A DNA stretch of 64,000 nucleotides from Saprospiraceae bacterium. Its GTDB lineage: Bacteria > Bacteroidota > Bacteroidia > Chitinophagales > Saprospiraceae. Under the pieces are notes generated by a model. The model had not been told where the DNA came from. It ran no database searches and saw nothing but the letters and a program-made list of their open reading frames with translations. Position numbers and translations under genes: made by a program. The stretch covers positions 364,743 to 428,742 of the forward strand of contig JAGNXB010000001.1 in NCBI GenBank assembly GCA_017985675.1, written 5' to 3'. Each line of letters opens with the position of its first letter. Position 1 is the stretch's first letter. Shown in pieces: positions 1 to 64,000 of this stretch.

Positions 1-556
1 CATCCTGAGAGATATAGGGCGGATTGCTAATTACTAAATCTAATAAGGGCAAGGAATGCCAAGATGTGGGCTCTAGGCCATCCTTCAATGCAAAACGTAT
101 ATCTGCTTCATGTGTTTGTGCATTTTTCTTAGCAATTTCAAGAGCAGCTTGAGATATGTCCCATGCTATAATATCTGATAGAGAACAGGCAATTTTTACT
201 GAAATAGCTATACAACCACTGCCCGTTCCCAAGTCCAAAATGTGAACGGGATACGCCTTGGAGTTTAAAAATTTTAGGGCTAAATCGGTAAGTTCCTCCG
301 TTTCAGGCCTAGGTATCAATGTTGAAGGTGTTACTTCAAAAATGTGCCCGTAAAAATGTGTCTTTCCTGTGACGTACTGAACCGGTTGGCCCGACTTGAT
401 CCGTTTAATTACATCATCTATCACCAATTGGGATTGGGTGATTAGGTCTAAATCCTCTACTAGACTTCGAATTACTGCGGCCCGTTCACCAGATTGTGGT
501 ATTATCTCTTGGAAGGCTATCTCCAGGTACTTTTTTAAGCTGTTCCTGTCTTTCAT
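1..556 (-). CDS. prmC: Release-factor glutamine N5-methyltransferase (HemK/PrmC family), 3-prime partial (C-terminus beyond window edge)
   Basis: Not in the ORF track because it runs off the edge. My reverse-complement translation from the ATG at 556 gives MKDRNSLKKYLE...QYVTGKTHFYGHIFEVTPSTLIPRPETEEL...ILDLGTGSGCIAIS...LDLVISNPPYISQD. It has the GTGSG SAM loop and the NPPY catalytic motif. Confidence 0.8.
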   Translation of the reverse strand, partial: MKDRNSLKKYLEIAFQEIIPQSGERAAVIRSLVEDLDLITQSQLVIDDVIKRIKSGQPVQYVTGKTHFYGHIFEVTPSTLIPRPETEELTDLALKFLNSKAYPVHILDLGTGSGCIAISVKIACSLSDIIAWDISQAALEIAKKNAQTHEADIRFALKDGLEPTSWHSLPLLDLVISNPPYISQD

Positions 557-581
557 AAATGTGGCCTATTTAAAAGCACTT

Positions 582-1727
582 TTAGGAAAGCCGATTTTTG
601 AAATCATCATATGCAAATTTCCGGAGTACGACCGCTTTTCCTTCTTTTGTCCAAAGTCCAATAGATGGGTGTCTCACACCATTGAAGGTTGTGGTCTTGA
701 CCATTGTATAGTGAATCATATCTTCCAAAATCACCGGATCGCCAACATGCAATGGTTGATCAAATCCGTATTCTGTATGAAAGTCACCTGCAAGGCAACT
801 TGTGCCGCCAATCCGATAGTTGGGTCTCCCTATCTGAGGTTCACCTGCACCGCGGATGCCGGGCCGATAAGGCATCTCAAGGGTGTCGGGCATATGGGCG
901 GTAAAGGATACATCCAAAATAGCCGTTTTTACCCCTCGGTTTTCAACGATATCCACTACATGTGATAACAAATCGCCTGTCTGCCATGCTATAGCGCTGC
1001 CGGGCTCAAGTATTACTTTAACATCATGCTTGAGCCGAAATGCCTTTAACATTCCAATGAGGTGGTCAACATCATACCCTTTCCTGGTCATGAGATGTCC
1101 TCCTCCCATATTTACCCATTTTATCGCTGGTAAAAGGTGCCCAAATTTTTCTTCCAAATGTTGCAAAACAATCTCCAGTGCGTAGGAGTCTGATTCACAT
1201 AAAGTGTGAAAATGCAAGCCTTCAATACCATCAGGCAGACCATCGGTAAGATGTTCGGCAGTCATTCCCAGCCGTGAGAAGGGTGATGCAGGGTTGTAAA
1301 GATCTGTTTTTACGTCCGAATATTCCGGATTGACCCTCAGACCGCAGGAAATTTTTTCTTGACCTGAACGTGACTGAATTATGGCTTTAAACTGATTATA
1401 TTGGTTCAAACTATTAAAAGAAATGTGGCTACAATAACCTAAAAACTCATCCATTTCATCTGCAAAATAGACGGGTGAATAAGCATGCGCTTTGGCTTTC
1501 ATTTCTTCAAAACATAGTCGGGCTTCATTCAATGAGCTGGCGGTAGCACCAGGCAGATATTCCCTGATGATAGGGAAAACCTTCCACATTGCAAAAGCTT
1601 TGAATGCAAGAATAATTTCTACTCCTGCTTCCTGCTGTACCCTATTAATGATATCCAGATTCGTTCTAAGACGGGATTCATCAAGTATATAACACGGCGA
1701 TGGAAATTGACTGTAATCTATGCCCAT
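582..1727 (-). CDS. nspC: Carboxynorspermidine/carboxyspermidine decarboxylase
   Basis: 381-aa ORF. The N-terminus (PCYILDESRLRTNLDII...ILAFKAF) and overall length fit the NspC branch of alanine-racemase-fold PLP decarboxylases. It lies 3 nt downstream of a saccharopine-dehydrogenase-like gene, the usual partner. Confidence 0.85.
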   Translation of the reverse strand: MGIDYSQFPSPCYILDESRLRTNLDIINRVQQEAGVEIILAFKAFAMWKVFPIIREYLPGATASSLNEARLCFEEMKAKAHAYSPVYFADEMDEFLGYCSHISFNSLNQYNQFKAIIQSRSGQEKISCGLRVNPEYSDVKTDLYNPASPFSRLGMTAEHLTDGLPDGIEGLHFHTLCESDSYALEIVLQHLEEKFGHLLPAIKWVNMGGGHLMTRKGYDVDHLIGMLKAFRLKHDVKVILEPGSAIAWQTGDLLSHVVDIVENRGVKTAILDVSFTAHMPDTLEMPYRPGIRGAGEPQIGRPNYRIGGTSCLAGDFHTEYGFDQPLHVGDPVILEDMIHYTMVKTTTFNGVRHPSIGLWTKEGKAVVLRKFAYDDFKNRLS

Positions 1728-1730
1728 TAG

Positions 1731-2924
1731 TTACAACTCAAGATCAATATCAAAAGCTTCATGCCAAGGCAAACCGTCCAAATTGAGCCTTTCCATAAAT
1801 GGATCCGGATTGAATTCTTCTACATTAAAAACACCTGCGCGATTCCATAGGCCAGTCATCATCATTCGTGCTCCGATCATTGCCGGTACCCCAGTTGTGT
1901 ACGATACACCCTGTGCGCCAGTTTCCGCATAAGCGTCCTCATGTTTGCAATTATTCCAAATGTAATAGGTGCGCTCTTTCCCATCCTTTAAACCACGAAT
2001 CCGACATCCAATTGATGTTTCACCGGTATAATTTTCACCAAGTTCTCCAGGATCGGGAAGTACGGCTTTCAAAAATTCAAGCGGCACAATGTCAACACCT
2101 TTAAATTTTACTGGGGCTATGCCCGCCATGCCTATATTCTGGATAACTCTAAGATGGGTGAGATATTCATCACCAAATGTCATCCAGAAACGGGCCTGTT
2201 TTAGTGTTGGAAAGTTTTTTACGAGCGATTCTAATTCTTCATGATAGATCAAATATGATTTTTTAGGTCCAATGCCAGGATAGGTTAACATCTTTCCTAT
2301 TTCATGAGGTTTTGTTTCTACCCACTGGCCATCTTTCCAATATTTTCCATTTTGAGTGACCTCGCGAATATTGATTTCAGGATTGAAGTTCGTTGCGAAT
2401 GCTTTGCCATGATCACCTGCATTGCAGTCTACAATATCCAAATAGTGTATTTCATCAAAATGATGTTTGGCGGCATATGCGGTAAAGATACTTGTGACAC
2501 CTGGGTCAAAACCACATCCTAACAAAGCCATGATACCTGCATCTTTAAACTTGTCGTGCAGGTCCCATTGCCATTTGTATTCAAACTTAGCTTCGTCTTT
2601 AGGTTCATAATTAGCCGTGTCCAGATAAGCAACACCTGTCTGGAGGCAAGCATCCATTATTGTCAAATCCTGATAAGGTAAAGCGACATTCAATACTAAA
2701 TCAGGTTTGAAGCTCTTTATAAGTGCAACTAGCTCAGGTACATTATCAGCATCAACCTGGGCAGTTTGGACTCGGTTGTCTCCAATTGCCGCAGCTATTT
2801 GATCACATTTTGACTTGGTCCGACTAGCCAAAATGATTTCGGTGAAAATCTCAGGATGCTGAGCGCATTTTACAGTGACGACCCGCCCTACTCCACCTGC
2901 TCCGATAATTAGTACTTTACCCAT
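1731..2924 (-). CDS. Carboxynorspermidine synthase/dehydrogenase (saccharopine dehydrogenase family)
   Basis: Rossmann motif MGKVLIIGAGGVGRVV sits at the internal ATG (2924), which I prefer over the track start at 2996. The start codon was checked in the sequence (cat at 2922-2924). Family resemblance and adjacency to nspC support the call. Confidence 0.8.
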   Translation of the reverse strand: MGKVLIIGAGGVGRVVTVKCAQHPEIFTEIILASRTKSKCDQIAAAIGDNRVQTAQVDADNVPELVALIKSFKPDLVLNVALPYQDLTIMDACLQTGVAYLDTANYEPKDEAKFEYKWQWDLHDKFKDAGIMALLGCGFDPGVTSIFTAYAAKHHFDEIHYLDIVDCNAGDHGKAFATNFNPEINIREVTQNGKYWKDGQWVETKPHEIGKMLTYPGIGPKKSYLIYHEELESLVKNFPTLKQARFWMTFGDEYLTHLRVIQNIGMAGIAPVKFKGVDIVPLEFLKAVLPDPGELGENYTGETSIGCRIRGLKDGKERTYYIWNNCKHEDAYAETGAQGVSYTTGVPAMIGARMMMTGLWNRAGVFNVEEFNPDPFMERLNLDGLPWHEAFDIDLEL

Positions 2925-2976
2925 AACAAATATCATTTGTAAGGTCAAAAGTAGGGAAATTGGATAATTTCGCCCG

Positions 2977-4020
2977 ATGGATGAGAAACTTAACATTGAC
3001 GGAAGTCAGAAGGCATTCAACCCGAATGGCGTTGGACTCCGAAATGGCCATTTTATCGGCCTTCCTTTTAAAGAAGAGGATGCCCGAGTTGTAGTCATTT
3101 CTATTCCCTGGGATGTAACTGTTTCTTATGGAGCAGGTACGGCAGATGGACCTGATTCGATCCTTACCGCATCATGTCAGCTCGATCTGGAGGATGAAGC
3201 CATACCTAATGCCTGGCAAATCGGCTTATTCGTCAAACCGCCCTCAAAAACGATTAGAACAGCATCTGCCGATTTGCGCAGCTTGGCTGAGCCATATATA
3301 AATCTATTAGAGGAAGGAACAGATCCGGAGCTGATCTCAGATCAAATCATTCCTATCAATTTATCGTGCCAGGAACTTCATGAATCAGTTTATCATGAGG
3401 CAAAACGTTTACTGGGCAGTGGGAAAATTCCTGGCTTGTTAGGGGGAGACCACAGTACACCCTACGGGCTGATCAAAGCACTTTTAGAGCGTTATCCAGA
3501 TTTGGGAATCCTCCAAATTGATGCGCACATGGATCTTCGCCAAGCTTACGAAGGCTTTGAGTGGTCTCATGCATCCATATTTTATAATGTGATGCACCGG
3601 TTGCCAGTGAAAAAATTAGTTCAAGTGGGCATAAGAGATTTTTGCAAGGAGGAAGTTGATTTTGCCCATCATCACCAAGACCGGATTTCCTTTCATACGG
3701 ATAGAGCATTGCGTCGCTCCCTTTTCAAGGGTAGTTCTTTTGGAGAAATTTGTAAAAAAATAATAGCTCCACTACCTATGGAGGTATACATAAGCTTTGA
3801 TATTGATGGTCTGGATCCGTCACTCTGTCCCGGCACAGGTACTCCTGTACCAGGAGGGCTAAGTATTCAAGAAGCCTTTTATATCCTTGAGTTAGTAAAA
3901 GAAAGTGGTAGGAAAATAATCGGATTTGATTTGTGCGAAGTGGCCGGAAATAATAACTGGGATGCTAATGTAGGTGCAAGGGTGTTATATAAATTAGCTA
4001 ATCTTGCAGGATCACAATAA
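2977..4020 (+). CDS. speB: Arginase/ureohydrolase family protein, probable agmatinase
   Basis: Mn-binding ureohydrolase motifs are present (GGDHS, DAHMDLR, SFDIDGLDP). It is divergent from the polyamine genes. Substrate assignment is contextual. Confidence 0.7.
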   Translation: MDEKLNIDGSQKAFNPNGVGLRNGHFIGLPFKEEDARVVVISIPWDVTVSYGAGTADGPDSILTASCQLDLEDEAIPNAWQIGLFVKPPSKTIRTASADLRSLAEPYINLLEEGTDPELISDQIIPINLSCQELHESVYHEAKRLLGSGKIPGLLGGDHSTPYGLIKALLERYPDLGILQIDAHMDLRQAYEGFEWSHASIFYNVMHRLPVKKLVQVGIRDFCKEEVDFAHHHQDRISFHTDRALRRSLFKGSSFGEICKKIIAPLPMEVYISFDIDGLDPSLCPGTGTPVPGGLSIQEAFYILELVKESGRKIIGFDLCEVAGNNNWDANVGARVLYKLANLAGSQ

Positions 4021-4061
4021 CTTGAAAAACGACTTCCCTTTAAAAAACATAGTCATTGGCG

Positions 4062-5399
4062 CTATCTGTCAAAAAGCAGACGCATGCCAGGCGTGTTAGT
4101 CAGGATTTGGTCGTTTTTAAAAATACAGTTGCCATTCACCCAGGTTTGTTCAACCTTACCTTTCATGATCATGCCTTCAAGGGGGGACCATTGGCAGTGG
4201 TAAAGTAAATTTTCCTTTTCAACAGTCCATGATTTTTCCAGATCAAGTACGACTAAATCGGCCCAATATCCCTCATCCAGAAAACCTCTTTCCTGAATGT
4301 TAAAACAAATAGCGGGAGCATGGCACATTTTTTCCACTAATCGTTCTAAAGAAAATCTTCCTTGCTTAACCTGTTGTAGCATAAGTGGTAATGCGTGTTG
4401 TACTAATGGCAATCCTGAAGGAGCTTTAAGATAGTTTGCTTGTTTTTCTTCAAACGTATGCGGAGCATGGTCCGTTGCAATGATATCGATTCTGTCATCC
4501 AATACGGCTTTCCAGATGGCTTCTCGATCCGCATAGGATTTGATTGCCGGATTGCATTTAATCATAGCGCCCAGGCGAGCATAATCTTCATCACAAAAAT
4601 GAAGATGATGAACACAAGCTTCTGCTGTAATTTGTTTTTTGCCAAGTGGCAGATTATTGTCAAAGAGTAAAGTTTCGTCAGCAGTGCTTATATGCAGTAT
4701 GTGAAGCCGGGTTCCATGACTTTTAGCTAGATGGATTGCTGTGGATGATGATAAATAGCAGGCCTCCCGACTTCTGATCAATGGATGAGTTTCAAAAGGA
4801 ATAAGATCACCGTATTGTGATACATACGATTGCAGATTATGTCTAATAGTCGATTCATCTTCACAATGGGTAGCAATCAACATCGGGCACCTGGAGAATA
4901 AGTCTTCAAGTACGCGGAGATCATCCACTAACATGTTGCCTGTACTTGACCCCATGAAAATTTTGACACCACAGACAGTTTTGGGATCTGTAGCTAAAAC
5001 TTCCTCCAGGTTATCATTTGAAGTACCCATAAAAAAGGAGTAGTTCGCAGGAGAATCCTGTGCAGCAATCGCATATTTTTGTTCCAACAAAGTTTGAGTA
5101 AGTGCTGGTGGTGATGTATTAGGCATTTCCATGTAGGAAGTCACCCCACCAGCAATAGCGGCTCTTGATTCGGTGTAAATTCGACCTTTATGTGTTAAAC
5201 CCGGCTCTCTGAAATGTACCTGATCATCAATTATTCCAGGTAAAAGGTATTTGCCATCCAGGTTAATTTCTTCCGTACCAGGTGGTACTTTAAGTTCACT
5301 CCCAATACGTTGTATCCGACCATCCGCTACAAAAAGATCTGCGTTTAGAATTTGGCCACGATTGACAAGATGTCCATTTCGAAAAACAACATTTTTCAT
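4062..5399 (-). CDS. pyrC: Dihydroorotase-like cyclic amidohydrolase
   Basis: Amidohydrolase metal motif DDQVHFREPG, and later ATDHAPH. Start moved to the ATG at 5399 (MKNVVFRNG...), checked in the sequence. An allantoinase/hydantoinase relative cannot be excluded. Confidence 0.7.
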   Translation of the reverse strand: MKNVVFRNGHLVNRGQILNADLFVADGRIQRIGSELKVPPGTEEINLDGKYLLPGIIDDQVHFREPGLTHKGRIYTESRAAIAGGVTSYMEMPNTSPPALTQTLLEQKYAIAAQDSPANYSFFMGTSNDNLEEVLATDPKTVCGVKIFMGSSTGNMLVDDLRVLEDLFSRCPMLIATHCEDESTIRHNLQSYVSQYGDLIPFETHPLIRSREACYLSSSTAIHLAKSHGTRLHILHISTADETLLFDNNLPLGKKQITAEACVHHLHFCDEDYARLGAMIKCNPAIKSYADREAIWKAVLDDRIDIIATDHAPHTFEEKQANYLKAPSGLPLVQHALPLMLQQVKQGRFSLERLVEKMCHAPAICFNIQERGFLDEGYWADLVVLDLEKSWTVEKENLLYHCQWSPLEGMIMKGKVEQTWVNGNCIFKNDQILTNTPGMRLLFDR

Positions 5400-5475
5400 A
5401 TGATTTGCTTGGACTACAAACATAAAGCATGTGGTACTGCCTTAGTTAACCTAAGAGGGATTAATTTTGCAACAA

Positions 5476-6633
5476 ATGAAAACTGTGAAGGATTTTCTCA
5501 GGCAAAAAATAGGCATTTTAGGTGGTGGCCAGTTGGGCAAAATGCTTTGCCAATCAGGCTCTCGTTGGGGCTTAGATATGCATGTTCTGGATCATGACCC
5601 AACATTTCCTGCAGGACAAGTGAATCCACATTTTGTGATTGGAGATTTTAATAATGAAGAGGATGTTTTTTCATTTGGTATAGACAAGGATGTTATTACA
5701 ATCGAGATTGAGCATGTTGCCGTTTCCGCTTTAGAACGTTTACAGCAGGAAGGTGTAGCAGTTTATCCTGATCCGTCTGTATTGCGAATTATCCAGGATA
5801 AAGGAGAGCAAAAGCAGTTTTTTACTCGACATGGTCTACCTACCTCACCTTTTCGGCTGTATCCGGATAAACAGGCCATTATTGAGGCTATTGCTAATGG
5901 TTCTGAATTGCTTCCTTTTGTTCAAAAGACTCGAACTGCTGGTTATGATGGTAGAGGGGTTGCGGTCATCTATGCTCAGAATGAATTAGAAAAGCTATTG
6001 GAGGGGCCTTCTATTATAGAGGATTTGATCACTATGCAACGAGAAGTGGCGGTGATTGTTGCCCGTGATGTTAAAGGGGGCATCCGCGCTTTTCCGGCAG
6101 TTGAAATGCGTTTCAATATGGATGCTAACCTGGTAGAAATGTTGCTGTGTCCGGCTAATTTAACGCCAGCACAGGAAGAAGAGGCACAGGCTTTAGCGAT
6201 TGAGGTAGCGTCCATTTTTCAGACAGTGGGTCTCTTAGCTGTTGAAATGTTTCAGACACCTGATGGCCACTTTTTAGTCAATGAAGTTGCACCCAGGCCT
6301 CATAATAGTGGGCATCACACCATTGAATGTTGTGATATTTCGCAATATGATCAGCACCTTCGGGCTATTACTGGTCTGCCATTGGGCGAACCAATATTGA
6401 ATAGACCCGGTGTTATGATCAATATTCTTGGCGAACCTGGTTATGCTGGAGCGCCGATATACAGCGGTTGGGAGGCCTGTTTGCAAATTCCGGGGGTTCA
6501 TATGCATTTGTATGGTAAGTCTGAGACCCGTCCTTATCGAAAAATGGGCCATGTGACTATTACATCCGATACCTTAGAGGAAGCAATTCAGAAGGCCGAA
6601 AGAGTCCAAAACACACTTAAAGTTATTGCATGA
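5476..6633 (+). CDS. purK: N5-carboxyaminoimidazole ribonucleotide synthase
   Basis: ATP-grasp protein with N-terminal IGILGGGQLGKM. The ATG at 5476 is preferred over the TTG at 5467. Its stop overlaps the purE start (ATGA). Confidence 0.9.
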   Translation: MKTVKDFLRQKIGILGGGQLGKMLCQSGSRWGLDMHVLDHDPTFPAGQVNPHFVIGDFNNEEDVFSFGIDKDVITIEIEHVAVSALERLQQEGVAVYPDPSVLRIIQDKGEQKQFFTRHGLPTSPFRLYPDKQAIIEAIANGSELLPFVQKTRTAGYDGRGVAVIYAQNELEKLLEGPSIIEDLITMQREVAVIVARDVKGGIRAFPAVEMRFNMDANLVEMLLCPANLTPAQEEEAQALAIEVASIFQTVGLLAVEMFQTPDGHFLVNEVAPRPHNSGHHTIECCDISQYDQHLRAITGLPLGEPILNRPGVMINILGEPGYAGAPIYSGWEACLQIPGVHMHLYGKSETRPYRKMGHVTITSDTLEEAIQKAERVQNTLKVIA

Positions 6634-7151
6634 ATAGACCTTTGGTAAGTATAATAATGGGTTCCGATTCTGACCTTCCCATAATGTCAGAAGCAGCGAT
6701 ATTTTTCGAGCGAATGGATGTAGCTTTTGAGCTAACAATTGTCTCAGCACATCGCACACCTTTACGATTGGTGCAATTTGCTCAAAATGCCCACTTGCGG
6801 GGAATCAAAGTGATCATAGCTGGTGCTGGTGGTGCTGCACATTTGCCTGGAATGGTAGCAGCCCTTTCTCCATTGCCTGTAATTGGTGTACCCATTAAGT
6901 CTTCTAATTCAATCGATGGATGGGATTCAGTGCTTTCGATACTTCAAATGCCTAATGGTGTACCAGTGGCAACTGTTGCATTGAATGCAGCTCAAAATGC
7001 TGGAATCCTTGCTACACAGATTCTTGCCTGCGCTGATCTTAATTTGCTTGCTAAAATACAATCCTTCAAAGAAAAGCTAGCTAATCAGGTGGAAATCAAA
7101 GTACAAAAATTGGAAGAGGAAGGGTTCCATTCGTATTTGAAGCAGAAATAA
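6630..7151 (+). CDS. purE: N5-carboxyaminoimidazole ribonucleotide mutase
   Basis: IIMGSDSDLPIM, SAHRTP and AGGAAHLPGM are hallmark PurE motifs. It is translationally coupled to purK. Confidence 0.92.
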   Translation: MNRPLVSIIMGSDSDLPIMSEAAIFFERMDVAFELTIVSAHRTPLRLVQFAQNAHLRGIKVIIAGAGGAAHLPGMVAALSPLPVIGVPIKSSNSIDGWDSVLSILQMPNGVPVATVALNAAQNAGILATQILACADLNLLAKIQSFKEKLANQVEIKVQKLEEEGFHSYLKQK

Positions 7152-7266
7152 ACTACTGCGAAATCTGAAGCCTCCTTGATTAATAACAAATTTCCATATC
7201 AACGAATTTGCGCAAATTTTTTACCATTTGAAAGGTAGCAAATTCCAATTACTTTTTTGACAAGTG

Positions 7267-7301
7267 TTAAGGGGATACCAATTTAATTGGTATCCCCTTA
7301 A
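7267..7301. terminator. Bidirectional intrinsic terminator hairpin between purE (+) and ompA-like gene (-)
   Basis: Near-perfect inverted repeat TTAAGGGGATACCAA / TTGGTATCCCCTTAA (7267-7281 / 7287-7301). It sits between convergent gene ends, with T/A-rich flanks. Confidence 0.6.
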
Positions 7302-7343
7302 GCTGTTGCTCAAAAATAAATAGTTGGGCTCTACTCATTTTAC

Positions 7344-8963
7344 CTACTTTAGGTACATGATAAATTCCACACGACGGTTCAAACTTTTTCCAGTCTCCGA
7401 TTTATTACTTGTCAAAGGTTTGGCATCACCAAAACCTGAATGAATCATTCGACGAGCAGATACGCCTCTGGAAATCAAGTAATTATAACATGCCTTAGCT
7501 CTCTGTTCAGATAATAGCAAATTAGACTGTGACCGACCGACATTATCGGTATGCCCGTTTATAATTAAATGGTAATCACCATATTTGAGCATAATTTCCG
7601 AAATACGGTCCAGTGTGCGATAGGAATCAGGAAGAATTGTAGCTGATCCGGTTTCAAACTGGACACTGCGCATCGCTAAGTCAAGTACCGAACGATCATC
7701 AGCTGATATTACCGGACACCCATCGTTACTAACAGGTCCTTTTGTATTAGGACATCGATCGATATAATTTGGGACTCCATCGCCATCATTATCTGACGTG
7801 CGATCCAAAGTATCTTCTACATCAGCAGGCACCTGAACTTTTGGTGCTTCTTGGATTTGATCAGGTAATGATGAAGGAGGTGGGCAACCATTATAGGCCT
7901 CAAGACCTGCAACAACAGGACAGGCATCCATCCGATCTGGAATGCCATCTTGATCTCTATCCATTTCCTTTTGTTCTGGTTTTTCTTCTGTAACAGGAGG
8001 TGGACAACCACCAAATTCTGCAGTACCTGCTACATCAGGACATTTGTCCAGAAGATCAATGATCCCATCATGGTCTGAATCTGGACATCCTTCCATATCA
8101 GCAGCGCCTACAATTTCTGGACATTTATCATCCTTGTCAGGTATACCGTCACCATCCAAATCAGGGCACCCTTTGAGTGTAGCAAGTCCAAAGACTTCGG
8201 GGCAAGCGTCGTCTTTATCAGCAATCCCGTCGTTATCGGTATCAGGACAGCCTTTGGTGGCTATAGAACCTGCAATTTCCGGGCATTCGTCCATGTGATC
8301 TGCTATCCCATCACTATCTTGGTCAGGACATCCTTTGCAAGGAATTGTGCCAGGAACTGTGGGACAAAGATCTTCAGTATCCAATATCCCATCTCCATCT
8401 GTATCTTTTGGAAGTTCTTTTTTCCGTAGACCTGGTACATACATAAATCCTAGGCCGTATTGCAGGTTATCCTTTCCTTCCGCCATGGATACCCGGTATT
8501 CTGCCTGAAAATTGAGATAGAAGTCTCTTGTCAGTCGAATATGTGTACCAAGGCCCATTGGAAATTGGATATTGGATTCTTTGTAGTTTTCCATTACATA
8601 CCCGCCACCTGCAAAAATATATGGGGATATTGCTTTGTCCGGATCAAATAAAACGCCTTGTATAAGCAAATCAGCGCTGGCAAACCGGACATCGGTGGTT
8701 TGATTCGGAAATTTTGCCACGGCTAATTTTACCGGGATTACTGCGTTAAGATATTTTAAACCCAAATTTCTATAATAACTTAACTCTATACCATTACTAA
8801 TCTGCTGAGATTCTGCTATATCAGCGATATTAGGTGTGTAGTGATCTAGAAAAAGAAATCGAGCACCAACACCATCCGGGTACATTGGTGTTTGAGATAA
8901 AACAGGTGTCGAGAATATCCCTGCCAGAAATAGCACTAAGGGCCAACTTTGCTGTCGGATCAT
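7344..8963 (-). CDS. OmpA-family outer membrane protein with thrombospondin type-3 (TSP3) Ca-binding repeats
   Basis: Signal peptide from the internal ATG at 8963 (MIRQQSWPLVLFLAGIFSTPVLSQ). Seven DxDxDGxxDxxDxCP repeats. C-terminal OmpA peptidoglycan-binding domain (NGHTDNVG...LSEQRA...NRRVEF). Confidence 0.85.
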   Translation of the reverse strand: MIRQQSWPLVLFLAGIFSTPVLSQTPMYPDGVGARFLFLDHYTPNIADIAESQQISNGIELSYYRNLGLKYLNAVIPVKLAVAKFPNQTTDVRFASADLLIQGVLFDPDKAISPYIFAGGGYVMENYKESNIQFPMGLGTHIRLTRDFYLNFQAEYRVSMAEGKDNLQYGLGFMYVPGLRKKELPKDTDGDGILDTEDLCPTVPGTIPCKGCPDQDSDGIADHMDECPEIAGSIATKGCPDTDNDGIADKDDACPEVFGLATLKGCPDLDGDGIPDKDDKCPEIVGAADMEGCPDSDHDGIIDLLDKCPDVAGTAEFGGCPPPVTEEKPEQKEMDRDQDGIPDRMDACPVVAGLEAYNGCPPPSSLPDQIQEAPKVQVPADVEDTLDRTSDNDGDGVPNYIDRCPNTKGPVSNDGCPVISADDRSVLDLAMRSVQFETGSATILPDSYRTLDRISEIMLKYGDYHLIINGHTDNVGRSQSNLLLSEQRAKACYNYLISRGVSARRMIHSGFGDAKPLTSNKSETGKSLNRRVEFIMYLK

Positions 8964-9122
8964 GAAATCGGTTTTAGAATAGTACAAAGATAGTAGAAAA
9001 TCAACCGGACTCAAAGGGAACAATTAGGCCCCGAATATATGATTTTTTAATGCGATAAGTTCAATGTATGCTTCCAAAAGCCAACCCAGATGGAATTCGG
9101 TTAGGCATATAAAGCCACTTTC

Positions 9123-10724
9123 TTAAATTTTGGATGGTGCTTTTACTGCATTTCGCGGAAAAAGCAATACATGATTAGTATTTTCAGCCAGAAAGTAATA
9201 TTCAACTTTTTCATTCATTAGGCCCAAACTCAGGGTGAATGTTGTTCCTGTCTTTGAGGGTGGCTGCGTACTGCGTTTCATGGCCGTTTTTGTAAAAACT
9301 GTTGTACCTGTTTTACGCCAATAAAGAAATACGTTATCTGCATTTTTTACAAGACATTGAAAAGCAATCGTCTTTTTCAAACGTTTGCCACTTTTTTGGT
9401 TTATTATGGGCTGTTTTAAACTGAATATAGGATGTTGATCCAAGAACCTCAGCCGCCCTTCCATGAGCGATTCAATACCTATTATGGGTACCTTTCCAAT
9501 CACTACACTATCCCTGGCATTTTTTACAAAATCCCCGTAGGTATAAAGCCCAATTGTTTCTTCTTTAACAGCGACATCGATCAATTTCTGCCACGTAGCA
9601 ATGAGTTGTTTGTATTTTCCATTGCGAATGAATTCATCCAGGATAGTACGAATATGTGCCATATACACTTTCCGATAGAAAGGAACTGCAAGTAGTTGCT
9701 TGATTAAAGGTCTGCTGGGATTATCTTCATGAAGGAATATGGGGAGTTCATACAATTGTGTATCGGACAAATTCACTTTTTCGGCCATTCTAAACCCACC
9801 CAAGGAGAGGTTCAAATCCCAGATTAGCGGGACGAATCGGCCGTCATTTAACTGGTAAATGAAATAATTGTGGCACAATCGTCCACTGTAACTATCAAGA
9901 TTAACCAGCACGTTATTAAAAGCAAGCATCCACAAAGTACGATCGATATCGAGAAGACTATCCAAAGGCGGAGCTTCTTGATTTAGCCTTTCTGTGAGTG
10001 AAATGAAAGCGTTCCAGCCTGTATCAGATTTGATTTCATACCATGGCGTGTAACAAGAAGGATCCGAACCTAGATATTCAAGACTGCATTTGTCAGTTGA
10101 AGGGCAATTTTGCTCGGAAGGCTGTTCCCAATCGGGATCGCATTTAAAAAAGGCCCCCTCTTTTTCATTTAACCAGGATTGAAGGAATACCTTGTCAAGA
10201 TCCTGAGTAAGGGTATAAACTCCAAAATACTCGTCATTTACAACTACGCGGGCAAAAGCACTTTTGGGTGCAGGCATGTAATGACCAGCGATGTAGTAAG
10301 ATAGTACATCCCGCATATAACTGGGATCTCGGAACCCATTCGACAACTTAATATTTTTATAACCTACCGGGAATTGTCCATTTTTCTTAAATTCATTGGC
10401 ATCTAGTGTAAACGGTAATTTTCTGGATCCTTGTTTTTTGACATTATTAAATGAACTGTTTCCCTTAAAACGTACACCAATACTATCCATTTTGAACCCA
10501 TCAAACCAGATAGTAGCCGCAAGTTTGTCTTTGCGGTCATTGGACTTGTAGGATTTAAGTCTATTTTCCCAATTTGGGTCCTCGAATTGAATTTTTATCT
10601 CATAGAGATGAAAAGGATCAATGCCAGAAGCCGGTTTTTGACTAATGACACGGCCGTAAACAAGGAAGCAGGCTAAAAAAAAGATTAAAAATCTGACCCT
10701 GATGATCATTTTAGTTAAGATCAT
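9123..10724 (-). CDS. CotH-family protein (secreted, atypical kinase fold family)
   Basis: Matches remembered CotH signatures (RDPSYMRDVLSYYIA, YFGVYTLTQDLDK, NYFIYQ...IWDLNLSLG). It has a hydrophobic N-terminal signal. The alternative ATG at 10709 would remove the overlap with the upstream paralog. Confidence 0.75.
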   Translation of the reverse strand: MILTKMIIRVRFLIFFLACFLVYGRVISQKPASGIDPFHLYEIKIQFEDPNWENRLKSYKSNDRKDKLAATIWFDGFKMDSIGVRFKGNSSFNNVKKQGSRKLPFTLDANEFKKNGQFPVGYKNIKLSNGFRDPSYMRDVLSYYIAGHYMPAPKSAFARVVVNDEYFGVYTLTQDLDKVFLQSWLNEKEGAFFKCDPDWEQPSEQNCPSTDKCSLEYLGSDPSCYTPWYEIKSDTGWNAFISLTERLNQEAPPLDSLLDIDRTLWMLAFNNVLVNLDSYSGRLCHNYFIYQLNDGRFVPLIWDLNLSLGGFRMAEKVNLSDTQLYELPIFLHEDNPSRPLIKQLLAVPFYRKVYMAHIRTILDEFIRNGKYKQLIATWQKLIDVAVKEETIGLYTYGDFVKNARDSVVIGKVPIIGIESLMEGRLRFLDQHPIFSLKQPIINQKSGKRLKKTIAFQCLVKNADNVFLYWRKTGTTVFTKTAMKRSTQPPSKTGTTFTLSLGLMNEKVEYYFLAENTNHVLLFPRNAVKAPSKI

Positions 10725-12333
10725 TCAAGGATGCAGAAAGCTTTTTCTTTCTGTAATCCTGAGGAAAGAAGCTAACACCGGCAGTCCCTTCAACCATTAA
10801 ATAATATTCAATCGATGGTAATACAACATCACCGGGTTGAATAGTTATACTGTAGGATTCTTGACCAGCACTGAGACCATTATTTTGTTTCAAATCCATC
10901 AAGACTGAATTGAAATCAAGTTCATCATTTAAACGGTAATACAAATGCACTCTTTTGGGCTGCTTATCCGCCAGCACCTGAAATGTAAATGCATCAACGT
11001 TTGATTTTGCGTATTTATCTCTTTTCGTTAATTCAACGGTAACAATTTCTGGTGTCACAGCTCGAAAACGTTCCTGTTTTCTCAAAAAATTGGCCCGCGA
11101 TTGCATAAACGAAACTAGTCCAGGTATTTTACTCTTTGTGCCGGTTGTTTTTTCCAAACTTTTAGAAAACTCTTCAAACGTGTAGTATGTATCCTTTTCC
11201 TCAGACACGGCTTTAGATATAACGCTTTGAAGGGCCTTAGACCGAACAGCAAAGGCATCTTCTTTGAAATGATCTTGTATTATTTGTTTGATGTGGGAAA
11301 CGTAAATTTTGTTGTACAGCTCATTTGACAATAACACGTGGATGAGAGGTTTAGTGAGATTATCTTGATGCAGAAAAGGATTGAGTTTTTCAAGTTCTTT
11401 TTGAGAAAGGTCAGACCCATTTCCAGTATTTTTAAAACTACCAAAAGCAAGATTAAGGTCCCAAACAATCGGTGTGAAACGACCACTTTTGTTTCTGACA
11501 AGATAATAGTTGTGACTATGACGACCTGTGTAGCTACTTAAGTTGACTAAAACATTATTATAGGCTAACATCCAAAGTGTGGCATCGATATCCAGAACTT
11601 CATGAATTCTGTGGGGCTCCTTGCTTAAAACTCTTGTTAATTCTATGAGGTCAGGCCAACCCTCGCCTTCTTTTATAGTATAGTTATAGGGGTAACATCC
11701 GGGATCCTCTTCAAACTCAAGGTTTGCAAAAGTTCCTTTCCTACAGTTTTCAGGGCTTTTGTCTTTTTCCGTTTCAGGGCTACATTTAAATAAAGAGGTC
11801 CACTGATCCCCCCACTGTGCGGCCAAAAACAAGTTGTCTATAGGCTCCACATTGATATATAGTCCGGTATACTGATCATTGACATAAAGTTTGCAGAAAT
11901 TCGCCCTAGGCGATTTCATATAATCTCTGGCTATTGCAAACCCAAGGTATTCACGGAGATAGGAAGGATCTCTTAATGCATTTGACAAAGTCAGTCCAGT
12001 CAGTCCTTGATGATTTTGGTCAGGATGGATGTAGTCCAGTTTAAGTTGAAAAGGGTTTTTTGAGCCTTTGTAAGCGTAGGAAGCTTGTCCTCTATATCGA
12101 ATTCCGACATTGGGATATTTGACACCATCTATTTCTGCGGCTCCAACTATCATGCCTTCACCATACATTTTCATAGAGTCCAATACTTCAGACCAGTTAG
12201 ATTGCCGTATGGTAAGTCTGATTTCTGAAATATGGCCTTCTTCATAGATCGATGGAGACGATTGAGCAAATGCTTCTGTGTGAAGCGAGACCGCAAGAAC
12301 TAACGATACAAAGAGAAATGACAATCGTTTCAT
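10711..12333 (-). CDS. CotH-family protein (secreted), paralog of the downstream gene
   Basis: Its domain is collinear with 9123..10724 (RDPSYLREYLGFAIA, YTGLYINVEPIDN, NYYLVRN...VWDLNLAFG). Signal peptide from the ATG at 12333 (MKRLSFLFVSLVLAVSLHTEAFAQ), checked in the sequence. Confidence 0.75.
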   Translation of the reverse strand: MKRLSFLFVSLVLAVSLHTEAFAQSSPSIYEEGHISEIRLTIRQSNWSEVLDSMKMYGEGMIVGAAEIDGVKYPNVGIRYRGQASYAYKGSKNPFQLKLDYIHPDQNHQGLTGLTLSNALRDPSYLREYLGFAIARDYMKSPRANFCKLYVNDQYTGLYINVEPIDNLFLAAQWGDQWTSLFKCSPETEKDKSPENCRKGTFANLEFEEDPGCYPYNYTIKEGEGWPDLIELTRVLSKEPHRIHEVLDIDATLWMLAYNNVLVNLSSYTGRHSHNYYLVRNKSGRFTPIVWDLNLAFGSFKNTGNGSDLSQKELEKLNPFLHQDNLTKPLIHVLLSNELYNKIYVSHIKQIIQDHFKEDAFAVRSKALQSVISKAVSEEKDTYYTFEEFSKSLEKTTGTKSKIPGLVSFMQSRANFLRKQERFRAVTPEIVTVELTKRDKYAKSNVDAFTFQVLADKQPKRVHLYYRLNDELDFNSVLMDLKQNNGLSAGQESYSITIQPGDVVLPSIEYYLMVEGTAGVSFFPQDYRKKKLSASLNDLN

Positions 12334-12431
12334 AATAGAGAATGATAAAATGAGTGGCAATGATACTAAAAAACCCATTAAAGATGGCTATGAGCGATAA
12401 AAACTGCCTGTTAGTCACTTATGCTTGCAAC

Positions 12432-12926
12432 TCAAGATCGAACCTCTTCAAAGTTACCCGTCTGACGATTCTTTTGTACTTCATTCCACGCAAAGTACCG
12501 CCCATTCATAACCACATAAACACCTGGAGGTAGTACTTGGACAAAAGCCAAAGCAGAACCCAGGTTGAAAAAACCATCTGAGGATGTTCCAAAAGCATAC
12601 GGAATCATTGCGCCGGTCAACACAATCGTTTTGTCATCTAACTTTTCACTAGCCAATGCTTTTGCCGTTTCAACGACTCGGTCAGTACCGTGTGTAATAA
12701 GTATTCGGCTAGCTAAAGTTTTAGCGCAATTGTGGAGGATGATTTCTCGGTCAGTTTCGCTCATTTCAAGACTATCGACCATCATAAGTGTCTTGATGTC
12801 AATGTCTAGCGTGCATCGGCCACGTTCAAACATTTCAGATAGGTGGGTATTTTTGAAAAAAAGTTCACCTGTTATCAGGTTATACTCTTTGTCGAAGGTA
12901 CCTCCAGTTACAAATACTTGGATCAT
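12432..12926 (-). CDS. Short asparaginase-domain protein (L-asparaginase N-terminal domain family)
   Basis: VTGGTFDK near the N-terminus and HGTDR..., LTGAMIP resemble asparaginase/glutaminase active-site segments. At 164 aa it covers only one domain. Confidence 0.55.
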   Translation of the reverse strand: MIQVFVTGGTFDKEYNLITGELFFKNTHLSEMFERGRCTLDIDIKTLMMVDSLEMSETDREIILHNCAKTLASRILITHGTDRVVETAKALASEKLDDKTIVLTGAMIPYAFGTSSDGFFNLGSALAFVQVLPPGVYVVMNGRYFAWNEVQKNRQTGNFEEVRS

Positions 12927-12984
12927 AGGATTCCCACATTAAACATAATAGGTCAAAGATAGGGAAATCCTTGGATCCCCGGCC

Positions 12985-13473
12985 TTAGATTACCTTATCT
13001 GCGCAGCAAGAGGAAGCATAGGCATCGGGCTTCATTTTAAATGCAAAACCCATGCTCTTTATATATCCCATTGCTTCTTTTAGGGCGATGTTTGATTCGA
13101 ATTGAGGATCTGTGTTGATATCGGCGTGAACCTCCAAATCTACATGGTAACGGTCCAGCAACTCGTACAAATCATATGCAATTTCAACTGATCTGGAAAC
13201 TTCAATGATCATGCGTTCACGCAAAGACATTGCCCGCTTTAAGGTGGAATTTTGGATGAACATAAACCCGCCTTTTTTTTCTCTCTGAAAGACGATTACC
13301 GAAGCGAAATCAACATCTGCACCTTTGCTTTGAGAGTCAGTGCCAATACATACTTTAAGACGATGATTGCATTGTTTTTCGGAAAGAATAGTTTTTTCAA
13401 CTGCTTCCAAGATGGGTTCAACAATGATTTCACCATTTAATCTTCTCCAATTCATCCTGTTGTGGTTTCCCAA
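12985..13473 (-). CDS. RNase H-like YkuK/DUF458 family protein
   Basis: The CIGTDSQ segment and ~160-aa length resemble the YkuK family as I remember it. Function is unknown. Confidence 0.5.
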   Translation of the reverse strand: MGNHNRMNWRRLNGEIIVEPILEAVEKTILSEKQCNHRLKVCIGTDSQSKGADVDFASVIVFQREKKGGFMFIQNSTLKRAMSLRERMIIEVSRSVEIAYDLYELLDRYHVDLEVHADINTDPQFESNIALKEAMGYIKSMGFAFKMKPDAYASSCCADKVI

Positions 13474-13774
13474 AGATAGTCAAATTGACTTTAGAAGGGA
13501 ATCATCTGGTATATCATCTTATTATTAAATAAATTGTTGAGTAGACCTCCATTTAGTCTGCTCCGTTCGGGCTTTTTTTTATGCAAAGCTTTATTTTGCT
13601 TTAGATAAAATAGACAGTGACCTAGCAGACATATCAGTATTAAGTCAATCTTCGGTTGAATGATTAATCTTTAAGAAGGGGACACATGATCTTAAGCTAG
13701 CCTGACATATGTTGCATCGTAGGCCTTTTTAATAGTCTTGTATACTGAATCCGTGCTTAGGATGCAAAGGTGGG

Positions 13775-14458
13775 CTATGGCAGATGATCAAGCTTGCGTA
13801 ATTCCTGGCCAGAACAGTGGATGATGGGGCTGGGGAAATGCTCAATTAAGCGATAATCATGTGTTGCGAAAAGCACCGCTGTACCATTAGCCCGAGCCAA
13901 ATTTCTTATCAAACGCGTAATATCATCACTTGTCTCAGGATCTAAATTTCCCGCTGGTTCATCAGCCAAAAGCAATTTGGGGTCATTCAAAAGTGCCCTG
14001 GCAATGGCAAGCCGTTGTTGTTCCCCACCTGAAAGTTCAGCAGGATATCGATGACCGTAGGCAGACAGTTGGGTGTCTTTTAAAACCTTGGAAATCTGAT
14101 CATTTCGGGCAGTTTTAGAAGTCCAACCCGTTGCACACAGCACAAAATCAAGGTTTTCATATACAGTTCTTTCACGGAGCAGAAAAAACTCCTGGAATAC
14201 GATGCCTAAATTCCTCCTTAAGGCAGGAATTTGACGTTTAGTCAAGGTAAGCATGTTCATTCCAGTCACATTTACCCGTCCACCTTCCCATGGCCATTCA
14301 CCATATAATGCCTTGATTAGGCTTGATTTACCACTTCCAGTTCGACCGATGAGGTACAAAAATTCTCCGGGGACCATGTCAAAATGGATATTTTTCAGAA
14401 TAAGTTCTTTTCCTCGTAGAATGTGACTGCCTTCTATGTGGATGATCTTTTCCTGCAC
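13775..14458 (-). CDS. ftsE: FtsE-like ABC transporter ATP-binding protein
   Basis: Walker A GRTGSGKSS, signature LSGGEQQR, Walker B LLLADEP, and the FtsE-like segment IPALRRNLGIVFQEFFLL. No ftsX is adjacent. Confidence 0.7.
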   Translation of the reverse strand: MQEKIIHIEGSHILRGKELILKNIHFDMVPGEFLYLIGRTGSGKSSLIKALYGEWPWEGGRVNVTGMNMLTLTKRQIPALRRNLGIVFQEFFLLRERTVYENLDFVLCATGWTSKTARNDQISKVLKDTQLSAYGHRYPAELSGGEQQRLAIARALLNDPKLLLADEPAGNLDPETSDDITRLIRNLARANGTAVLFATHDYRLIEHFPSPIIHCSGQELRKLDHLP

Positions 14459-14562
14459 CGTTTCAGATTTGGCTTAAAGATATGCAAACTTAGGTTGTGG
14501 CTAATTTGTTACCCCTATGATGGGCTGTTCAGTTATCTTTACGCTCTTTAAGTTTGATTATC

Positions 14563-14955
14563 ATGAAGAAGATATATGTTATTGCAGGGATATTGATTTT
14601 GGCAGGCATTGTTCTGCTTGTTTCTGCCGCCGGAGATATGTCTACCTACAGTTCCTTTTCGGATGCAATCCAATCAGGTAACAAGGTCAAAGTCGTTGGA
14701 AAGCTAGCTAAAGACAAGGAATTGTATTACAACCCTACAGAAAACCCCAATTACTTTTCGTTTTACATCTCAGATAATAAAGGGGAAGTACGGAAAGTAG
14801 TCTTGAATGCTGCGAAACCTCAGGATTTTGAGCTTTCAGAACAAATAGTAGTGACGGGCAAGATGAAAGGCACTGACTTTTATGCTACCGAATTGCTGAT
14901 GAAATGTCCATCTAAGTATAAGGACGAAGAAATTTACCTGAAGACAGAGAGCTGA
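14563..14955 (+). CDS. ccmE: Cytochrome c maturation heme chaperone CcmE, CxxxY variant
   Basis: N-terminal membrane anchor and OB-fold-like body. The C-terminal KCPSKY occupies the place of the canonical HxxxY heme-binding motif. It lies directly upstream of ccmF. ATG at 14563 checked. Confidence 0.75.
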   Translation: MKKIYVIAGILILAGIVLLVSAAGDMSTYSSFSDAIQSGNKVKVVGKLAKDKELYYNPTENPNYFSFYISDNKGEVRKVVLNAAKPQDFELSEQIVVTGKMKGTDFYATELLMKCPSKYKDEEIYLKTES

Positions 14956-14969
14956 TTCCATTTGACTTT

Positions 14970-17798
14970 ATGACTGATATTACCTATTACGGTGAGCTAT
15001 TGTGGCCCGGCCAACTTGGACATCTGGCCATTTTGGCTTCATTTGTATTTGCATTACTAACTGCATTTGCATATGCCAAATCAGAAAAAAAGGCACAAGA
15101 CCATCAATGGTTAAGGCTTGGACGCATAGCCTTTTCGATACATGGAATAATGACTTTTATGGTGATAGGGTTATTATTTTACATAATGCTCAACAAGCAT
15201 TACGAGTATCAGTATGCTTGGGCTCACGTTTCTGATGATCTGGCCTTCAAATATATGTTTTCTGCATTTTGGGAAGATCAGGCTGGTAGTTTTTTACTTT
15301 GGGCGTTTTGGCACATACTATTGGGTTGGGTCCTTATCAAGGTTTCCGGCAAATGGGAAGCCCCGGTGATGGTTTCTTTATCTTTTGTGCAGGCCTTTAT
15401 CGTGTCTATGTTGTTGGGCATTTATTTGATACCGGGTAGTGACGCCATCAAGTTGGGCTTCAATCCCTTTGTATTATTGCGCGAAACTATGGATGCCCCC
15501 ATTTTCGCAAATGCTGATTATCTAAAACTTATTACAGGTAAGGGGCTAAACCCACTCCTCCAGAATTATTGGATGACGATACACCCCCCTACCCTTTTTC
15601 TGGGGTTTGCAAGTACTACGATCCCGTTTTGCTTTGCAATTGCTGCGCTTTGGCGGAGAGATTATAGAAGTTGGTTAAAACCCGTCTTGCCATGGGCATT
15701 ATTTAGTGGGTCAATTTTGGGTATAGGCATCCTTATGGGTGCAGCCTGGGCATATGAAGCACTGTCATTTGGAGGTTATTGGGCATGGGATCCTGTTGAA
15801 AACATGTCACTGGTACCTTGGCTGATTCTGATTGCAGGAATTCATACCAACCTGGTAGCAAAACAAAATGGACACTCCATCCGCGCTACCCTAATTTTTT
15901 ATGGTTTTTCTTTTCTGTTGGTATTGTTTTCTACATTTCTCACAAGGAGCGGCGTGTTACAAGACAGTTCGGTTCATGCATTTACAGAAATGGGCCTGGA
16001 GTGGCAATTAGTAGCATTCATTGTATTTTTTAGTGTTTGGTTTTTATGGCAATTCTTTCGGCAATATGCATCTATTGAAGTTAAGCAGGAAGAGGAATCC
16101 GTATCATCCAGGGAGTTTTGGATGTTCATAGGAAGTCTTGTTCTCCTATTTTCAGCAATTCTCATTACGTTTACCACTTCCATTCCGGTCTATAATAAGA
16201 TTGCCGACCTGTTGGGCTGGATGATCAGCCAGGATATGAGCGAATTTCATCGAAGTATGCCTCTTGATCCCATAGAACATTATAATAGATATCAATTTTG
16301 GATAGCGTTATTTATTGCAATCCTCAGCGGATTTGGCCAATATCTTCGATACAACATCTCACCTTCAAAGGATAAATGGAAAAGTCTGGGCATCCGGTTA
16401 GGCTTAATTTTATTGGGATCCGCATGTTTTACATGGTTGACCTGGTACTGGCTCCAATATTCTGGTTGGGCTTTTCATTTTTTAGTTGGAAGTGCCTGGT
16501 TTACAGTAATTGCGAATACGGACTACCTGATTTCATTTATTCGTGGCAACCTGTGTAGTGGGGCTTCCACATTATCACATATTGGTTTTGGACTTATGGT
16601 TATTGGTATTGTTGCTTCCGGTGTTAACAAGCAACACATATCCCAAAACCGGTTTGCGATGGAAGGCATTTTATCCGAGGATATAGTCAATAAAAACGTC
16701 CTATTATTCAAGGAGGCACCTTTATTAATCAACGGTTATAAAGTAACTTATCTGTCAGATACGTTAGTTGGGCTTATCCGAACCTATGAAATCAAATATG
16801 AGCGTCTCGGTGAAAGGGGTGAAATATTAGACTCCTTTAGACTATATCCCAACATACAATTTGATAAAGATTTTCAAAAGCAAGCTGCTTCAAATCCAAG
16901 CACAAAACGGTATTGGGCTAAGGATATTTTTTCTCATATAGCAGGGTTGCCTCCTGAACATGGAGATGCAGAGCGAGCCAAAGCCAAAGAGGACAGCCTT
17001 AAATACAAGTCATGGTTTATGATGCCGGGCAAGTCTGTTCAATCGGATCGTTTGAAATTGACACTTGATTCCTGGAGTAGTTCGGCGCAGCATCCGGATT
17101 ATGTACCTGAACTAAATGACATTGTGGTATCAGCGCATATTACTGTGCAAGAAACGGAGAGCGATACAAGTTATAGTCTATCGCCTTTTATTGTTTTGCG
17201 TGAAAACTTAGTCTACTCTTATCCGGACAAAAATGATCCTGTTGAGGTGAAAGTCAGGCTCAATGATGGTCTTTTTACCGGGTATCTGGTTCTTGATTCC
17301 CTTTTAAATTATGAGACAATTCAGCTACTCCAAGGTGAAACAAGGACCATTTCAGGTACTTCAATAAAACTTGAAGGTTTTGACAAAGAACCAGTTCATC
17401 CTCAGTATGTTAAAGAAGGCGAAGATATTGCTGTTGCTGCACGTCTACGAATTGCAGATGCAGATCAACCTGATTTTTCGGAGGTACAAGAGCCTGTTTT
17501 TTTAATCCGTCAGGGGCAAACCTACAATATAAAGACTTTTTCTCCGAGTTCAGGCATTCATATTCGTTTTATCAAGCTGGATCCTAACGATGGCAGGATC
17601 ACACTTTTAGTTGCCAAGCAACCAGGGTTTGAGGGAATGCCTGTTGAGATAGCTGAAAACTATAAACGAGAGGATTACATCGTCTTGGAAGCTATTATCT
17701 TTCCCGGCATCAATTTTTTCTGGTTAGGGAGCCTGTTTATGATGATTGGTCTTGGATTGGGGGCGTGGTATCGAAGGAAAGAAGCGCTCTCATCATGA
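14970..17798 (+). CDS. ccmF: Cytochrome c-type biogenesis protein CcmF-like (heme lyase) with long C-terminal extension
   Basis: Polytopic protein with the tryptophan-rich WWD motif (GGYWAWDPVENMSLVPW). At 942 aa it is about 300 aa longer than classical CcmF. The extra soluble region precedes a final TM helix. Confidence 0.8.
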   Translation: MTDITYYGELLWPGQLGHLAILASFVFALLTAFAYAKSEKKAQDHQWLRLGRIAFSIHGIMTFMVIGLLFYIMLNKHYEYQYAWAHVSDDLAFKYMFSAFWEDQAGSFLLWAFWHILLGWVLIKVSGKWEAPVMVSLSFVQAFIVSMLLGIYLIPGSDAIKLGFNPFVLLRETMDAPIFANADYLKLITGKGLNPLLQNYWMTIHPPTLFLGFASTTIPFCFAIAALWRRDYRSWLKPVLPWALFSGSILGIGILMGAAWAYEALSFGGYWAWDPVENMSLVPWLILIAGIHTNLVAKQNGHSIRATLIFYGFSFLLVLFSTFLTRSGVLQDSSVHAFTEMGLEWQLVAFIVFFSVWFLWQFFRQYASIEVKQEEESVSSREFWMFIGSLVLLFSAILITFTTSIPVYNKIADLLGWMISQDMSEFHRSMPLDPIEHYNRYQFWIALFIAILSGFGQYLRYNISPSKDKWKSLGIRLGLILLGSACFTWLTWYWLQYSGWAFHFLVGSAWFTVIANTDYLISFIRGNLCSGASTLSHIGFGLMVIGIVASGVNKQHISQNRFAMEGILSEDIVNKNVLLFKEAPLLINGYKVTYLSDTLVGLIRTYEIKYERLGERGEILDSFRLYPNIQFDKDFQKQAASNPSTKRYWAKDIFSHIAGLPPEHGDAERAKAKEDSLKYKSWFMMPGKSVQSDRLKLTLDSWSSSAQHPDYVPELNDIVVSAHITVQETESDTSYSLSPFIVLRENLVYSYPDKNDPVEVKVRLNDGLFTGYLVLDSLLNYETIQLLQGETRTISGTSIKLEGFDKEPVHPQYVKEGEDIAVAARLRIADADQPDFSEVQEPVFLIRQGQTYNIKTFSPSSGIHIRFIKLDPNDGRITLLVAKQPGFEGMPVEIAENYKREDYIVLEAIIFPGINFFWLGSLFMMIGLGLGAWYRRKEALSS

Positions 17799-18574
17799 TG
17801 CCGGTCACCTTAATCGGAGCAGGAAATGTTGCCTGGCATCTTGGGCATGCTTTTGTATCCTCCGGTATAACTGTTCATCACGTCTGGTCACGAAATCCTT
17901 TACATGCTCAACAGCTTGCTAAAGAATTGGGGTGCACTGGATTATTCAATCTGGACGAGGTATGTGACATTGATGGCTTGGTTATTCTTGCTATTCCGGA
18001 TCATGCTATCATAGACCTTATAGGTGTTTTTACTAAAAAACAATGGTCAAATTCACTTTTTGTCCATACTTCAGGCGGAACTACCCTTGATGTTTTTCCC
18101 AAAACGGGCATGAAATCTGGCGTATTTTATCCGTTACAGACATTGACCTATGGCCATGATGTAGATTTTTCAAAAGTGCCAATTTTAATAAGTGCATTTG
18201 AAGAAGAAGTCATTCAAGTGTTAATGACCTTTGCCCAAAAGATTTCTACTGTAGTCTATCGAATAAAAGATGAGGAAAGAGCCTATGTGCATTTAGCAGC
18301 CGTAATAGTCAACAACTTTGTCAACCATCTAGGCGGTCTTTCTCAGCTCATTCTTCGGGAACGAGGTTTGGATAAAACGATGTTAGATACATTGATTCTT
18401 GAAACGATGCATAAGGTTTTAAACTTTGATCCTAAAGAAGTGCAGACCGGGCCAGCCCGCAGAGGAGACATGGAGACCATCCACAGGCACCTCAAGCTTT
18501 TGTCAAATCATCCAGGGATTGCTACACTTTACAGGCAGCTAAGTTTGTCAATAAACCCTGGACTAAAGATTTAA
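17795..18574 (+). CDS. Rossmann-like / DUF2520 domain protein (ProC-like fold)
   Basis: MMPVTLIGAGNVAWHL dinucleotide-binding start. The ATG at 17795 overlaps the ccmF stop (ATGA), so I prefer it to the track start at 17765. Confidence 0.6.
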   Translation: MMPVTLIGAGNVAWHLGHAFVSSGITVHHVWSRNPLHAQQLAKELGCTGLFNLDEVCDIDGLVILAIPDHAIIDLIGVFTKKQWSNSLFVHTSGGTTLDVFPKTGMKSGVFYPLQTLTYGHDVDFSKVPILISAFEEEVIQVLMTFAQKISTVVYRIKDEERAYVHLAAVIVNNFVNHLGGLSQLILRERGLDKTMLDTLILETMHKVLNFDPKEVQTGPARRGDMETIHRHLKLLSNHPGIATLYRQLSLSINPGLKI

Positions 18575-18576
18575 TC

Positions 18577-18858
18577 ATGCGCGTTTTAGGTGAAATTCCA
18601 CATCCGGTTTTTAAAATAACAGTATTTATACACAATGATCGTTTCACTCTTCAAGTTGAAAACGGTATTTTTAGTCAACACTATCGGGTACGAAAGAAGC
18701 CTGGAATTGAATGTTTGGACGATTTCTGCCAAGTGGTAGACAAAACCTTTTTGGATGGCGTTGCCTCAATATTTAATACGATGCATGTCCACTGGCAGCG
18801 TCAGGTACTGGATCGTATGGACCCCACTAATGTCTCAGAGTTTGATAATATCCTATGA
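18577..18858 (+). CDS. Hypothetical protein (93 aa)
   Basis: The ORF starts 2 nt after the previous stop on the same strand. I recognise no motif. Confidence 0.45.
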   Translation: MRVLGEIPHPVFKITVFIHNDRFTLQVENGIFSQHYRVRKKPGIECLDDFCQVVDKTFLDGVASIFNTMHVHWQRQVLDRMDPTNVSEFDNIL

Positions 18859-18867
18859 TTCTACAGG

Positions 18868-19539
18868 TTACTCTTGCAAGCCATTTCGAGAGGGGGAGAT
18901 GATGGCTGGTTCATTATACTCATTTAACGACTGACGTATGAAACCGGATAAAATTTCCAATCCTGCGCCGAAGTGCCTGTTATTATTAATTATGATATCA
19001 CAATCATCAATATAGGGAAGGATATACTTCTCAAAAGTGGGCAACACATGATGTTCATATCGGTATAATACATCGTCCAGAGGATAATTCCGCTCAACCT
19101 GATCCCTCCGGATCCGACGGATGACTTTAAGATTTTCCTTAGCATGGAGGAACACCCTGATATCTAATAATTTTCTGATGTTTTTAAAATGGAGGACAAA
19201 AATTCCTTCTACAATAATAATAGGTGCAGGTAAAAAGACATGGTGACTTGGTGTAATTAATTGATTATTAAAGGTGTACTCTTCTCGTTCCACCGGCTCA
19301 TTTTTCAATAAGCACAAAATGTCATGATAAAACGCTTCCTTGTCTATTGACTTAGGACGGTCAAAATTTTTTACACCGTGTTTGTCAATTTTCTGATCCC
19401 CCCGGGGTTTATAGTAGTCGTCTTGGGAGATAAAACAAACTTCTTGCGGAGTAAATTTTTCTTTCAATGCTCTAATCAGCGAAGTTTTTCCTGATCCGCT
19501 TCCGCCGGTAATCCCAATGAGTAGGTTTTTCTGTTCCAC
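18868..19539 (-). CDS. udk: Uridine kinase
   Basis: P-loop IGITGGSGSGKTS and uridine/cytidine kinase-like length and layout. Confidence 0.85.
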   Translation of the reverse strand: MEQKNLLIGITGGSGSGKTSLIRALKEKFTPQEVCFISQDDYYKPRGDQKIDKHGVKNFDRPKSIDKEAFYHDILCLLKNEPVEREEYTFNNQLITPSHHVFLPAPIIIVEGIFVLHFKNIRKLLDIRVFLHAKENLKVIRRIRRDQVERNYPLDDVLYRYEHHVLPTFEKYILPYIDDCDIIINNNRHFGAGLEILSGFIRQSLNEYNEPAIISPSRNGLQE

Positions 19540-19648
19540 GCTGCCAAGATAAGGTGTTTTCCAAAAGGATTCAACTGCGGCCCCTCACACTGCAATGTTA
19601 CCAGATAATACCAGATCTGTCTTACATTGGAGGTTGAAAAAAACCACT

Positions 19649-20950
19649 ATGGATTGGATTCTTGACCTGGGGCGAGCGATAATTGGGATGCTAGTTCTCA
19701 TCTTTTTATGTTTTCTGTTAAGTCGGAATAGGCGTTCCATTAATTGGCGACTTGTTGGCTCTGGCATAGTCCTCCAGATAATAATTGCCATTGCAGTGCT
19801 TAAAGTACCAATAATCAATAAGTTATTTGATTTTATAGCCAAATTTTTTCAAGCAGTATTGACGTTTTCTGAAGCCGGAGCCACTTTTTTATTTGGGAAT
19901 TTGATCACAGACAAGACCACTTTTGGCTATCTATTTGCTTTTCAGGTTTTACCTACGATTGTTTTTTTCTCAGCACTATCATCCATTTTATACTATTTCG
20001 GCATCCTCCAACGCATCATTTATGGCATGGCATGGGTGATGAAACGAACCATGCGCTTATCAGGCGCTGAAAGCCTTGCAGCAGCAGCCAATGTATTTAT
20101 AGGTCAAACTGAGGCACCTCTTGTTGTGAAACCCTTTTTGGAAGGAATGAGTAGGTCTGAATTGCTTTGTCTGATGACTGGCGGGATGGCAACAATTGCA
20201 GGGGGTGTTTTTGCGGCTTACGTAGGTTTTTTGGGGGGTACTGATCCAGCATTACAGTTATATTTTGCCAAACATTTGTTGACTGCCTCAATTATGTCTG
20301 CTCCGGCTGCAATTGTGGCTGCTAAAATGCTATTTCCAGAAGCAAGAGAAAAGGAAATTCAAGAACAAATGACTATGTCTGGAGACGTGGGTAGTAATGT
20401 TTTAGATGCGATCTCCAGAGGCACAACCGATGGCCTAAGGTTGGCTATTAATGTAGGCGCAATGTTATTGGTGTTTACTGCACTCATCTATATGGCAAAC
20501 CAGCTACTATTGTCTACAATAGGTAATTGGACAGGTTGGAATAGTGAAATTCAAGCCTCTACAAATCAACGGTTTGAAGGCTTCACGTTTACCTATTTAC
20601 TAGGAATGATCTTCGCCCCGGTAGCCTGGATTCTCGGCACACCATCAGGAGATATTTTAGTTGTAGGCCAACTGCTTGGCCAAAAAACTGTATTGAACGA
20701 GTTTTATGCTTATGCTGAGATGAAGAATCTTAGGGATTTGGGTATTGAACTACAACCTAAATCACTGATTATTGCTACCTATGCCCTGTGTGGTTTTAGC
20801 AATTTTGCTTCAATAGGCATTCAGATTGGAGGAATTGGGGCGCTTGCACCTGGTCAACGAAAAAATCTCACTGAGCTTGGATTTTTGGCATTAATTGGAG
20901 GGACGATTGCCTGTTTCATGACCGCAGTTATTGCTGGTGTCCTTGTCTAG
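19649..20950 (+). CDS. nupC: NupC-family concentrative nucleoside transporter
   Basis: Polytopic protein with CNT-family segments (FVFGxL-like FLFGNL, GQTEAPLVVKP, MTGGMATIAGG). ATG at 19649 checked. It is divergent from udk. Confidence 0.8.
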   Translation: MDWILDLGRAIIGMLVLIFLCFLLSRNRRSINWRLVGSGIVLQIIIAIAVLKVPIINKLFDFIAKFFQAVLTFSEAGATFLFGNLITDKTTFGYLFAFQVLPTIVFFSALSSILYYFGILQRIIYGMAWVMKRTMRLSGAESLAAAANVFIGQTEAPLVVKPFLEGMSRSELLCLMTGGMATIAGGVFAAYVGFLGGTDPALQLYFAKHLLTASIMSAPAAIVAAKMLFPEAREKEIQEQMTMSGDVGSNVLDAISRGTTDGLRLAINVGAMLLVFTALIYMANQLLLSTIGNWTGWNSEIQASTNQRFEGFTFTYLLGMIFAPVAWILGTPSGDILVVGQLLGQKTVLNEFYAYAEMKNLRDLGIELQPKSLIIATYALCGFSNFASIGIQIGGIGALAPGQRKNLTELGFLALIGGTIACFMTAVIAGVLV

Positions 20951-21497
20951 ATACATTGTGTGATTCTTTCAGGTTTCGGTTGATTTGCCGTTGATGGTGT
21001 CTTAGGTGCCAGGTGAAAAACCAGAACATCCCAGCGAGAGGTAATTTACCTGCAAAAGGATGTTTAAAGACTTCTTTTTTGGCTAAAAGGGGGGCAACTT
21101 CTTTTGCCAGTTCCCGAAGTTCAATATGAGAAATCGACAATTGGGACAGAGTTTCTTCAAAGGTTTCACCATCCGGAAGCCGGGAATTACTGACTAATGC
21201 TGGAGCTTTAAAACGGATTGGACTGGCTAATGAAATGTGCAATAATTGTAATCGCAAGTAACTGGCTACTCCAGCTCTTCTCAATTCACCCGGGTTTGAG
21301 GTTTTCCTACGTACATATTGAAGAGACAGGCGCTCTGACAAATTTAAATGCTGGATGATTTGTTGAATGGTCCAGCCACCATCAACAGGGATTTGCAAAA
21401 GTTGCTCTTGATCAAGAGATGAAATGTGGTTATGGATTTCTTGCCAGGCAATCTCCCATGCTTTGATTGCATTTTTAAGATCTGGGTGAACTTCCAT
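20928..21497 (-). CDS. DinB-family (four-helix bundle) protein
   Basis: Size and spaced His residues (IQHLNLSE..., WHLRHHQRQI) resemble the DinB/YfiT superfamily. Its 3-prime end overlaps nupC by 23 nt (convergent). Confidence 0.5.
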   Translation of the reverse strand: MEVHPDLKNAIKAWEIAWQEIHNHISSLDQEQLLQIPVDGGWTIQQIIQHLNLSERLSLQYVRRKTSNPGELRRAGVASYLRLQLLHISLASPIRFKAPALVSNSRLPDGETFEETLSQLSISHIELRELAKEVAPLLAKKEVFKHPFAGKLPLAGMFWFFTWHLRHHQRQINRNLKESHNVSRQGHQQ

Positions 21498-21588
21498 GGG
21501 TGAATTGTTATTGTAAAGCTAATCCGTTTATTTGGGTAAATTACTCTGGATTCAAAATTATAAAATACACCAATCTCAAACAATAATT

Positions 21589-22572
21589 ATGGAATATAGA
21601 TACATGGGCAAAACAGGGCTGCAGCTGAGCGCTTTGTCCCTTGGAAGTTGGCTGACATTTGGAAAACAAATTGAAGATGTCGTTGCCGAGCGATTGATGG
21701 CAATTGCTTACGAGCGTGGAGTGAACTTTTTTGATAATGCAGAAATATATGCCCGCGGACAATCCGAAATCGTCATGGGGAAAATCCTGAAAAAATTGAA
21801 TTGGGATCGCAGTACCTATGTAGTTTCGTCAAAAGTTTTTTTTGGTGATGGTGGAAAGTTGCCTAATCAGACAGGACTAAGCCGGAAACACGTATTTGAA
21901 GCTTGTGATGCCGCTTTGAAGCGACTACAGGTGGAATATCTGGATTTGTTTTATTGCCATCGTCCTGATCCCAATACTCCTATTGCTGAAACCGTATGGG
22001 CTATGAACCATTTGATTTCCCAGGGTAAAATCTTTTACTGGGGAACATCGGAATGGTCTGCTCAACAGATCATGGAAGCACATATGGTAGCTAAAGAGTA
22101 CCAGTTGATTGGACCTACTGTGGAACAGCCACAGTACAATATGTTACATAGGGATAAAATGGAGGTGGAATTTCTTCCAATTTTCAGAGGAATTGGAATG
22201 GGTACAACGATTTGGTCACCCCTGGCCAGTGGGTTATTGACAAGGAAATATCTGGATAAATACCCACCCAATACCCGATTGAGTATCGAAGGGATGGAAT
22301 GGCTCAAGGAACGTAATCTTACACCCGAACGGATACAAAAAGTTGTCGCCATTTCACAACTAGCGGATAATTTGGATGTTAGTTTACCTCGTTTAGGCAT
22401 TGCATGGTGCCTGGTTAATCCAAATGTCACATCCGTGATCCTTGGAGCTAGCAAAGAGGAGCAGTTGGTTGAAACACTTACATCAATAGAGGTAATGCCT
22501 TTACTAACTGTTGAAGTGTTACAACAACTCGAAACAATTTTGGATAACAAACCTACAGTGCCAGCTTTTTGA
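21589..22572 (+). CDS. Aldo/keto reductase (Kv-beta-like subfamily)
   Basis: MEYRYMGKTGLQLSALSLGSW start, plus FFDNAEIYA and YCHRPD motifs. ATG at 21589 checked. Confidence 0.8.
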   Translation: MEYRYMGKTGLQLSALSLGSWLTFGKQIEDVVAERLMAIAYERGVNFFDNAEIYARGQSEIVMGKILKKLNWDRSTYVVSSKVFFGDGGKLPNQTGLSRKHVFEACDAALKRLQVEYLDLFYCHRPDPNTPIAETVWAMNHLISQGKIFYWGTSEWSAQQIMEAHMVAKEYQLIGPTVEQPQYNMLHRDKMEVEFLPIFRGIGMGTTIWSPLASGLLTRKYLDKYPPNTRLSIEGMEWLKERNLTPERIQKVVAISQLADNLDVSLPRLGIAWCLVNPNVTSVILGASKEEQLVETLTSIEVMPLLTVEVLQQLETILDNKPTVPAF

Positions 22573-22605
22573 TCAAGTTTTTATAAGCTCTGGCAAAACC
22601 AAGAT

Positions 22606-22642
22606 AAAAAAAAGGTCAGCAACCGAAGTTACTGACCTTTTT
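22606..22642. terminator. Bidirectional intrinsic terminator between the AKR gene (+) and ilvE (-)
   Basis: AAAAAAAA-GGTCAGcAAC-cgaa-GTTaCTGACC-TTTTT. The stem is flanked by an A-run and a T-run, so it can terminate on both strands. Confidence 0.7.
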
Positions 22643-22658
22643 CGCCGGAAGAATTGGG

Positions 22659-23735
22659 TCATACAAGGGCTTCTTCTCTTATAGGTACCAACCAATTATA
22701 TTTATCTGGTAATCGGCCAGAACGCATGCCGTTTATTTCTGTCTTGATCATCTCGCCAATATGACGATCTTCTAAGGCGGGTAACTGCATCACTAAGTCG
22801 CCATATTTGATTTTGTCAACGTGGGAAACAACCGCAGCCGTTCCAGATCCGAATGCTTCTTCCAGTTTACCAGCTTTATAAGCATCAACAATTTCATCGA
22901 TGCTTATACGTCGTTCTTCAATTTCGTATCCTTTATCTCTTAGCATTTCAAGAATACTTTCTCTGGTAATGCCTTTTAAAATAGTGCCTAAGGTAGCGGG
23001 AGTCATAATCTTTCCATCGATCACAAAGAAAATATTCATTGTACCTACCTCCTGCGTGAACTTAAATTCCTTTGCATCTAACCATAAAACCTGGTCATAA
23101 CCTTGCTCCTGGGCTAGTTTAGCAGGTAGTAAAGCAGCACCATAATTTCCGGCGGCTTTCGCTTCGCCTGCTCCGCCCATTGCCGCGCGCACATACTTTT
23201 CCTCTGCAATAAGGGACACAGGTTTAGGATAATATGGACCCACGGGACCTGTGAAAATGATCATTTTATAGGTGTCACTTGGGCGAACACCGAAGAATTC
23301 ACCGTTGGCAAACATAAGGGGTCGGATGTATAAAGCACTACCTTCATCTTTTGGAATCCATTCCTGATCCAATTGTACCAGCTTTTGAATGGCATATAAA
23401 AAAAGATCTTCTGGAAAATCCGGCATACACATCCTTGCTGCCGAAATATTCAGTCTCTTTGCATGCTTTTCAGGTCGAAAGAGAAAAGGAGTCCCGTCTT
23501 CTGTTCTGGAGGCTTTCATTCCTTCAAAAATGGATTGCCCATAGTGAAGACCCATACATGCGGGATGTATCATAAAGGGGGCAAATGGGAGAATCTGAAA
23601 GTTACTCCACTCGCCGTCTTTATAATCAGCTGTGAACATGTGGTCAGAAAAGACCCTGCCAAAAGGAATATTGCTGAAGTCAACAGTATCCAGACGTGAT
23701 GCGGTCGTCTTCGTTACTCTAATTGGATACTTCAT
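22659..23735 (-). CDS. ilvE: Branched-chain amino acid aminotransferase (fold type IV PLP)
   Basis: 358 aa. LHYGQSIFEGMKA, GGAGEAKAAGNYG and GITR segments are typical of IlvE. Confidence 0.88.
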   Translation of the reverse strand: MKYPIRVTKTTASRLDTVDFSNIPFGRVFSDHMFTADYKDGEWSNFQILPFAPFMIHPACMGLHYGQSIFEGMKASRTEDGTPFLFRPEKHAKRLNISAARMCMPDFPEDLFLYAIQKLVQLDQEWIPKDEGSALYIRPLMFANGEFFGVRPSDTYKMIIFTGPVGPYYPKPVSLIAEEKYVRAAMGGAGEAKAAGNYGAALLPAKLAQEQGYDQVLWLDAKEFKFTQEVGTMNIFFVIDGKIMTPATLGTILKGITRESILEMLRDKGYEIEERRISIDEIVDAYKAGKLEEAFGSGTAAVVSHVDKIKYGDLVMQLPALEDRHIGEMIKTEINGMRSGRLPDKYNWLVPIREEALV

Positions 23736-23857
23736 TTGGTTTAGTTTCTGTAAAGTTAGCTAATTTTATCGAGTGTTACAGGCGTTTAGTATGTATTATT
23801 AATGATTTTTACCAATAAATTGGTTCAAATTCATTGAAAATGAAGATATTGTAATTT

Positions 23858-24289
23858 ATGGACTTTCTTGAAACCGTTTACGATCCTATCTCAAGGATTC
23901 CTGCTTATGAAGTTCCTTCCGATTCGAAGGAAGTACTCATACTAATTCCCCAATCGGAGGATCATCAGTTAACAATTATCTTATTTTCAAAGATGTTGGA
24001 TCGATTGGGCTATGCAATGGCAGACAAATGCCATGTTTTATCGATTGTACCTCTTCACCGGTATTTCTATCATCAACTTATTCATGATTTTGGTTTCAAT
24101 AAGCTGATTTTGTGTGGAATATCACCAGAGATATTAGGATTGCAATCTGCGCTGCCTATACATATCCCTGTTCATTTAGATGGTACGTTTTTATTAAGGA
24201 CTGATGCACCTGGTTTGCTGGAGAAAAGTGATGCCAACCATAAAGGTGCCTTTTGGCATGCGTTCAAATCAGCTTTTGGGCAATGGTAG
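23858..24289 (+). CDS. Hypothetical protein (143 aa)
   Basis: ORF immediately upstream of rdgB on the same strand. I recognise no motif. Confidence 0.4.
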   Translation: MDFLETVYDPISRIPAYEVPSDSKEVLILIPQSEDHQLTIILFSKMLDRLGYAMADKCHVLSIVPLHRYFYHQLIHDFGFNKLILCGISPEILGLQSALPIHIPVHLDGTFLLRTDAPGLLEKSDANHKGAFWHAFKSAFGQW

Positions 24290-24292
24290 CTA

Positions 24293-24886
24293 ATGGAATC
24301 TAAAAAAATGAGAAGTCTGCTTTTTGCCACAAACAACGGCCACAAGATAGCGGAGGTACAACAAATCCTTGGTGCAAGATGGCAGATCCGGTCTTTAAAG
24401 GACCAAGGCATTGAAGCTGACCTACCTGAAACAGGGATGACACTTCATGATAATGCCGTTGAAAAGGCTAGTTTCATCCATTCAACCTTTGGGGTGGATT
24501 GCTTCGCGGAAGATACAGGTTTGGAGGTGGCGTTTCTAGGCGGAGCGCCAGGTGTTTATACAGCAAGATATGCAGGCGTTTCAGCCACTCCAGATGAAAA
24601 TATGTCGAAATTACTCGAAGCCTTGGGTGATACAAAGCACCGCAGGGCTCAATTTCATACGGTAATTGCGATGTGGCTTGATAAAAAACTCATTACCTTT
24701 GAAGGACATGTATACGGTAGTATTGCATATAAATTAGAGGGTGAAGGTGGCTTCGGATATGACCCTATTTTTATCCCGCAAGGATACGACCATTCCTTTG
24801 CCCAACTTCCGCCTTACATAAAACAACAAATCAGCCACAGGGCTAGAGCTGTTGCAAAATTATCTGACTTTATTGCCGATTTGTAA
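24293..24886 (+). CDS. rdgB: Non-canonical purine NTP pyrophosphatase (RdgB/HAM1)
   Basis: FATNNGHKIAE, EDTGLEV, FGYDPIF and SHRARA motifs. Confidence 0.88.
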   Translation: MESKKMRSLLFATNNGHKIAEVQQILGARWQIRSLKDQGIEADLPETGMTLHDNAVEKASFIHSTFGVDCFAEDTGLEVAFLGGAPGVYTARYAGVSATPDENMSKLLEALGDTKHRRAQFHTVIAMWLDKKLITFEGHVYGSIAYKLEGEGGFGYDPIFIPQGYDHSFAQLPPYIKQQISHRARAVAKLSDFIADL

Positions 24887-24897
24887 TAATGGTTGTT

Positions 24898-26787
24898 TCA
24901 GCTTCCTTGTAAATCTATTTTGTATACATTGTTGGACGTTTGGATGTCAGCCATTCGTCGACTGGGATCAATAGCAATTGTTGTTGTTCCTTCAGGCCAC
25001 GGTCCTGGAACCACTAATGTATAGTTCTTAGACGTCCAGGGCCAATCTGGCGCTACATAATCCAAAGCAAAGAAAGCATCTTTTCGCTTAAAACCACGCA
25101 TTAGATCCAAAGGAATATGAACCCTTAAGACGTTGCCTTCTTCATACAAAATGGCTATGTCAATCGGCATAGGCATGGCGCTCTCTTGGCTGAGCAAAAC
25201 ATATAAATTACCTTGTTGAATCCATGCAGAATCAATGCTATAATCAATGGTTTTTGTTGAATTTATCCAGTATTCATAATACCAATCCAATTCAATGTCA
25301 GATCTTTTTTCAGCAACTCTGATGAAGTCTAGGGCGGTAGGATGTTTAAATTGCCATTGCGTGTAATAATCAAGAAGTAAGAGATCAAGTGTTTCTTTAC
25401 CCAGAATGTACCCAAGTTGGTTGAGGAAAACGGCACCTTTATTGTAAGCCGCTGCACCATAAGCAAAATTTGATCTATAATGGTCAGCATGGGTACTTAA
25501 AGGTTCCTCCACACCTGAAGCGACTAACCCAAAATAGCCGAGGTAGTTGCTCCTTTGGGTCGTGTTTTTATCCTCTCCCGGAAAGATTTGGGCCATAATC
25601 TCACTGGTTGAATAATTGGTAAATCCTTCATCCATCCAGGAATAGAGCAATTCATTACTTCCAAGCACCATTTGATACCACATATGCATTAGTTCATGCA
25701 CCGATACGCCAACCAGGCTTCGTAAAGGCCGATTACCTGTAATAAGTGTCAACATAGGATATTCCATTCCGCCATCACCACCCTGAGCTATCGTGTATTG
25801 TTTGTATGGATATTTCCCATAAAGTTTGTTGATGTGTAACAAAGCCTGGTCCATATATTCTGGAAGGGCTGTCCATGCTTCCTTATTCTCCTTTGTTTCC
25901 TTGTAAAGAAAATGGAAAACAGTGCCATCTTGCATGGTGTGCTTGGTATGGGTGTAATTGGGATCTGCTGACCAGGTAAAATCATGGACGTTGGGAGCGA
26001 GGAAATGCCATGTCTTTTTCCTTCCAGGTGACGTTACCACGGGTATATCTGGATTTTCATAACCTGATTGCACTTCTTGAGGATTCTGAATATATCCCGA
26101 CCCCGCTAAAATAAATGATTTGTCTATGTGGATCCGCACATCGTAGTCTCCCCATACACCATAAAACTCCCTTTGGACATAAGGATTAGCATGCCATCCT
26201 TGTTTGTCATAATTACAAACTTTTGGGTACCATTGGGCCATGGAATAAGCGATTCCTTCTGCGTTGTACCTTCCAGAACGCCGAGTCTGGATAGGAACCT
26301 GACCGTGGAATGTCATATCAATCACAGCACTTTGGCCCGGTGGAATCGGTTCGATTAGGTTCACTTCCAAAATGGTGCGATTTTCCTTGAAGTAAACTGG
26401 TTGCCCGTTTTGGGTGAGTTTTTTGACTTTCAAAAACCCCTCATCGGATGGTTTGATAGCTGATAATTTATTGAGTATCCTGAGATCCGGATCTGGTAAT
26501 TGGCTGGTCCAATTGAACATCTCACTATCAGACTGGAATGCATTAAAGTAGAGGTGGTAAAACATCCTCGTGAGCGTATCTGGTGAGTTATTCATGAAGA
26601 CGAGCCGCTGGCTTCCTTCATATTGATGAGCCTCAACATCAAAGTCAATTTCCATTTGGCAATAAATGCGCTGTTGCCAATAACCACGGTTTTGGGCATG
26701 TAGGGTTAATGAACTCAGAAAGGCTATAAAAAAAAAGGAATACCGCAATGGTAGGAAAGTTTTAAATGAACTTTGAGCTGTCTTCAT
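24898..26787 (-). CDS. M1-family zinc metallopeptidase (aminopeptidase N-like), secreted
   Basis: Signal peptide. HELMHMWY (HExxH) followed by WMDEGF (the third zinc ligand Glu). Confidence 0.8.
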   Translation of the reverse strand: MKTAQSSFKTFLPLRYSFFFIAFLSSLTLHAQNRGYWQQRIYCQMEIDFDVEAHQYEGSQRLVFMNNSPDTLTRMFYHLYFNAFQSDSEMFNWTSQLPDPDLRILNKLSAIKPSDEGFLKVKKLTQNGQPVYFKENRTILEVNLIEPIPPGQSAVIDMTFHGQVPIQTRRSGRYNAEGIAYSMAQWYPKVCNYDKQGWHANPYVQREFYGVWGDYDVRIHIDKSFILAGSGYIQNPQEVQSGYENPDIPVVTSPGRKKTWHFLAPNVHDFTWSADPNYTHTKHTMQDGTVFHFLYKETKENKEAWTALPEYMDQALLHINKLYGKYPYKQYTIAQGGDGGMEYPMLTLITGNRPLRSLVGVSVHELMHMWYQMVLGSNELLYSWMDEGFTNYSTSEIMAQIFPGEDKNTTQRSNYLGYFGLVASGVEEPLSTHADHYRSNFAYGAAAYNKGAVFLNQLGYILGKETLDLLLLDYYTQWQFKHPTALDFIRVAEKRSDIELDWYYEYWINSTKTIDYSIDSAWIQQGNLYVLLSQESAMPMPIDIAILYEEGNVLRVHIPLDLMRGFKRKDAFFALDYVAPDWPWTSKNYTLVVPGPWPEGTTTIAIDPSRRMADIQTSNNVYKIDLQGS

Positions 26788-27733
26788 CTAATATTGTAAT
26801 CGCGGAGGAATGGGATACCGGCCCGTAAATTTTTTGCCAATTCTGCCATTTGAACCTGCGAGAAGCAAGTATCATAAACAGGATTGCCGAAAAAATTGTT
26901 GCCATAAGCATAGCTAATGCATTTGGCTCGGCCAATCGAAATAGTGCCTGGGTTTGTAAAGCACTTCCTTCGAATGTGACAAAAAGTGAACCAAATAAAT
27001 TAGTGGCGGTGTGAATGCCCATAGCCAGCTCCAAACCATCATCCAATAAAGTAATTACCGCGAGAAAGACAGCAACGACCATATAGTATATGACCATTGT
27101 GGATAAACCAAACTTATCAATCTCCGGATTCATGAGATGCAATCCAGCAAAAACAGCGCTGGTTAATAAAATTGCGACTAAACGGGAATTTGTAGCTAAA
27201 CCTAAGCCTTGCATGAGGTAACCACGGACGAATAGCTCTTCAAAACTGGCTTGAATGGGTATAAAAAGCAGAGAAATGATCAATAGAGGTATAAACCCTT
27301 GAAGGGAAAATTGGAACGTATACGATTCGGGATATAGAAAGTAATTGAAGAGTTCATAGATTATACCAAGCATCATCCAAACACCCAACCCATAAAAAAA
27401 ACGAGACCAGCGGATTGCTCCTAAATTATTAATCAAGGTTGTAAAATCACGATTGTGCAGATATTTAATCACCAGAAACAAAGCCAATGTGGCAAAAACA
27501 AACATCATCAAGGCTAGCAGGAAACCCAAATTAGGATCAATTCCCATTGCATTGAAATCAAGCGTAGCTGCAAATTCCTCCAGTGAAGCGGTATTTTCTA
27601 AGCCGGCCGCGGCAACAGCAATCACTACGAATAGGGGAATTTGACCCAGAAGGTACCCAAATCCAACTGCTATTATTCCAACCAGGTACATCCACCATTC
27701 GTTGGTACCTTTTCTTGCTGCCTGAAAAAACAT
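26762..27733 (-). CDS. CPBP-family intramembrane glutamic endopeptidase (CAAX protease family)
   Basis: Polytopic protein. FEELFVRGYL (EExxxR motif) and later FAGLH / HTATN motifs. Confidence 0.75.
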   Translation of the reverse strand: MFFQAARKGTNEWWMYLVGIIAVGFGYLLGQIPLFVVIAVAAAGLENTASLEEFAATLDFNAMGIDPNLGFLLALMMFVFATLALFLVIKYLHNRDFTTLINNLGAIRWSRFFYGLGVWMMLGIIYELFNYFLYPESYTFQFSLQGFIPLLIISLLFIPIQASFEELFVRGYLMQGLGLATNSRLVAILLTSAVFAGLHLMNPEIDKFGLSTMVIYYMVVAVFLAVITLLDDGLELAMGIHTATNLFGSLFVTFEGSALQTQALFRLAEPNALAMLMATIFSAILFMILASRRFKWQNWQKIYGPVSHSSAITILDEDSSKFI

Positions 27734-27798
27734 ATTTGACGTAGTTTGGGTGTGAAATTATGTAACCTGGAGTTAATTTCCGGATATACGCTAAATTT

Positions 27799-28374
27799 GT
27801 GTCTATGAACAGTAAGATTCTCCGATCAAACCTCTTTATTGTAGCTGTTGTGATGGTATTTGCAGCTGCATTTTCCAGACTTCTACCCCATCCTCACAAT
27901 TTTACACCTTTAGGTGGAATGGCACTGTTTGCGGGGGCAGTTTTTCAGCGGTTTAAGTTTTCCTGGTTGATTCCTTTTGTTGCTTTATGGATAAGTGACC
28001 TTTTTTTGAATAATTTGGTCTACAGTCAATACAATGATGGATTTGCCTGGTTTAGCCAGGGCGGTGTTTTGTTGGCCTTTGTCCTTATTTTTCTGCTAGG
28101 CCGATTAGGTATTCGACAATGGCAGCCATTGCGCATCGCCTCCCTTTCATTTTTAGGTGCTATAGTGTTTTTCCTTGTTACGAATTTTACGAGTTGGGCA
28201 TCCGCGACGAGTCTTTATACCAACGACTTTAGTGGACTAGTGGCTTGTTATGCAGCTGGAATTCCTTTTTTCGGAGGTACCGTTTCTGGAGATCTGTTTT
28301 ATGGTTTACTTCTATTTGGTGGTTGGTACCTCATAACTAAACCTAAAACTACCCTCGTTCTCCAGATTGTTTAG
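27799..28374 (+). CDS. Small polytopic membrane protein (DUF6580-like)
   Basis: 191 aa with about 5-6 TM helices. The N-terminal LPHPHNFTPLGGMALFAG resembles a conserved Bacteroidota family I remember as DUF6580. Confidence 0.45.
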   Translation: MSMNSKILRSNLFIVAVVMVFAAAFSRLLPHPHNFTPLGGMALFAGAVFQRFKFSWLIPFVALWISDLFLNNLVYSQYNDGFAWFSQGGVLLAFVLIFLLGRLGIRQWQPLRIASLSFLGAIVFFLVTNFTSWASATSLYTNDFSGLVACYAAGIPFFGGTVSGDLFYGLLLFGGWYLITKPKTTLVLQIV

Positions 28375-28402
28375 TCTCCTATATGCTCATTTCAGCGGAA
28401 TA

Positions 28403-28433
28403 GAAAATCCTGACACACGTCATGTGCCAGGAT
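28403..28433 (-). terminator. Intrinsic terminator of the cysM-mec-cysO-moeZ operon (also closes the convergent + gene)
   Basis: The minus strand reads ATCCTGgCACA-tgacg-TGTGtCAGGAT followed by TTTTCTATT. It sits about 30 nt downstream of the moeZ-like stop (28465). Confidence 0.6.
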
Positions 28434-28464
28434 TGTTATAACCATTATTTGCCTAATTGAGATA

Positions 28465-29607
28465 CTAATAAACGGCAAGTGAAGGGTCAATTTTTCGTGC
28501 GTATTCCAAAATTCCACCCTTAAGGTTGACCAGATTTGAAAATTGTCCCTGTTCCTGAAGCAATCGGATTGCTTTTGCACTTCGGACCCCACTTCGACAT
28601 TGAACAATTACTTTGCGATCCCTTTGAATACGGTCACTTTGTGTGGTAATGTCTCCTAATGGAATCAGTTCTCCTCCCATTTGAGCAATTTCAAATTCAT
28701 ACAACTCCCGAACATCTATAAGTTGATAGGGAATCCCCGAAGTTTTTAGCTCGACAAATTCTTCAACAGTAATCTCAGCTACATCGTCCTCTAAAATGTT
28801 GATTCCACAAAATATCTGGTAATCAATCAATTCCGTTATGCTGGTGTTTGCCTGTTTGCGAACATTCAGCGTTCTAGTCTGGAATGTTGCCGCATCAAAG
28901 AGAAAAATACGTCCTGCCAGTGGTTCGCCTACATCGGTGATGACTTTAATCACTTCCAAAGCCTGCATACTGCCAATGATACCAGGCAGTACACCTAAAA
29001 CACCACCCTCTGAACAACTCGGCACAAGTCCCGGTGGCGGTGGTTCAGGAAATAAATCCCGATAATTTGGCCCGCGTTCTGTGGAAGAAACAGGATAGTT
29101 GAATACAGAGACCTGGCCTTCAAATTGGAAGATCGATGCATATACATTTACCTTATTTTCAAGCACACAAGCATCGTTGACAAGGTACCTTGTTGGGAAA
29201 TTGTCCGTACCGTCGGCTACAACATCGTAATCTCGGATAATCTCTCTCGCATTACTACGATCCAGCCGGGTGGGATGTACAGTGACCTGGATAAATGGAT
29301 TGAGTTTTAGAATCCTGGCTTTCGCCTGTTCTGCTTTCGACAGACCTACGTCCTCTGTGGTAAATAGCACTTGCCGCTGCAAATTGCTGTCATCGACCTG
29401 ATCGAAATCTACTATCCCTATATGTCCGACACCAGCCGCTGCTAGGTAAAGCAAGACAGGACTTCCAAGACCTCCGGCACCTATGACAAGAACTTTGGAT
29501 GCTTTAAGTTTCAATTGAGCTTCCAATCCAAACTCTGGGATCAGAATATGACGGGAATACCTCGCATATTCAGCCGCATTTAGCGAAATGGTATCAGTTT
29601 TTCGCAT
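28465..29607 (-). CDS. moeZ: MoeB/ThiF-type adenylyltransferase fused to C-terminal rhodanese domain (MoeZ-like sulfur-carrier activating enzyme)
   Basis: RYSRHILIPEFG, VIGAGGLGSP nucleotide loop, and a C-terminal rhodanese loop CRSGVRS. The ATG at 29607 is preferred. The GTG at 29637 (track start) would overlap the Gly-Gly codons of the upstream gene. Confidence 0.85.
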   Translation of the reverse strand: MRKTDTISLNAAEYARYSRHILIPEFGLEAQLKLKASKVLVIGAGGLGSPVLLYLAAAGVGHIGIVDFDQVDDSNLQRQVLFTTEDVGLSKAEQAKARILKLNPFIQVTVHPTRLDRSNAREIIRDYDVVADGTDNFPTRYLVNDACVLENKVNVYASIFQFEGQVSVFNYPVSSTERGPNYRDLFPEPPPPGLVPSCSEGGVLGVLPGIIGSMQALEVIKVITDVGEPLAGRIFLFDAATFQTRTLNVRKQANTSITELIDYQIFCGINILEDDVAEITVEEFVELKTSGIPYQLIDVRELYEFEIAQMGGELIPLGDITTQSDRIQRDRKVIVQCRSGVRSAKAIRLLQEQGQFSNLVNLKGGILEYARKIDPSLAVY

Positions 29608-29902
29608 TGCTGTTGGTATTAAGTGTTGATATTCCACCAGCTATCGCAGGTACTATACTAATCACGGTTGTTTCATCAACCGTTGTTTCACCGCCCTGGA
29701 GGTCAAGATAGTCGTTGTCGCCAACATAAATTCTGACAAAGGACCTGATCTTTTCATCCTTATCCTTGAGATGTTTCCCTAGATCCGGATAAAGGTCAAT
29801 GAGCGCACCAAGTGCTTTATCTACGCTCGATGCTGAAACAGTAATGGATGACTGGTTCCCTGCAAATTTTCGCAACGGTGTGGGTATGAAAATGGTAGGC
29901 AT
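29594..29902 (-). CDS. cysO: MoaD/ThiS-family ubiquitin-like sulfur carrier (CysO-like) with a 12-residue extension after Gly-Gly
   Basis: The first 90 residues end in ...ISIVPAIAGG, the typical MoaD/ThiS C-terminus. The ORF then continues ISTLNTNSNAKN before a TGA at 29594-29596 (frame checked by hand). Confidence 0.8.
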   Translation of the reverse strand: MPTIFIPTPLRKFAGNQSSITVSASSVDKALGALIDLYPDLGKHLKDKDEKIRSFVRIYVGDNDYLDLQGGETTVDETTVISIVPAIAGGISTLNTNSNAKN

Positions 29903-29914
29903 ATTAGGTTTATT

Positions 29915-30331
29915 TTAATGGTTAACAGTTTCTTCAAAAAATTGATGGTTGTCTTCATCCAGTCGCCAACTTCTGATTTCTTTGACCACTTTTGGAAAGA
30001 CGGAAATAATGACATAGGAAAAGAAGGGCATTGCCTGAGCCAAATCATGTTCAGAGGCTACAGCAGGGTGCAATGGGTGCGAATGATAAACGCCCAACAA
30101 TTGGGTGTTAGTTTGGAGCGCATGTTGCTCTGCTCGGATATAATCCAGCGGATGAATAAGAAAACGTCTCCTTTTATCGCCGGTTTTGTCATTGTGGACC
30201 GGGCTCCAGGATTGAGCTATTCGTTCGCCTTCATCTACCCCAAACAAAAAACCGCAGCATTCATCAGGAAAATCCTTCAAACCATGTTTGAAAATACCGT
30301 TGAGAACGTGTTTTTGAATTCTGATCTGCAT
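29915..30331 (-). CDS. mec: JAMM/MPN+ (Mov34) metallohydrolase, Mec+-like
   Basis: Complete JAMM motif: E in PDECCGF, then HSHPLHPAVASEHD (HxHx7Sx2D). Confidence 0.85.
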   Translation of the reverse strand: MQIRIQKHVLNGIFKHGLKDFPDECCGFLFGVDEGERIAQSWSPVHNDKTGDKRRRFLIHPLDYIRAEQHALQTNTQLLGVYHSHPLHPAVASEHDLAQAMPFFSYVIISVFPKVVKEIRSWRLDEDNHQFFEETVNH

Positions 30332-30333
30332 AC

Positions 30334-31287
30334 TTATAGATTGAGAGATGCAAGAAGATCACCGTACTTGTCGGCGTTATCAGGTAGTAAAGTGACTATT
30401 GATCCAGATTGTAGTGAAGCTGCTAATCGAGTGGCTCCTGCAAGGTTGGCAGCAGCAGAAGGACTGAGCAACAACCCCTCATGGCGGGCTACAAATCGGA
30501 TGAGGTCATAAGCTTCCTCTGTTGATACGTGCGAGATGTCATTCGCCAAATGGGAATCATAAATGGCAGGCACTTTTGCCGTTTCCAAATCTTTCCAACC
30601 CTCTAATCCATGCATTGGGCCATCAGGTTGTAAGGCCAGCAGATGGATACTCTGTTTCATCTCTTTTAAATATCTTCCGGTACCAATAAATGATCCTGTC
30701 GTTCCAAGGCCACAAACAAAATGAGAGACTTCACCACCTGTTTGCCGAAATATTTCTCTGGACGTTCCTAAATAGTGAGATTTCCAGTTGTCATTATTGG
30801 CGTATTGATTGGCATAGAAATATTTGCCCGGGTGCTCCAAGTATATACCTGCTGCCATCTCCTGTGCGCCATCCGTACCTGAGAAGGGGTCCGTTAGTAT
30901 CACGTCAACTCCCAATGCTTTTAGAATGGATTTCCGCTCTTTGGATGCATTTTCTGGAAGACAAAGGGTTACCGGAATACCTAATGAAGCGGCTATGGCA
31001 CCAAAAGCAATACCGGTATTGCCACTTGATGCATCTAGTAATCGTTTGTCTTTAGATAGTTCGCCAGTAGTAATTGCTTGTTCAATGATTCGGAATGCAG
31101 CACGTGCTTTTACACTCCCTCCCAATTGATGCCATTCTAGTTTAGCATAGATAACGACACCCGTTTTTGATGAAAGGGAGTTAAAACGATGCATTGGTGT
31201 ATTACCTATAAGTTTCCCAACATTGAATAACTTTTTTGTAATGGAAGTGGAGAATTTAATAACCGGATTTTGTAGGATCGTTTCCAT
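30334..31287 (-). CDS. cysM: PLP-dependent cysteine synthase family protein (CysM-like)
   Basis: Motifs: PLP lysine in GGSVKARAA, SSGNTGIA, GLGTTGSFIG. It is the first gene of an operon with the JAMM hydrolase, the sulfur carrier and the E1-like enzyme. Confidence 0.85.
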   Translation of the reverse strand: METILQNPVIKFSTSITKKLFNVGKLIGNTPMHRFNSLSSKTGVVIYAKLEWHQLGGSVKARAAFRIIEQAITTGELSKDKRLLDASSGNTGIAFGAIAASLGIPVTLCLPENASKERKSILKALGVDVILTDPFSGTDGAQEMAAGIYLEHPGKYFYANQYANNDNWKSHYLGTSREIFRQTGGEVSHFVCGLGTTGSFIGTGRYLKEMKQSIHLLALQPDGPMHGLEGWKDLETAKVPAIYDSHLANDISHVSTEEAYDLIRFVARHEGLLLSPSAAANLAGATRLAASLQSGSIVTLLPDNADKYGDLLASLNL

Positions 31288-31298
31288 ATGTTGGTATT

Positions 31299-31328
31299 AA
31301 AAAGGGCCATTCGTTTGCTGAATGGCCC
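31299..31328 (-). terminator. Proximal attenuator terminator, ending 12 nt upstream of the cysM ATG
   Basis: The minus strand reads GGGCCATTC-agcaaac-GAATGGCCC followed by TTTTT. The stem is 9 bp perfect with a 7-nt loop. A terminator inside a 5-prime leader is the attenuator signature. Confidence 0.7.
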
Positions 31329-31367
31329 TTGTGTTCATTAGGAAAAAGAGGAAGTATAAAGGTTAAC

Positions 31368-31439
31368 TTACAGCGTTGAGGATGTTGATTGACAACAACA
31401 ACAGCAGGTGTAAACTGAACTAATAACCTTTATATTCAT
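31368..31439 (-). CDS. Proximal Cys-rich leader peptide (23 aa: MNIKVISSVYTCCCCCQSTSSTL)
   Basis: Hand translation of the minus strand: ATG at 31439, five consecutive Cys codons TGC TGT TGT TGT TGT at 31392-31406, TAA at 31368-31370. It is too short for the ORF track and lies in the cysM leader region. Confidence 0.6.
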   Translation of the reverse strand: MNIKVISSVYTCCCCCQSTSSTL

Positions 31440-31464
31440 TTGTTTATACTTTAATTTGGACCAT

Positions 31465-31494
31465 AAAAAAAGGCCACCCCGGTGTGGAATGGCC
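31465..31494 (-). terminator. Distal attenuator terminator
   Basis: The minus strand reads GGCCAttCC-acaccgg-GGTGGCC followed by TTTTTTT (5+2 bp stem with a 2-nt bulge, then U7). No upstream minus-strand gene needs terminating here, because the flanking gene is divergent. Confidence 0.6.
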
Positions 31495-31520
31495 ATTTTT
31501 GTTTTATTTCACATATGTAA

Positions 31521-31580
31521 TTACCATTCCATCGCAAGAGGGATACAACAGCAACACATTTGATTCATTTGCAATATCAT
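31521..31580 (-). CDS. Distal Cys-rich leader peptide (19 aa: MILQMNQMCCCCIPLAMEW)
   Basis: Hand translation: ATG at 31580 (in-frame alternatives at 31568 and 31559), four consecutive Cys codons TGT TGC TGT TGT at 31545-31556, TAA at 31521-31523. Confidence 0.55.
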   Translation of the reverse strand: MILQMNQMCCCCIPLAMEW

Positions 31581-31654
31581 AGTGCAATGTTAAGGGTATT
31601 GCAGTGGACTAGTCAACACCTGTCTCAAATCTCGAGTATATTTAAATTATAAGT

Positions 31655-31837
31655 ATGCGTAAAGTATTAAATAAAAATATATTAGGCACCGATAAAGATA
31701 TCCTAAAAAAGGGAGAAGACTATTATATTGAAGAGGGAAAAACAGTTTTTACGGCAATGTTTTTAAAAAAAAGAGGTAAATGCTGTAAAAGTGGTTGTAG
31801 ACATTGTCCATACCAGTGCGACAAAAAGGTCAAATAA
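31655..31837 (+). CDS. Small Cys-rich protein (DUF5522-like, CCxxGCRHCPY motif)
   Basis: 60 aa with a C-terminal KCCKSGCRHCPYQC. This resembles a small conserved Bacteroidota family. Confidence 0.55.
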   Translation: MRKVLNKNILGTDKDILKKGEDYYIEEGKTVFTAMFLKKRGKCCKSGCRHCPYQCDKKVK

Positions 31838-31846
31838 CCTCCTTCC

Positions 31847-32392
31847 TTATGGCATCCATTTGATTTCTTCAACATCTAGTTGGCGGGCTACTTCCCGGGA
31901 AAGTGTAAATAAGTAGTCAGATAATCTATTCAGATATTGGATAATCGTTGGATCCTGACTAGAAACTCTATCCAGGCTGACGATGCGCCTTTCCGCACGC
32001 CGGCAAACACATCTTGCTAAGTGGGCAGAAGAAATAGTAGGATGGCCTCCTGGCAAAATGAAATTTTTTAACGGTGGTAACTTTTCATCCCAATCATCCA
32101 TGGCTTGTTCAAATTGTTGAATCCGGAAACCAGGAAGTGCCGGAAGTTGAAGGTCTTTTTCCGGGTCCTTAGCCAAATGTGAACCGATGACAAATAGATC
32201 AGCCTGTATCAATCGTAAAAAGGATGTTATTGAATGGTCCGCAATAACATCAGCAAGGCCACCAATGATGGCATTGAGTTCATCAATTGTACCATAAGCT
32301 TCTATGCGCAGGTCATCCTTAGGGATTCGTTTTCCACCAAACAAGCCAGTTTCACCTTTGTCGCCGGTTTTGGTATAAATTTTAAAAGCCAT
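31847..32392 (-). CDS. ATP:cob(I)alamin adenosyltransferase, PduO type
   Basis: N-terminal IYTKTGDKGETGLFGG...RIEAYGTIDELN is the hallmark of the PduO/MMAB family. Confidence 0.85.
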   Translation of the reverse strand: MAFKIYTKTGDKGETGLFGGKRIPKDDLRIEAYGTIDELNAIIGGLADVIADHSITSFLRLIQADLFVIGSHLAKDPEKDLQLPALPGFRIQQFEQAMDDWDEKLPPLKNFILPGGHPTISSAHLARCVCRRAERRIVSLDRVSSQDPTIIQYLNRLSDYLFTLSREVARQLDVEEIKWMP

Positions 32393-32394
32393 GA

Positions 32395-33090
32395 TTATTC
32401 ATGTTTTATAATAGTATCCGTTGATATAATACCATCAATCAGTTTGACGATACGATTAGTACGATCAGCAATATCAGGTTCATGGGTTACAATGATTATT
32501 GTATTTCCTTCAGCATGAAGGATGTCAAAGAGATCCATGATTTCATAAGATGTTTTGGAATCCAAATTTCCAGTTGGTTCATCAGCAAGTATGATGGATG
32601 GGCGATTTACCATAGCCCGGGCAATAGCTACCCGCTGACGTTGTCCACCTGAGAGTTCATTTGGTCGGTGTGTAATACGGTCCCCAAGTCCGACTTGTGC
32701 AAGCACTTCTGCAGCTCTAGCCATTCGTTCGGTGCGTCCCAATCCGGCATAGACTAACGGAAGAGCAACATTTTCTTGAGCAGTAAGCCGAGGTAGTAAG
32801 TTGAAGGTTTGGAATACAAAACCAATTTCCTTATTTCGGATATCGGCCAGATCGTCATCTTCCAGCTCAGCCACATTGGTACCATTTAATTCATAAATGC
32901 CAGAAGTAGGCGTATCCAGACAACCTAAGAGGTTCATCAGGGTGGATTTGCCTGAACCGGAGGGCCCCATTAGAGCCATGTACTCATTAGGAAAGACGGT
33001 CATATTAACGCCATTCAGCGCATAGATGGTCTCAGTACCCATTTTGTATAACTTCCTCAGGTCGTTTACTGTAATTAATGCACCTTTCAT
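32395..33090 (-). CDS. ABC transporter ATP-binding protein (MacB/LolD-like subfamily)
   Basis: Walker [35 protein letters not shown]. Confidence 0.8.
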
Positions 33091-33298
33091 CCGATCTAAT
33101 AAATAGCATATAAATTAAGGCTACAAGATCGCAAGAACTTCATTGATGGACATTAATTTTAGATCAGCTGTCCTTTGGAGCGGTTGAAAGTGTTTCAGAA
33201 ATAGATGAGTTTATTTAGTCTTGCCAATTACCCGCCCCGGGGTAAGCAAGAATCTAAGCAATGAGGTACCTTAGCCGATAATTTCTTCAATCAACGGT

Positions 33299-33934
33299 AT
33301 GATGACACAAACCGGCATCAAACATGTAGCGGTAGCCGGGAATATTGGCTCCGGGAAAACTACACTCTCCGAATCACTTTCGCGCCATTTTGGGTGGGAT
33401 GTTCATTTTGAATCAACGGACAATAACCCTTACCTAAATGACTTCTACATGGATATGCATCGGTGGTCCTTTAACCTCCAGATCTATTTTTTACACCATC
33501 GTTTTGAACAGATATTGCACATTCATCAGGGCGAAAAAACGGTCATCCAAGACCGCACCATTTATGAGGATGCTTATATTTTCGCCCCCAACCTTCATGA
33601 AATGGGATTGATGAGCACTAGGGATTTTCGGAATTACCTTAGCCTCTTTGAATTGATGACGGCTCAAATTAAGCCACCTGATTTGTTGATATACCTCAAA
33701 GCCAGCATCCCTACCCTGGTCAGCCATATACATAACCGTGGTCGGGAGTATGAAGGCAATATGAGTTTGGATTATCTCAAACGCTTGAATGCCAAGTATG
33801 AAAAATGGATAGAAGGGTACAAAAACGGGCGATTATTAGTTATTCCTGTTGATGATGTTGATTTCAAAAACAATAAACAAGATTTAGGTAATATAATAGA
33901 ACGTGTCAATACAGAAATATACGGATTGTTTTAG
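33299..33934 (+). CDS. Deoxynucleoside kinase
   Basis: P-loop GNIGSGKTTL. The DRTIYED (ERS/DRx-like) segment and ~210-aa size fit dAK/dGK/dCK family kinases. Confidence 0.75.
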   Translation: MMTQTGIKHVAVAGNIGSGKTTLSESLSRHFGWDVHFESTDNNPYLNDFYMDMHRWSFNLQIYFLHHRFEQILHIHQGEKTVIQDRTIYEDAYIFAPNLHEMGLMSTRDFRNYLSLFELMTAQIKPPDLLIYLKASIPTLVSHIHNRGREYEGNMSLDYLKRLNAKYEKWIEGYKNGRLLVIPVDDVDFKNNKQDLGNIIERVNTEIYGLF

Positions 33935-33939
33935 CTAAC

Positions 33940-34758
33940 TCAAACAATTGCAGTAGCTTGAATAAAGGAATAGTAGAATACGGTTTCTTTCATTGAAATC
34001 AGTTGCTGCATACTATGCTCCGCCACTTGCCATCTTTCCAGGGTTGTTTCACCTGCAGCCATCGTTGCATGAAATGCACTTCGCATCAGATCAAGCCAAT
34101 AATTAAGTAGCATATCACGCTCAATTGGTTTCTGATTGTCTAGATAAAACACATGTGGCCAGGTCAAGATTGAGTGAAATCCGGCATCTTCAAGGAGATT
34201 GCCCAATTGTAAACCAATATCGGGGTCGCCACCTAGCCTTCGTTGACATCTCAGTGTATCTTCCCAATAAGGCATGATTCCGGGAAGTTGAGGCCAGATA
34301 TTAAAACTGGAATGAAACACCTCAGTAATGAAGAGTGGACAGTGTGCTGGAAGCCAATTTTTGATATGCTTCAGGAGTTCTAAAGGATTTTGTACATGTT
34401 CCAACACCCAAACGATAAGAGCTGCATCAGGTGCAGAGCTGAGTTTTGGCGAAATAAAAGAAGCATCCCCTTCCATCAAGGTATACCTGTTTTTAAATGA
34501 AGGGAAATGATCCAGGTTTATTTGGGCTCGTGCCAATTGCTTGGGGCTTGATTCCATACCCGTGATATGAAGATTTGGATATCGATTCAATAAGGTCATC
34601 ATTTGGGCCCCTACCCCACAGCCGATCTCAAGTAGATGTTTATTTGTCGAATAGTCTGATTTAGCATAGATATACGGCGCCAACACTTCGTTTTGTTCAA
34701 TCAGACGTTGCTGTTCGGCCTCCGAAAAACCGTGGATGTATAGTTCTGTTTCATTCAT
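33940..34758 (-). CDS. Class I SAM-dependent methyltransferase
   Basis: Motif I LEIGCGVGAQ. Substrate unknown. Confidence 0.65.
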   Translation of the reverse strand: MNETELYIHGFSEAEQQRLIEQNEVLAPYIYAKSDYSTNKHLLEIGCGVGAQMMTLLNRYPNLHITGMESSPKQLARAQINLDHFPSFKNRYTLMEGDASFISPKLSSAPDAALIVWVLEHVQNPLELLKHIKNWLPAHCPLFITEVFHSSFNIWPQLPGIMPYWEDTLRCQRRLGGDPDIGLQLGNLLEDAGFHSILTWPHVFYLDNQKPIERDMLLNYWLDLMRSAFHATMAAGETTLERWQVAEHSMQQLISMKETVFYYSFIQATAIV

Positions 34759-35059
34759 GTTAAGGGGTCTATTAGTAAAACACTAAAGACTAAGATAACT
34801 CTTTTAAATTAAATCTTAGAATTGATCAGTCAATAATTGTTTGGCTGTTAAGTTATCCACATTTAGTGTATGCATGTTGTATCATAAAGCTTAGTCATTC
34901 AATGATTTGTAAATTATATAAGTGATTAATGTGCACAAAAATCTTAAGTGGTCATACCGAAAATTTATAGCTGCGGAAATGGAACCAGAAATTAAGATTC
35001 TCTTAACATTCCCTAGTTACCTTTGCTTAATTAAAGTCTCTTACTAAAACCAACGTACA

Positions 35060-38000
35060 ATGAGAAACCCTTTACTAAGACTTTTGATGTTAGTGCTTGC
35101 ACTAGGCGCATTTACCGAAAGTGCCATTGCTCAGGGCACAACAACGGCTTCCCTTAATGGTCAAATCATTGATCAGGCTGGAGAGTTATTGATAGGAGCT
35201 ACAGTTGTAGCTCTACATGAACCATCCGGCACATCTTATGGCACGGTGTCCAATGTCAATGGCTACTATCGTATGGCTAATCTCCGTGTGGGTGGACCTT
35301 ATCGCATTTCAGTGACTTACACCGGATACGGCGAAGTTGTCCTTGAAGGAGTAAATCTACGACTAGGTGAATCAAGGACATTAGATTTCAAACTGGATGA
35401 GTCTGCTACTGAATTAATGACCATTGAAATCATCGGAAAGGCTGGAACGGCAGGCCAGTCATCAGGGGCTAGTACCCAAATATCAACTGAGGCCATTGAA
35501 GCTATGCCTACCTTGAATCGGGACCTTGATGATTATGTGAAGCTTACACCACAAGCCGGTGGCTATGGTGACGGAACAGCATTTGCCGGCACCAATAACC
35601 GCTACAATGCCATTTATATTGACGGTGCGGTAAACAACGACGTTTTTGGTCTTTCCTCTTCAGGTACCAACGGTGGGCAGACGGGTATTTCCCCATTTTC
35701 TATTGATATTATTGATCAGATTCAAGTTGTATTATCTCCTTATGATGTTGCCTTGGGTGGTTTTGCCGGTGGTGGCATCAACGCAGTGACAAAATCAGGT
35801 ACCAACAATTTGGAGGGCACTGCTTACTACTTCATGCAAAATGAAAATTTGATTGGCGAAACCAACAAAACCCTTACTAATCGCACGGGAAGTCCTGCCT
35901 CGAAAGTGGCTGAATTCACAAAAAGTACTTACGGCGCTTCTCTGGGAGGTCCTATCATTCGCGACAGGCTTTTCTTTTTTGTCAATGCAGAGATTCAAAA
36001 AGACGAAACACCTGCGCCTTTTGATTTTGCTACCTACACGGGCAACTCAAGCCAGCAAGAGTTAGAAGAACTTCGTACTTTCCTTAATGAAAACTACGAA
36101 TATGATCCGGGTACATTTGGAAGTGTTTCCGATGAATTGGATGGTTTAAAATTGTTCGGTAAACTGGATTTCAATATCAATCGAAACCACCGTCTTACGC
36201 TGCGTCACAACTACACTAAAGCGGAGCAATTAGATCGCTCTGTGAGCTCTCCAAACACTATCAATTTTTCGAACAATGGGATTTTCTTCCCAAGTACGAC
36301 CAATTCAACCGCTTTAGAGTTAAATAGCCGGTTTGGCGATAAGATGTCCAATAATCTGATCCTCGGTTACACCACAGTAAATGATGATAGAGACCCTATC
36401 GGAGGTGACTTTCCTTTCCTTATTATTGAAGATGGACCATCTAAATTGATCCGAATTGGTTCAGAGGAGTTTTCAACCGCCAATGGACTTGAACAATCGA
36501 TTTTCACCATTACGGACAACTTTAAACTATACCGTGGTGCACATACCATTACAATTGGTACACATAACGAGTTTTATGATATCTACAATCTATTTATAGG
36601 ACAGAATTATGGAACCTATCGTTACACCAGTATAGATGCATTTACATCCGGTGCTACTGCCAAAGAATATGACCGAGCTTATTCATTGGTTGATAATTTG
36701 ACTGGTGATGGTTCTGCTGCTGCTGCTGACTTCAAAGCAATCCAGCTTGGTTTTTATTTGCAGGACGAATGGGCGATTTCCCCTAAGTTTACCCTGACTG
36801 GAGGTGTCCGTGTGGATGTGCCTATTCTGACAATTGATCCTGTTGAGGATACCTATTTTAATGAGACGGCCTTACCCAAAATGCAAGCGGCATATGCTAT
36901 TGCAAACGACATCGAAGCAGGTAAAGCCCCAGATGGCCAAATCATGGTGTCTCCACGGCTTGGTTTCAATTTTGATATCAATGGTGATAAAAAGAACGTC
37001 CTGCGTGGTGGTTTAGGCGTATTCACCAGTCGCATTCCTTTTGTTTGGCCGGGAGCAATGTACAACAACAATGGTCTGACGCTGGGACGTGTTGATGAAA
37101 CAAACGCTGGTGTGCCTATCACATTCAACCCTGATGTAAATGATCAGTACAAACACCCCAACTTCTCCTTGCCATCAGGTGATATCAACATCTTCACAAA
37201 GGATTTCAAATATCCACAGATTTTCCGTACTAATTTGGCATTTGATACTGAATTACCTGGTGGAATCACAGCAACATTTGAAGGCCTTTATTCAAAAACC
37301 CTCAATAATGTGCTTTATACTAACGTCAATTCGGAACCAATCGTTAAGAACAATTGGACCAATACTCCGGATGATCGTATTGTTTATACACGTAAGGCAA
37401 TTGACACTAAGTATACGTCCGTCTATGTGGGTTCTAATACAAATGAAGGTTATACCTACACCCTGACAGCCGCATTTGCAAAAAAGTTCAATTTTGGTCT
37501 TAATGCCACATTAGCTTATTCGTATGGTGATGCACAAGCTGTAAACGAAGGTACTTCTTCCCAAAACTCCTCCCAGTGGCGTGGCCAAATGACGCAGCGT
37601 GATGGCCGAAATGCCCCAGTTTTGGGTCGGTCTGATTTTGCCCTTGGGCATCGTGTCATTTCTTCATTGAGCTACAGACAAAACTGGACACGTGACAAAA
37701 ATGTGGCTACCACACTTACATTGTTTTATGATGGAATGACGGGCAGCCCATACTCCTACGTGATCGGCGGTAACAGTGCACGTAATATTAACAACGACCT
37801 TGGAAGTACAAGTTCTAATCGCGCGTTGGTATGGGTGCCAGCTGATGCCTCTGAAATCAATCTTGTACCTTACACAGTGAATAATGTTACCATTTCTGCT
37901 GAAGAACAATGGGAAAATCTGAATAACTTCATTGAAAATGATCCTTACCTCAGTGAAAATCGTGGTCAGTATGCGGATAAAAATTCAAACTGGATGCCGT

Positions 38001-38314
38001 ATACTTCATTCCTTGACTTGTCACTTCGTCAGGATTTCGGTGTCAATGTTGGAGGTAAAAACCACAAATTCCAGATTAGCTGGGATGTATTTAATCTAGC
38101 TAATTTGCTCAATAAGGAATGGGGCGTCAGGTATTCAATACCAGGCGACTTCAATAACTATTACCTCTACGAACTTGCTGGATTCGAAACTGATGGCACG
38201 ACGCCTCGTTTTAACTACCGTGGTGGTGATAATGTGGATAAAGATGCTTTAAATATCTCTGACAACGCATCCCGTTGGAAAATGCGTCTAGGACTGCGGT
38301 ATATATTCAATTAA
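35060..38314 (+). CDS. TonB-dependent outer membrane receptor with N-terminal carboxypeptidase-regulatory-like domain (Oar-like)
   Basis: Signal peptide, CarbopepD_reg-like segment (GQIIDQAGELLIGATVVAL...NGYYRMANLRVGGPYRISV), plug region, long beta-barrel, and a C-terminal aromatic end ...LGLRYIFN. No SusD-like partner is adjacent. Confidence 0.85.
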   Translation: MRNPLLRLLMLVLALGAFTESAIAQGTTTASLNGQIIDQAGELLIGATVVALHEPSGTSYGTVSNVNGYYRMANLRVGGPYRISVTYTGYGEVVLEGVNLRLGESRTLDFKLDESATELMTIEIIGKAGTAGQSSGASTQISTEAIEAMPTLNRDLDDYVKLTPQAGGYGDGTAFAGTNNRYNAIYIDGAVNNDVFGLSSSGTNGGQTGISPFSIDIIDQIQVVLSPYDVALGGFAGGGINAVTKSGTNNLEGTAYYFMQNENLIGETNKTLTNRTGSPASKVAEFTKSTYGASLGGPIIRDRLFFFVNAEIQKDETPAPFDFATYTGNSSQQELEELRTFLNENYEYDPGTFGSVSDELDGLKLFGKLDFNINRNHRLTLRHNYTKAEQLDRSVSSPNTINFSNNGIFFPSTTNSTALELNSRFGDKMSNNLILGYTTVNDDRDPIGGDFPFLIIEDGPSKLIRIGSEEFSTANGLEQSIFTITDNFKLYRGAHTITIGTHNEFYDIYNLFIGQNYGTYRYTSIDAFTSGATAKEYDRAYSLVDNLTGDGSAAAADFKAIQLGFYLQDEWAISPKFTLTGGVRVDVPILTIDPVEDTYFNETALPKMQAAYAIANDIEAGKAPDGQIMVSPRLGFNFDINGDKKNVLRGGLGVFTSRIPFVWPGAMYNNNGLTLGRVDETNAGVPITFNPDVNDQYKHPNFSLPSGDINIFTKDFKYPQIFRTNLAFDTELPGGITATFEGLYSKTLNNVLYTNVNSEPIVKNNWTNTPDDRIVYTRKAIDTKYTSVYVGSNTNEGYTYTLTAAFAKKFNFGLNATLAYSYGDAQAVNEGTSSQNSSQWRGQMTQRDGRNAPVLGRSDFALGHRVISSLSYRQNWTRDKNVATTLTLFYDGMTGSPYSYVIGGNSARNINNDLGSTSSNRALVWVPADASEINLVPYTVNNVTISAEEQWENLNNFIENDPYLSENRGQYADKNSNWMPYTSFLDLSLRQDFGVNVGGKNHKFQISWDVFNLANLLNKEWGVRYSIPGDFNNYYLYELAGFETDGTTPRFNYRGGDNVDKDALNISDNASRWKMRLGLRYIFN

Positions 38315-38344
38315 GTATATGCCATAAAGTTGTCGTTAACGTTC

Positions 38345-38380
38345 AAAGGCCAGTCCCAATCGGACTGGCCTTTGTCTTTT
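38345..38380 (+). terminator. Intrinsic terminator after the TonB-dependent receptor gene
   Basis: AAAGGCCAGTCC-caatc-GGACTGGCCTTT, a 12-bp perfect stem, followed by GTCTTTT. Confidence 0.8.
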
Positions 38381-38435
38381 ATAGGACCAACATAGAAAAC
38401 AAATCTACCTTTGGAGTTTAAAATTTAGAGTCCAA

Positions 38436-39092
38436 ATGAACGACGTCATCTCACTAAGAAAGCAAATAGAATCAGCAGGAGCCAGGTTGATTGCTGTTTC
38501 AAAAACGCACCCTGTAGAGGATATTCTGAAATTGTATGAACAGGGTCTAAGAGAGTTTGGTGAAAACAAAGTGCAGGAACTTTTATCTAAAGCCCCACTT
38601 CTTCCTGAAGGTATTCAGTGGCATTTAATCGGGCACCTTCAATCAAACAAGGTGAAATACATTATCCCATTCATTTCAATGATTCATACGGTTGATAGTC
38701 GCAAACTACTAGATGAAATCGAAAAGGAAGCTGCTAAGGCAGGTCGGATTATTCCTTTCCTTTTCCAATTCCATGTCGCCCGTGAGGAAAGCAAATTTGG
38801 TATCGATCCCAAAGACTACGCGTGGATCCACCAACTAGATTTTGAAAACGATTATCCCCATACTTTGCCATCAGGCGTGATGGGTATGGCTACATATACT
38901 GATGACATAGAACAAATTGTAGAGGAATTTAAGCAATTAAGGCACCTCTTCGATCAATTGAAGGAACAGAAGTTTGAATCCAATGATGCGTTTCGTGAAC
39001 TGTCCATGGGAATGTCTTCTGATTATACCTTGGCGTTGGAATGTGGTAGCACAATGGTTCGGATTGGTAGTTTGCTTTTCGGTGATAGGTAA
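38436..39092 (+). CDS. yggS: YggS-family pyridoxal phosphate homeostasis protein
   Basis: AVSKTHP (PLP lysine), WHLIGHLQSNK, MGMSSDY and RIGSLLFG motifs. Confidence 0.88.
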   Translation: MNDVISLRKQIESAGARLIAVSKTHPVEDILKLYEQGLREFGENKVQELLSKAPLLPEGIQWHLIGHLQSNKVKYIIPFISMIHTVDSRKLLDEIEKEAAKAGRIIPFLFQFHVAREESKFGIDPKDYAWIHQLDFENDYPHTLPSGVMGMATYTDDIEQIVEEFKQLRHLFDQLKEQKFESNDAFRELSMGMSSDYTLALECGSTMVRIGSLLFGDR

Positions 39093-39302
39093 TCTTGTAA
39101 TAAACGTGTTTAGCTTTAGACTTCTTGACTCCAGATTAGCCGAATAAAACTATACCACGATGTTCGGCCTTAGTGAGTAATGCAACCCGAAACTATGTTG
39201 GACCATCTACCGATAATATAGCGTAAGATTAAAGAACAACCTTTTAGCTATTGATGAGTGTTTAAGGGACTTAATGCAGACAGTGGGGTTAATCTGGGGC
39301 AA

Positions 39303-39392
39303 ACGGACTAATAACGGACTAATAACGGACTAATAACGGACTAATAACGGACTAATAACGGACTAATAACGGACTAATAACGGACTAATAAC
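39303..39392. repeat. Perfect 11-bp tandem repeat (ACGGACTAATA) x 8 plus partial copy
   Basis: Counted directly. Unit starts are at 39303, 39314, 39325, 39336, 39347, 39358, 39369 and 39380, with no mismatch. It lies in the convergent 3-prime intergenic region between yggS and the FG-GAP gene. Confidence 0.95.
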
Positions 39393-39417
39393 TTAGAAGA
39401 ATAGTCTTAACATAACA

Positions 39418-41682
39418 CTAATGACCAACTACAGGCACTTTAGTCACTTGTTGACGCCCATTGCTCCACGCTCTAATGATAAATACCCCTAATGGTATAT
39501 GGTTTGCAGGCCACTCTTCAATGCCTTTTAGCATGTCATGGATTCCAATGATCCGGCCCATCATATCACTAATTTCAATCTGGCATTCAGATGCGAGCGG
39601 GTCATCCAATGTGAAAATGAACTGTTTGGTGTTGCTGTTATACCGAGCAGAAAAACTTAGCCTGTTTTCTGTCTGGTTTTTTACTGAAGAAACGACCGCT
39701 TTTCCCGTTTTGTAAGCTGTCAAGCCGCCACGTAAATTTCCAATTACGATTTCCAATAAACCATCATTATCCAGGTCTACCATCACGGGGTTTGTTTCAA
39801 AACCATCCCTGTAACCGGTGTATAATGAATCAAGGACAGGGAATTTTGCGGATGGGTTGGAAGGATCTACCGCATATCGACGAACATGCCCAGCATTCGA
39901 CCCTACCACCATTTCGAAGCCATTTCCAACAGGATATATCCAGGGAGAAGCATGGCCTGACAGGAAAGACTGGACGCGCATATCAATTTGGCCATAAAAA
40001 TCAACATTGGGTGGTGTGTTTACTGAAATATTAAAAACCGGATTGCCGATGGATCCCACATTTTGATAGTATTTTATATTCCCGACTTTAGCGCCTAATA
40101 AAATGTCCATCAGACCATCTCCATTGACATCTACTATCTGAGGTACAGAATATGATCCAGAGCTTAATCCTTGATAATTGGGTATGTACGGAGCAAATTT
40201 AGGTATGCTACCTGCACCTGCAATGTTTTCAAAATAGAATAAAGTGCCATTATTATGGCCAATAAGTAGGTCTACATCGCCATCACTATCCAAATCACCG
40301 GTTGTGGGAGTTAAATTCAAAATATTATTGTAAGACAATGGACTTAACGACAAATAATCAGTATTTTCTAAGTAAAAAGATGGCGTCCCAGGGGTACCAA
40401 CATTTAAGAAGAGATTGAGTGAAGTTTTTAGGTTGATACCTGGTGTGAAGTAGCCTGCATTTCCGACAATCATATCTAAAAGCCCATCGCCATTCACATC
40501 CATAAATGCGGGTCGGGCACCGGAACCAACATCCAACATGTCACCTACAAGGACAGATTTACTGGTCAGATTAAAATCTGGATAGGCATTTGTACCCATA
40601 TTTTTATAAAACCACACATTCGAAGTATCGAGCCCTCCAGATTCCATGTTTGGAGCAACGACTATATCTTTTAAACCATCAAAATCCAAATCCACAGCGT
40701 ATGCAGCAGGAAAAAGAGGCATTTGCACGGCAATGTCCTCTTTGGGCCAAAATGTATCCTGGGCTATCATCCAGGCATTGTTTGGAGTGCCTCCATTTGT
40801 AAGTTTGTTAATGTTTGAGAAGGAAACATCTCCAATTAGCAGGTCTTTGAGCCCATCATTATTCGTATCAATGGATAACAATGTACTGCCTGCATGCCTA
40901 ATTTGGGCGGAAGGTCCATCATTAGTCAGACTTTGGGCACATGAATTGGATGACGCACTTAATTTGATTATTTCACTTGTTCCACTTTCATAAAATTTTC
41001 CCCAACAAAGATCTTCCTGATAAAAAGTAAGGCTATCCAGCCCAAATCCTTTTTCAATAGATTGGTTTTTATATAAATGAACATTTCCTCCCCCAGAATC
41101 AAAGGTTAAAAGGTCTAAGTCCCCATCTCCATCTATATCATCAATGGCAGGAATATCATCATAGGCAATGTAGATGTTAGTCTTAGTGCCATTAGGCAAG
41201 GTGAATAAAAAATAATTCTCGGGATTGCCCGATACCAGATATGGGTCAAACGTTAATGTATCATTTTGAAATCGGCCCTTGTACGCTTTGAAACCAGGTA
41301 TGCCTCTGTTATTATAGGTAAAGATATCAACAACGCCGTCACCGTTATAATCCCGCATCACCCCCCAATCTCTATAAATTGGAAAGTATGAAGCATAATC
41401 TGGCGCTAATTCCAACTTCCAACTATTTCCATCCGGTAGTCGCAAATAAGGCAGTATAATGTCACCAGCTCTGTCGAAAACGACAAGATCAGGTACGCCA
41501 TCATTATTGAGATCCGCTTCATTAAATTGTGGTCCATTCAATCCACCCGTAAACGCGTGTTCCAACTGACGGTCATACCACATGACCGGGCAATTAAACG
41601 GTTCCAGTTTGGTTTGGGCAGTAAGTTTGCCGGAAAAGAAGAAAACGGCCAGTATGTAAATATGTATCGATGGATTGGTCAT
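39418..41682 (-). CDS. FG-GAP/VCBS-repeat protein with T9SS C-terminal sorting domain
   Basis: Signal peptide from the ATG at 41682 (checked). Many DxNxDGxxD / DVNGDGLxD FG-GAP calcium loops. The C-terminal ~80 aa are beta-rich and resemble a Por/T9SS CTD. Confidence 0.8.
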   Translation of the reverse strand: MTNPSIHIYILAVFFFSGKLTAQTKLEPFNCPVMWYDRQLEHAFTGGLNGPQFNEADLNNDGVPDLVVFDRAGDIILPYLRLPDGNSWKLELAPDYASYFPIYRDWGVMRDYNGDGVVDIFTYNNRGIPGFKAYKGRFQNDTLTFDPYLVSGNPENYFLFTLPNGTKTNIYIAYDDIPAIDDIDGDGDLDLLTFDSGGGNVHLYKNQSIEKGFGLDSLTFYQEDLCWGKFYESGTSEIIKLSASSNSCAQSLTNDGPSAQIRHAGSTLLSIDTNNDGLKDLLIGDVSFSNINKLTNGGTPNNAWMIAQDTFWPKEDIAVQMPLFPAAYAVDLDFDGLKDIVVAPNMESGGLDTSNVWFYKNMGTNAYPDFNLTSKSVLVGDMLDVGSGARPAFMDVNGDGLLDMIVGNAGYFTPGINLKTSLNLFLNVGTPGTPSFYLENTDYLSLSPLSYNNILNLTPTTGDLDSDGDVDLLIGHNNGTLFYFENIAGAGSIPKFAPYIPNYQGLSSGSYSVPQIVDVNGDGLMDILLGAKVGNIKYYQNVGSIGNPVFNISVNTPPNVDFYGQIDMRVQSFLSGHASPWIYPVGNGFEMVVGSNAGHVRRYAVDPSNPSAKFPVLDSLYTGYRDGFETNPVMVDLDNDGLLEIVIGNLRGGLTAYKTGKAVVSSVKNQTENRLSFSARYNSNTKQFIFTLDDPLASECQIEISDMMGRIIGIHDMLKGIEEWPANHIPLGVFIIRAWSNGRQQVTKVPVVGH

Positions 41683-41862
41683 GACCAGAAGAATTGAGTT
41701 GTCAAACAAAGATAGTTGTTGCTTCCACTACCCTACTGATTTGAAAGCCGGTTTTGTCCGGTAGGAACATTTTGAGTAATAACATGAAACACATATCCTT
41801 TTGAGATGATGGTAAAACAATAAAATACTGGTATTGTTAGCTAAAAATACTTCTATACGTTT

Positions 41863-42453
41863 ATGGACGATAGCCATTCTAGATTTCATCCTCATTACAT
41901 CATGTTGGTGCTCCTCTTAGCAGGTTTGTCTATGATATTTCTGTCCTTGTCAGGAGCCTATATCTACACCCGAGTGCAACATCATATTCCAGCAATCCAA
42001 CTTCCAGGGTTGTTTTTTTTCAATACGCTAATTCTTTTGTTTAGTAGTTATACGCTCATTTTGGCCAAAAGGGCTTACCAAATGGATGAAACAGACAAAT
42101 ACCAAAGGTTTTTATTAATTACCCTGGGATTGTCTGTTGCTTTTTTAGCACTCCAATGGCGGGCATGGCAGCAATTATATACTGAGCAGTTATATATTCA
42201 TTCTGACCTTTCCACATCTTATGTTTATGCTTTGTCCATCTTGCATTTCCTCCATGTTATTGGTGGGATACCTTTTCTATTCAAGTTTGTTTGGTCTGCT
42301 TACAATAGATTGAAGGAACCTGTGTCGGTTTTGGTGTACTTTTCTGACCCGGACAAAAAGCGTGCTCTTCAGTTGCTATCCATCTATTGGCACTTTCTTG
42401 ACTTCCTATGGATATACCTCATTATCTTCCTTGGTTTGAATATGCTCATTTAG
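41863..42453 (+). CDS. Heme-copper oxidase subunit III family protein
   Basis: Five or so TM helices. HFLHVIGG and the C-terminal YWHFLDFLWIYL match the conserved subunit III motif. Confidence 0.65.
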   Translation: MDDSHSRFHPHYIMLVLLLAGLSMIFLSLSGAYIYTRVQHHIPAIQLPGLFFFNTLILLFSSYTLILAKRAYQMDETDKYQRFLLITLGLSVAFLALQWRAWQQLYTEQLYIHSDLSTSYVYALSILHFLHVIGGIPFLFKFVWSAYNRLKEPVSVLVYFSDPDKKRALQLLSIYWHFLDFLWIYLIIFLGLNMLI

Positions 42454-42552
42454 GATATTGAATGACCACCTTGTCTGGTTCGAACAGTCTTTATTTAACC
42501 TTACGGACTTTTGATTTAATCAGGTGGTGTACTTTTGCGCCAAATAGTCTAC

Positions 42553-44811
42553 ATGCCATACCAACAACCCCCATCATCGCTTGAAATTGCACGTTCGCTT
42601 GGATTGCTACCTGAAGAGTACGATAAGATCTGTGAAATATTAGGTCGGGTACCCAACTTCACCGAGCTGAGCATATATTCGGTCATGTGGTCAGAACATT
42701 GTTCATATAAAAACAGCATCAAATACCTCAAAACACTGCCACGTGAGGGGAAGCGGTTGTTGGTAGGAGCGGGAGAAGAAAATGCAGGGTTGGTCGATAT
42801 TGGTGATGGCCTTGCATGTGCATTTAAGATTGAATCGCATAATCACCCATCGGCAATTGAGCCTTATCAGGGAGCGGCAACTGGTGTTGGTGGTATACAC
42901 CGCGATATTTTTACGATGGGAGCACGGCCAATAGCTGCTTTAAATTCATTGCGCTTCGGCGATCTTGATGAACCGCATACCCGGCATCTAATAAGGGGAG
43001 TGGTAAAAGGTATTGGAGATTATGGAAATTGTTTTGGTGTGCCAACGGTAGGTGGTGAAGTTTTTTTTAATCCCTGTTATAATCAAAATATCCTTGTAAA
43101 TGCAATGTCTGCAGGTATTGTCCGCATTGGCGAGACCATTTCAGCATGCGCTGATGGGCCGGGTAATCCGGTTTTCATCGTAGGATCTGCAACGGGAAAG
43201 GATGGCATACATGGTGCTACGTTTGCAAGTGCTGACCTGACGGAAGATAGTGCGGAAGATTTACCTGCAGTCCAGGTAGGTGATCCATTCCAGGAGAAAT
43301 TACTTTTGGAGGCCACGCTGGAAGTTATTGCATCAGGCGTTGTCGTGGGCATGCAGGATATGGGCGCAGCGGGCATTACCTGCTCGACGAGTGAAATGAG
43401 TGCCAAGTCAGAAACCGGGATGATCATTTGGTTAGACAAAGTGCCTACCCGGCAATCCAACATGCAGCCTTTTGAAATTCTGCTTTCAGAAAGCCAGGAG
43501 CGCATGTTAGTGGTATGTAAAAAAGGACGTGAGGAGGAGCTAACGCGAATTTTTGATAAATGGGACCTGGAATGTGCGTTAATTGGAGAAGTAACTGACA
43601 CAGGCAGGCTACAGTACTATTTCCATGGCGATCTGGTTGCCGACGTGGATGCACATTCGCTTGTTTTGGGTGGAGGTGCACCCGTTTATGAGCGTTCCTT
43701 CTCGGAGCCCACCTACTTTATTGGGTTACAAACATTTGATATTTCATCTATTCCCCAGCCTAAGGATTATCTTGATGCTGCACGTAAGCTATGGACCAGC
43801 CCCAATCTCGCATCAAAACGATGGATCTATGAGCAGTATGACAATACTGTCCGGACCAATACCAGAACAACAAATGTGCAATCGGATGCTGCGGTAGTTC
43901 GTGTAAAAGGCACCGAGAAATCGTTGGTGTTAACTACAGACTGTAATCCTGCTTATGTATATGCAGATCCTTATAAAGGAGCCATGATTGCTGTGTGCGA
44001 AGCAGCCCGAAATATTGTTTGTGCTGGTGGAGAGCCAGTGGCAATAACCAATTGTCTAAATTTTGGAAACCCCTATAATACGGAGGTATACTGGCAATTT
44101 GTAATGGCTATCAAGGGGATGGGAGAAGCGTGTAGGAAATTGGAAACACCTATAACAGGAGGAAATGTAAGTTTTTACAATCAAACAGTTTTAAAAGACA
44201 AAACAGATCCTGTATTTCCCACTCCGACCATAGGGATGCTTGGGATCATGGATGATCCTGCCCATTTTATGACACTTGGCTTCAAGTCCGTCGGAGATGC
44301 TTTATTTCTAATCGGTCCTTGCAGAGAAGACCTTGGATCATCAGAATATATGCGCTGGGTGATCAAACGTGATATCTCACCTTGTCCAACTATTGAGCTT
44401 GATGAAGAGGTTCATTACCAAAAAGCAATACAAGCGCTCCTTCGCATGGGGATCGTTCAATCAGTACATGATGTATCTGACGGCGGTTTGTTTACTAACT
44501 TAACTGAATCGGCCATGGCATCAGATATGGGATTTGCCATTTCAACAGATAACAACATCAGAAAAGACGCATTTTTATTTGGCGAAAGTCAAAGTCGGTA
44601 TGTGGTGAGCATACAACCTGAAAATGCCGAGTCCTTTTACCAATTCATTAAAGAATGGAATTTATTCAGTACTCATCTAGGTGAAGTAACTTCCGGGGAA
44701 ATGTTAATTGATGGCGAATCGTTTGGGGAGATAGGTACCTGGTATGAGACACATCACCAGGTAATTGGACTCCGGATGGATGCTTCCTCACTTGTTGAAG
44801 AGAATCAATAA
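42553..44811 (+). CDS. purL: Phosphoribosylformylglycinamidine synthase subunit PurL
   Basis: [41 protein letters not shown] and DCLNFGNP-like NCLNFGNP motifs. ATG at 42553 checked. Confidence 0.92.
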
Positions 44812-44938
44812 CACTGAATTTCAACGCTTAGGGAAACGTTTTCGTCAAATATTCGTTCTTAGGAGAAATCAAAGGAATTCCTGATGCGATCCAATCATAA
44901 TTCGTTCTGAACTAAGTACGTTAAAATATAACAATACT

Positions 44939-46060
44939 ATGTCTTATTTGAAATCAAGCATTTTATTAGCCATTCTTTTTGTTACGTCAGTCATTTCGTG
45001 CCAACAGTTGGGCGGGAAACATCTGATTTCGGGTGAGATTAGCGGTGCAGAAAACCTTACCGTTTTTCTAGACCAAATTCAACCGGATGGAAGCTCAAAA
45101 GTCTTGCAAAAAGGAACTGTCAGTACTGAAGGTACCTTTGATTTGGAATCGGAAGAACCTTTTGGGCAAGGGATATATCGCCTGCGTATTGGCGAGAAGG
45201 TCATATTTTTTGCACTTGAAGGCGATGAGCGTCAGCTAAAGATAAATGGCCCTCTTGCTACAATGGATAAATTTATGGTCGAGGCTTCAGGTTCTGCTGT
45301 TGCAGAGGAATATATTTCAACATTAAAAAACCTTATCAATAATACATCTGGTTCTGAAGCTGACACCAAAGCTGCTGTGGAAGGAGTTAAACATCCGCTT
45401 GTCGCGATGCATATGGCGCAAATGATTTTTCGAAACGACCCGACTTATCTGGCCATGCACCAGAATATTTTTAAGCGGATGAATAAGGCTTATCCTGATT
45501 CGCCATATACCAAGCAATATGCCATATATGTTGCAAAAGTGGAGAAGACGGAATCGAGAGTATTGACAGCTGGCCCAGTTAAAGTGGGTGATCCGGCTCC
45601 GGACATCGTACTGCCAGGTCCGGATGGAACGATTTACAAGCTTTCCGATTTGAAAGGTAAAGTGGTGCTTTTAGATTTTTGGGCAAGCTGGTGCGGTCCT
45701 TGTCGTATGGAAAATCCCAATGTAGTTGCGATTTATAATAAATATAAAGAGAAAGGGTTTACTGTTTTTAGTGTTTCGCTTGATGGAATGGATGAGCGGA
45801 CACTTGCCAAATTGGGTGGCGATCAGAAACTGATTGAAGAAAGGAAGGAACGGACCAAACAGCAATGGGTCCAGGCTATTGAAAAGGATAACCTTACTTG
45901 GAAATACCACGTGAGTGATTTGAAAAAATGGGATGCAGAACCAGCCCGAACCTATGGCGTATCCTCGATACCCAAAACCTTCCTCATTGATAAAGAGGGT
46001 AAGATTGCAGTAATTGAGACACGAGGCATTCTTGAAGCAGAGCTGCTTAAATTATTGTAA
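44939..46060 (+). CDS. TlpA-family thiol:disulfide oxidoreductase (thioredoxin fold) with N-terminal DUF4369-like domain
   Basis: Signal/lipoprotein-like N-terminus. The C-terminal thioredoxin domain carries WASWCGPC. Confidence 0.8.
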   Translation: MSYLKSSILLAILFVTSVISCQQLGGKHLISGEISGAENLTVFLDQIQPDGSSKVLQKGTVSTEGTFDLESEEPFGQGIYRLRIGEKVIFFALEGDERQLKINGPLATMDKFMVEASGSAVAEEYISTLKNLINNTSGSEADTKAAVEGVKHPLVAMHMAQMIFRNDPTYLAMHQNIFKRMNKAYPDSPYTKQYAIYVAKVEKTESRVLTAGPVKVGDPAPDIVLPGPDGTIYKLSDLKGKVVLLDFWASWCGPCRMENPNVVAIYNKYKEKGFTVFSVSLDGMDERTLAKLGGDQKLIEERKERTKQQWVQAIEKDNLTWKYHVSDLKKWDAEPARTYGVSSIPKTFLIDKEGKIAVIETRGILEAELLKLL

Positions 46061-46807
46061 TAAAGAATTTTGTATTTTTAAAAATAGGATTCCTGCAGCA
46101 ATAGCCACATTCAAGGATTCGGCTCTGCTGCGGGAATTTTTCGTAATAGTAATAGGTGTTGATAGTAGCTTTGTGGCTGCAGATATACCACGGGATTCAC
46201 TACCCAGAACTAAAATACCTTCATCAGGCGGCTGGAATGAAGTGATATCTGTTCCATTCATATCCGCGGCAAAAACCTTGATGCCTGGTCTTTGAGTTAT
46301 GAATTCCTCTAGTGTACCATAAAAACAAGTTGTTCTAAAAATAGAACCCATTGCCGATTGAATCACTTTAGGATTGCTCCACTCTACTGAATCGGAGCTT
46401 AAAAGAATAGTTTGGAAACCAAACCAGTCGGCTGTTCGCAGGATTGTTCCCAGATTTCCCGGGTCACGTATACCATCGAGATAAATGAGCCATCGTTTTT
46501 TGAGGGACAATGCTTGGTTCCAATCGGGCATCCGGATTATGCACAGGATTCCGGGGGTGTTTGTTAACTGGCTGATTTTATCAAACTCAGGCTGCTTTAG
46601 ATAATAAACCGGTATGTGATCTGGAAATCGAAGATCCTTAATGGGCGGAAGCCCTTCTTGAATGACAATCATTTCAATGAGATCTGGACACTCCATTATA
46701 GCTTCCCGCAGGATCTTTTCGCCTTCTGCTATGAATTTATGATACATTTGTCTATGCTTCCTGGTGCTCAGAGCCCGAAGTAGTTTTATTTGATTCTGTG
46801 ACAGCAT
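46052..46807 (-). CDS. TrmH/SpoU-family RNA 2-prime-O-methyltransferase
   Basis: C-terminal SPOUT motifs (DGIRDPGNLGTILRTA, LVLGSESRGIS, ESLNVAIAAGI). The ATG at 46807 is preferred over 46870 to avoid overlap with the divergent gene. Confidence 0.75.
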   Translation of the reverse strand: MLSQNQIKLLRALSTRKHRQMYHKFIAEGEKILREAIMECPDLIEMIVIQEGLPPIKDLRFPDHIPVYYLKQPEFDKISQLTNTPGILCIIRMPDWNQALSLKKRWLIYLDGIRDPGNLGTILRTADWFGFQTILLSSDSVEWSNPKVIQSAMGSIFRTTCFYGTLEEFITQRPGIKVFAADMNGTDITSFQPPDEGILVLGSESRGISAATKLLSTPITITKNSRSRAESLNVAIAAGILFLKIQNSLLQ

Positions 46808-46868
46808 GAAGCAACTAGCATTTCCGCTAATATATGGTACTTCCGGCCGGCGATATATATATCCAGCC

Positions 46869-49148
46869 ATGTTTTTATTTCTCCTGACATTATTGGCCAG
46901 CGGCTGTAGTGTTTACAAATACGTACCCGAAAGTCAAAAGTTGGTTGTAAAAAACAAAGTTGTCGTTACAGTTGAAACCAATGAAGAACCAGCTAAACCG
47001 ATTGCTATCCAGCTCCAGAATTTGATCGAGCAAGCTCCAAACACCAAAGTCTTAGGTTTATTTCGAACGTATCTTTGGATTCACTATCGAAATAAAAAGG
47101 CAAATAAAGACAATCGTTATAGAAGATTCCTGGAATCTAATCTGGCTGAAAAGCCGGTTTATCTCGAGGCAAATATGCTCGATGACAATCTTGAAAATAT
47201 GCTCATTTACCTTAAAAATCAAGGCTATTTTCAGGCAACGGGCACCTATGACGTTAAAATAGACGCTGTGCATCCAGTTGCTACAGTAACATATACACTT
47301 AGCCCCGGACATGCCATTCGTATAAAAACTGCTGATATACGGTCAGCTGACCCTTCGTTGAATCAGTGGTTGCCAGAATTGAATAAACGCAGTTCACTAA
47401 GGCCGGGAATGATCATTAAAAGTGAAACTTACAGCAAGGAAGTGAATCGGATAACGGATTTCCTAAGAAATAACGGGTATGCTTTTTTTTATCCCAATCA
47501 AATTTCACCTTTCCAGGTTGCCTCAGAGGATACGGCCCAACATATTGTCAATGTTTATATAGAACTTCTTTCCTCTGCAGATAAAAAAACCTCAACGTCA
47601 TTAACTATCGGTGATGTTCTTGTCCAGACTGCATTAAAGGATAACCAACCCATGGGATATGACACAATTTACCAAGGGATTCATATTCAGGATGAAAAGA
47701 AGAAACCCTTTATCAACCCGGATGTCCTCTTCCGTGCAATGGATCTTAAGCCGGATTCTCTATATAAAGAGTCAAGATTTACCCGCACGAACCGAAGACT
47801 TTCTATGCTGGGCGTGTATCGTTTTGTAAACATCAGATCCCAACAAGATACATCAGGCAAGAGCGTGAACCTGGACATCCAGTTAACTCCTGCCAACCGT
47901 AGTGCTATCGAATTAGGTGCAGAGGCAAATAATACTACTGCTGTTGGTGACAACTCCAATGTGCTTGGGCTGGCTTTAAGCAGTTCGGTCAGTTCCAGAA
48001 ATCTCTTCAGAAGGGCAATTCGAATGGAATTTACATTGGAACCGAGTGTTGAGACCAATTTGGATCCACTTCAAGTCAATGCGCTTAACGGGAATGCAAA
48101 AATGAAATTTCAATTTCCGTTTTTCGAGGATTATTTCTGGGTTTGGGAAAAGTCTAAACTGTCCAAATGGTATCCCCAATTATGGGATGATGCACGTAGC
48201 CAGGCCTCAGTAAGTTTTACCTACAATAATCTGTTGAATTTCTGGGAAACCCAATATATGAATGTAAATTATGGGTTTGAATACAACCCGACGCCTTCAT
48301 TAAAAGTAACCTTGGATCATTTTCAAGCAGATTATTACCGCAATATCCTCAAAGATGGGTTCAAGGACAGTGCCCCAGAAGGTTCGGAGTTGGCTTTTCA
48401 GAATCAGTTTTTAACCGGATTCTTATTTAGAAGTATCAACGGCGTCTATAATGCCCCACCCAATCGGTATGGCGAAACCTGGGGTTTCAGGGGGGGATTT
48501 GAACAATCCGGCCTTGAGATTCTTGGATTGAATAGCATGGCCCGAATTTTTGACCCAAACACTCCTTTTTGGAAGGCGGGGGATATTCGATTTGCTAAAT
48601 ATCTTCGAGGAGAAGGTCAATGGACATATGCCCGAAACTTTGGCGGCGGTCGGGTTGGCGTAACACGCATAGGTGGCGGATTAATCGTACCATTGGCAGA
48701 TAGTCCATCTAGTCCATATCTCAAGCAATTTGCCGTAGGCGGACCCTCCAGCATGCGCGGATGGCTCAATGGTCAGCTGGGCCCGGGAAGTTATAGAAAT
48801 ATAAATAAGGATCGGCCACCCTATTTTCAAAGAGGAGATTTACGGCTCGAAGCAAATATTGAATGGAGGCAAAAGATATTCTGGATACTTGAAGGCGCTA
48901 TCTTTTTCGATGCGGGTAATGTATGGACACTTAAAGAGACAGATGAACAACCAGGTGGCGGCCTTCGTGATATGCACAAGGAATGGGCCCTTGCTGGTGG
49001 TGCAGGAATCCGACTCAATTTTAATTTTTTTGTAATAGTATATGATGTAGGAGCCAAATTGCGCTACCCCTACCAAGTCAATGGCTCATACTGGGCTAAG
49101 AAACCTGAACTGAACTTTCTTAATCTTTTGATCAATTATCCTTTTTAG
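46869..49148 (+). CDS. tamL: Omp85-family outer membrane protein, TamL-like lipoprotein
   Basis: The ATG at 46869 gives MFLFLLTLLASGC, a lipoprotein signal with a Cys lipobox. A POTRA-like region is followed by a C-terminal bacterial surface antigen barrel (GGPSSMRGW..., ending in aromatic ...NYPF). Confidence 0.7.
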   Translation: MFLFLLTLLASGCSVYKYVPESQKLVVKNKVVVTVETNEEPAKPIAIQLQNLIEQAPNTKVLGLFRTYLWIHYRNKKANKDNRYRRFLESNLAEKPVYLEANMLDDNLENMLIYLKNQGYFQATGTYDVKIDAVHPVATVTYTLSPGHAIRIKTADIRSADPSLNQWLPELNKRSSLRPGMIIKSETYSKEVNRITDFLRNNGYAFFYPNQISPFQVASEDTAQHIVNVYIELLSSADKKTSTSLTIGDVLVQTALKDNQPMGYDTIYQGIHIQDEKKKPFINPDVLFRAMDLKPDSLYKESRFTRTNRRLSMLGVYRFVNIRSQQDTSGKSVNLDIQLTPANRSAIELGAEANNTTAVGDNSNVLGLALSSSVSSRNLFRRAIRMEFTLEPSVETNLDPLQVNALNGNAKMKFQFPFFEDYFWVWEKSKLSKWYPQLWDDARSQASVSFTYNNLLNFWETQYMNVNYGFEYNPTPSLKVTLDHFQADYYRNILKDGFKDSAPEGSELAFQNQFLTGFLFRSINGVYNAPPNRYGETWGFRGGFEQSGLEILGLNSMARIFDPNTPFWKAGDIRFAKYLRGEGQWTYARNFGGGRVGVTRIGGGLIVPLADSPSSPYLKQFAVGGPSSMRGWLNGQLGPGSYRNINKDRPPYFQRGDLRLEANIEWRQKIFWILEGAIFFDAGNVWTLKETDEQPGGGLRDMHKEWALAGGAGIRLNFNFFVIVYDVGAKLRYPYQVNGSYWAKKPELNFLNLLINYPF

Positions 49149-49830
49149 GCTTGGTAGAAGATTTATACACTTTTTTTGTGCTTTCACCATCAAAATCTTT
49201 GAATAATGATTTACGACCATGCATTGAACAAATTGGACATACATAGGGATTGTGGCCTCTAGCTGGACAGTAGGACCTTCCAAAAAATATAATCTGAAGA
49301 TGTAACTTATTCCAAAGTGATTCAGGAAAAAGCCGTTTGAGATCAGATTCAGTTTGAACCACGTTTTTTCCGTTGGAAAGTCCCCATCGGTATGCAAGAC
49401 GATGGATGTGCGTGTCGACTGGAAATGCAGGTGCGCCGAAGGCTTGACTCATTACAACTGAGGCAGTTTTATGTCCTACGCCAGGTAAAGATTCCAAGGC
49501 ATGAATTTCATTGGGCACATGACCATCATACTTTTCAAGGAGGATTTCAGAAAGTCGGTGGATGGCTTTGGATTTGGCAGGTGCTAAGCCACAGGGGCGA
49601 ATGATGTCTTCAATTTGCGTGGCTGTAAGTTTTACAATTTCTGCTGGCGTCTTAGCTTTTGCCCAGAGGAGTGGCGTGATTTGATTTACTCTTTCATCTG
49701 TACACTGGGCAGATAGCAGTACGGCCACCAGCAAAGAAAAATTGTCTTCATGCTTCAATGGAATGGGTGTTTCAGGAAAGAGCTTTTCGAGTATATGGAC
49801 AATATCCTGACATTTTTCCGCTTTATTCAT
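49132..49830 (-). CDS. nth: Endonuclease III
   Basis: LLVAVLLSAQCTDERVN and the HhH-GPD segment LPGVGHKTASVV. The Cys cluster CPARGHNPYVCPIC is followed by a basic tail. ATG at 49830 checked. Confidence 0.88.
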   Translation of the reverse strand: MNKAEKCQDIVHILEKLFPETPIPLKHEDNFSLLVAVLLSAQCTDERVNQITPLLWAKAKTPAEIVKLTATQIEDIIRPCGLAPAKSKAIHRLSEILLEKYDGHVPNEIHALESLPGVGHKTASVVMSQAFGAPAFPVDTHIHRLAYRWGLSNGKNVVQTESDLKRLFPESLWNKLHLQIIFFGRSYCPARGHNPYVCPICSMHGRKSLFKDFDGESTKKVYKSSTKPKKDN

Positions 49831-50854
49831 TGGATAGAGATTGTAAAAAAGCCATGGTATCTGCGCCATCAGCATAATCCGTTAGGGACGGACACTGCGA
49901 GGAACCAGGTTTTAAAGTTTCCCAACCTGGGATGGATACTTTGGCAATGAGGCATTGAATGGAGGACCGATTGGATTCAAGACTTGACTGTAAGGCTGTA
50001 TCTGAATCATAAAACTGGTAGTTTATTGTTCCTACTGGTGAATTATAAGATTCATTTTCTACTAGCAAGACCGTTTCCCCTTGATAAAAATCGACCTTAT
50101 TTAATAATAGTATGGCGTACTGGTATTCATAATTATTGCAGTATTTATGGTGGTCCATAATCCATTTGTACTTATCTAATGCGCTCAAAAGGGGAACAAA
50201 ATCATAACCATGAGGAACATATATCTTTGAAACATTCCGGCAGCCTAATCCAAAATAGGAGAAAATATCCTCTCCAAGCTGGTGAAGATCTTCGGGCAAT
50301 TCACTTCCATTTAGTACAGCAATGCCACTTCTATTGGCTCTGATGAGGTGAGGATACTTTCCAAAATAGGCATTAAAATACCGGGCAGAGTTGTTACTAC
50401 CCGTTGCGATGACCGCATCCAGGCCATGCAGCCGGTCTGTAATTTCCCAACTATTTGCAAATTGTGGGACCTGGGAAACCATCCAATCCAACAAATGTGG
50501 CATTAAGAGAGAATCTTTGTCAGACAGTTTGATCAATGCCTTGTGACCGGACAAAACCACACTAAGCAAATCATGAAAGCCTACTAAAGGGATATTGCCA
50601 GCCATTACCAAGCCGATTGTCTGAATATGATGTTGGTAAATGGGAATTGAATATAAAACAGCCCAATCTGTCAAAAGCCCTTTCTTAAGGAAATTTTCTC
50701 GTATTTGTTGTAAAGCCTTGCGATAGTTTTGAATAGTAAACCAACCATTTTGATGGCTTGATTTGAGCATGATATCTGTCAAGGCAGGTTCCTCTCTTTC
50801 AAGGTATTCGCCCAGTTGGACTAAAAGTTCTATCCGCTCCTTTAATGACAACAT
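49823..50854 (-). CDS. LuxC-like acyl-CoA reductase family protein
   Basis: Size and sequence resemble the Bacteroidota proteins I remember annotated as acyl-CoA reductase (PF05893-like). Recognition is weak. Confidence 0.45.
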   Translation of the reverse strand: MLSLKERIELLVQLGEYLEREEPALTDIMLKSSHQNGWFTIQNYRKALQQIRENFLKKGLLTDWAVLYSIPIYQHHIQTIGLVMAGNIPLVGFHDLLSVVLSGHKALIKLSDKDSLLMPHLLDWMVSQVPQFANSWEITDRLHGLDAVIATGSNNSARYFNAYFGKYPHLIRANRSGIAVLNGSELPEDLHQLGEDIFSYFGLGCRNVSKIYVPHGYDFVPLLSALDKYKWIMDHHKYCNNYEYQYAILLLNKVDFYQGETVLLVENESYNSPVGTINYQFYDSDTALQSSLESNRSSIQCLIAKVSIPGWETLKPGSSQCPSLTDYADGADTMAFLQSLSNE

Positions 50855-50859
50855 ATGCC

Positions 50860-52014
50860 TTAACTGTTTGTATTTTTTTCTTCAATAAATCCATTCCATA
50901 GTTCCAGGACATTCTTGAAATCGGCTGGTAAGGGGCTCTCAAAATGAACAAATTGTTCAGTCGAAGGATGAATAAACCCTAACGTAGATGCATGAAGTGC
51001 TTGTCGAGGTAAAACTTCAAATGCTTTCTGCACAAAGTGTTTATACTTCGAATAAACAGTGCCTTTGATAATTTTATCACCTCCGTATTTGGCATCATTA
51101 AAAAGCGGATGCCCCAAATATTTCATGTGAACACGGATCTGATGGGTCCGACCAGTTTCTAATTGACATTCCAATAGACTAACATAATAAAACGATTTCA
51201 AAAGCCGGTAATGAGTAATTGCATGTTTGCCTCCATCACCATCGGGAAAAACGTCTTGTTTCTGTTTGATTTTAGTGTGTTTGCCGACAGGTACATTTAC
51301 TGTTCCAGAATGGGGATCCGGCTCGCCCCACACTAAAGCAAGGTATTTCCGGCTAATGCTATGATCAAAAAACTGTCGCGCCAAGTGGCTCATAGCATAT
51401 TCCGTTTTTGCAATTACGAGCAATCCTGAAGTGTCTTTGTCAATACGATGTACCAATCCTGGTCGATCGACTATAGCGCCTGGCATGACAGGAAGTTCGT
51501 GATGCTGGAAGTGATACGCCAGCGCATTAACAAGAGTGCCATCAAAATTGCTGATACCTGGATGTACCACCATGCCAGCTTTTTTATTTACTATCAAGAG
51601 CGTGTCATCTTCATATAGAATGTCAAGGGGCAAATCCTGAGCAATAACCTTCCCCAATCCCTCAAGCGTCCGAGGTAACACAACTTTAATGGCATCCCTG
51701 GGTTTAATGCGATAATTGGCTTTGATCTTTAGGTCATTGACCAAGACGGCCCCAGACTTTATGGCATTTTGAATCTTATTCCTTGTAGCCCGCTCCAGTC
51801 TGTCTGTCAAAAATTTGTCAATACGAAGTAAGCCCTGACCAGGATCAACTCTAATCTCAAATTCTTCATAAAATTCGTCCGCCTCTTCCAGGTCAGGTCT
51901 AATATCATCTGGTTCCTTCAACTTCTTTTTATATTTTTCGGCCCTAAAGTTACACCCGTCCTTATGAAAAGTGATTTCAACACCCTTTGTGTCCAAAAAC
52001 TTGATGTACCACAT
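50860..52014 (-). CDS. rluD: RluA/RluD-family pseudouridine synthase
   Basis: S4 domain (RIDKFL...) and the catalytic HRIDKDTSGLL motif. The N-terminal ~45 aa are unusual, so the start codon is uncertain. The track start overlaps the divergent gene by 51 nt. Confidence 0.8.
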   Translation of the reverse strand: MWYIKFLDTKGVEITFHKDGCNFRAEKYKKKLKEPDDIRPDLEEADEFYEEFEIRVDPGQGLLRIDKFLTDRLERATRNKIQNAIKSGAVLVNDLKIKANYRIKPRDAIKVVLPRTLEGLGKVIAQDLPLDILYEDDTLLIVNKKAGMVVHPGISNFDGTLVNALAYHFQHHELPVMPGAIVDRPGLVHRIDKDTSGLLVIAKTEYAMSHLARQFFDHSISRKYLALVWGEPDPHSGTVNVPVGKHTKIKQKQDVFPDGDGGKHAITHYRLLKSFYYVSLLECQLETGRTHQIRVHMKYLGHPLFNDAKYGGDKIIKGTVYSKYKHFVQKAFEVLPRQALHASTLGFIHPSTEQFVHFESPLPADFKNVLELWNGFIEEKNTNS

Positions 52015-53160
52015 AGCAACTCTACACAGCAGTTGCCCTTATATCTGAGCTCCTCTTTTGCTTTTGAACGAGTTGAAGATAGTATAGAAATCTTCGAAGG
52101 GAAAACCCCTGGTTATGTTTATAGCCGATACGGAAACCCAACCATTGATGCCGTTGCAAATCGATTAGCGGCCTTGGAAGGTTTTGGCTTGGCTCAAGAA
52201 GCTACGGCGTTGTTAACCAGTTCTGGTATGGCAGCCATCCATGTTCTACTGCTGGGATTGATGCCGAAGGGGGGGAAAGTGTTAACTCAGGCAAACTTAT
52301 ATGGGGGAACAACTGAGCTCTTTGAAAAAGTAATGAGAGGCTTGGGTATCATCCCGATTTTTGAGAATCTGGATAATTTGGAGTATGTACGATCATTATT
52401 AATCACAGATCCGGAAATACGTGTATTGTACCTCGAAAGTCCCACCAATCCAACCTTGAATTGTCTCGACCTGGAAAACTTAAGTGTTTTAGCGAGGGAA
52501 CATGGATGTAAAACCGTAGTAGACAACACCTTTTGCACGCCATATCTTCAGCGTCCACTATCTAAAGGTTGTGACTTTGTTATCCATTCGACGACCAAAT
52601 ATTTGAATGGTCATGGCACAGGTATAGCGGGAGCCATCATTGGTCTTGATAAAACAATTATGCTAAATCAGGTTTGGCAGGTCCTGAAACTAACTGGTGC
52701 TACTTGCAATCCATTTGATGCCTGGATGGTTGCAAATGGTATCCGGACATTGCCGTTGAGAATGGAACGGCATTGTTTGAATGCTACAAAATTGGCTTCA
52801 TGGCTGGAAATGCATCCTAAAGTGACTCAAGTGAATTACCCGGGATTGACATCGCATAAAAGTCACCTCATCGCAAAAAAACAAATGAATGATTTTGGGG
52901 GAATGCTGAGTTTTGATGTAGGAGCTGATCGATCTGGTGCACTCGCCGTGATGAATAAACTTCGCATTGCCAGTATTGCTCCTACACTTGGCGATGTGGA
53001 CACATTAATTTTACATCCTGCATCAAGCTCCCACATAAAAATCAACCCATCAGTAAGAACCACACAAGGCATAACTGAAGGTTTAATACGTGTTTCTGTA
53101 GGGATTGAGGCCAGTAGTGCCTTAATACAAGACTTCGATCAGGCCCTGTCTGTATTATAA
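51964..53160 (+). CDS. Cys/Met-metabolism PLP-dependent enzyme (cystathionine gamma-synthase / O-acetylhomoserine sulfhydrylase / methionine gamma-lyase family)
   Basis: YSRYGNPT and HSTTKYLNGHG (PLP lysine). Typical ~400-aa length. Confidence 0.8.
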   Translation: MKSDFNTLCVQKLDVPHSNSTQQLPLYLSSSFAFERVEDSIEIFEGKTPGYVYSRYGNPTIDAVANRLAALEGFGLAQEATALLTSSGMAAIHVLLLGLMPKGGKVLTQANLYGGTTELFEKVMRGLGIIPIFENLDNLEYVRSLLITDPEIRVLYLESPTNPTLNCLDLENLSVLAREHGCKTVVDNTFCTPYLQRPLSKGCDFVIHSTTKYLNGHGTGIAGAIIGLDKTIMLNQVWQVLKLTGATCNPFDAWMVANGIRTLPLRMERHCLNATKLASWLEMHPKVTQVNYPGLTSHKSHLIAKKQMNDFGGMLSFDVGADRSGALAVMNKLRIASIAPTLGDVDTLILHPASSSHIKINPSVRTTQGITEGLIRVSVGIEASSALIQDFDQALSVL

Positions 53161-53658
53161 TTGGCCACGTTTTCCAAATTCGACAGCCGACAACTCAAGG
53201 ATTTTACCTTGATGGATTGAAAAAGTGAGCATGGTACGCATAACATGAAACCCATGGTTGCCTGCTGCGCCTGGATTCATGTGCAAATGTTTCATCTTTT
53301 GATCCCGCATTACTTTTAAAATATGCGAATGTCCGCAGATTACCAGATCAGGTTTAAAATTCAGGATTTCAGATTTTATTCTACTATTATATCTCCCGGG
53401 GTATCCTCCTATATGTGTCATCAACACAGTAGTTTGTTCAATAGTGAAAAAGGCATTTTCCGGGTATTGTCGTCGTAGTTGTCCCCCATCTATATTTCCA
53501 TATACTGCTCTTACGGGTGCAATGTTTTCAAGATCCTGAATCACTTGCATATTGCCAATGTCTCCAGCATGCCAAATTTCATTACAAGTTTTGGCTATTT
53601 CAATTATTTCTGCGCCCATATATCCGTGGGTATCGGAAAGTAAACCAATGCGGATCAT
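53155..53658 (-). CDS. YfcE/MJ0936-like metallophosphoesterase
   Basis: LSDTHG, HAGDIG, GNIDG and CGHSH motifs. Confidence 0.8.
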   Translation of the reverse strand: MIRIGLLSDTHGYMGAEIIEIAKTCNEIWHAGDIGNMQVIQDLENIAPVRAVYGNIDGGQLRRQYPENAFFTIEQTTVLMTHIGGYPGRYNSRIKSEILNFKPDLVICGHSHILKVMRDQKMKHLHMNPGAAGNHGFHVMRTMLTFSIHQGKILELSAVEFGKRGQL

Positions 53659-54620
53659 GCTGGAATCTGGAGGATGATTTTCCCAAATTGAGCTCCTTGT
53701 GCCATTCGTTGAAAGGCTCTGGCCCCCTCATTCAATGGATAGACTTTATCGATGTTGGGTGCAAGTTGATGTTGGTTAATGAAAGCAAGCATTAGCTCAA
53801 AATCTTGTTTACTGCCCATTGTTGAACCGATGATTTGGAGTTGTTTCCAGAAAATAATTTGAGGAACCAATGGACCTGTAGGCCCCACAGTGCCACCATA
53901 CAGCACAATACGACCACCTGGCTTTGCAAGTTTGATATAATCTGAAAGTGCGGGACCACTTGCTCCATCAATAACAAGATCAAATCCGCCAGCTTTTTTC
54001 GCCGCATCAGTCCATTGAATCTCCTTATAATTAAAACTACCGGCAGCACCCATTCGTTTTGACAGAGCTAATTTTTCATCACTACTAGAACTTACCCAAA
54101 CTTCAGCACCGATGGCAAGTGCAAATTGAAATGCCCATAGCGCAACACCTCCTCCAATTCCTGTAATAAGAACGCGTTCAGCAGATTTTAATTGGCCTTG
54201 GGTGAATAAGGCACGGTAGGCTGTCACACCGGCCAGGGGTATAGCAGTGGCCTCTTCAAAGCTAAGATGGGGAGGCATAGGATATACCTGGTTTTGAGGA
54301 ACATGGACACATTGGCTAAATGTTCCATTGTCAGGCATGCCCAAAATTTTGAAATCGGCGCTTTGAAATCGCTCATCATCCCCCCATTCCATGCCAGGAT
54401 TGATGATTACAGGCTGATTATCCAGAAATCCAGCTCCGTCACTGCCGGGTATAATTGGATAGGTAAGACCTGCATAAAGTCCTTTTTGGATCCATATATC
54501 CCGATGGTTTATCGAAGCGGCTCTTAATTGAATAGCCACCCATCCCTCCGCGGGAGGAGGTAAATCAATATCTTCTATCGCAGGTACATTCTCTTTACCC
54601 TTAAGAATAAGTGCTAACAT
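53655..54620 (-). CDS. Zinc-type alcohol dehydrogenase-like / NADPH:quinone oxidoreductase (MDR superfamily)
   Basis: GSDGAG and GIGGGVALWAFQFA Rossmann segments. Its start overlaps the downstream gene by 4 nt. Confidence 0.75.
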   Translation of the reverse strand: MLALILKGKENVPAIEDIDLPPPAEGWVAIQLRAASINHRDIWIQKGLYAGLTYPIIPGSDGAGFLDNQPVIINPGMEWGDDERFQSADFKILGMPDNGTFSQCVHVPQNQVYPMPPHLSFEEATAIPLAGVTAYRALFTQGQLKSAERVLITGIGGGVALWAFQFALAIGAEVWVSSSSDEKLALSKRMGAAGSFNYKEIQWTDAAKKAGGFDLVIDGASGPALSDYIKLAKPGGRIVLYGGTVGPTGPLVPQIIFWKQLQIIGSTMGSKQDFELMLAFINQHQLAPNIDKVYPLNEGARAFQRMAQGAQFGKIILQIPA

Positions 54621-54689
54621 TTTACAAAGATAAGCAGCGTTTAGGCCTGATGATGGTTCTAGTAATCAATATTCAAGACCCCTAAAAAT

Positions 54690-56810
54690 ATGAAAAAGAC
54701 AACAATCACTTTAAGTTTCTTCTTTTTGGTTTTTTTCTTTACAATGACTGGCTATGGTTATAGTATTGCGAAGCCAAACACTTCAGCGTGTGAGATTTAT
54801 AATCTTGTTGTTGAAAAGGGTGATTGTACATCTGATACTACGTATACGTTAACCATCAATTTCCAATATGTAAATGTAGGTGGTGATGGTTTTGATTTGT
54901 GGGCTAATGGGCAGTTTTTTGGATATTATTTTTATAATCAATTACCTCTTACCATACCCAATTTTCCGAAAAGTGGAAATAACAACGATTGGATTGAGGT
55001 GTGTGACAATGACAATGAAAATTGTTGTCGCACTAAAGAATTTGATACGAAAGAATGTGAACAGCCAAATGATTGTAGCATTTCAGAGGTTCAGATTGAA
55101 AAAGGAGAATGTACTTCTGATTCAACTTATGAATTGACGCTTAATTTTCAATATGTCAATGTCCAGAGTGCTCTTTTTGACCTTTGGGTCAACGGAAGTT
55201 ACTTTGATAACTACCAATATGCGGATCTACCCATCACAATTGTCGACTTTCCCAAAAGTGGAAATAGCCATGATTGGATCAAGATTTGTGACAACGATAA
55301 TCCGTTCTGTTGTAAAATACATGAATTTTTATCTAAAGAATGTGGAAACAATGAAGAATGTGACATTAAAGAACTCATTGTTGAAGCCGGAGAATGCAAT
55401 GAGGATGGATTTTTCTTTGTTGAAATCGATTTTATGGTTGAAAACCCTACAGGTGACGCATTCAAAGTCTTAGGCAATGGAATGAATCACGGCGAGTTCC
55501 AGTACAGTGATTTACCCATTACAATCGGCCCTTTGGCTGGAGATTGTAAAAAAGAATGGGAGTTTGTAGTAAAGGATATAGAGAATGCTGATTGTTTTGA
55601 AGTATTTGAATTAGGAAAGAAGTGCTGTGAAGAGTCGGAATGTCAAATAAGCGAATTAGGAATAGATGTTGGGGATTGCAATGAAGATGGCACCTATAAA
55701 ATGTGGGTGAATTTTCAATTTACACCTGGCCAGAGTGATAGCTTTAAGGTGTATGCTAATGGGGCTTACTTTGGTATTTATCCTTACGCATTGCCTTTGT
55801 TCATTCCAAATTTTCCAAAATCAGGTGGAAACAATGACTGGATAAAGATTTGTGATAGTGAACATAATGAGTGTTGTGCGATTAAAGAGTTTGAATCTCC
55901 TGAATGCGAAGGCAATAATGATTGCATGATTAAAGAACTAAGTGTGGAGTATGAATGTGATGGAGAGGAAATATTCTATGTGCACATTAACTTTCTTCCA
56001 ATCAATCCTGGTTCAAATGGTTTCAAAGTCAAAGGAAATGGTATCGTTTACGGCGAATATAACTATGCTGATTTACCAATAGTCATTGGGCCCTTAGATG
56101 CCAATTGTTCTACTGAATATGAATTTCTTATTCAGGACAAAGAATTTTTGGATTGTGAAAAAGTTTTTGAATTGGGCAAAGTTTGTTGTCAGGAAGAAGA
56201 ATGTAAAATTCTTGAATTGGAAGTAGAGGTTGGTGAATGTACTACGGACTCTACCTATCAGATTATTATAAATTTTGGTTATCAGCAACCAGGGAATGAT
56301 TATTTTGATCTTTGGTTAAATGGTGAATTTCATGGATATCATCTGCTAGCCAATTTGCCGCTCACTATCCCGGATTTCATGCCAAGCGGAAATTCAAAAG
56401 ATAAAGTCAAAGTATGCATAAATGATGCACCAGACTGTTGTGCTGATATCTATTTTTTCCCACCCAATTGTCTTCTTTACCAGCCTGCTTACGCATATGC
56501 TTATACAGGAAAGGACAAACAAAAACAAAATGAAGACGTCGAAGTACAGGGTAAATCTTTGCGCATAAATCCAATTGGAATAACCATCAATTCACACCAG
56601 TACATTTTTGCACCTTCTGGTAATTGGGCAACTATTCAAGATATCCAAGTAGTAGATCTTACGGGCAGGATATTGGGCTCAAGGCAGGTGGAAAATGCAC
56701 AGGATTTGGTGATTTTTACAAGTCCTGAAAATACACTAACCGGAATTTATTTCGTCCAAATCAAGACGGATAACAGATTGGAAACATTTAAAGTATTTCT
56801 AGGAAATTAA
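54690..56810 (+). CDS. Secreted repeat protein: six tandem ~94-aa six-cysteine domains plus T9SS C-terminal sorting domain
   Basis: Signal peptide. The repeats span residues 34-594 (nt 54789-56471), each starting C-x-I-x-E-L and containing FDLW.NG or FKV.GNG, DLPITI, and a CC pair. The C-terminal ~80 aa (VVDLTGRILG...GIYFVQIKTDN...KV) look like a T9SS CTD. Confidence 0.8.
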   Translation: MKKTTITLSFFFLVFFFTMTGYGYSIAKPNTSACEIYNLVVEKGDCTSDTTYTLTINFQYVNVGGDGFDLWANGQFFGYYFYNQLPLTIPNFPKSGNNNDWIEVCDNDNENCCRTKEFDTKECEQPNDCSISEVQIEKGECTSDSTYELTLNFQYVNVQSALFDLWVNGSYFDNYQYADLPITIVDFPKSGNSHDWIKICDNDNPFCCKIHEFLSKECGNNEECDIKELIVEAGECNEDGFFFVEIDFMVENPTGDAFKVLGNGMNHGEFQYSDLPITIGPLAGDCKKEWEFVVKDIENADCFEVFELGKKCCEESECQISELGIDVGDCNEDGTYKMWVNFQFTPGQSDSFKVYANGAYFGIYPYALPLFIPNFPKSGGNNDWIKICDSEHNECCAIKEFESPECEGNNDCMIKELSVEYECDGEEIFYVHINFLPINPGSNGFKVKGNGIVYGEYNYADLPIVIGPLDANCSTEYEFLIQDKEFLDCEKVFELGKVCCQEEECKILELEVEVGECTTDSTYQIIINFGYQQPGNDYFDLWLNGEFHGYHLLANLPLTIPDFMPSGNSKDKVKVCINDAPDCCADIYFFPPNCLLYQPAYAYAYTGKDKQKQNEDVEVQGKSLRINPIGITINSHQYIFAPSGNWATIQDIQVVDLTGRILGSRQVENAQDLVIFTSPENTLTGIYFVQIKTDNRLETFKVFLGN

Positions 56811-56819
56811 ACATGTCGT

Positions 56820-58361
56820 TCAAAGTGGAATGTTGCCATGCTTTTTACGTGGCAACACATCTACTTTATTCTCGAGCATTTTGAAGCCTTTGATTAGTTT
56901 CCTACGTGTGTCTACAGGCTCAATGACTTCGTCAATGAAACCGCGATTCGCTGCCTTATAGGGATTCGCAAAAGTTGTATTGTATGCTGTTTCCATCTCG
57001 ATCAATTTTGCGCCCTTGTCCGTTGCTTCGTCGATCTCTTTTTTGAAAATGATTTCAATCGCACCTTTAGCGCCCATGACGGCAATCTCTGCTGAGGGCC
57101 ATGCAAAGTTGAGGTCTGCTCCTATATGCTTTGAATTCATAACATCATATGCCCCACCATATGCTTTTCGCGTAATAAGTGTTATTCTAGGCACGGAAGC
57201 TTCACTAAACGCATAGAGCAATTTAGCTCCGTTAGTTATAATAGCATTCCATTCCTGGTCTGTACCAGGCAGGAATCCGGGTACATCGACAAGAACAAGT
57301 AATGGAATATTAAAACAATCACAGAAGCGCACAAAACGAGCAGCTTTTTTGGAGCTTTTGACATCTAAGACTCCCGCCAGACTAGCAGGTTGATTACCCA
57401 CAATACCAACGCTTTTACCCCCTAAACGGGCAAATCCAATTACTATATTGTCTGCATATTGTTCCTGCACCTCAAAAAATGATTGGTCATCCATTATTCC
57501 TTTGATGACATCTCTCATGTCATAAGGTTGATTTGGGTTTTCAGGTATAATTTCTTCAAGAACAGGTCGTTTTTCATCCTCAAGCACAAAAGGCAAATCA
57601 GGTACCTTTTCTTCACAGTTTTGAGGAATATAGGACAACAATTTTTTAATGGATTCCAAACAGTGGATATCATTCTCGGCGGTAAGGTGGGTGACCCCAC
57701 TTTTTGAGGCGTGTGCCAATGCACCACCAAGTTCTTCACTACTTACACTTTCATTCGTTACTGTTTTCACTACGCTTGGACCAGTAACAAACATATATGA
57801 GCTCTCCTCAACCATAATGATAAAATCAGTCATAGCCGGTGAATAAACGGCGCCCCCTGCACAAGGCCCCATTATAGCTGAGATTTGTGGTATGACACCT
57901 GAAGACCGCACATTTCTGTAGAAAATATCGGCGTAGCCACCTAGCGAATTAACCCCTTCCTGAATTCTAGCCCCACCACTATCATTTAGGCCAATGAGTG
58001 GTGCACCATTTTTCATCGCTAAATCCATGATTTTACAGATTTTCTCCGCATGTGTTTCAGAGAGGGAGCCTCCAAATACGGTAAAATCCTGCGCAAATAC
58101 ATAAACCAATCGCCCATGTATAGTGCCATATCCTGTTATGACACCATCACCGTAGATCTTTTGTCGATCCATCCCAAACTCAACAGACCGGTGTGTGACA
58201 AACATTCCAATCTCTTCAAAAGAACCCTCATCAACCAGGAAATGGATTCTTTCTCTAGCTGTAAGTTTGCCTTTCTCATGTTGTTTGCTTATTCGATCCT
58301 CGCCTCCACCTAAAAGTGCGGTTTGTCTTTTGGTTCTAAGTAAAGCTAACTTTTCTTTCAT
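56820..58361 (-). CDS. Acyl-CoA carboxylase carboxyltransferase subunit (propionyl-CoA carboxylase beta / methylmalonyl-CoA decarboxylase alpha family)
   Basis: 513 aa. [22 protein letters not shown] at the N-terminus and two crotonase-like CT halves ([21 protein letters not shown]). Confidence 0.88.
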
Positions 58362-58367
58362 GATAAT

Positions 58368-60581
58368 TTATTTCAACTGAGCTGCTGCATTGCTATAGGC
58401 ATCTGCATTCCGACCATCACCCATGGCTCGATAGATATTCGCAACTAATTCGTAAGCTCCCTTGAATTGGGGATTGTGCGTTACAGCTAACTTACCATAA
58501 TCCAATGCATTAGTAAGATTTTGCCGCTGTAACTCCAAATTTGCCAGGTAGTAATAAGCGAAGAAGTTGTTGTCCTGTAGTTCAATAGCTTTTTCAAATG
58601 CTTTGATGGCAGGATCAATCTCATTTTTATTCAAATAGAATAAACCGTAATAATTGTAAGCTGTGATATTATCCGGATCAATTTCCAATATTTTATCAAG
58701 AGCAGCCTTACACTTATCTAATTGATTCGTATTCAGGTAACTAAATGCTAGTGCTCCCCAAGCTACTTCATCCTTTGGTACATTCGTTACGGTCCGCTCC
58801 AATAGCGGTATGGCTTCATCAAATCTGTTTTGCTTTTGCGCATTGACACCTTCATACGCTGCTTGATCAGCATTTTTTACAATGGCCAAAACCGGTGTTC
58901 CATTCACGTCGATGGTATGGATCGTATTTGGAGGAGGCCAACTACCCTGACGGATATAGGATCCATCCGTAAATCGAGACAAAAATAGTCCGTAATCCCA
59001 GGGTGCATCATGTCGTTGGCGGTACCTTACATAGACCGTTTTAACGGTGCCATCGTATTTACGGCAATATTTATCCAGTTGATATCCAAAATTAGAGGCT
59101 AGTGTCACATCATTAGGAATATCCTTTCCAATAAGACCTTCAGATTCCAGCCATTCAATGCCTTGTTTGACGGAAACACCCCAATAGTCTGTCTCGTATT
59201 CTCCAAGCGCACCTTTCACCCCGCCTTCGATTGGATTGAAATAAACGTATGAAATAAAAGGGTTTTTTATCAAGTGAAGTGCTGGATCCAAAGCAAGTAA
59301 ACCTACTATCCCTAGTATAGCAGGCTTTAACCACCTAAAGTCAGGTTTTAAAGTGGCAAGGGTATATACTCCCAATGCAGCAAGCACAACTCCCACAGTG
59401 TATGGAAAAATCAAATGCCGCCACCCATCATATAAAGTTGATTGTTTGTAAATGACATAGACAAAAGGAAACAGAAAAGCAAAACCCAGTAAGAGGATCG
59501 GAATGGATCCGATTCGTTTCCACATTTGTCCGATTAATCCAAGACCGAAGATCCATCCAAGAAGGATGAATAAGGGAACGGTTACAAGAACCCATCTTGG
59601 TAAATAATCCCAAGGCAGACTTTGTGCAAATACCATATCTCCATTAAATAACAATCTGATATTTACCCCATAATTGGATAGTTCGGCGAGTGATTCCAGG
59701 ATGTTTTTGTAAGGAGACTGCATGGCAAATGGCCAGAATAAAATAGTAATAATCAAACCCAATGACACTGGAACTAATCCATAAATCAGATACTGCTTGA
59801 GCTTCCTTCCTTCCTTGCTAAAACCACTCAAACCATACTGGCCTATAAAATGAAGGACAGCAAAGAGTCCAAAAATGGCAACTAAAATCAAACCACCCGC
59901 CCTTACGCCAAGGGCCATGCCAAGACCAACTGCTAAGCCAATCAATACATTCCAATTTGGTCTGGGCATGGACCGGAGCCAGGCAAAAAGGAAAAATATA
60001 GTCATAATATAACCTGTAGCAAAAGGTATATCTTTTGGATTCATCACACCATGACCAGTCAAACGCGGCGACAAAAATCCAAATAGAATGGCTATAATGG
60101 CTGCTTCCCAGCCCGCTAATAAACCAGCGGTAAGTCCAATAAATAAAAGGGCTCCCCACCCAAATAAAGCTGTAAAACTGTGTCTTACTTTATGGTAACC
60201 TTCTTGATCAGGTGAAGTAAATCCAAGCAATCGGTTAGTAAATCCACTGGTCACTTCAAAAAATCCACCATAGTAATGCATTTTTGTTTTGGGTAGATTA
60301 AGTGCTGTTGTATCCTTGCCACCTGTATCATACCAATTGATGAGCGCTTGTTCGTACTCATTTTGCATTTTATCATCACCATTGATGCCAGTGCCTTGGG
60401 CAGACCATTGCATCCAGATAAACATGAGGCCAGCCAGGGTCCAGAAGGACCATTTTAGTTTCTGACTTCCCAAAAAATAATTATCCATAGGCCAAAATGC
60501 TAACCAACCAATACCGGCTGGAGGAGCCGTTTTAGGAGGTGCCTTTCGAGGTTTGATTGGATTTGGTTTGGATGTGGCCAC
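58368..60581 (-). CDS. Polytopic membrane protein with C-terminal TPR repeats (possible GT-C / ArnT-PMT-like glycosyltransferase)
   Basis: There are about 12 predicted TM helices in the first ~430 aa, with an acidic first loop (GINGDDK). Then comes a soluble region and at least 4 TPR-like repeats (AWGALAFSYL..., AYNYYGLFYL..., AYYYLANLEL..., AYELVANIY...). The GT-C assignment is an inference. Confidence 0.45.
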   Translation of the reverse strand: MATSKPNPIKPRKAPPKTAPPAGIGWLAFWPMDNYFLGSQKLKWSFWTLAGLMFIWMQWSAQGTGINGDDKMQNEYEQALINWYDTGGKDTTALNLPKTKMHYYGGFFEVTSGFTNRLLGFTSPDQEGYHKVRHSFTALFGWGALLFIGLTAGLLAGWEAAIIAILFGFLSPRLTGHGVMNPKDIPFATGYIMTIFFLFAWLRSMPRPNWNVLIGLAVGLGMALGVRAGGLILVAIFGLFAVLHFIGQYGLSGFSKEGRKLKQYLIYGLVPVSLGLIITILFWPFAMQSPYKNILESLAELSNYGVNIRLLFNGDMVFAQSLPWDYLPRWVLVTVPLFILLGWIFGLGLIGQMWKRIGSIPILLLGFAFLFPFVYVIYKQSTLYDGWRHLIFPYTVGVVLAALGVYTLATLKPDFRWLKPAILGIVGLLALDPALHLIKNPFISYVYFNPIEGGVKGALGEYETDYWGVSVKQGIEWLESEGLIGKDIPNDVTLASNFGYQLDKYCRKYDGTVKTVYVRYRQRHDAPWDYGLFLSRFTDGSYIRQGSWPPPNTIHTIDVNGTPVLAIVKNADQAAYEGVNAQKQNRFDEAIPLLERTVTNVPKDEVAWGALAFSYLNTNQLDKCKAALDKILEIDPDNITAYNYYGLFYLNKNEIDPAIKAFEKAIELQDNNFFAYYYLANLELQRQNLTNALDYGKLAVTHNPQFKGAYELVANIYRAMGDGRNADAYSNAAAQLK

Positions 60582-60587
60582 AGTGAA

Positions 60588-61688
60588 TTACTTTTTATAG
60601 GAATTTACAGACTCAATTATTCGATCAACCTCTTGTGTGGTCAACTCAGCAAACATTGGGAGTGAAACGCAATGTGTCGCCAGATACTCACTCTTTGGCA
60701 ATTGACCTTTATGATAATTCAAATGAGCGTAAGCATTTTGAAGATGACAAGGTACCGGATAGTGGAGTGCAGACTGTATTCCAGATTTGTCCAAATGGCC
60801 TATGAGATTATCTCGTTCCGAAGCGGTGACGACAAATAAATGCCAAACTGGTTCACTTTCAGGCAACACTTTTGGTAACCTAATGTGTTCGTTCGAAATT
60901 TCAGTGATGTAGCGATTTGCAATTTCTTTTCGCTTGTTATTCCAATTGTCGAGATATTGCAATTTTACTTTTAGGACCACAGCTTGCAAACCATCCATAC
61001 GCATATTGAACCCGAGTTCTTCGTGGTAATAACGCTTGTCTGCTCCATGATTTCGGAGACGGTAGATATGATCGATGAGGGATTTATCATCCGTAGTAAC
61101 ACCTCCACCTTCACCATAAGCACCCAGGTTTTTGCCAGGATAAAAGCTGAAAGCGGCAATGTCGCCATGTCCCCCCACTCGCTTTCCTAAATACCGGGCA
61201 CCATGTGCTTGAGCGGCATCTTCAATAAGATAGATATGATTTTTTTGAGCAATGGCTTTCAGCACATCCAACTTGCAAGGTTGGCCATACAAATGAACCG
61301 CAGCAATTGCTTTGGTCCTTGTTGTAATAGCAGCTTCAACAGCTTCCGGGTCAATATTCCAATATTCATCACAATCTACAAATACCGGTATTGCTCCGCA
61401 ATAGGAAATACCCCAAGCCGTGGCAATAAAAGTGTTACCAGGTAATATGACCTCATCACCAGGCCCTATTCCCAACGCTAACATGGCTAGATGTAAGGCA
61501 CTGGTTCCCGTATTTAGCCCTGCAGCAAAATTTGTTTGACAATATACTGCGAAATCATGCTCAAATTCGGTTACAAAAGGACCGCCCGCAAAGGCAGTTT
61601 TTTCCAATACTTTGTCCCATCCGGCCTTTACTTCATCCGCTATTCCCAAGTATTGTCTGTGTAAATCTAAAAAAGGTATTGTTTCCAT
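60588..61688 (-). CDS. DegT/DnrJ/EryC1/StrS-family sugar aminotransferase (WbpE-like)
   Basis: Typical motifs FxxxFAxY, DAAQAHGA and SFYPGKNLGA (PLP lysine). Confidence 0.85.
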   Translation of the reverse strand: METIPFLDLHRQYLGIADEVKAGWDKVLEKTAFAGGPFVTEFEHDFAVYCQTNFAAGLNTGTSALHLAMLALGIGPGDEVILPGNTFIATAWGISYCGAIPVFVDCDEYWNIDPEAVEAAITTRTKAIAAVHLYGQPCKLDVLKAIAQKNHIYLIEDAAQAHGARYLGKRVGGHGDIAAFSFYPGKNLGAYGEGGGVTTDDKSLIDHIYRLRNHGADKRYYHEELGFNMRMDGLQAVVLKVKLQYLDNWNNKRKEIANRYITEISNEHIRLPKVLPESEPVWHLFVVTASERDNLIGHLDKSGIQSALHYPVPCHLQNAYAHLNYHKGQLPKSEYLATHCVSLPMFAELTTQEVDRIIESVNSYKK

Positions 61689-61696
61689 TTGTTTAG

Positions 61697-62191
61697 TTAT
61701 TCTTCAATGATTCTTATGATTCGGGCAGGGTTACCTGCCACAATAGCTTTTTCAGGGACGTCTTTAGTCACTACACTACCGGCTCCAATCATTGCACCAG
61801 CACCTATTCGTACACCACCCATGATTGTAGCGCTTGTCCCAATCGATACACCATTTTCAATAATGGTTTCGACACAGTGCCAGTCAGCTTCTGTTTGAAG
61901 ACTGCCATCCGGATTAGCAGCTCGAGGATAAATATCATTAATAAAGGAGACATTATGTCCTACAAAAACGCCATCTCCTATTGACACCCCTTCGCAGATG
62001 AAGGTATGGCTGGAGATTTTTGAGTTTTTGCCTATCGAGGCCCCTTTTTGGATCTCTACAAAAGCGCCGATTTTTGATCCATCACCTATGCTGCATCCAT
62101 AGGCGTTTACAAAATCAAAAATTCTCACCTCCTTTCCAACACGCACATTTTTTAAGTTTTGTCGCGCTGAATCAACATTAATGATTTCCAT
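61697..62191 (-). CDS. Left-handed beta-helix (hexapeptide) sugar N-acetyltransferase (WbpD-like)
   Basis: Repeated [LIV]G-x4 hexapeptides (IGDGSKIGAFVEI, IGKNSKI, IGDGVFVG, IGTSATIMGGVRIGAGAMIGAGSVV). Confidence 0.8.
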   Translation of the reverse strand: MEIINVDSARQNLKNVRVGKEVRIFDFVNAYGCSIGDGSKIGAFVEIQKGASIGKNSKISSHTFICEGVSIGDGVFVGHNVSFINDIYPRAANPDGSLQTEADWHCVETIIENGVSIGTSATIMGGVRIGAGAMIGAGSVVTKDVPEKAIVAGNPARIIRIIEE

Positions 62192-62203
62192 AAGTATATC
62201 CTG

Positions 62204-63208
62204 CTATAAATGAATTTCTTTGCCTCTTTCACTCAACGATTTATCGGCGGCTTCAAGGATTTCGACAACTTCTAACCCGCTAAGATAATCGGATACTGGA
62301 TGAGTACCCTTTATGATGGCATCCCTAAAATCCAAGGCCATTTGAGCTAATGCTTCATATTGAGGGATCTTTGGAATCAAAATATCACCAGTTCGATAGT
62401 CTACTAATATCCTATCTCTGTCTGATTGAGGAAGGATAGTGTAGCCTTTATCATAAATTTTAATCTTTTCCGTTGTTTCGAGATCGTTAAACACAATCAT
62501 TTTTTCGTCACCACCAACTAGCATTTGCCGGATTTTAACTGGTGAAACCCAGGAACAATTAAAATGGGCTATTCGATTATCCGGATAAAATAAGGTCAGA
62601 TAGGCTATATTTTCAAGTTTGTTGTCTGTATGACTAACTCCTACGGCCTGGACGCCCAGTGGTTTTTCCTGAAATAGATGACGGCAGATGGATATGTCAT
62701 GCGGCGCGAGGTCCCAAAGTACATTAACATCGGTTTGAAAAAGGCCAAGATTGATTCGGGTGCTATCAAGATATTGTAGTTGCCCAAGTGATCCTTGATC
62801 AAGATAATCCTTGATAAATCGCACAGAGGGTGTGTATAGATAAGTGTGATCAACCATCAAAATCTTGTTAGCAGATGTTGCCAGTTCTATTAGTTGTTCT
62901 GCTTCGTTGCGGGATGAACACATAGGTTTTTCCAACAGGACATGCTTCCCTGCAGCAAATGCCTGCTTTGCCAATTGAAAATGGGTGTGAACAGGGGTGG
63001 CAATAATAACAGCGTCAACAGCAAGATCTGTAAGGATATCCGTATAATCGGTCGTAGTTTTTATTTGAGGATACAGGTTTTGTACTTTTTCTAATCTGGA
63101 CTTATCCAAATCAAGTACCCAGGTTACCGAACAATCAGGTGTCAGGTTGAAATTACGAACAAGATTTGGCCCCCAATATCCAAAGCCAATAATTGCCACT
63201 TTTATCAT
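62204..63208 (-). CDS. Gfo/Idh/MocA-family sugar oxidoreductase (WbpB-like)
   Basis: N-terminal Rossmann KVAIIGFGYWGPN and the EKP motif (LLEKPM). Confidence 0.8.
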   Translation of the reverse strand: MIKVAIIGFGYWGPNLVRNFNLTPDCSVTWVLDLDKSRLEKVQNLYPQIKTTTDYTDILTDLAVDAVIIATPVHTHFQLAKQAFAAGKHVLLEKPMCSSRNEAEQLIELATSANKILMVDHTYLYTPSVRFIKDYLDQGSLGQLQYLDSTRINLGLFQTDVNVLWDLAPHDISICRHLFQEKPLGVQAVGVSHTDNKLENIAYLTLFYPDNRIAHFNCSWVSPVKIRQMLVGGDEKMIVFNDLETTEKIKIYDKGYTILPQSDRDRILVDYRTGDILIPKIPQYEALAQMALDFRDAIIKGTHPVSDYLSGLEVVEILEAADKSLSERGKEIHL

Positions 63209-63927
63209 AGGGAAAAATATTTGTGTTTGTTAAGTCGAAAAGCACTTACGGCAATAAATAACTTAAATAAGTCTTTGATTACCAATAAAATACTTTTAAA
63301 TGATGCGCCTTTGCTTGAACCATGTGTGCGGGGTAAATAGGTGGATTTTATCTCTGTGCAGCGGATGCCAAGTACATTAAGCTTTGCACAAATTTCACTT
63401 TCAATGGCTGAGCTGTGTAAACGCAAGTCAATCTGTTTGAGTACTGATGATTTGTAAACTTTAACCCAATTTACATCGCGCAATTTTAAACCCAATACAA
63501 GTTGGTTAAAAAGCTTATTCATCCATGATAGTATATTTCGAAAGGCACTGTATGTCTGATTCTCTTGCCTGTAGAAAGAAAGAAAAGTTTTTTGATCCAC
63601 TTCTTTATATGGAATTAGTTCCTGAATGTCAAACTGGCCATCGCCGGGAATAAATACGACATTCTCGTGGCTTGCATTAAAATAGATACTTCTTATTCCT
63701 TCGCCTATGCCCAAATTAGTGTTATGGTATATTGGTTTAACTCGAGAATCCGTAGCAGCAAGTGCTTGGATTATTTCTGGGGTTTTGTCCTTACTTCCAT
63801 CATCTACAAGCAAGATCTCCCAATTGTTGAGTTCCCAGGTGTGGAAGAGATGAAGCACCTTTCCAAAAACGGTACGTAATGAGCCCTCCTCGTTATAACA
63901 TAGTATGCCCACGGACCAAGATTGCAT
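63205..63927 (-). CDS. Family 2 glycosyltransferase (polyprenyl-phosphate sugar synthase-like)
   Basis: SVGILCYNEE and LVDDGSKDKT (DxD region), plus a C-terminal hydrophobic helix. The ATG at 63927 (checked) is preferred over the TTG at 63963. Confidence 0.75.
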   Translation of the reverse strand: MQSWSVGILCYNEEGSLRTVFGKVLHLFHTWELNNWEILLVDDGSKDKTPEIIQALAATDSRVKPIYHNTNLGIGEGIRSIYFNASHENVVFIPGDGQFDIQELIPYKEVDQKTFLSFYRQENQTYSAFRNILSWMNKLFNQLVLGLKLRDVNWVKVYKSSVLKQIDLRLHSSAIESEICAKLNVLGIRCTEIKSTYLPRTHGSSKGASFKSILLVIKDLFKLFIAVSAFRLNKHKYFSL

Positions 63928-64000
63928 AACAGTGTTTCTAAAACTAAAAGATGAACAAGCCAACTTATCTATCTTTAGAAGATCTTTATAAGGGCTTTCT

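Follow-up and report, generated by a model that had tools for sequence, protein, structure and literature searches.

The classical leader-peptide attenuators are those of the trp, his, leu, thr, ilv and pheA systems of Proteobacteria. To our knowledge, cysteine is the missing case among these classical terminator-based systems. Some leaders carry two sensing and termination modules each; such tandem riboswitches and tandem T-boxes give a steeper or tighter response. In Bacteroidota, which as far as we know do without Shine-Dalgarno-led initiation, the bacteroid-trp motif is a Trp-codon attenuator. This motif has been catalogued as RF01692, a Bacteroidetes cis-regulatory leader upstream of an amino-acid operon (Weinberg 2010, PMC2864571). 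Actinobacteria were predicted in 2005 to have Cys leader peptides (PMC1262725), and mycobacterial polycysteine leaderless sORFs have been shown experimentally to be attenuators (Canestrari et al. 2020, bioRxiv 10.1101/834739); they act on translation through base-pairing of the Cys tract to the Shine-Dalgarno region of the gene that follows, and have no terminator (bioRxiv 10.1101/834739). The uORFC-8-2 motif, which lies upstream of cysS in Rhodobacterales and combines tandem Cys codons with an intrinsic terminator, has been predicted to be a ribosome-mediated attenuator (PMC8632094). An earlier, sequence-only reading of the locus described below had set cysteine apart from the classical cases; this stands for Bacteroidota, for which a literature search found no earlier description of a cysteine attenuator, but must be qualified by the Cys leader-ORF precedents in mycobacteria, Actinobacteria and Rhodobacterales.

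The locus lies in a stretch of 64,000 nucleotides (the window) from a Saprospiraceae MAG. The gap 5' of its cysteine-synthesis operon contains, on the minus strand, two Cys-codon mini-ORFs, each followed by a strong hairpin and a U-run (Table 1). The mini-ORFs (CCCC in the distal and CCCCC in the proximal one), Cys runs and terminators lie where the sequence-only reading had placed them, and the distal hairpin does carry its U7 and does begin 26 nt past the stop codon; its stem, however, has 9 bp and not the 7 implied by the 'GGUGGCC' arm of that reading. The leader very probably acts as a ribosome-mediated transcription attenuator that reads the availability of cysteinyl-tRNA, by means of two serial units, before an operon of the cysM/JAMM/CysO/MoeZ type.

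Table 1. Features of the leader, the operon and the neighbouring gene (positions in the window).
Feature	Position	Strand	Basis or remark
-35/-33-like promoter element TTGACT	31616..31611	(-)	consensus scan and alignment
Promoter box TAACATTG	31592..31585	(-)	ends 4 nt before uORF1 ATG
uORF1, distal leader ORF, MILQMNQMCCCCIPLAMEW	31580..31521	(-)	19 codons + stop
uORF1 sensor, TGT TGC TGT TGT	31556-31545	(-)	4 consecutive Cys codons; part of region 1
Region 2 / antiterminator strand UGGAAUGGU	31531-31523	(-)	last base is first base of uORF1 stop codon
uORF1 stop codon	31523-31521	(-)	
T1, distal intrinsic terminator	31494-31465	(-)	starts 26 nt past uORF1 stop codon; 5' arm GGCCAUUCC 31494-31486, loop 31485-31481, 3' arm GGGGUGGCC 31480-31472, U7 31471-31465
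AUGGUCC, candidate long-range antiterminator strand for T2	31464-31458	(-)	pairs with GGGCCAU 31328-31322
uORF2, proximal leader ORF, MNIKVISSVYTCCCCCQSTSSTL	31439..31368	(-)	23 codons + stop
Helix A	31437-31424	(-)	first codons of uORF2; pairs with helix B
uORF2 Cys run	31406-31392	(-)	5 consecutive Cys codons
Helix B	31365-31352	(-)	starts 2 nt past uORF2 stop codon; pairs with helix A
T2, proximal intrinsic terminator	31330-31299	(-)	ends 11 nt 5' of cysM ATG; 5' arm 31330-31320, loop 31319-31313, 3' arm 31312-31302, U5 31303-31299; stem core GGGCCAUUC 31328-31320 / GAAUGGCCC 31312-31304
Regulated operon, 4 genes	31287..28465	(-)	Pfam matches; same gene order in relatives
cysM-like PLP enzyme (PALP)	31287..30334	(-)	ATG at 31287
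JAMM / Prok-JAB	30331..29915	(-)	Pfam
ThiS/CysO-like carrier	29902..29594	(-)	Pfam
ThiF + rhodanese, MoeZ-like	29637..28465	(-)	Pfam; mechanical ORF
DUF5522 neighbour gene	31655..31837	(+)	Pfam, E 5e-19

These leader features are far beyond chance. TGY runs of at least four codons occur four times on the two strands of the 64-kb window, where shuffled sequences would lead one to expect 0.1; the cysM leader holds two of the four, 150 nt apart. Since the leader sequence is identical across five independently assembled metagenomic contigs, an assembly artefact is excluded. Two other interpretations of the sequence were set aside: a 42-codon in-frame extension of uORF2 from an ATG at 31496 is unlikely, that ATG being inside the T1 stem, and GGCCATTC is not a dispersed repeat or mobile terminator, having five matches where 2.9 would be expected, three of them within the leader. 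No known RNA family covers the region, as had been anticipated; at gathering thresholds, Rfam gave no match in the window and 16 related loci, and a permissive scan returned chance-level matches only.

Judged from their Pfam domains and conserved order, the genes downstream of the leader are predicted to form the cognate (cysteine-synthesis) operon for a Cys-codon sensor. The divergent neighbour on the plus strand is a real DUF5522 gene, and T1 and T2 thus end no gene, which bears out what had been said of the distal terminator; the DUF5522 protein is itself Cys-rich. A consensus promoter scan of the leader gave TTGACT-18-TAACAT, and in a 12-sequence alignment of relatives the TTGAC columns are invariant, as are the TAA..TTG positions of the box further downstream. 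This box, TAACATTG, resembles the Bacteroidetes -7 motif, TAnnTTTG (PMC7366714). The distance from box to start codon peaks at 4-5 nt among relatives (26 of 67 box-bearing first units). Since the conserved box ends so close to its start codon, uORF1 is probably near-leaderless, and we infer that transcription starts at, or within about 3 nt of, its ATG. No such box precedes uORF2, and one is present in only 2 of 23 proximal units, and uORF2 is presumably reached only via read-through of T1.

Mutually exclusive structures were found when the leader was folded, and the predicted distal unit has the complete classical attenuator layout of 1:2, 2:3 and 3:4 helices. In free RNA, the Cys codons pair with region 2 in a 1:2 hairpin of -14.5 kcal/mol (z -2.7, window fold). 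In the alternative antiterminator, UGGAAUGGU at 31531-31523 pairs with GCCAUUCCA of the T1 5' arm (31493-31485); the duplex has -14.0 to -14.3 kcal/mol (z -4.1) and the corresponding hairpin -13.1 kcal/mol, and with T1 at -15.8 kcal/mol the three helices are near-equal in energy. Folds in which the footprint of a ribosome was masked left region 2 free with the ribosome on the Cys codons and masked with the ribosome at the stop codon, and are consistent with the attenuation model. Equilibrium folds of the leader always favour the terminators, and read-through must therefore be kinetic. In classical attenuators, equilibrium likewise favours the terminator, and read-through is kinetic.

The same architecture recurs among relatives. 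Of 155 loci, 123 (about 80%) have a Cys-run mini-ORF upstream of the cysM relative and in the same orientation; an intrinsic terminator comes after the mini-ORF in 72 of 74 units, or in 121 of the 139 that are unique, the median distance from the stop codon being 31 nt. Aligning 32 units gave 96% pairing in the terminator helix, with compensatory changes at 7 of its 9 pairs. At 9-16 nt past the last Cys codon lies a segment that is complementary to, and covaries with, the terminator 5' arm; the resulting antiterminator duplex has a median of -13 kcal/mol and a z below -2 against shuffles in 69% of units. These segments prefer the terminator arm of their own unit to foreign arms by a mean of 3.2 kcal/mol (Wilcoxon p 7e-16, a test that ignores kinship), and four of five arm families match their own complement at 0.70-1.00, the fifth, CCCTTC (n=9), having no simple complement. 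Antiterminator pairing stands at 79% in a MAFFT alignment that was not fitted to structure, in which columns 35-102 swap between AU (13 sequences) and UA (seven); the observed covariation score was reached by none of 500 shuffles, again in a test that ignores kinship. The cysteine-sensing attenuator first proposed for this one leader thus gains from its relatives the Cys frame, the terminators and a covarying antiterminator.

The description of two complete units has to be divided. All three alternative helices are present in the distal unit; the proximal one keeps its Cys ORF and its terminator (T2, -18.4 kcal/mol, z -5.7) and is without a recognizable canonical antiterminator, the best local candidate found by duplex energy having -4.1 kcal/mol and z +1.4. 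Two other routes to the opening of T2 can be drawn. First, AUGGUCC:GGGCCAU (31464-31458 : 31328-31322) appears in folds that end before the T2 3' arm, and together with helix A:B this long-range pairing forms a duplex of -19.3 kcal/mol (z -4.0); a ribosome at the uORF2 stop codon would, in such a model, cover helix B. As a general feature of proximal units helix A:B fails, with a median z of -0.5 across 22 of them, and the AUGGUCC strand is offered as a hypothesis only, namely that of a lineage-specific T2 antiterminator, which is not a general feature of the relatives. Comparison lends it no support; the close relatives, among them the five contigs with the identical leader, hold no informative variation for the proximal unit (genome and metagenome scans gave relatives of up to 61% CysM identity, the protein database relatives of 64-68%). 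Secondly, antitermination of the distal unit would leave the T1 3' arm free, and a duplex of this arm with the T2 5' arm is possible at -15.3 kcal/mol.

The second route leads to the strongest competing explanation, in which only the distal unit senses cysteine and the proximal one is a partly decayed or recently duplicated copy, acting as a fixed leaky terminator or passively antiterminated by the state of the distal unit, with no part played by stalling on uORF2. The missing proximal antiterminator speaks for it, as do the GGCCAUUC 5' arm that T1 and T2 have in common, at which the two units align, and the closest single-unit relatives (L163 and L164), which manage with one unit. On the other hand, uORF2 retains its ATG, its stop codon and five in-frame Cys codons; tandem Cys units, far from being confined to the window, occur in 27 loci, mostly of Saprospiraceae and Lewinellaceae, and several of these (L005, L012, L016, L045, L047 and L063) do have a good antiterminator within the proximal unit itself. 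A relay by pairing between the T1 3' and T2 5' arms is not a general device either, since the terminators of L161 and L166 share no arms. A distal-only sensor is therefore regarded as unlikely, though it is the most serious of the alternatives.

That the mini-ORFs are translated sensors is argued by their distribution and frame. CCCC mini-ORFs number 60 in the 33 kb upstream on the same strand, none on the opposite strand and five in 925 kb elsewhere; CCCC occurs in 93 of the 155 loci, and no other residue recurs save Leu, whose runs are an alternative frame of the same TGY run. The counterpart of uORF1 in the closest relatives has the same length of 19 codons, with Cys at codons 9-12, and the mini-ORFs of L163 and L164 begin with GTG. 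Control of the hairpins without translation of the mini-ORFs, with the UGY runs as sites of a TRAP-like RNA-binding protein or as part of a ligand-sensing RNA, has some appeal in that triplet repeats beside a terminator are reminiscent of TRAP sites. A third position that varies between T and C is synonymous in the Leu frame as well, and so is not by itself proof of the Cys frame. Such control is nevertheless highly improbable: around the run, the Cys frame has kept its ATG or GTG and its stop codon, and it can be read from an ATG in 114 of 129 TGY runs (74 exclusively, against one exclusively in the Leu frame); families of 19 and 21 codons differ by an indel of exactly 3 nt; the antiterminator is placed over the stop codon and a ribosome footprint away from the Cys codons; and Rfam has no match. 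Equally hard to credit are functional Cys-rich micropeptides (e.g. metal- or redox-active) whose hairpins merely end transcripts, or a trans-acting small RNA made of the terminated distal transcript of ~115 nt: a short RNA would indeed be made from each unit, in which a terminator follows a promoter or ORF, and the DUF5522 neighbour is Cys-rich too, but the peptides have only the Cys run in common, their C-terminal parts follow the RNA pairing (...MEW, ...GKEW and ...RKG encode GGAAUGG or GGAAAGG), every unit shares its strand with cysteine or sulfur genes that lie directly 3' of it, and proximal units are without a promoter of their own.

According to the favoured model, that of an attenuator responding to cysteinyl-tRNA, transcription would begin from the conserved promoter no more than a few nt upstream of the uORF1 AUG, and a ribosome would translate uORF1 behind the polymerase, provided that the two are coupled as we infer. 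With ample Cys-tRNA, the ribosome would reach the stop codon and cover UGGAAUGGU, so that T1 can form and end transcription. When Cys-tRNA is scarce, the ribosome would stall on the Cys codons, leaving UGGAAUGGU free to pair with the emerging T1 5' arm and permitting read-through. In the absence of a ribosome, the Cys codons would pair with region 2, and T1 would again form. The proximal unit would set a second Cys-codon test before T2, both tests having to be passed for expression of the operon; the expected effect of two serial tests is a lower basal expression and a sharper response.

Other Cys uORFs of the relatives stand upstream of a peroxiredoxin-cysM pair, a MetY-like gene and rhodanese genes. 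A wider proposition, which we consider possible but hold tentatively, is that of a phylum-wide cysteinyl-tRNA regulon in Bacteroidota, in which near-leaderless polycysteine mini-ORFs gate terminators before the CysO-dependent synthase operon and before peroxiredoxin, MetY-like and rhodanese genes; the sensor would have been doubled in Saprospiraceae, and T2 would be opened here by a long-range helix that closes around a stalled ribosome in its loop, or by a relay from the first unit, and not by a local antiterminator. The groups named for this candidate regulon are Saprospiraceae, Lewinellaceae, Chitinophagaceae, Cytophagales and Sphingobacteriales, plus Balneolaceae. Among the carriers are cultured organisms such as Flexithrix dorotheae DSM 6795 (L006) and Fodinibius salsisoli (L048). 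Leaders with covarying terminators and antiterminators offer a testable regulator of sulfur and cysteine metabolism in the large and little-studied Bacteroidota, and an annotation rule is gained for more than 100 unannotated leaders. An attenuator of this kind would mean that transcription is coupled to translation, and that initiation is near-leaderless, in a phylum devoid of Shine-Dalgarno sequences, and natural tandem attenuators are material for studying how sensors in series shape a response.

With the classical attenuators, the leader of the window shares a short ORF enriched in codons for the end product, the predicted 1:2, 2:3 and 3:4 helices of its distal unit, an intrinsic terminator ahead of the first biosynthetic gene and a stop codon sited so that a terminating ribosome would mask region 2. 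It differs from them in the use of cysteine, in its two serial units, in a probably near-leaderless ORF and in belonging to Bacteroidota, with no Shine-Dalgarno-led initiation; there is no sequence kinship, the best Rfam score being 21.1 bits for Phe_leader against a gathering threshold of 55. The bacteroid-trp motif (RF01692) concerns a different amino acid and operon, and has no match in the region. Tandem riboswitches and T-boxes likewise place two modules in one leader, but their sensors are RNA aptamers or tRNA-binding RNAs, whereas those described here would be translated codon runs. Compared with uORFC-8-2, which is a single unit in Alphaproteobacteria and a prediction only, the Bacteroidota leaders have 4-9 Cys codons instead of two, precede a biosynthetic operon instead of a tRNA synthetase gene and, in the window, stand in tandem. 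The mycobacterial sORFs come close in having Cys-codon runs in a very short first ORF before cysteine-metabolism operons, several such loci per genome and a logic of ribosome stalling on Cys codons, which is proposed here too; their leaderless start may also have its counterpart in the window. Their translational type of control, by Shine-Dalgarno sequestration and with no terminator, was not found in the units of the window, each of which has an intrinsic terminator, with a covarying antiterminator in relatives, in a phylum that lacks Shine-Dalgarno sequences. The experimentally studied Cys-codon leaders known to us are mycobacterial only and act on translation, and the terminator-based version proposed here would fill that gap.

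Both Cys-codon mini-ORFs and both hairpins that the sequence-only reading had placed ahead of the cysM operon were found on the minus strand, with the T1 hairpin starting 26 nt past the uORF1 stop codon and T2 ending 11 nt before the cysM ATG (31287). The leader is base-for-base the same in five contigs assembled independently. Runs of at least four TGY codons occur four times on the two strands of the 64-kb window, where shuffles predict 0.1, and this leader has two of the four. The remaining two lie at 17429-17440 (+) and 36715-36726 (+), the latter within a 1084-aa ORF (35060..38314) in the Leu frame, and the window scan gave no ATG-initiated Cys mini-ORF at either. The plus-strand neighbour proves to be a true DUF5522 gene (E 5e-19), divergently transcribed, so neither hairpin ends a gene and the distal terminator indeed has no minus-strand gene upstream, as had been argued. 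Within this lineage, the gene for this small, Cys-rich protein (C-terminal CCKSGCRHCPY) is conserved in divergent orientation beside the Cys leader and may have an intergenic control region in common with it.

Leader elements in the window and related features (L-numbers are loci of CysM relatives)
Feature	Position	Strand	Details
uORF1 (distal leader ORF)	31580..31521	minus	encodes MILQMNQMCCCCIPLAMEW; Cys codons 31556-31545
T1 hairpin (distal terminator), 9 bp	GGCCAUUCC 31494-31486 / GGGGUGGCC 31480-31472	minus	then U7 31471-31465
uORF2 (proximal leader ORF)	31439..31368	minus	encodes MNIKVISSVYTCCCCCQSTSSTL; Cys codons 31406-31392
T2 hairpin core (proximal terminator)	GGGCCAUUC 31328-31320 / GAAUGGCCC 31312-31304	minus	then U5 31303-31299; -18.4 kcal/mol
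Helix 1:2 (Cys codons:antiterminator strand)	Cys codons with 31536-31512	minus	-14.5 kcal/mol
Helix 2:3 (antiterminator strand:terminator 5' arm)	UGGAAUGGU 31531-31523 with GCCAUUCCA 31493-31485	minus	hairpin -13.1, duplex -14.3 kcal/mol
Helix 3:4 (T1)		minus	-15.8 kcal/mol
DUF5522 divergent neighbour	window 31655-31837 (+); L165:801-995; L166:1951-2136; L169:651-833		
ACAACAAATTATAATC carriers, distal units	L036, L040, L042, L051, L085, L088, L112, L045		alignment A3 columns about 76-96
Balneolaceae-type leaders ending after Cys run	L105:1338-1367, L127, L145, L106, L066; also L056, L071, L096, L131, L136		
Extra CCCC mini-ORFs	L053:1882-1986, 6268-6345; L117:576-665; L119:298-402; L133:424-507; L153:444-694; L107, L139, L142	minus of each locus	

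The mini-ORF/terminator feature is real, and it recurs. The comparison covered 80 genomic and 80 metagenomic loci with CysM relatives at 51-61% identity, and six further loci from the closest relatives (64-68% identity, gene order unchanged). Among loci whose upstream sequence is 250 nt or longer, a mini-ORF (ATG or GTG, at least three Cys in six residues, cysM strand) precedes cysM in 123 of 155, and two are present in 27; in several loci lacking one, a peroxiredoxin gene intervenes and the Cys mini-ORF lies ahead of that gene. CCCC mini-ORFs number 60 in 33 kb of same-strand upstream sequence, 5 in the remaining 925 kb and none on the opposite strand of the upstream regions, and no comparable runs of other amino acids were found save Leu, whose runs are the same DNA read in the +2 frame. 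An ATG-to-stop frame exists in the Cys frame for 114 of 129 TGY runs (74 in that frame only), and a single run is readable in the Leu frame only. Carriers include Saprospiraceae, Lewinellaceae, Chitinophagaceae, Flammeovirgaceae, Microscillaceae, Sphingobacteriales, a Flavobacteriales MAG and Balneolaceae.

A hairpin with a T-run follows the mini-ORF in 72 of 74 units and, in the set of unique units, in 121 of 139; its median distance from the stop is 31 nt. Aligned with MAFFT, 32 diverse units show a terminator helix that is 96% paired, with compensatory changes in 7 of 9 pairs, and its covariation score (0.554 versus 0.252 in shuffles) was reached by 0 of 500 shuffles, without phylogeny correction. 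The conservation in relatives that the earlier proposal asked about is present for Cys runs, terminators and compensatory base changes.

Folding of the leader RNA, proposed as a check, gave three mutually exclusive helices, similar in strength, in the distal unit. When transcripts ended before the T1 3' arm were folded with a 30-nt ribosome mask, helix 2:3 stayed formed with the mask on any Cys codon and was lost with the mask on the stop codon, because that codon begins with the final base of the antiterminator strand. Since full-length equilibrium folds always favour the terminator, the outcome must be settled by kinetics, as it is in classical systems. Stalling at the Cys codons would allow the 2:3 antiterminator to form, and T1 would form once the ribosome had moved on to the stop codon.

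Across relatives, the terminator 5' arm has its complement in a segment 9-16 nt past the last Cys codon, with a median duplex energy of -13 kcal/mol and z < -2 versus shuffled controls in 69% of units. A unit's own arm beats foreign arms having no common 6-mer by a mean of -3.2 kcal/mol (Wilcoxon p 7e-16, without phylogeny correction). Arm families match their own complement at 0.70 (CCUUUC with GAAAGG), 0.74 (CUCCAC with GUGGAG), 0.75 (CCAUUC with GAAUGG) and 1.00 (CUCACC with GGUGAG), the exception being CCCUUC (n=9) at 0.00. On an alignment not fitted to structure the antiterminator is 79% paired, column pair 35-102 being AU in 13 sequences and UA in 7, and its covariation score was likewise reached by 0 of 500 shuffles, uncorrected for phylogeny. 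The peptide tails ...MEW, ...GKEW and ...RKG look conserved because they translate GGAAUGG or GGAAAGG. In one subfamily a ACAACAAATTATAATC segment, complementary to UUGUUGU Cys codons, is kept just upstream of the terminator and may provide an extra anti-antiterminator pairing. Balneolaceae-type leaders (for example MSCCCCCCS or ...CCCCCCS) stop right after the Cys run, no terminator turned up within 140 nt of them in the scan, and they may use another read-out, translational or Rho-dependent.

Twelve window-type leaders have an invariant TTGAC, 21 nt, TAA..TTG, exactly 4 nt, and ATG or GTG. The TAA..TTG box is similar to the -7 motif TAnnTTTG of Bacteroidetes sigma-ABfr (PMC7366714), and a sigma-70 scan reads the same promoter as TTGACT-18-TAACAT; either reading would put the start of transcription no more than about 3 nt from the uORF1 AUG. 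Of the 67 first units with a box, 26 have it 4-5 nt ahead of the start codon, the commonest spacing. A box is present in just 2 of 23 proximal units, so these units are presumably reached by read-through. In the window and its closest relatives (L161, L163/L164 with a GTG start, and L166) uORF1 is 19 codons long, codons 9-12 being Cys, and a 3-nt indel separates this group from one with 21 codons.

The proximal unit has a Cys ORF and the stronger of the two terminators, but no local antiterminator for T2 was found in the window (-4.1 kcal/mol, z +1.4); the description of two complete units is thus borne out for both ORFs, both terminators and the distal antiterminator. Several other tandem loci have a proximal unit with a good local antiterminator. 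Two candidates could open T2. In the first, AUGGUCC (31464-31458) pairs at long range with GGGCCAU (31328-31322), stacking on a 14-bp helix between the first uORF2 codons (31437-31424) and the segment after its stop (31365-31352), with a combined duplex of -19.3 kcal/mol (z -4.0). Stalled at the uORF2 Cys codons, a ribosome would be enclosed by the loop with neither strand blocked, and one at the stop codon would cover the post-stop strand. The second is a relay in which the T1 3' arm, free once unit 1 is antiterminated, would pair with the T2 5' arm (-15.3 kcal/mol), as it can because GGCCAUUC is common to both terminators. Neither candidate gained comparative support among the proximal units and close relatives compared, and the close sequences obtained were all identical to the window. 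As general features both are rejected: the 14-bp helix has a median z of -0.5 across proximal units, and the equivalent arms are not common to both terminators in L161 and L166. From an ATG at 31496-31494 (-), within the 5' arm of T1, a frame of 42 codons runs into uORF2, and L005, L010 and L067 have comparable in-frame extensions. Ribosomes probably cannot reach this ATG, though it could give them entry to uORF2 once T1 is melted.

The genes 3' of the leader encode, by Pfam, a PLP-dependent cysteine synthase (its CysM protein 100% identical to one from a Saprospiraceae MAG), a Prok-JAB/JAMM protease, a ThiS-like carrier and a ThiF + rhodanese enzyme, the set of the CysO-thiocarboxylate cysteine route of Mycobacterium tuberculosis. 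The ThiS/CysO-like protein (29594-29902, minus) carries 12 residues past Gly-Gly (..AIAGG-ISTLNTNSNAKN), a tail consistent with a C-terminal GG that has to be exposed by the neighbouring JAMM protease. A Peptidase_M23 gene lies between the ThiS-like and ThiF genes in closest relatives (L161:4353-5747; L164:3065-4459) and is absent from the window operon. CCCC mini-ORFs also stand ahead of three other gene kinds in related loci, identified by N-terminal sequence only: a peroxiredoxin preceding cysM, an O-acetylhomoserine sulfhydrylase-like gene and a rhodanese/SseA-like gene divergent from cysM. This distribution suggests that one cysteine regulon takes in several operons.

Neither the window nor any of 16 related loci has an Rfam match, in line with the expectation that no known family covers the leader. 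Cys leader peptides without terminators have been predicted upstream of actinobacterial cys operons (PMC1262725), and a two-Cys-codon uORF with a terminator upstream of Rhodobacterales cysS (PMC8632094). Attenuation has been shown for mycobacterial polycysteine leaderless sORFs, via sequestering of the Shine-Dalgarno region, by authors who noted no prior description of uORF-mediated attenuation for cysteine (10.1101/834739). No report of a Bacteroidota cysteine attenuator was found in the part of the literature covered, and the leader belongs to a widespread Bacteroidota family, apparently undescribed so far. The two-unit leader is very probably a leader-peptide transcription attenuator of the classical type tuned to cysteine. 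Its mechanism is not new; it differs from classical attenuators in amino acid (cysteine), in phylum (Bacteroidota), in its probable near-leaderless start and in its tandem arrangement.

Follow-up and report, generated by a model that had tools for sequence, protein, structure and literature searches.

A putative cysteine-sensing transcription attenuator upstream of a cysM-like operon in a Saprospiraceae bacterium, and related leaders among the Bacteroidota

The classical transcription attenuators of Escherichia coli and Salmonella (trp, his, leu, thr and pheA; Rfam Trp_, His_, Leu_, Thr_ and Phe_leader) each have a small leader ORF in which consecutive codons specify the sensed amino acid, and are followed by the genes that make that amino acid. 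The leader RNA is divided into regions 1 to 4, of which 2 and 3 pair as an antiterminator and 3 and 4 as an intrinsic terminator, the two pairings being mutually exclusive. Region 2 lies at or beside the leader stop codon, where a terminating ribosome masks it, and the terminator is the more stable of the two structures, which makes the switch a kinetic one.

Leaders rich in Cys codons form the mycobacterial 'Cys ribulon' (Canestrari et al., 10.1101/834739) and the actinobacterial cys leaders (Seliverstov et al. 2005, PMC1262725), where a short and probably leaderless poly-Cys ORF lies 5′ of cysteine-metabolism operons and ribosome stalling on the Cys codons acts as the sensor. Terminators were not found in the actinobacterial leaders, and the authors named termination by Rho as a possible mechanism (PMC1262725), while the leaderless poly-Cys ORFs of mycobacteria act translationally (10.1101/834739). 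A third element, uORFC-8-2, is located 5′ of cysS in Rhodobacterales and combines a Cys-codon uORF with a stem and a U run; it was read as Cys-tRNA(Cys)-responsive attenuation (Brewer et al. 2021, PMC8632094). Two attenuators that each depend on a short ORF and follow one another on a single leader RNA are described for the Salmonella mgtCBR leader (PMC3641672). In the open-access papers and preprints that were searched, Cys leaders were found only for Actinobacteria and for alpha-proteobacterial cysS, and none for Bacteroidota.

The DNA analysed here is a window of 64,000 nucleotides from a Saprospiraceae bacterium. The 330-nt gap 5′ of a cysM-like gene (31287-30334, minus strand) was read on the minus strand and contained two similar units in series, a distal and a proximal one. 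The distal unit contained the following features:

31616-31585, minus strand: candidate promoter of Bacteroidota type, TTGAC (31616-31612), a 19-nt spacer and TAACATTG (31592-31585)
31580-31521, minus strand: distal leader ORF encoding MILQMNQMCCCCIPLAMEW, 19 codons followed by UAA
31556-31545, minus strand: Cys-codon run UGU UGC UGU UGU, four codons, the proposed stall site when Cys-tRNA(Cys) is scarce
31531-31523, minus strand: region 2, candidate 5′ antiterminator strand, made up of UGGAAUGG and the first base (U) of the stop codon
31493-31485, minus strand: region 3, candidate 3′ antiterminator strand, GCCAUUCCA, comprising the 8 nt of the terminator 5′ arm nearest the loop and the first base of the loop
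31494-31465, minus strand: distal intrinsic terminator found by terminator scan, a 9-bp stem of GGCCAUUCC (31494-31486) and GGGGUGGCC (31480-31472) with loop ACACC, then U7 (31471-31465)
31559-31515, minus strand: predicted 1:2 'protector' hairpin, formed by the Cys codons and UAUC with GAUG/AAUGGUAA/UACAU, which sequesters the octamer UGGAAUGG

The leader ORF starts at the upstream ATG at 31580 and reads ATG ATA TTG CAA ATG AAT CAA ATG TGT TGC TGT TGT ATC CCT CTT GCG ATG GAA TGG TAA, with the stop codon at 31523-31521 and a 26-nt A-rich spacer between the ORF and the terminator hairpin. This first ATG keeps a conserved position with respect to the promoter box. Because the TAACATTG box ends only 4 nt before the ATG, a leaderless or almost leaderless mRNA is probable, with a transcription start that is placed from the promoter layout. 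The same arrangement of TTGAC-N19-TAACATTG-N4-ATG was also found in five related loci (L003, L005, L010, L015 and L020), while the group of L036 has an analogous TAnnATTG box 9 nt 5′ of the ATG. Overall, 20 related distal units retain a TTG...TAnnATTG promoter with the leader ATG 4-9 nt further on.

Two other Cys-rich features of the window were noted. A divergent ORF of 60 amino acids (31655-31837, plus strand) is Cys-rich, matches DUF5522 (E = 5e-19) and is placed between the attenuator promoter and an upstream cob(I)alamin adenosyltransferase gene (31847-32392, minus strand). Two further runs of four TGY codons occur at 17429 and 36715, both on the plus strand; these were rejected as leaders and are incidental, since each lies within a long ORF (14970-17798 and 35060-38314, respectively) in another reading frame.

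Downstream of the distal unit are the second leader and an operon of four genes that were assigned by Pfam matches:

31439-31302, minus strand: proximal Cys attenuator, with leader MNIKVISSVYTCCCCCQSTSSTL and its stop codon at 31439-31368, Cys run at 31406-31392 and terminator at 31330-31302
31287-28465, minus strand: downstream operon of four genes
31287-30334, minus strand: cysM-like PLP enzyme (Pfam PALP)
30331-29915, minus strand: JAB/Mec+-like peptidase (Pfam Prok-JAB)
29902-29594, minus strand: ThiS/CysO-like sulfur carrier (Pfam ThiS)
29637-28465, minus strand: MoeZ-like protein with ThiF and rhodanese domains (Pfam ThiF and Rhodanese)

We take this cysM-mec-cysO-moeZ-like set to be the CysO-thiocarboxylate route to cysteine that was described in Mycobacterium tuberculosis; the CysM/CysO/Mec+ route is in use in mycobacteria also. 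As the downstream genes form a cysteine-synthesis set, a sensor made of Cys codons is cognate to them.

An earlier, sequence-only reading of the distal unit had proposed that an octamer near the end of the leader is complementary to the 5′ arm of the terminator and serves as an antiterminator. The minus strand bears out that the leader ends in GCG AUG GAA UGG UAA, and that UGGAAUGG (31531-31524) is the exact Watson-Crick reverse complement of CCAUUCCA (31492-31485). The complement was said to be most of the terminator 5′ arm, and CCAUUCC indeed makes up 7 of the 9 nt of that arm, the final A being the first base of the loop. The octamer had also been described as overlapping the leader stop codon, which needs correction: it adjoins the UAA, and reaches the stop codon only through an extra wobble pair, U31523:G31493, that lengthens the octamer helix to 9 bp. 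The helix between regions 2 and 3 precludes the terminator stem, so the two pairings are mutually exclusive as proposed. The spacing of 13 nt holds as well, since the last Cys codon (31547-31545) is followed by 31544-31532 and then by the octamer. When ribosomes were represented by masks from P-12 to P+15, an assumed footprint whose size was taken from general knowledge, the octamer was free with the ribosome on any of the four Cys codons and covered with the UAA in the A site, a geometry that fits the classical model.

The energies of the alternative folds were compared, as the sequence-only reading had suggested. The terminator gave −14.6 kcal/mol for its core and −17.0 kcal/mol with flanking A/U pairs. 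For the antiterminator, the 9-bp helix closing the spacer gave −10.8 kcal/mol, or −13.1 kcal/mol (z = −2.4) when a small hairpin inside it was included, values that are not negligible beside those of the terminator. Moreover the helix occupies the loop-proximal bases at which the terminator must nucleate. The predicted 1:2 hairpin, which the sequence-only reading had not mentioned, had an energy of −14.2 kcal/mol (z = −3.06; equal stability in 1 of 200 shuffled sequences) and would hold the octamer when the Cys codons carry no ribosome, giving the distal unit a full layout of 1:2, 2:3 and 3:4 pairings. In a duplex test across the family, such a hairpin reached p ≤ 0.05 in 6 of 96 units, which is the level of chance, and we do not claim it as conserved.

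Folds were also computed with ribosome masks. For a ribosome stalled at either end of the Cys run (first and last codon, the positions that were folded), the antiterminator was the dominant fold of nascent RNA lacking the 3′ arm of the terminator, with a probability of 0.98. With the ribosome at the UAA or absent the terminator had a probability of 0.997. On the complete transcript the terminator always won (P between 0.96 and 0.997), including with a stalled ribosome. A purely thermodynamic switch was rejected on this result; since the terminator is favoured at equilibrium, the switch must be kinetic, as in the classical systems. The 2:3 pairing of the E. coli trp attenuator is likewise weaker than 3:4. 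The barrier to refolding from antiterminator to terminator was approximately 11.5 kcal/mol as estimated by findpath, and we infer that the antiterminator persists kinetically, a property on which the model depends. The equilibrium fold of the ribosome-free nascent transcript also held the antiterminator (P = 0.89), so that termination by default relies on the order of folding.

From these properties, the octamer probably serves as region 2 of a four-region attenuator of the classical kind, in which a ribosome controls transcription in response to charged tRNA(Cys). The attenuator would most likely turn on the cysteine-synthesis operon when cysteine is short. In the model, transcription would begin a few bases 5′ of the leader ATG and a ribosome would translate the 19 codons of MILQMNQMCCCCIPLAMEW. 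With plentiful cysteine the ribosome would reach the UAA and cover UGGAAUGG(U), allowing the terminator GGCCAUUCC/GGGGUGGCC and U7 to form, and transcription would not reach the second attenuator or the cysM-mec-cysO-moeZ-like operon. With scarce cysteine the ribosome would stall on the UGU/UGC run, where its presumed footprint would break the 1:2 hairpin and end at least 3 nt short of the octamer, which could then pair with GCCAUUCCA once that segment emerged from the polymerase. The resulting 9-bp helix would tie up the 5′ arm on its loop side and prevent nucleation of the terminator during the brief transit of the U tract, leading to read-through. Where no ribosome is present, the 1:2 hairpin would hold the octamer and termination would be the default.

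When compared with the known systems, the distal unit has each testable defining feature of the classical attenuators except that the 1:2 hairpin is a prediction for this one sequence, with no support beyond it. It differs from the classical proteobacterial families in that it is predicted to sense cysteine, an amino acid that those families do not cover. Further differences are its Bacteroidota host, the promoter of TTG/TAnnTTTG type, the probably leaderless leader ORF and the presence of two attenuators for the same amino acid in series. A scan of 31000-32000 against Rfam 15 (E ≤ 10) returned only sub-threshold, terminator-driven hits to Phe_leader, Thr_leader and MicC; the best scores were 21.1 bits for Phe_leader and 17.6 bits for Thr_leader, each with a gathering threshold of 55, and it was mainly the terminator that was matched. 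The distal unit therefore belongs to no described Rfam family, and because nothing in Rfam matched it, it has no sequence relationship to uORFC-8-2. That element also differs in having two Cys codons within its first stem, in controlling a tRNA synthetase gene (cysS) and in its alpha-proteobacterial host. The mycobacterial and actinobacterial leaders share with the distal unit the short poly-Cys ORF, its probably leaderless nature, its place 5′ of cysteine-metabolism genes and the sensor, which in the distal unit would likewise be ribosome stalling on Cys codons. Unlike the mycobacterial elements, which lack an intrinsic terminator (PMC1262725), the distal unit has a canonical terminator together with an antiterminator. 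It is also unlike the translational mycobacterial class in that the next element lies 26 nt past the U run, and a helix that sequesters a ribosome binding site is not involved.

The occurrence of such leaders elsewhere was determined with the CysM protein as query, which gave 80 genomic and 80 metagenomic loci, all from Bacteroidota and with an identity of at most 61%. Near-orthologous leaders were not found in these genome and metagenome scans, for which reason covariation was taken from relatives at the family level. Short ORFs with runs of 3-9 Cys codons were present 5′ of the cysM homologues in 63/80 and 69/80 loci, respectively. At least one unit made of a Cys leader and a terminator was found in 107 of the 161 cysM loci (the window counted), the terminator being approximately 20-47 nt past the leader. 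After removal of redundancy 118 units were retained, all 5′ of cysM homologues.

Across the 118 units the run of 3-9 Cys codons was the one invariant feature of the leader peptide, the rest of which was not conserved. The distance from the Cys run to the start of the antiterminator strand was in most cases 9-13 or 19 nt, spacings that are compatible with the footprint of a stalled ribosome. Both the invariance of the run, linked as it is to cysteine-synthesis genes, and the clustering of the spacings argue against an explanation in which the pairing is functional and the Cys run has a minor role, the signal being the general status of translation (leaderless initiation or ribosome availability) or the switch being assisted by Rho or another protein. 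A leaderless-type layout does make initiation a possible point of control, and a second set of loci indicates that other mechanisms exist in the family. In these loci, of Balneolaceae/Fodinibius type (L056, L066, L070, L078, L096, L104, L106, L125, L127, L131, L134-L136, L139, L142 and L145), no intrinsic terminator was detected downstream and the leaders, which have CCCCCCS or CCCCCCR before the stop codon, finish with the Cys run or one residue beyond it; they probably use a different mechanism, either translational or Rho-dependent. Weighing these points, we regard this explanation of the distal unit as improbable, and a stall on the Cys codons as the better account of it.

The next alternative is that the terminator is real and constitutive or leaky, and that the complementarity at the leader end has no function, having arisen by chance or from purine-rich tails facing pyrimidine-rich arms. 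In its favour the helix is short (8-9 bp), closes a loop of 29-31 nt and loses to the terminator at equilibrium, and a CCUUUCC-like composition is common to many of the related terminators. Mononucleotide shuffling, which preserves composition, was applied to the 47-nt segment that separates the Cys run from the distal terminator; a perfect run of at least 8 against the arm arose in 55 of 100,000 shuffles (P = 5.5e-4). The duplex energy of −12.1 to −14.0 kcal/mol, compared with a shuffled mean of about −4.9 kcal/mol, was equalled in none of 300 shuffles. The same segment paired best with its own arm, beating all 100 foreign terminator arms taken from related but dissimilar units.

The family statistics are similarly difficult to reconcile with functionless pairing. 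The leader tail, defined as the segment of the leader after the Cys run, was complementary at p ≤ 0.05 to the 5′ arm of the terminator, taken together with the first base of the loop, in 96 of the 118 units, with a median duplex energy of −12.7 kcal/mol compared to −6.6 kcal/mol for shuffled sequences. With the arm alone and no loop base the number of significant units was 77/118, against 13/118 for the 3′ arm, which served as negative control. The terminator arms vary by lineage (GGCCAUUCC, GCCUUUCC, CCUCACC, GCUCCACC and GCCCUUCGG) and the leader tails follow them; in 36% of units the tail paired better with the arm of its own unit than with 95% or more of the foreign arms.

Conservation and covariation of the two strands, which the sequence-only reading had named as a further check, were examined in 12 distal units with the geometry of the window, aligned in register. 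The strand was fixed at positions −8 to +1 relative to the stop codon and 95% of the antiterminator cells were paired, while controls with slid partners reached at most 63%. There were two compensatory pairs, one an A:U to U:A exchange (7 versus 5 sequences) and the other a change from A:U to G:C in L020, together with G:U intermediates, and the covariation score was matched by 1 of 500 shuffles. The terminator stem was 100% paired in the 12 units, with 4 covarying pairs. The covariation of the antiterminator amounts to few independent events, namely one A:U/U:A exchange at clade level, one change to G:C and, in addition, some G:U wobbles, and for this reason the alignment is supporting rather than decisive and the family-wide statistics weigh more. 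Taken with the shuffles and the 3′ arm control, the compensatory changes and the fixed register to the stop codon make functionless complementarity very unlikely. Those refutation tests of the sequence-only reading that could be run by computation, including the energy of the alternative helix and the conservation of the complementarity, all favoured it, and the reading is supported.

Several peptide motifs recur at the leader ends, EW-stop, ER-stop and GW-stop among them and RKG in leaders of proximal type, and are explained by the RNA pairing, as they correspond to GAAUGG, GAAAGG and CGGAAAGGC. The RKG, WKG or GKG found near the ends of leaders of proximal type (e.g. L024, L038, L041, L046, L068 and L069) is encoded by (C/U)GGAAAGGC. 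The terminator arm GCCUUUCC(G), which is a common one, is the complement of this sequence, and the peptide's apparent conservation is therefore driven by the RNA. The distal unit could instead be mainly an independent small gene, for a trans-acting sRNA comparable to rnTrpL of Sinorhizobium or for a Cys-rich micropeptide, with hairpins that serve stability or termination only. The unit does have its own conserved promoter and a strong terminator, and for trpL it is documented that products of an attenuator can act in trans (PMC7298713, PMC7968998). The peptides are unconserved outside the Cys run, their recurrent EW-stop, ER-stop and RKG track the RNA pairing, and the unit is always directly 5′ of cysM-type operons, all of which gives the small-gene explanation very little credence; a trans role would in any case supplement attenuation in cis and not replace it. 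The proposal that the inverted repeat is a DNA operator for a protein was rejected because one of its arms is the terminator stem, and it is also contradicted by an arm spacing of 21-41 nt among relatives, a fixed stop-codon register and the tolerance of G:U pairs.

The attenuator reading applies to the distal unit of the window, and the proximal unit was found to be organised differently. An antiterminator of the distal type was sought in the proximal unit of the window and none was found, the best duplex having −2.8 kcal/mol (p = 0.9). Folding instead gave a long-range helix of 14 bp, between 31437-31424 and 31365-31351, that brackets the leader ORF, pairing its start with the sequence just past its stop codon. 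With no comparable antiterminator in the proximal unit, the net regulation of the operon is only partly explained. Tandem units, each with a Cys leader and a terminator and 150-210 nt apart, were found in 22 of the 107 loci, in a Saprospiraceae/Lewinellaceae-like group that includes the window (others are L005, L010, L015, L020, L036, L040, L042, L051, L067, L085 and L088). At these loci the distal leaders are short and have the strand at the stop codon, and the proximal leaders are longer and have it inside the ORF. The arrangement in series resembles that of the mgtCBR leader, whose ORFs sense two different signals, ATP and proline. Both units of the window carry Cys runs, and unlike in mgtCBR their arrangement in series would sharpen or deepen a single response.

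For the annotation of this genome, the analysis gives the sequence-only reading good support and adds a previously unannotated leader of 120 nt with a complete predicted attenuator switch and a cysteine-biosynthesis operon downstream. The mechanism is a textbook one and the conceptual advance is in that respect modest. The chances appear about even that the distal unit represents a large and so far uncatalogued class of transcription attenuators that sense cysteine through a leader peptide and are spread across the Bacteroidota, with units at 107 of the 161 cysM-type loci sampled. Members of this class would have probably leaderless leader ORFs with the antiterminator strand inside or at the end of the ORF. 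Among classical attenuators that work through a terminator, it would be the first class for the biosynthesis of cysteine, and would regulate the CysO-thiocarboxylate pathway outside the Actinobacteria. If this is true, the EW-stop, ER-stop and RKG motifs are dictated by RNA pairing, and the tandem Cys attenuators of the Saprospiraceae/Lewinellaceae-like group would multiply the response. The 118 non-redundant units, to which no current Rfam family corresponds, could seed an RNA family. Mycobacteria control genes of the same pathway by poly-Cys leaders that act translationally, and the Bacteroidota leaders would then be a convergent solution. To our knowledge little is known of the regulation of amino-acid synthesis in the Bacteroidota, a phylum without Shine-Dalgarno-led initiation, and a widespread Cys attenuator with near-leaderless leaders would be a tractable case for studying the coupling of transcription and translation in these bacteria.
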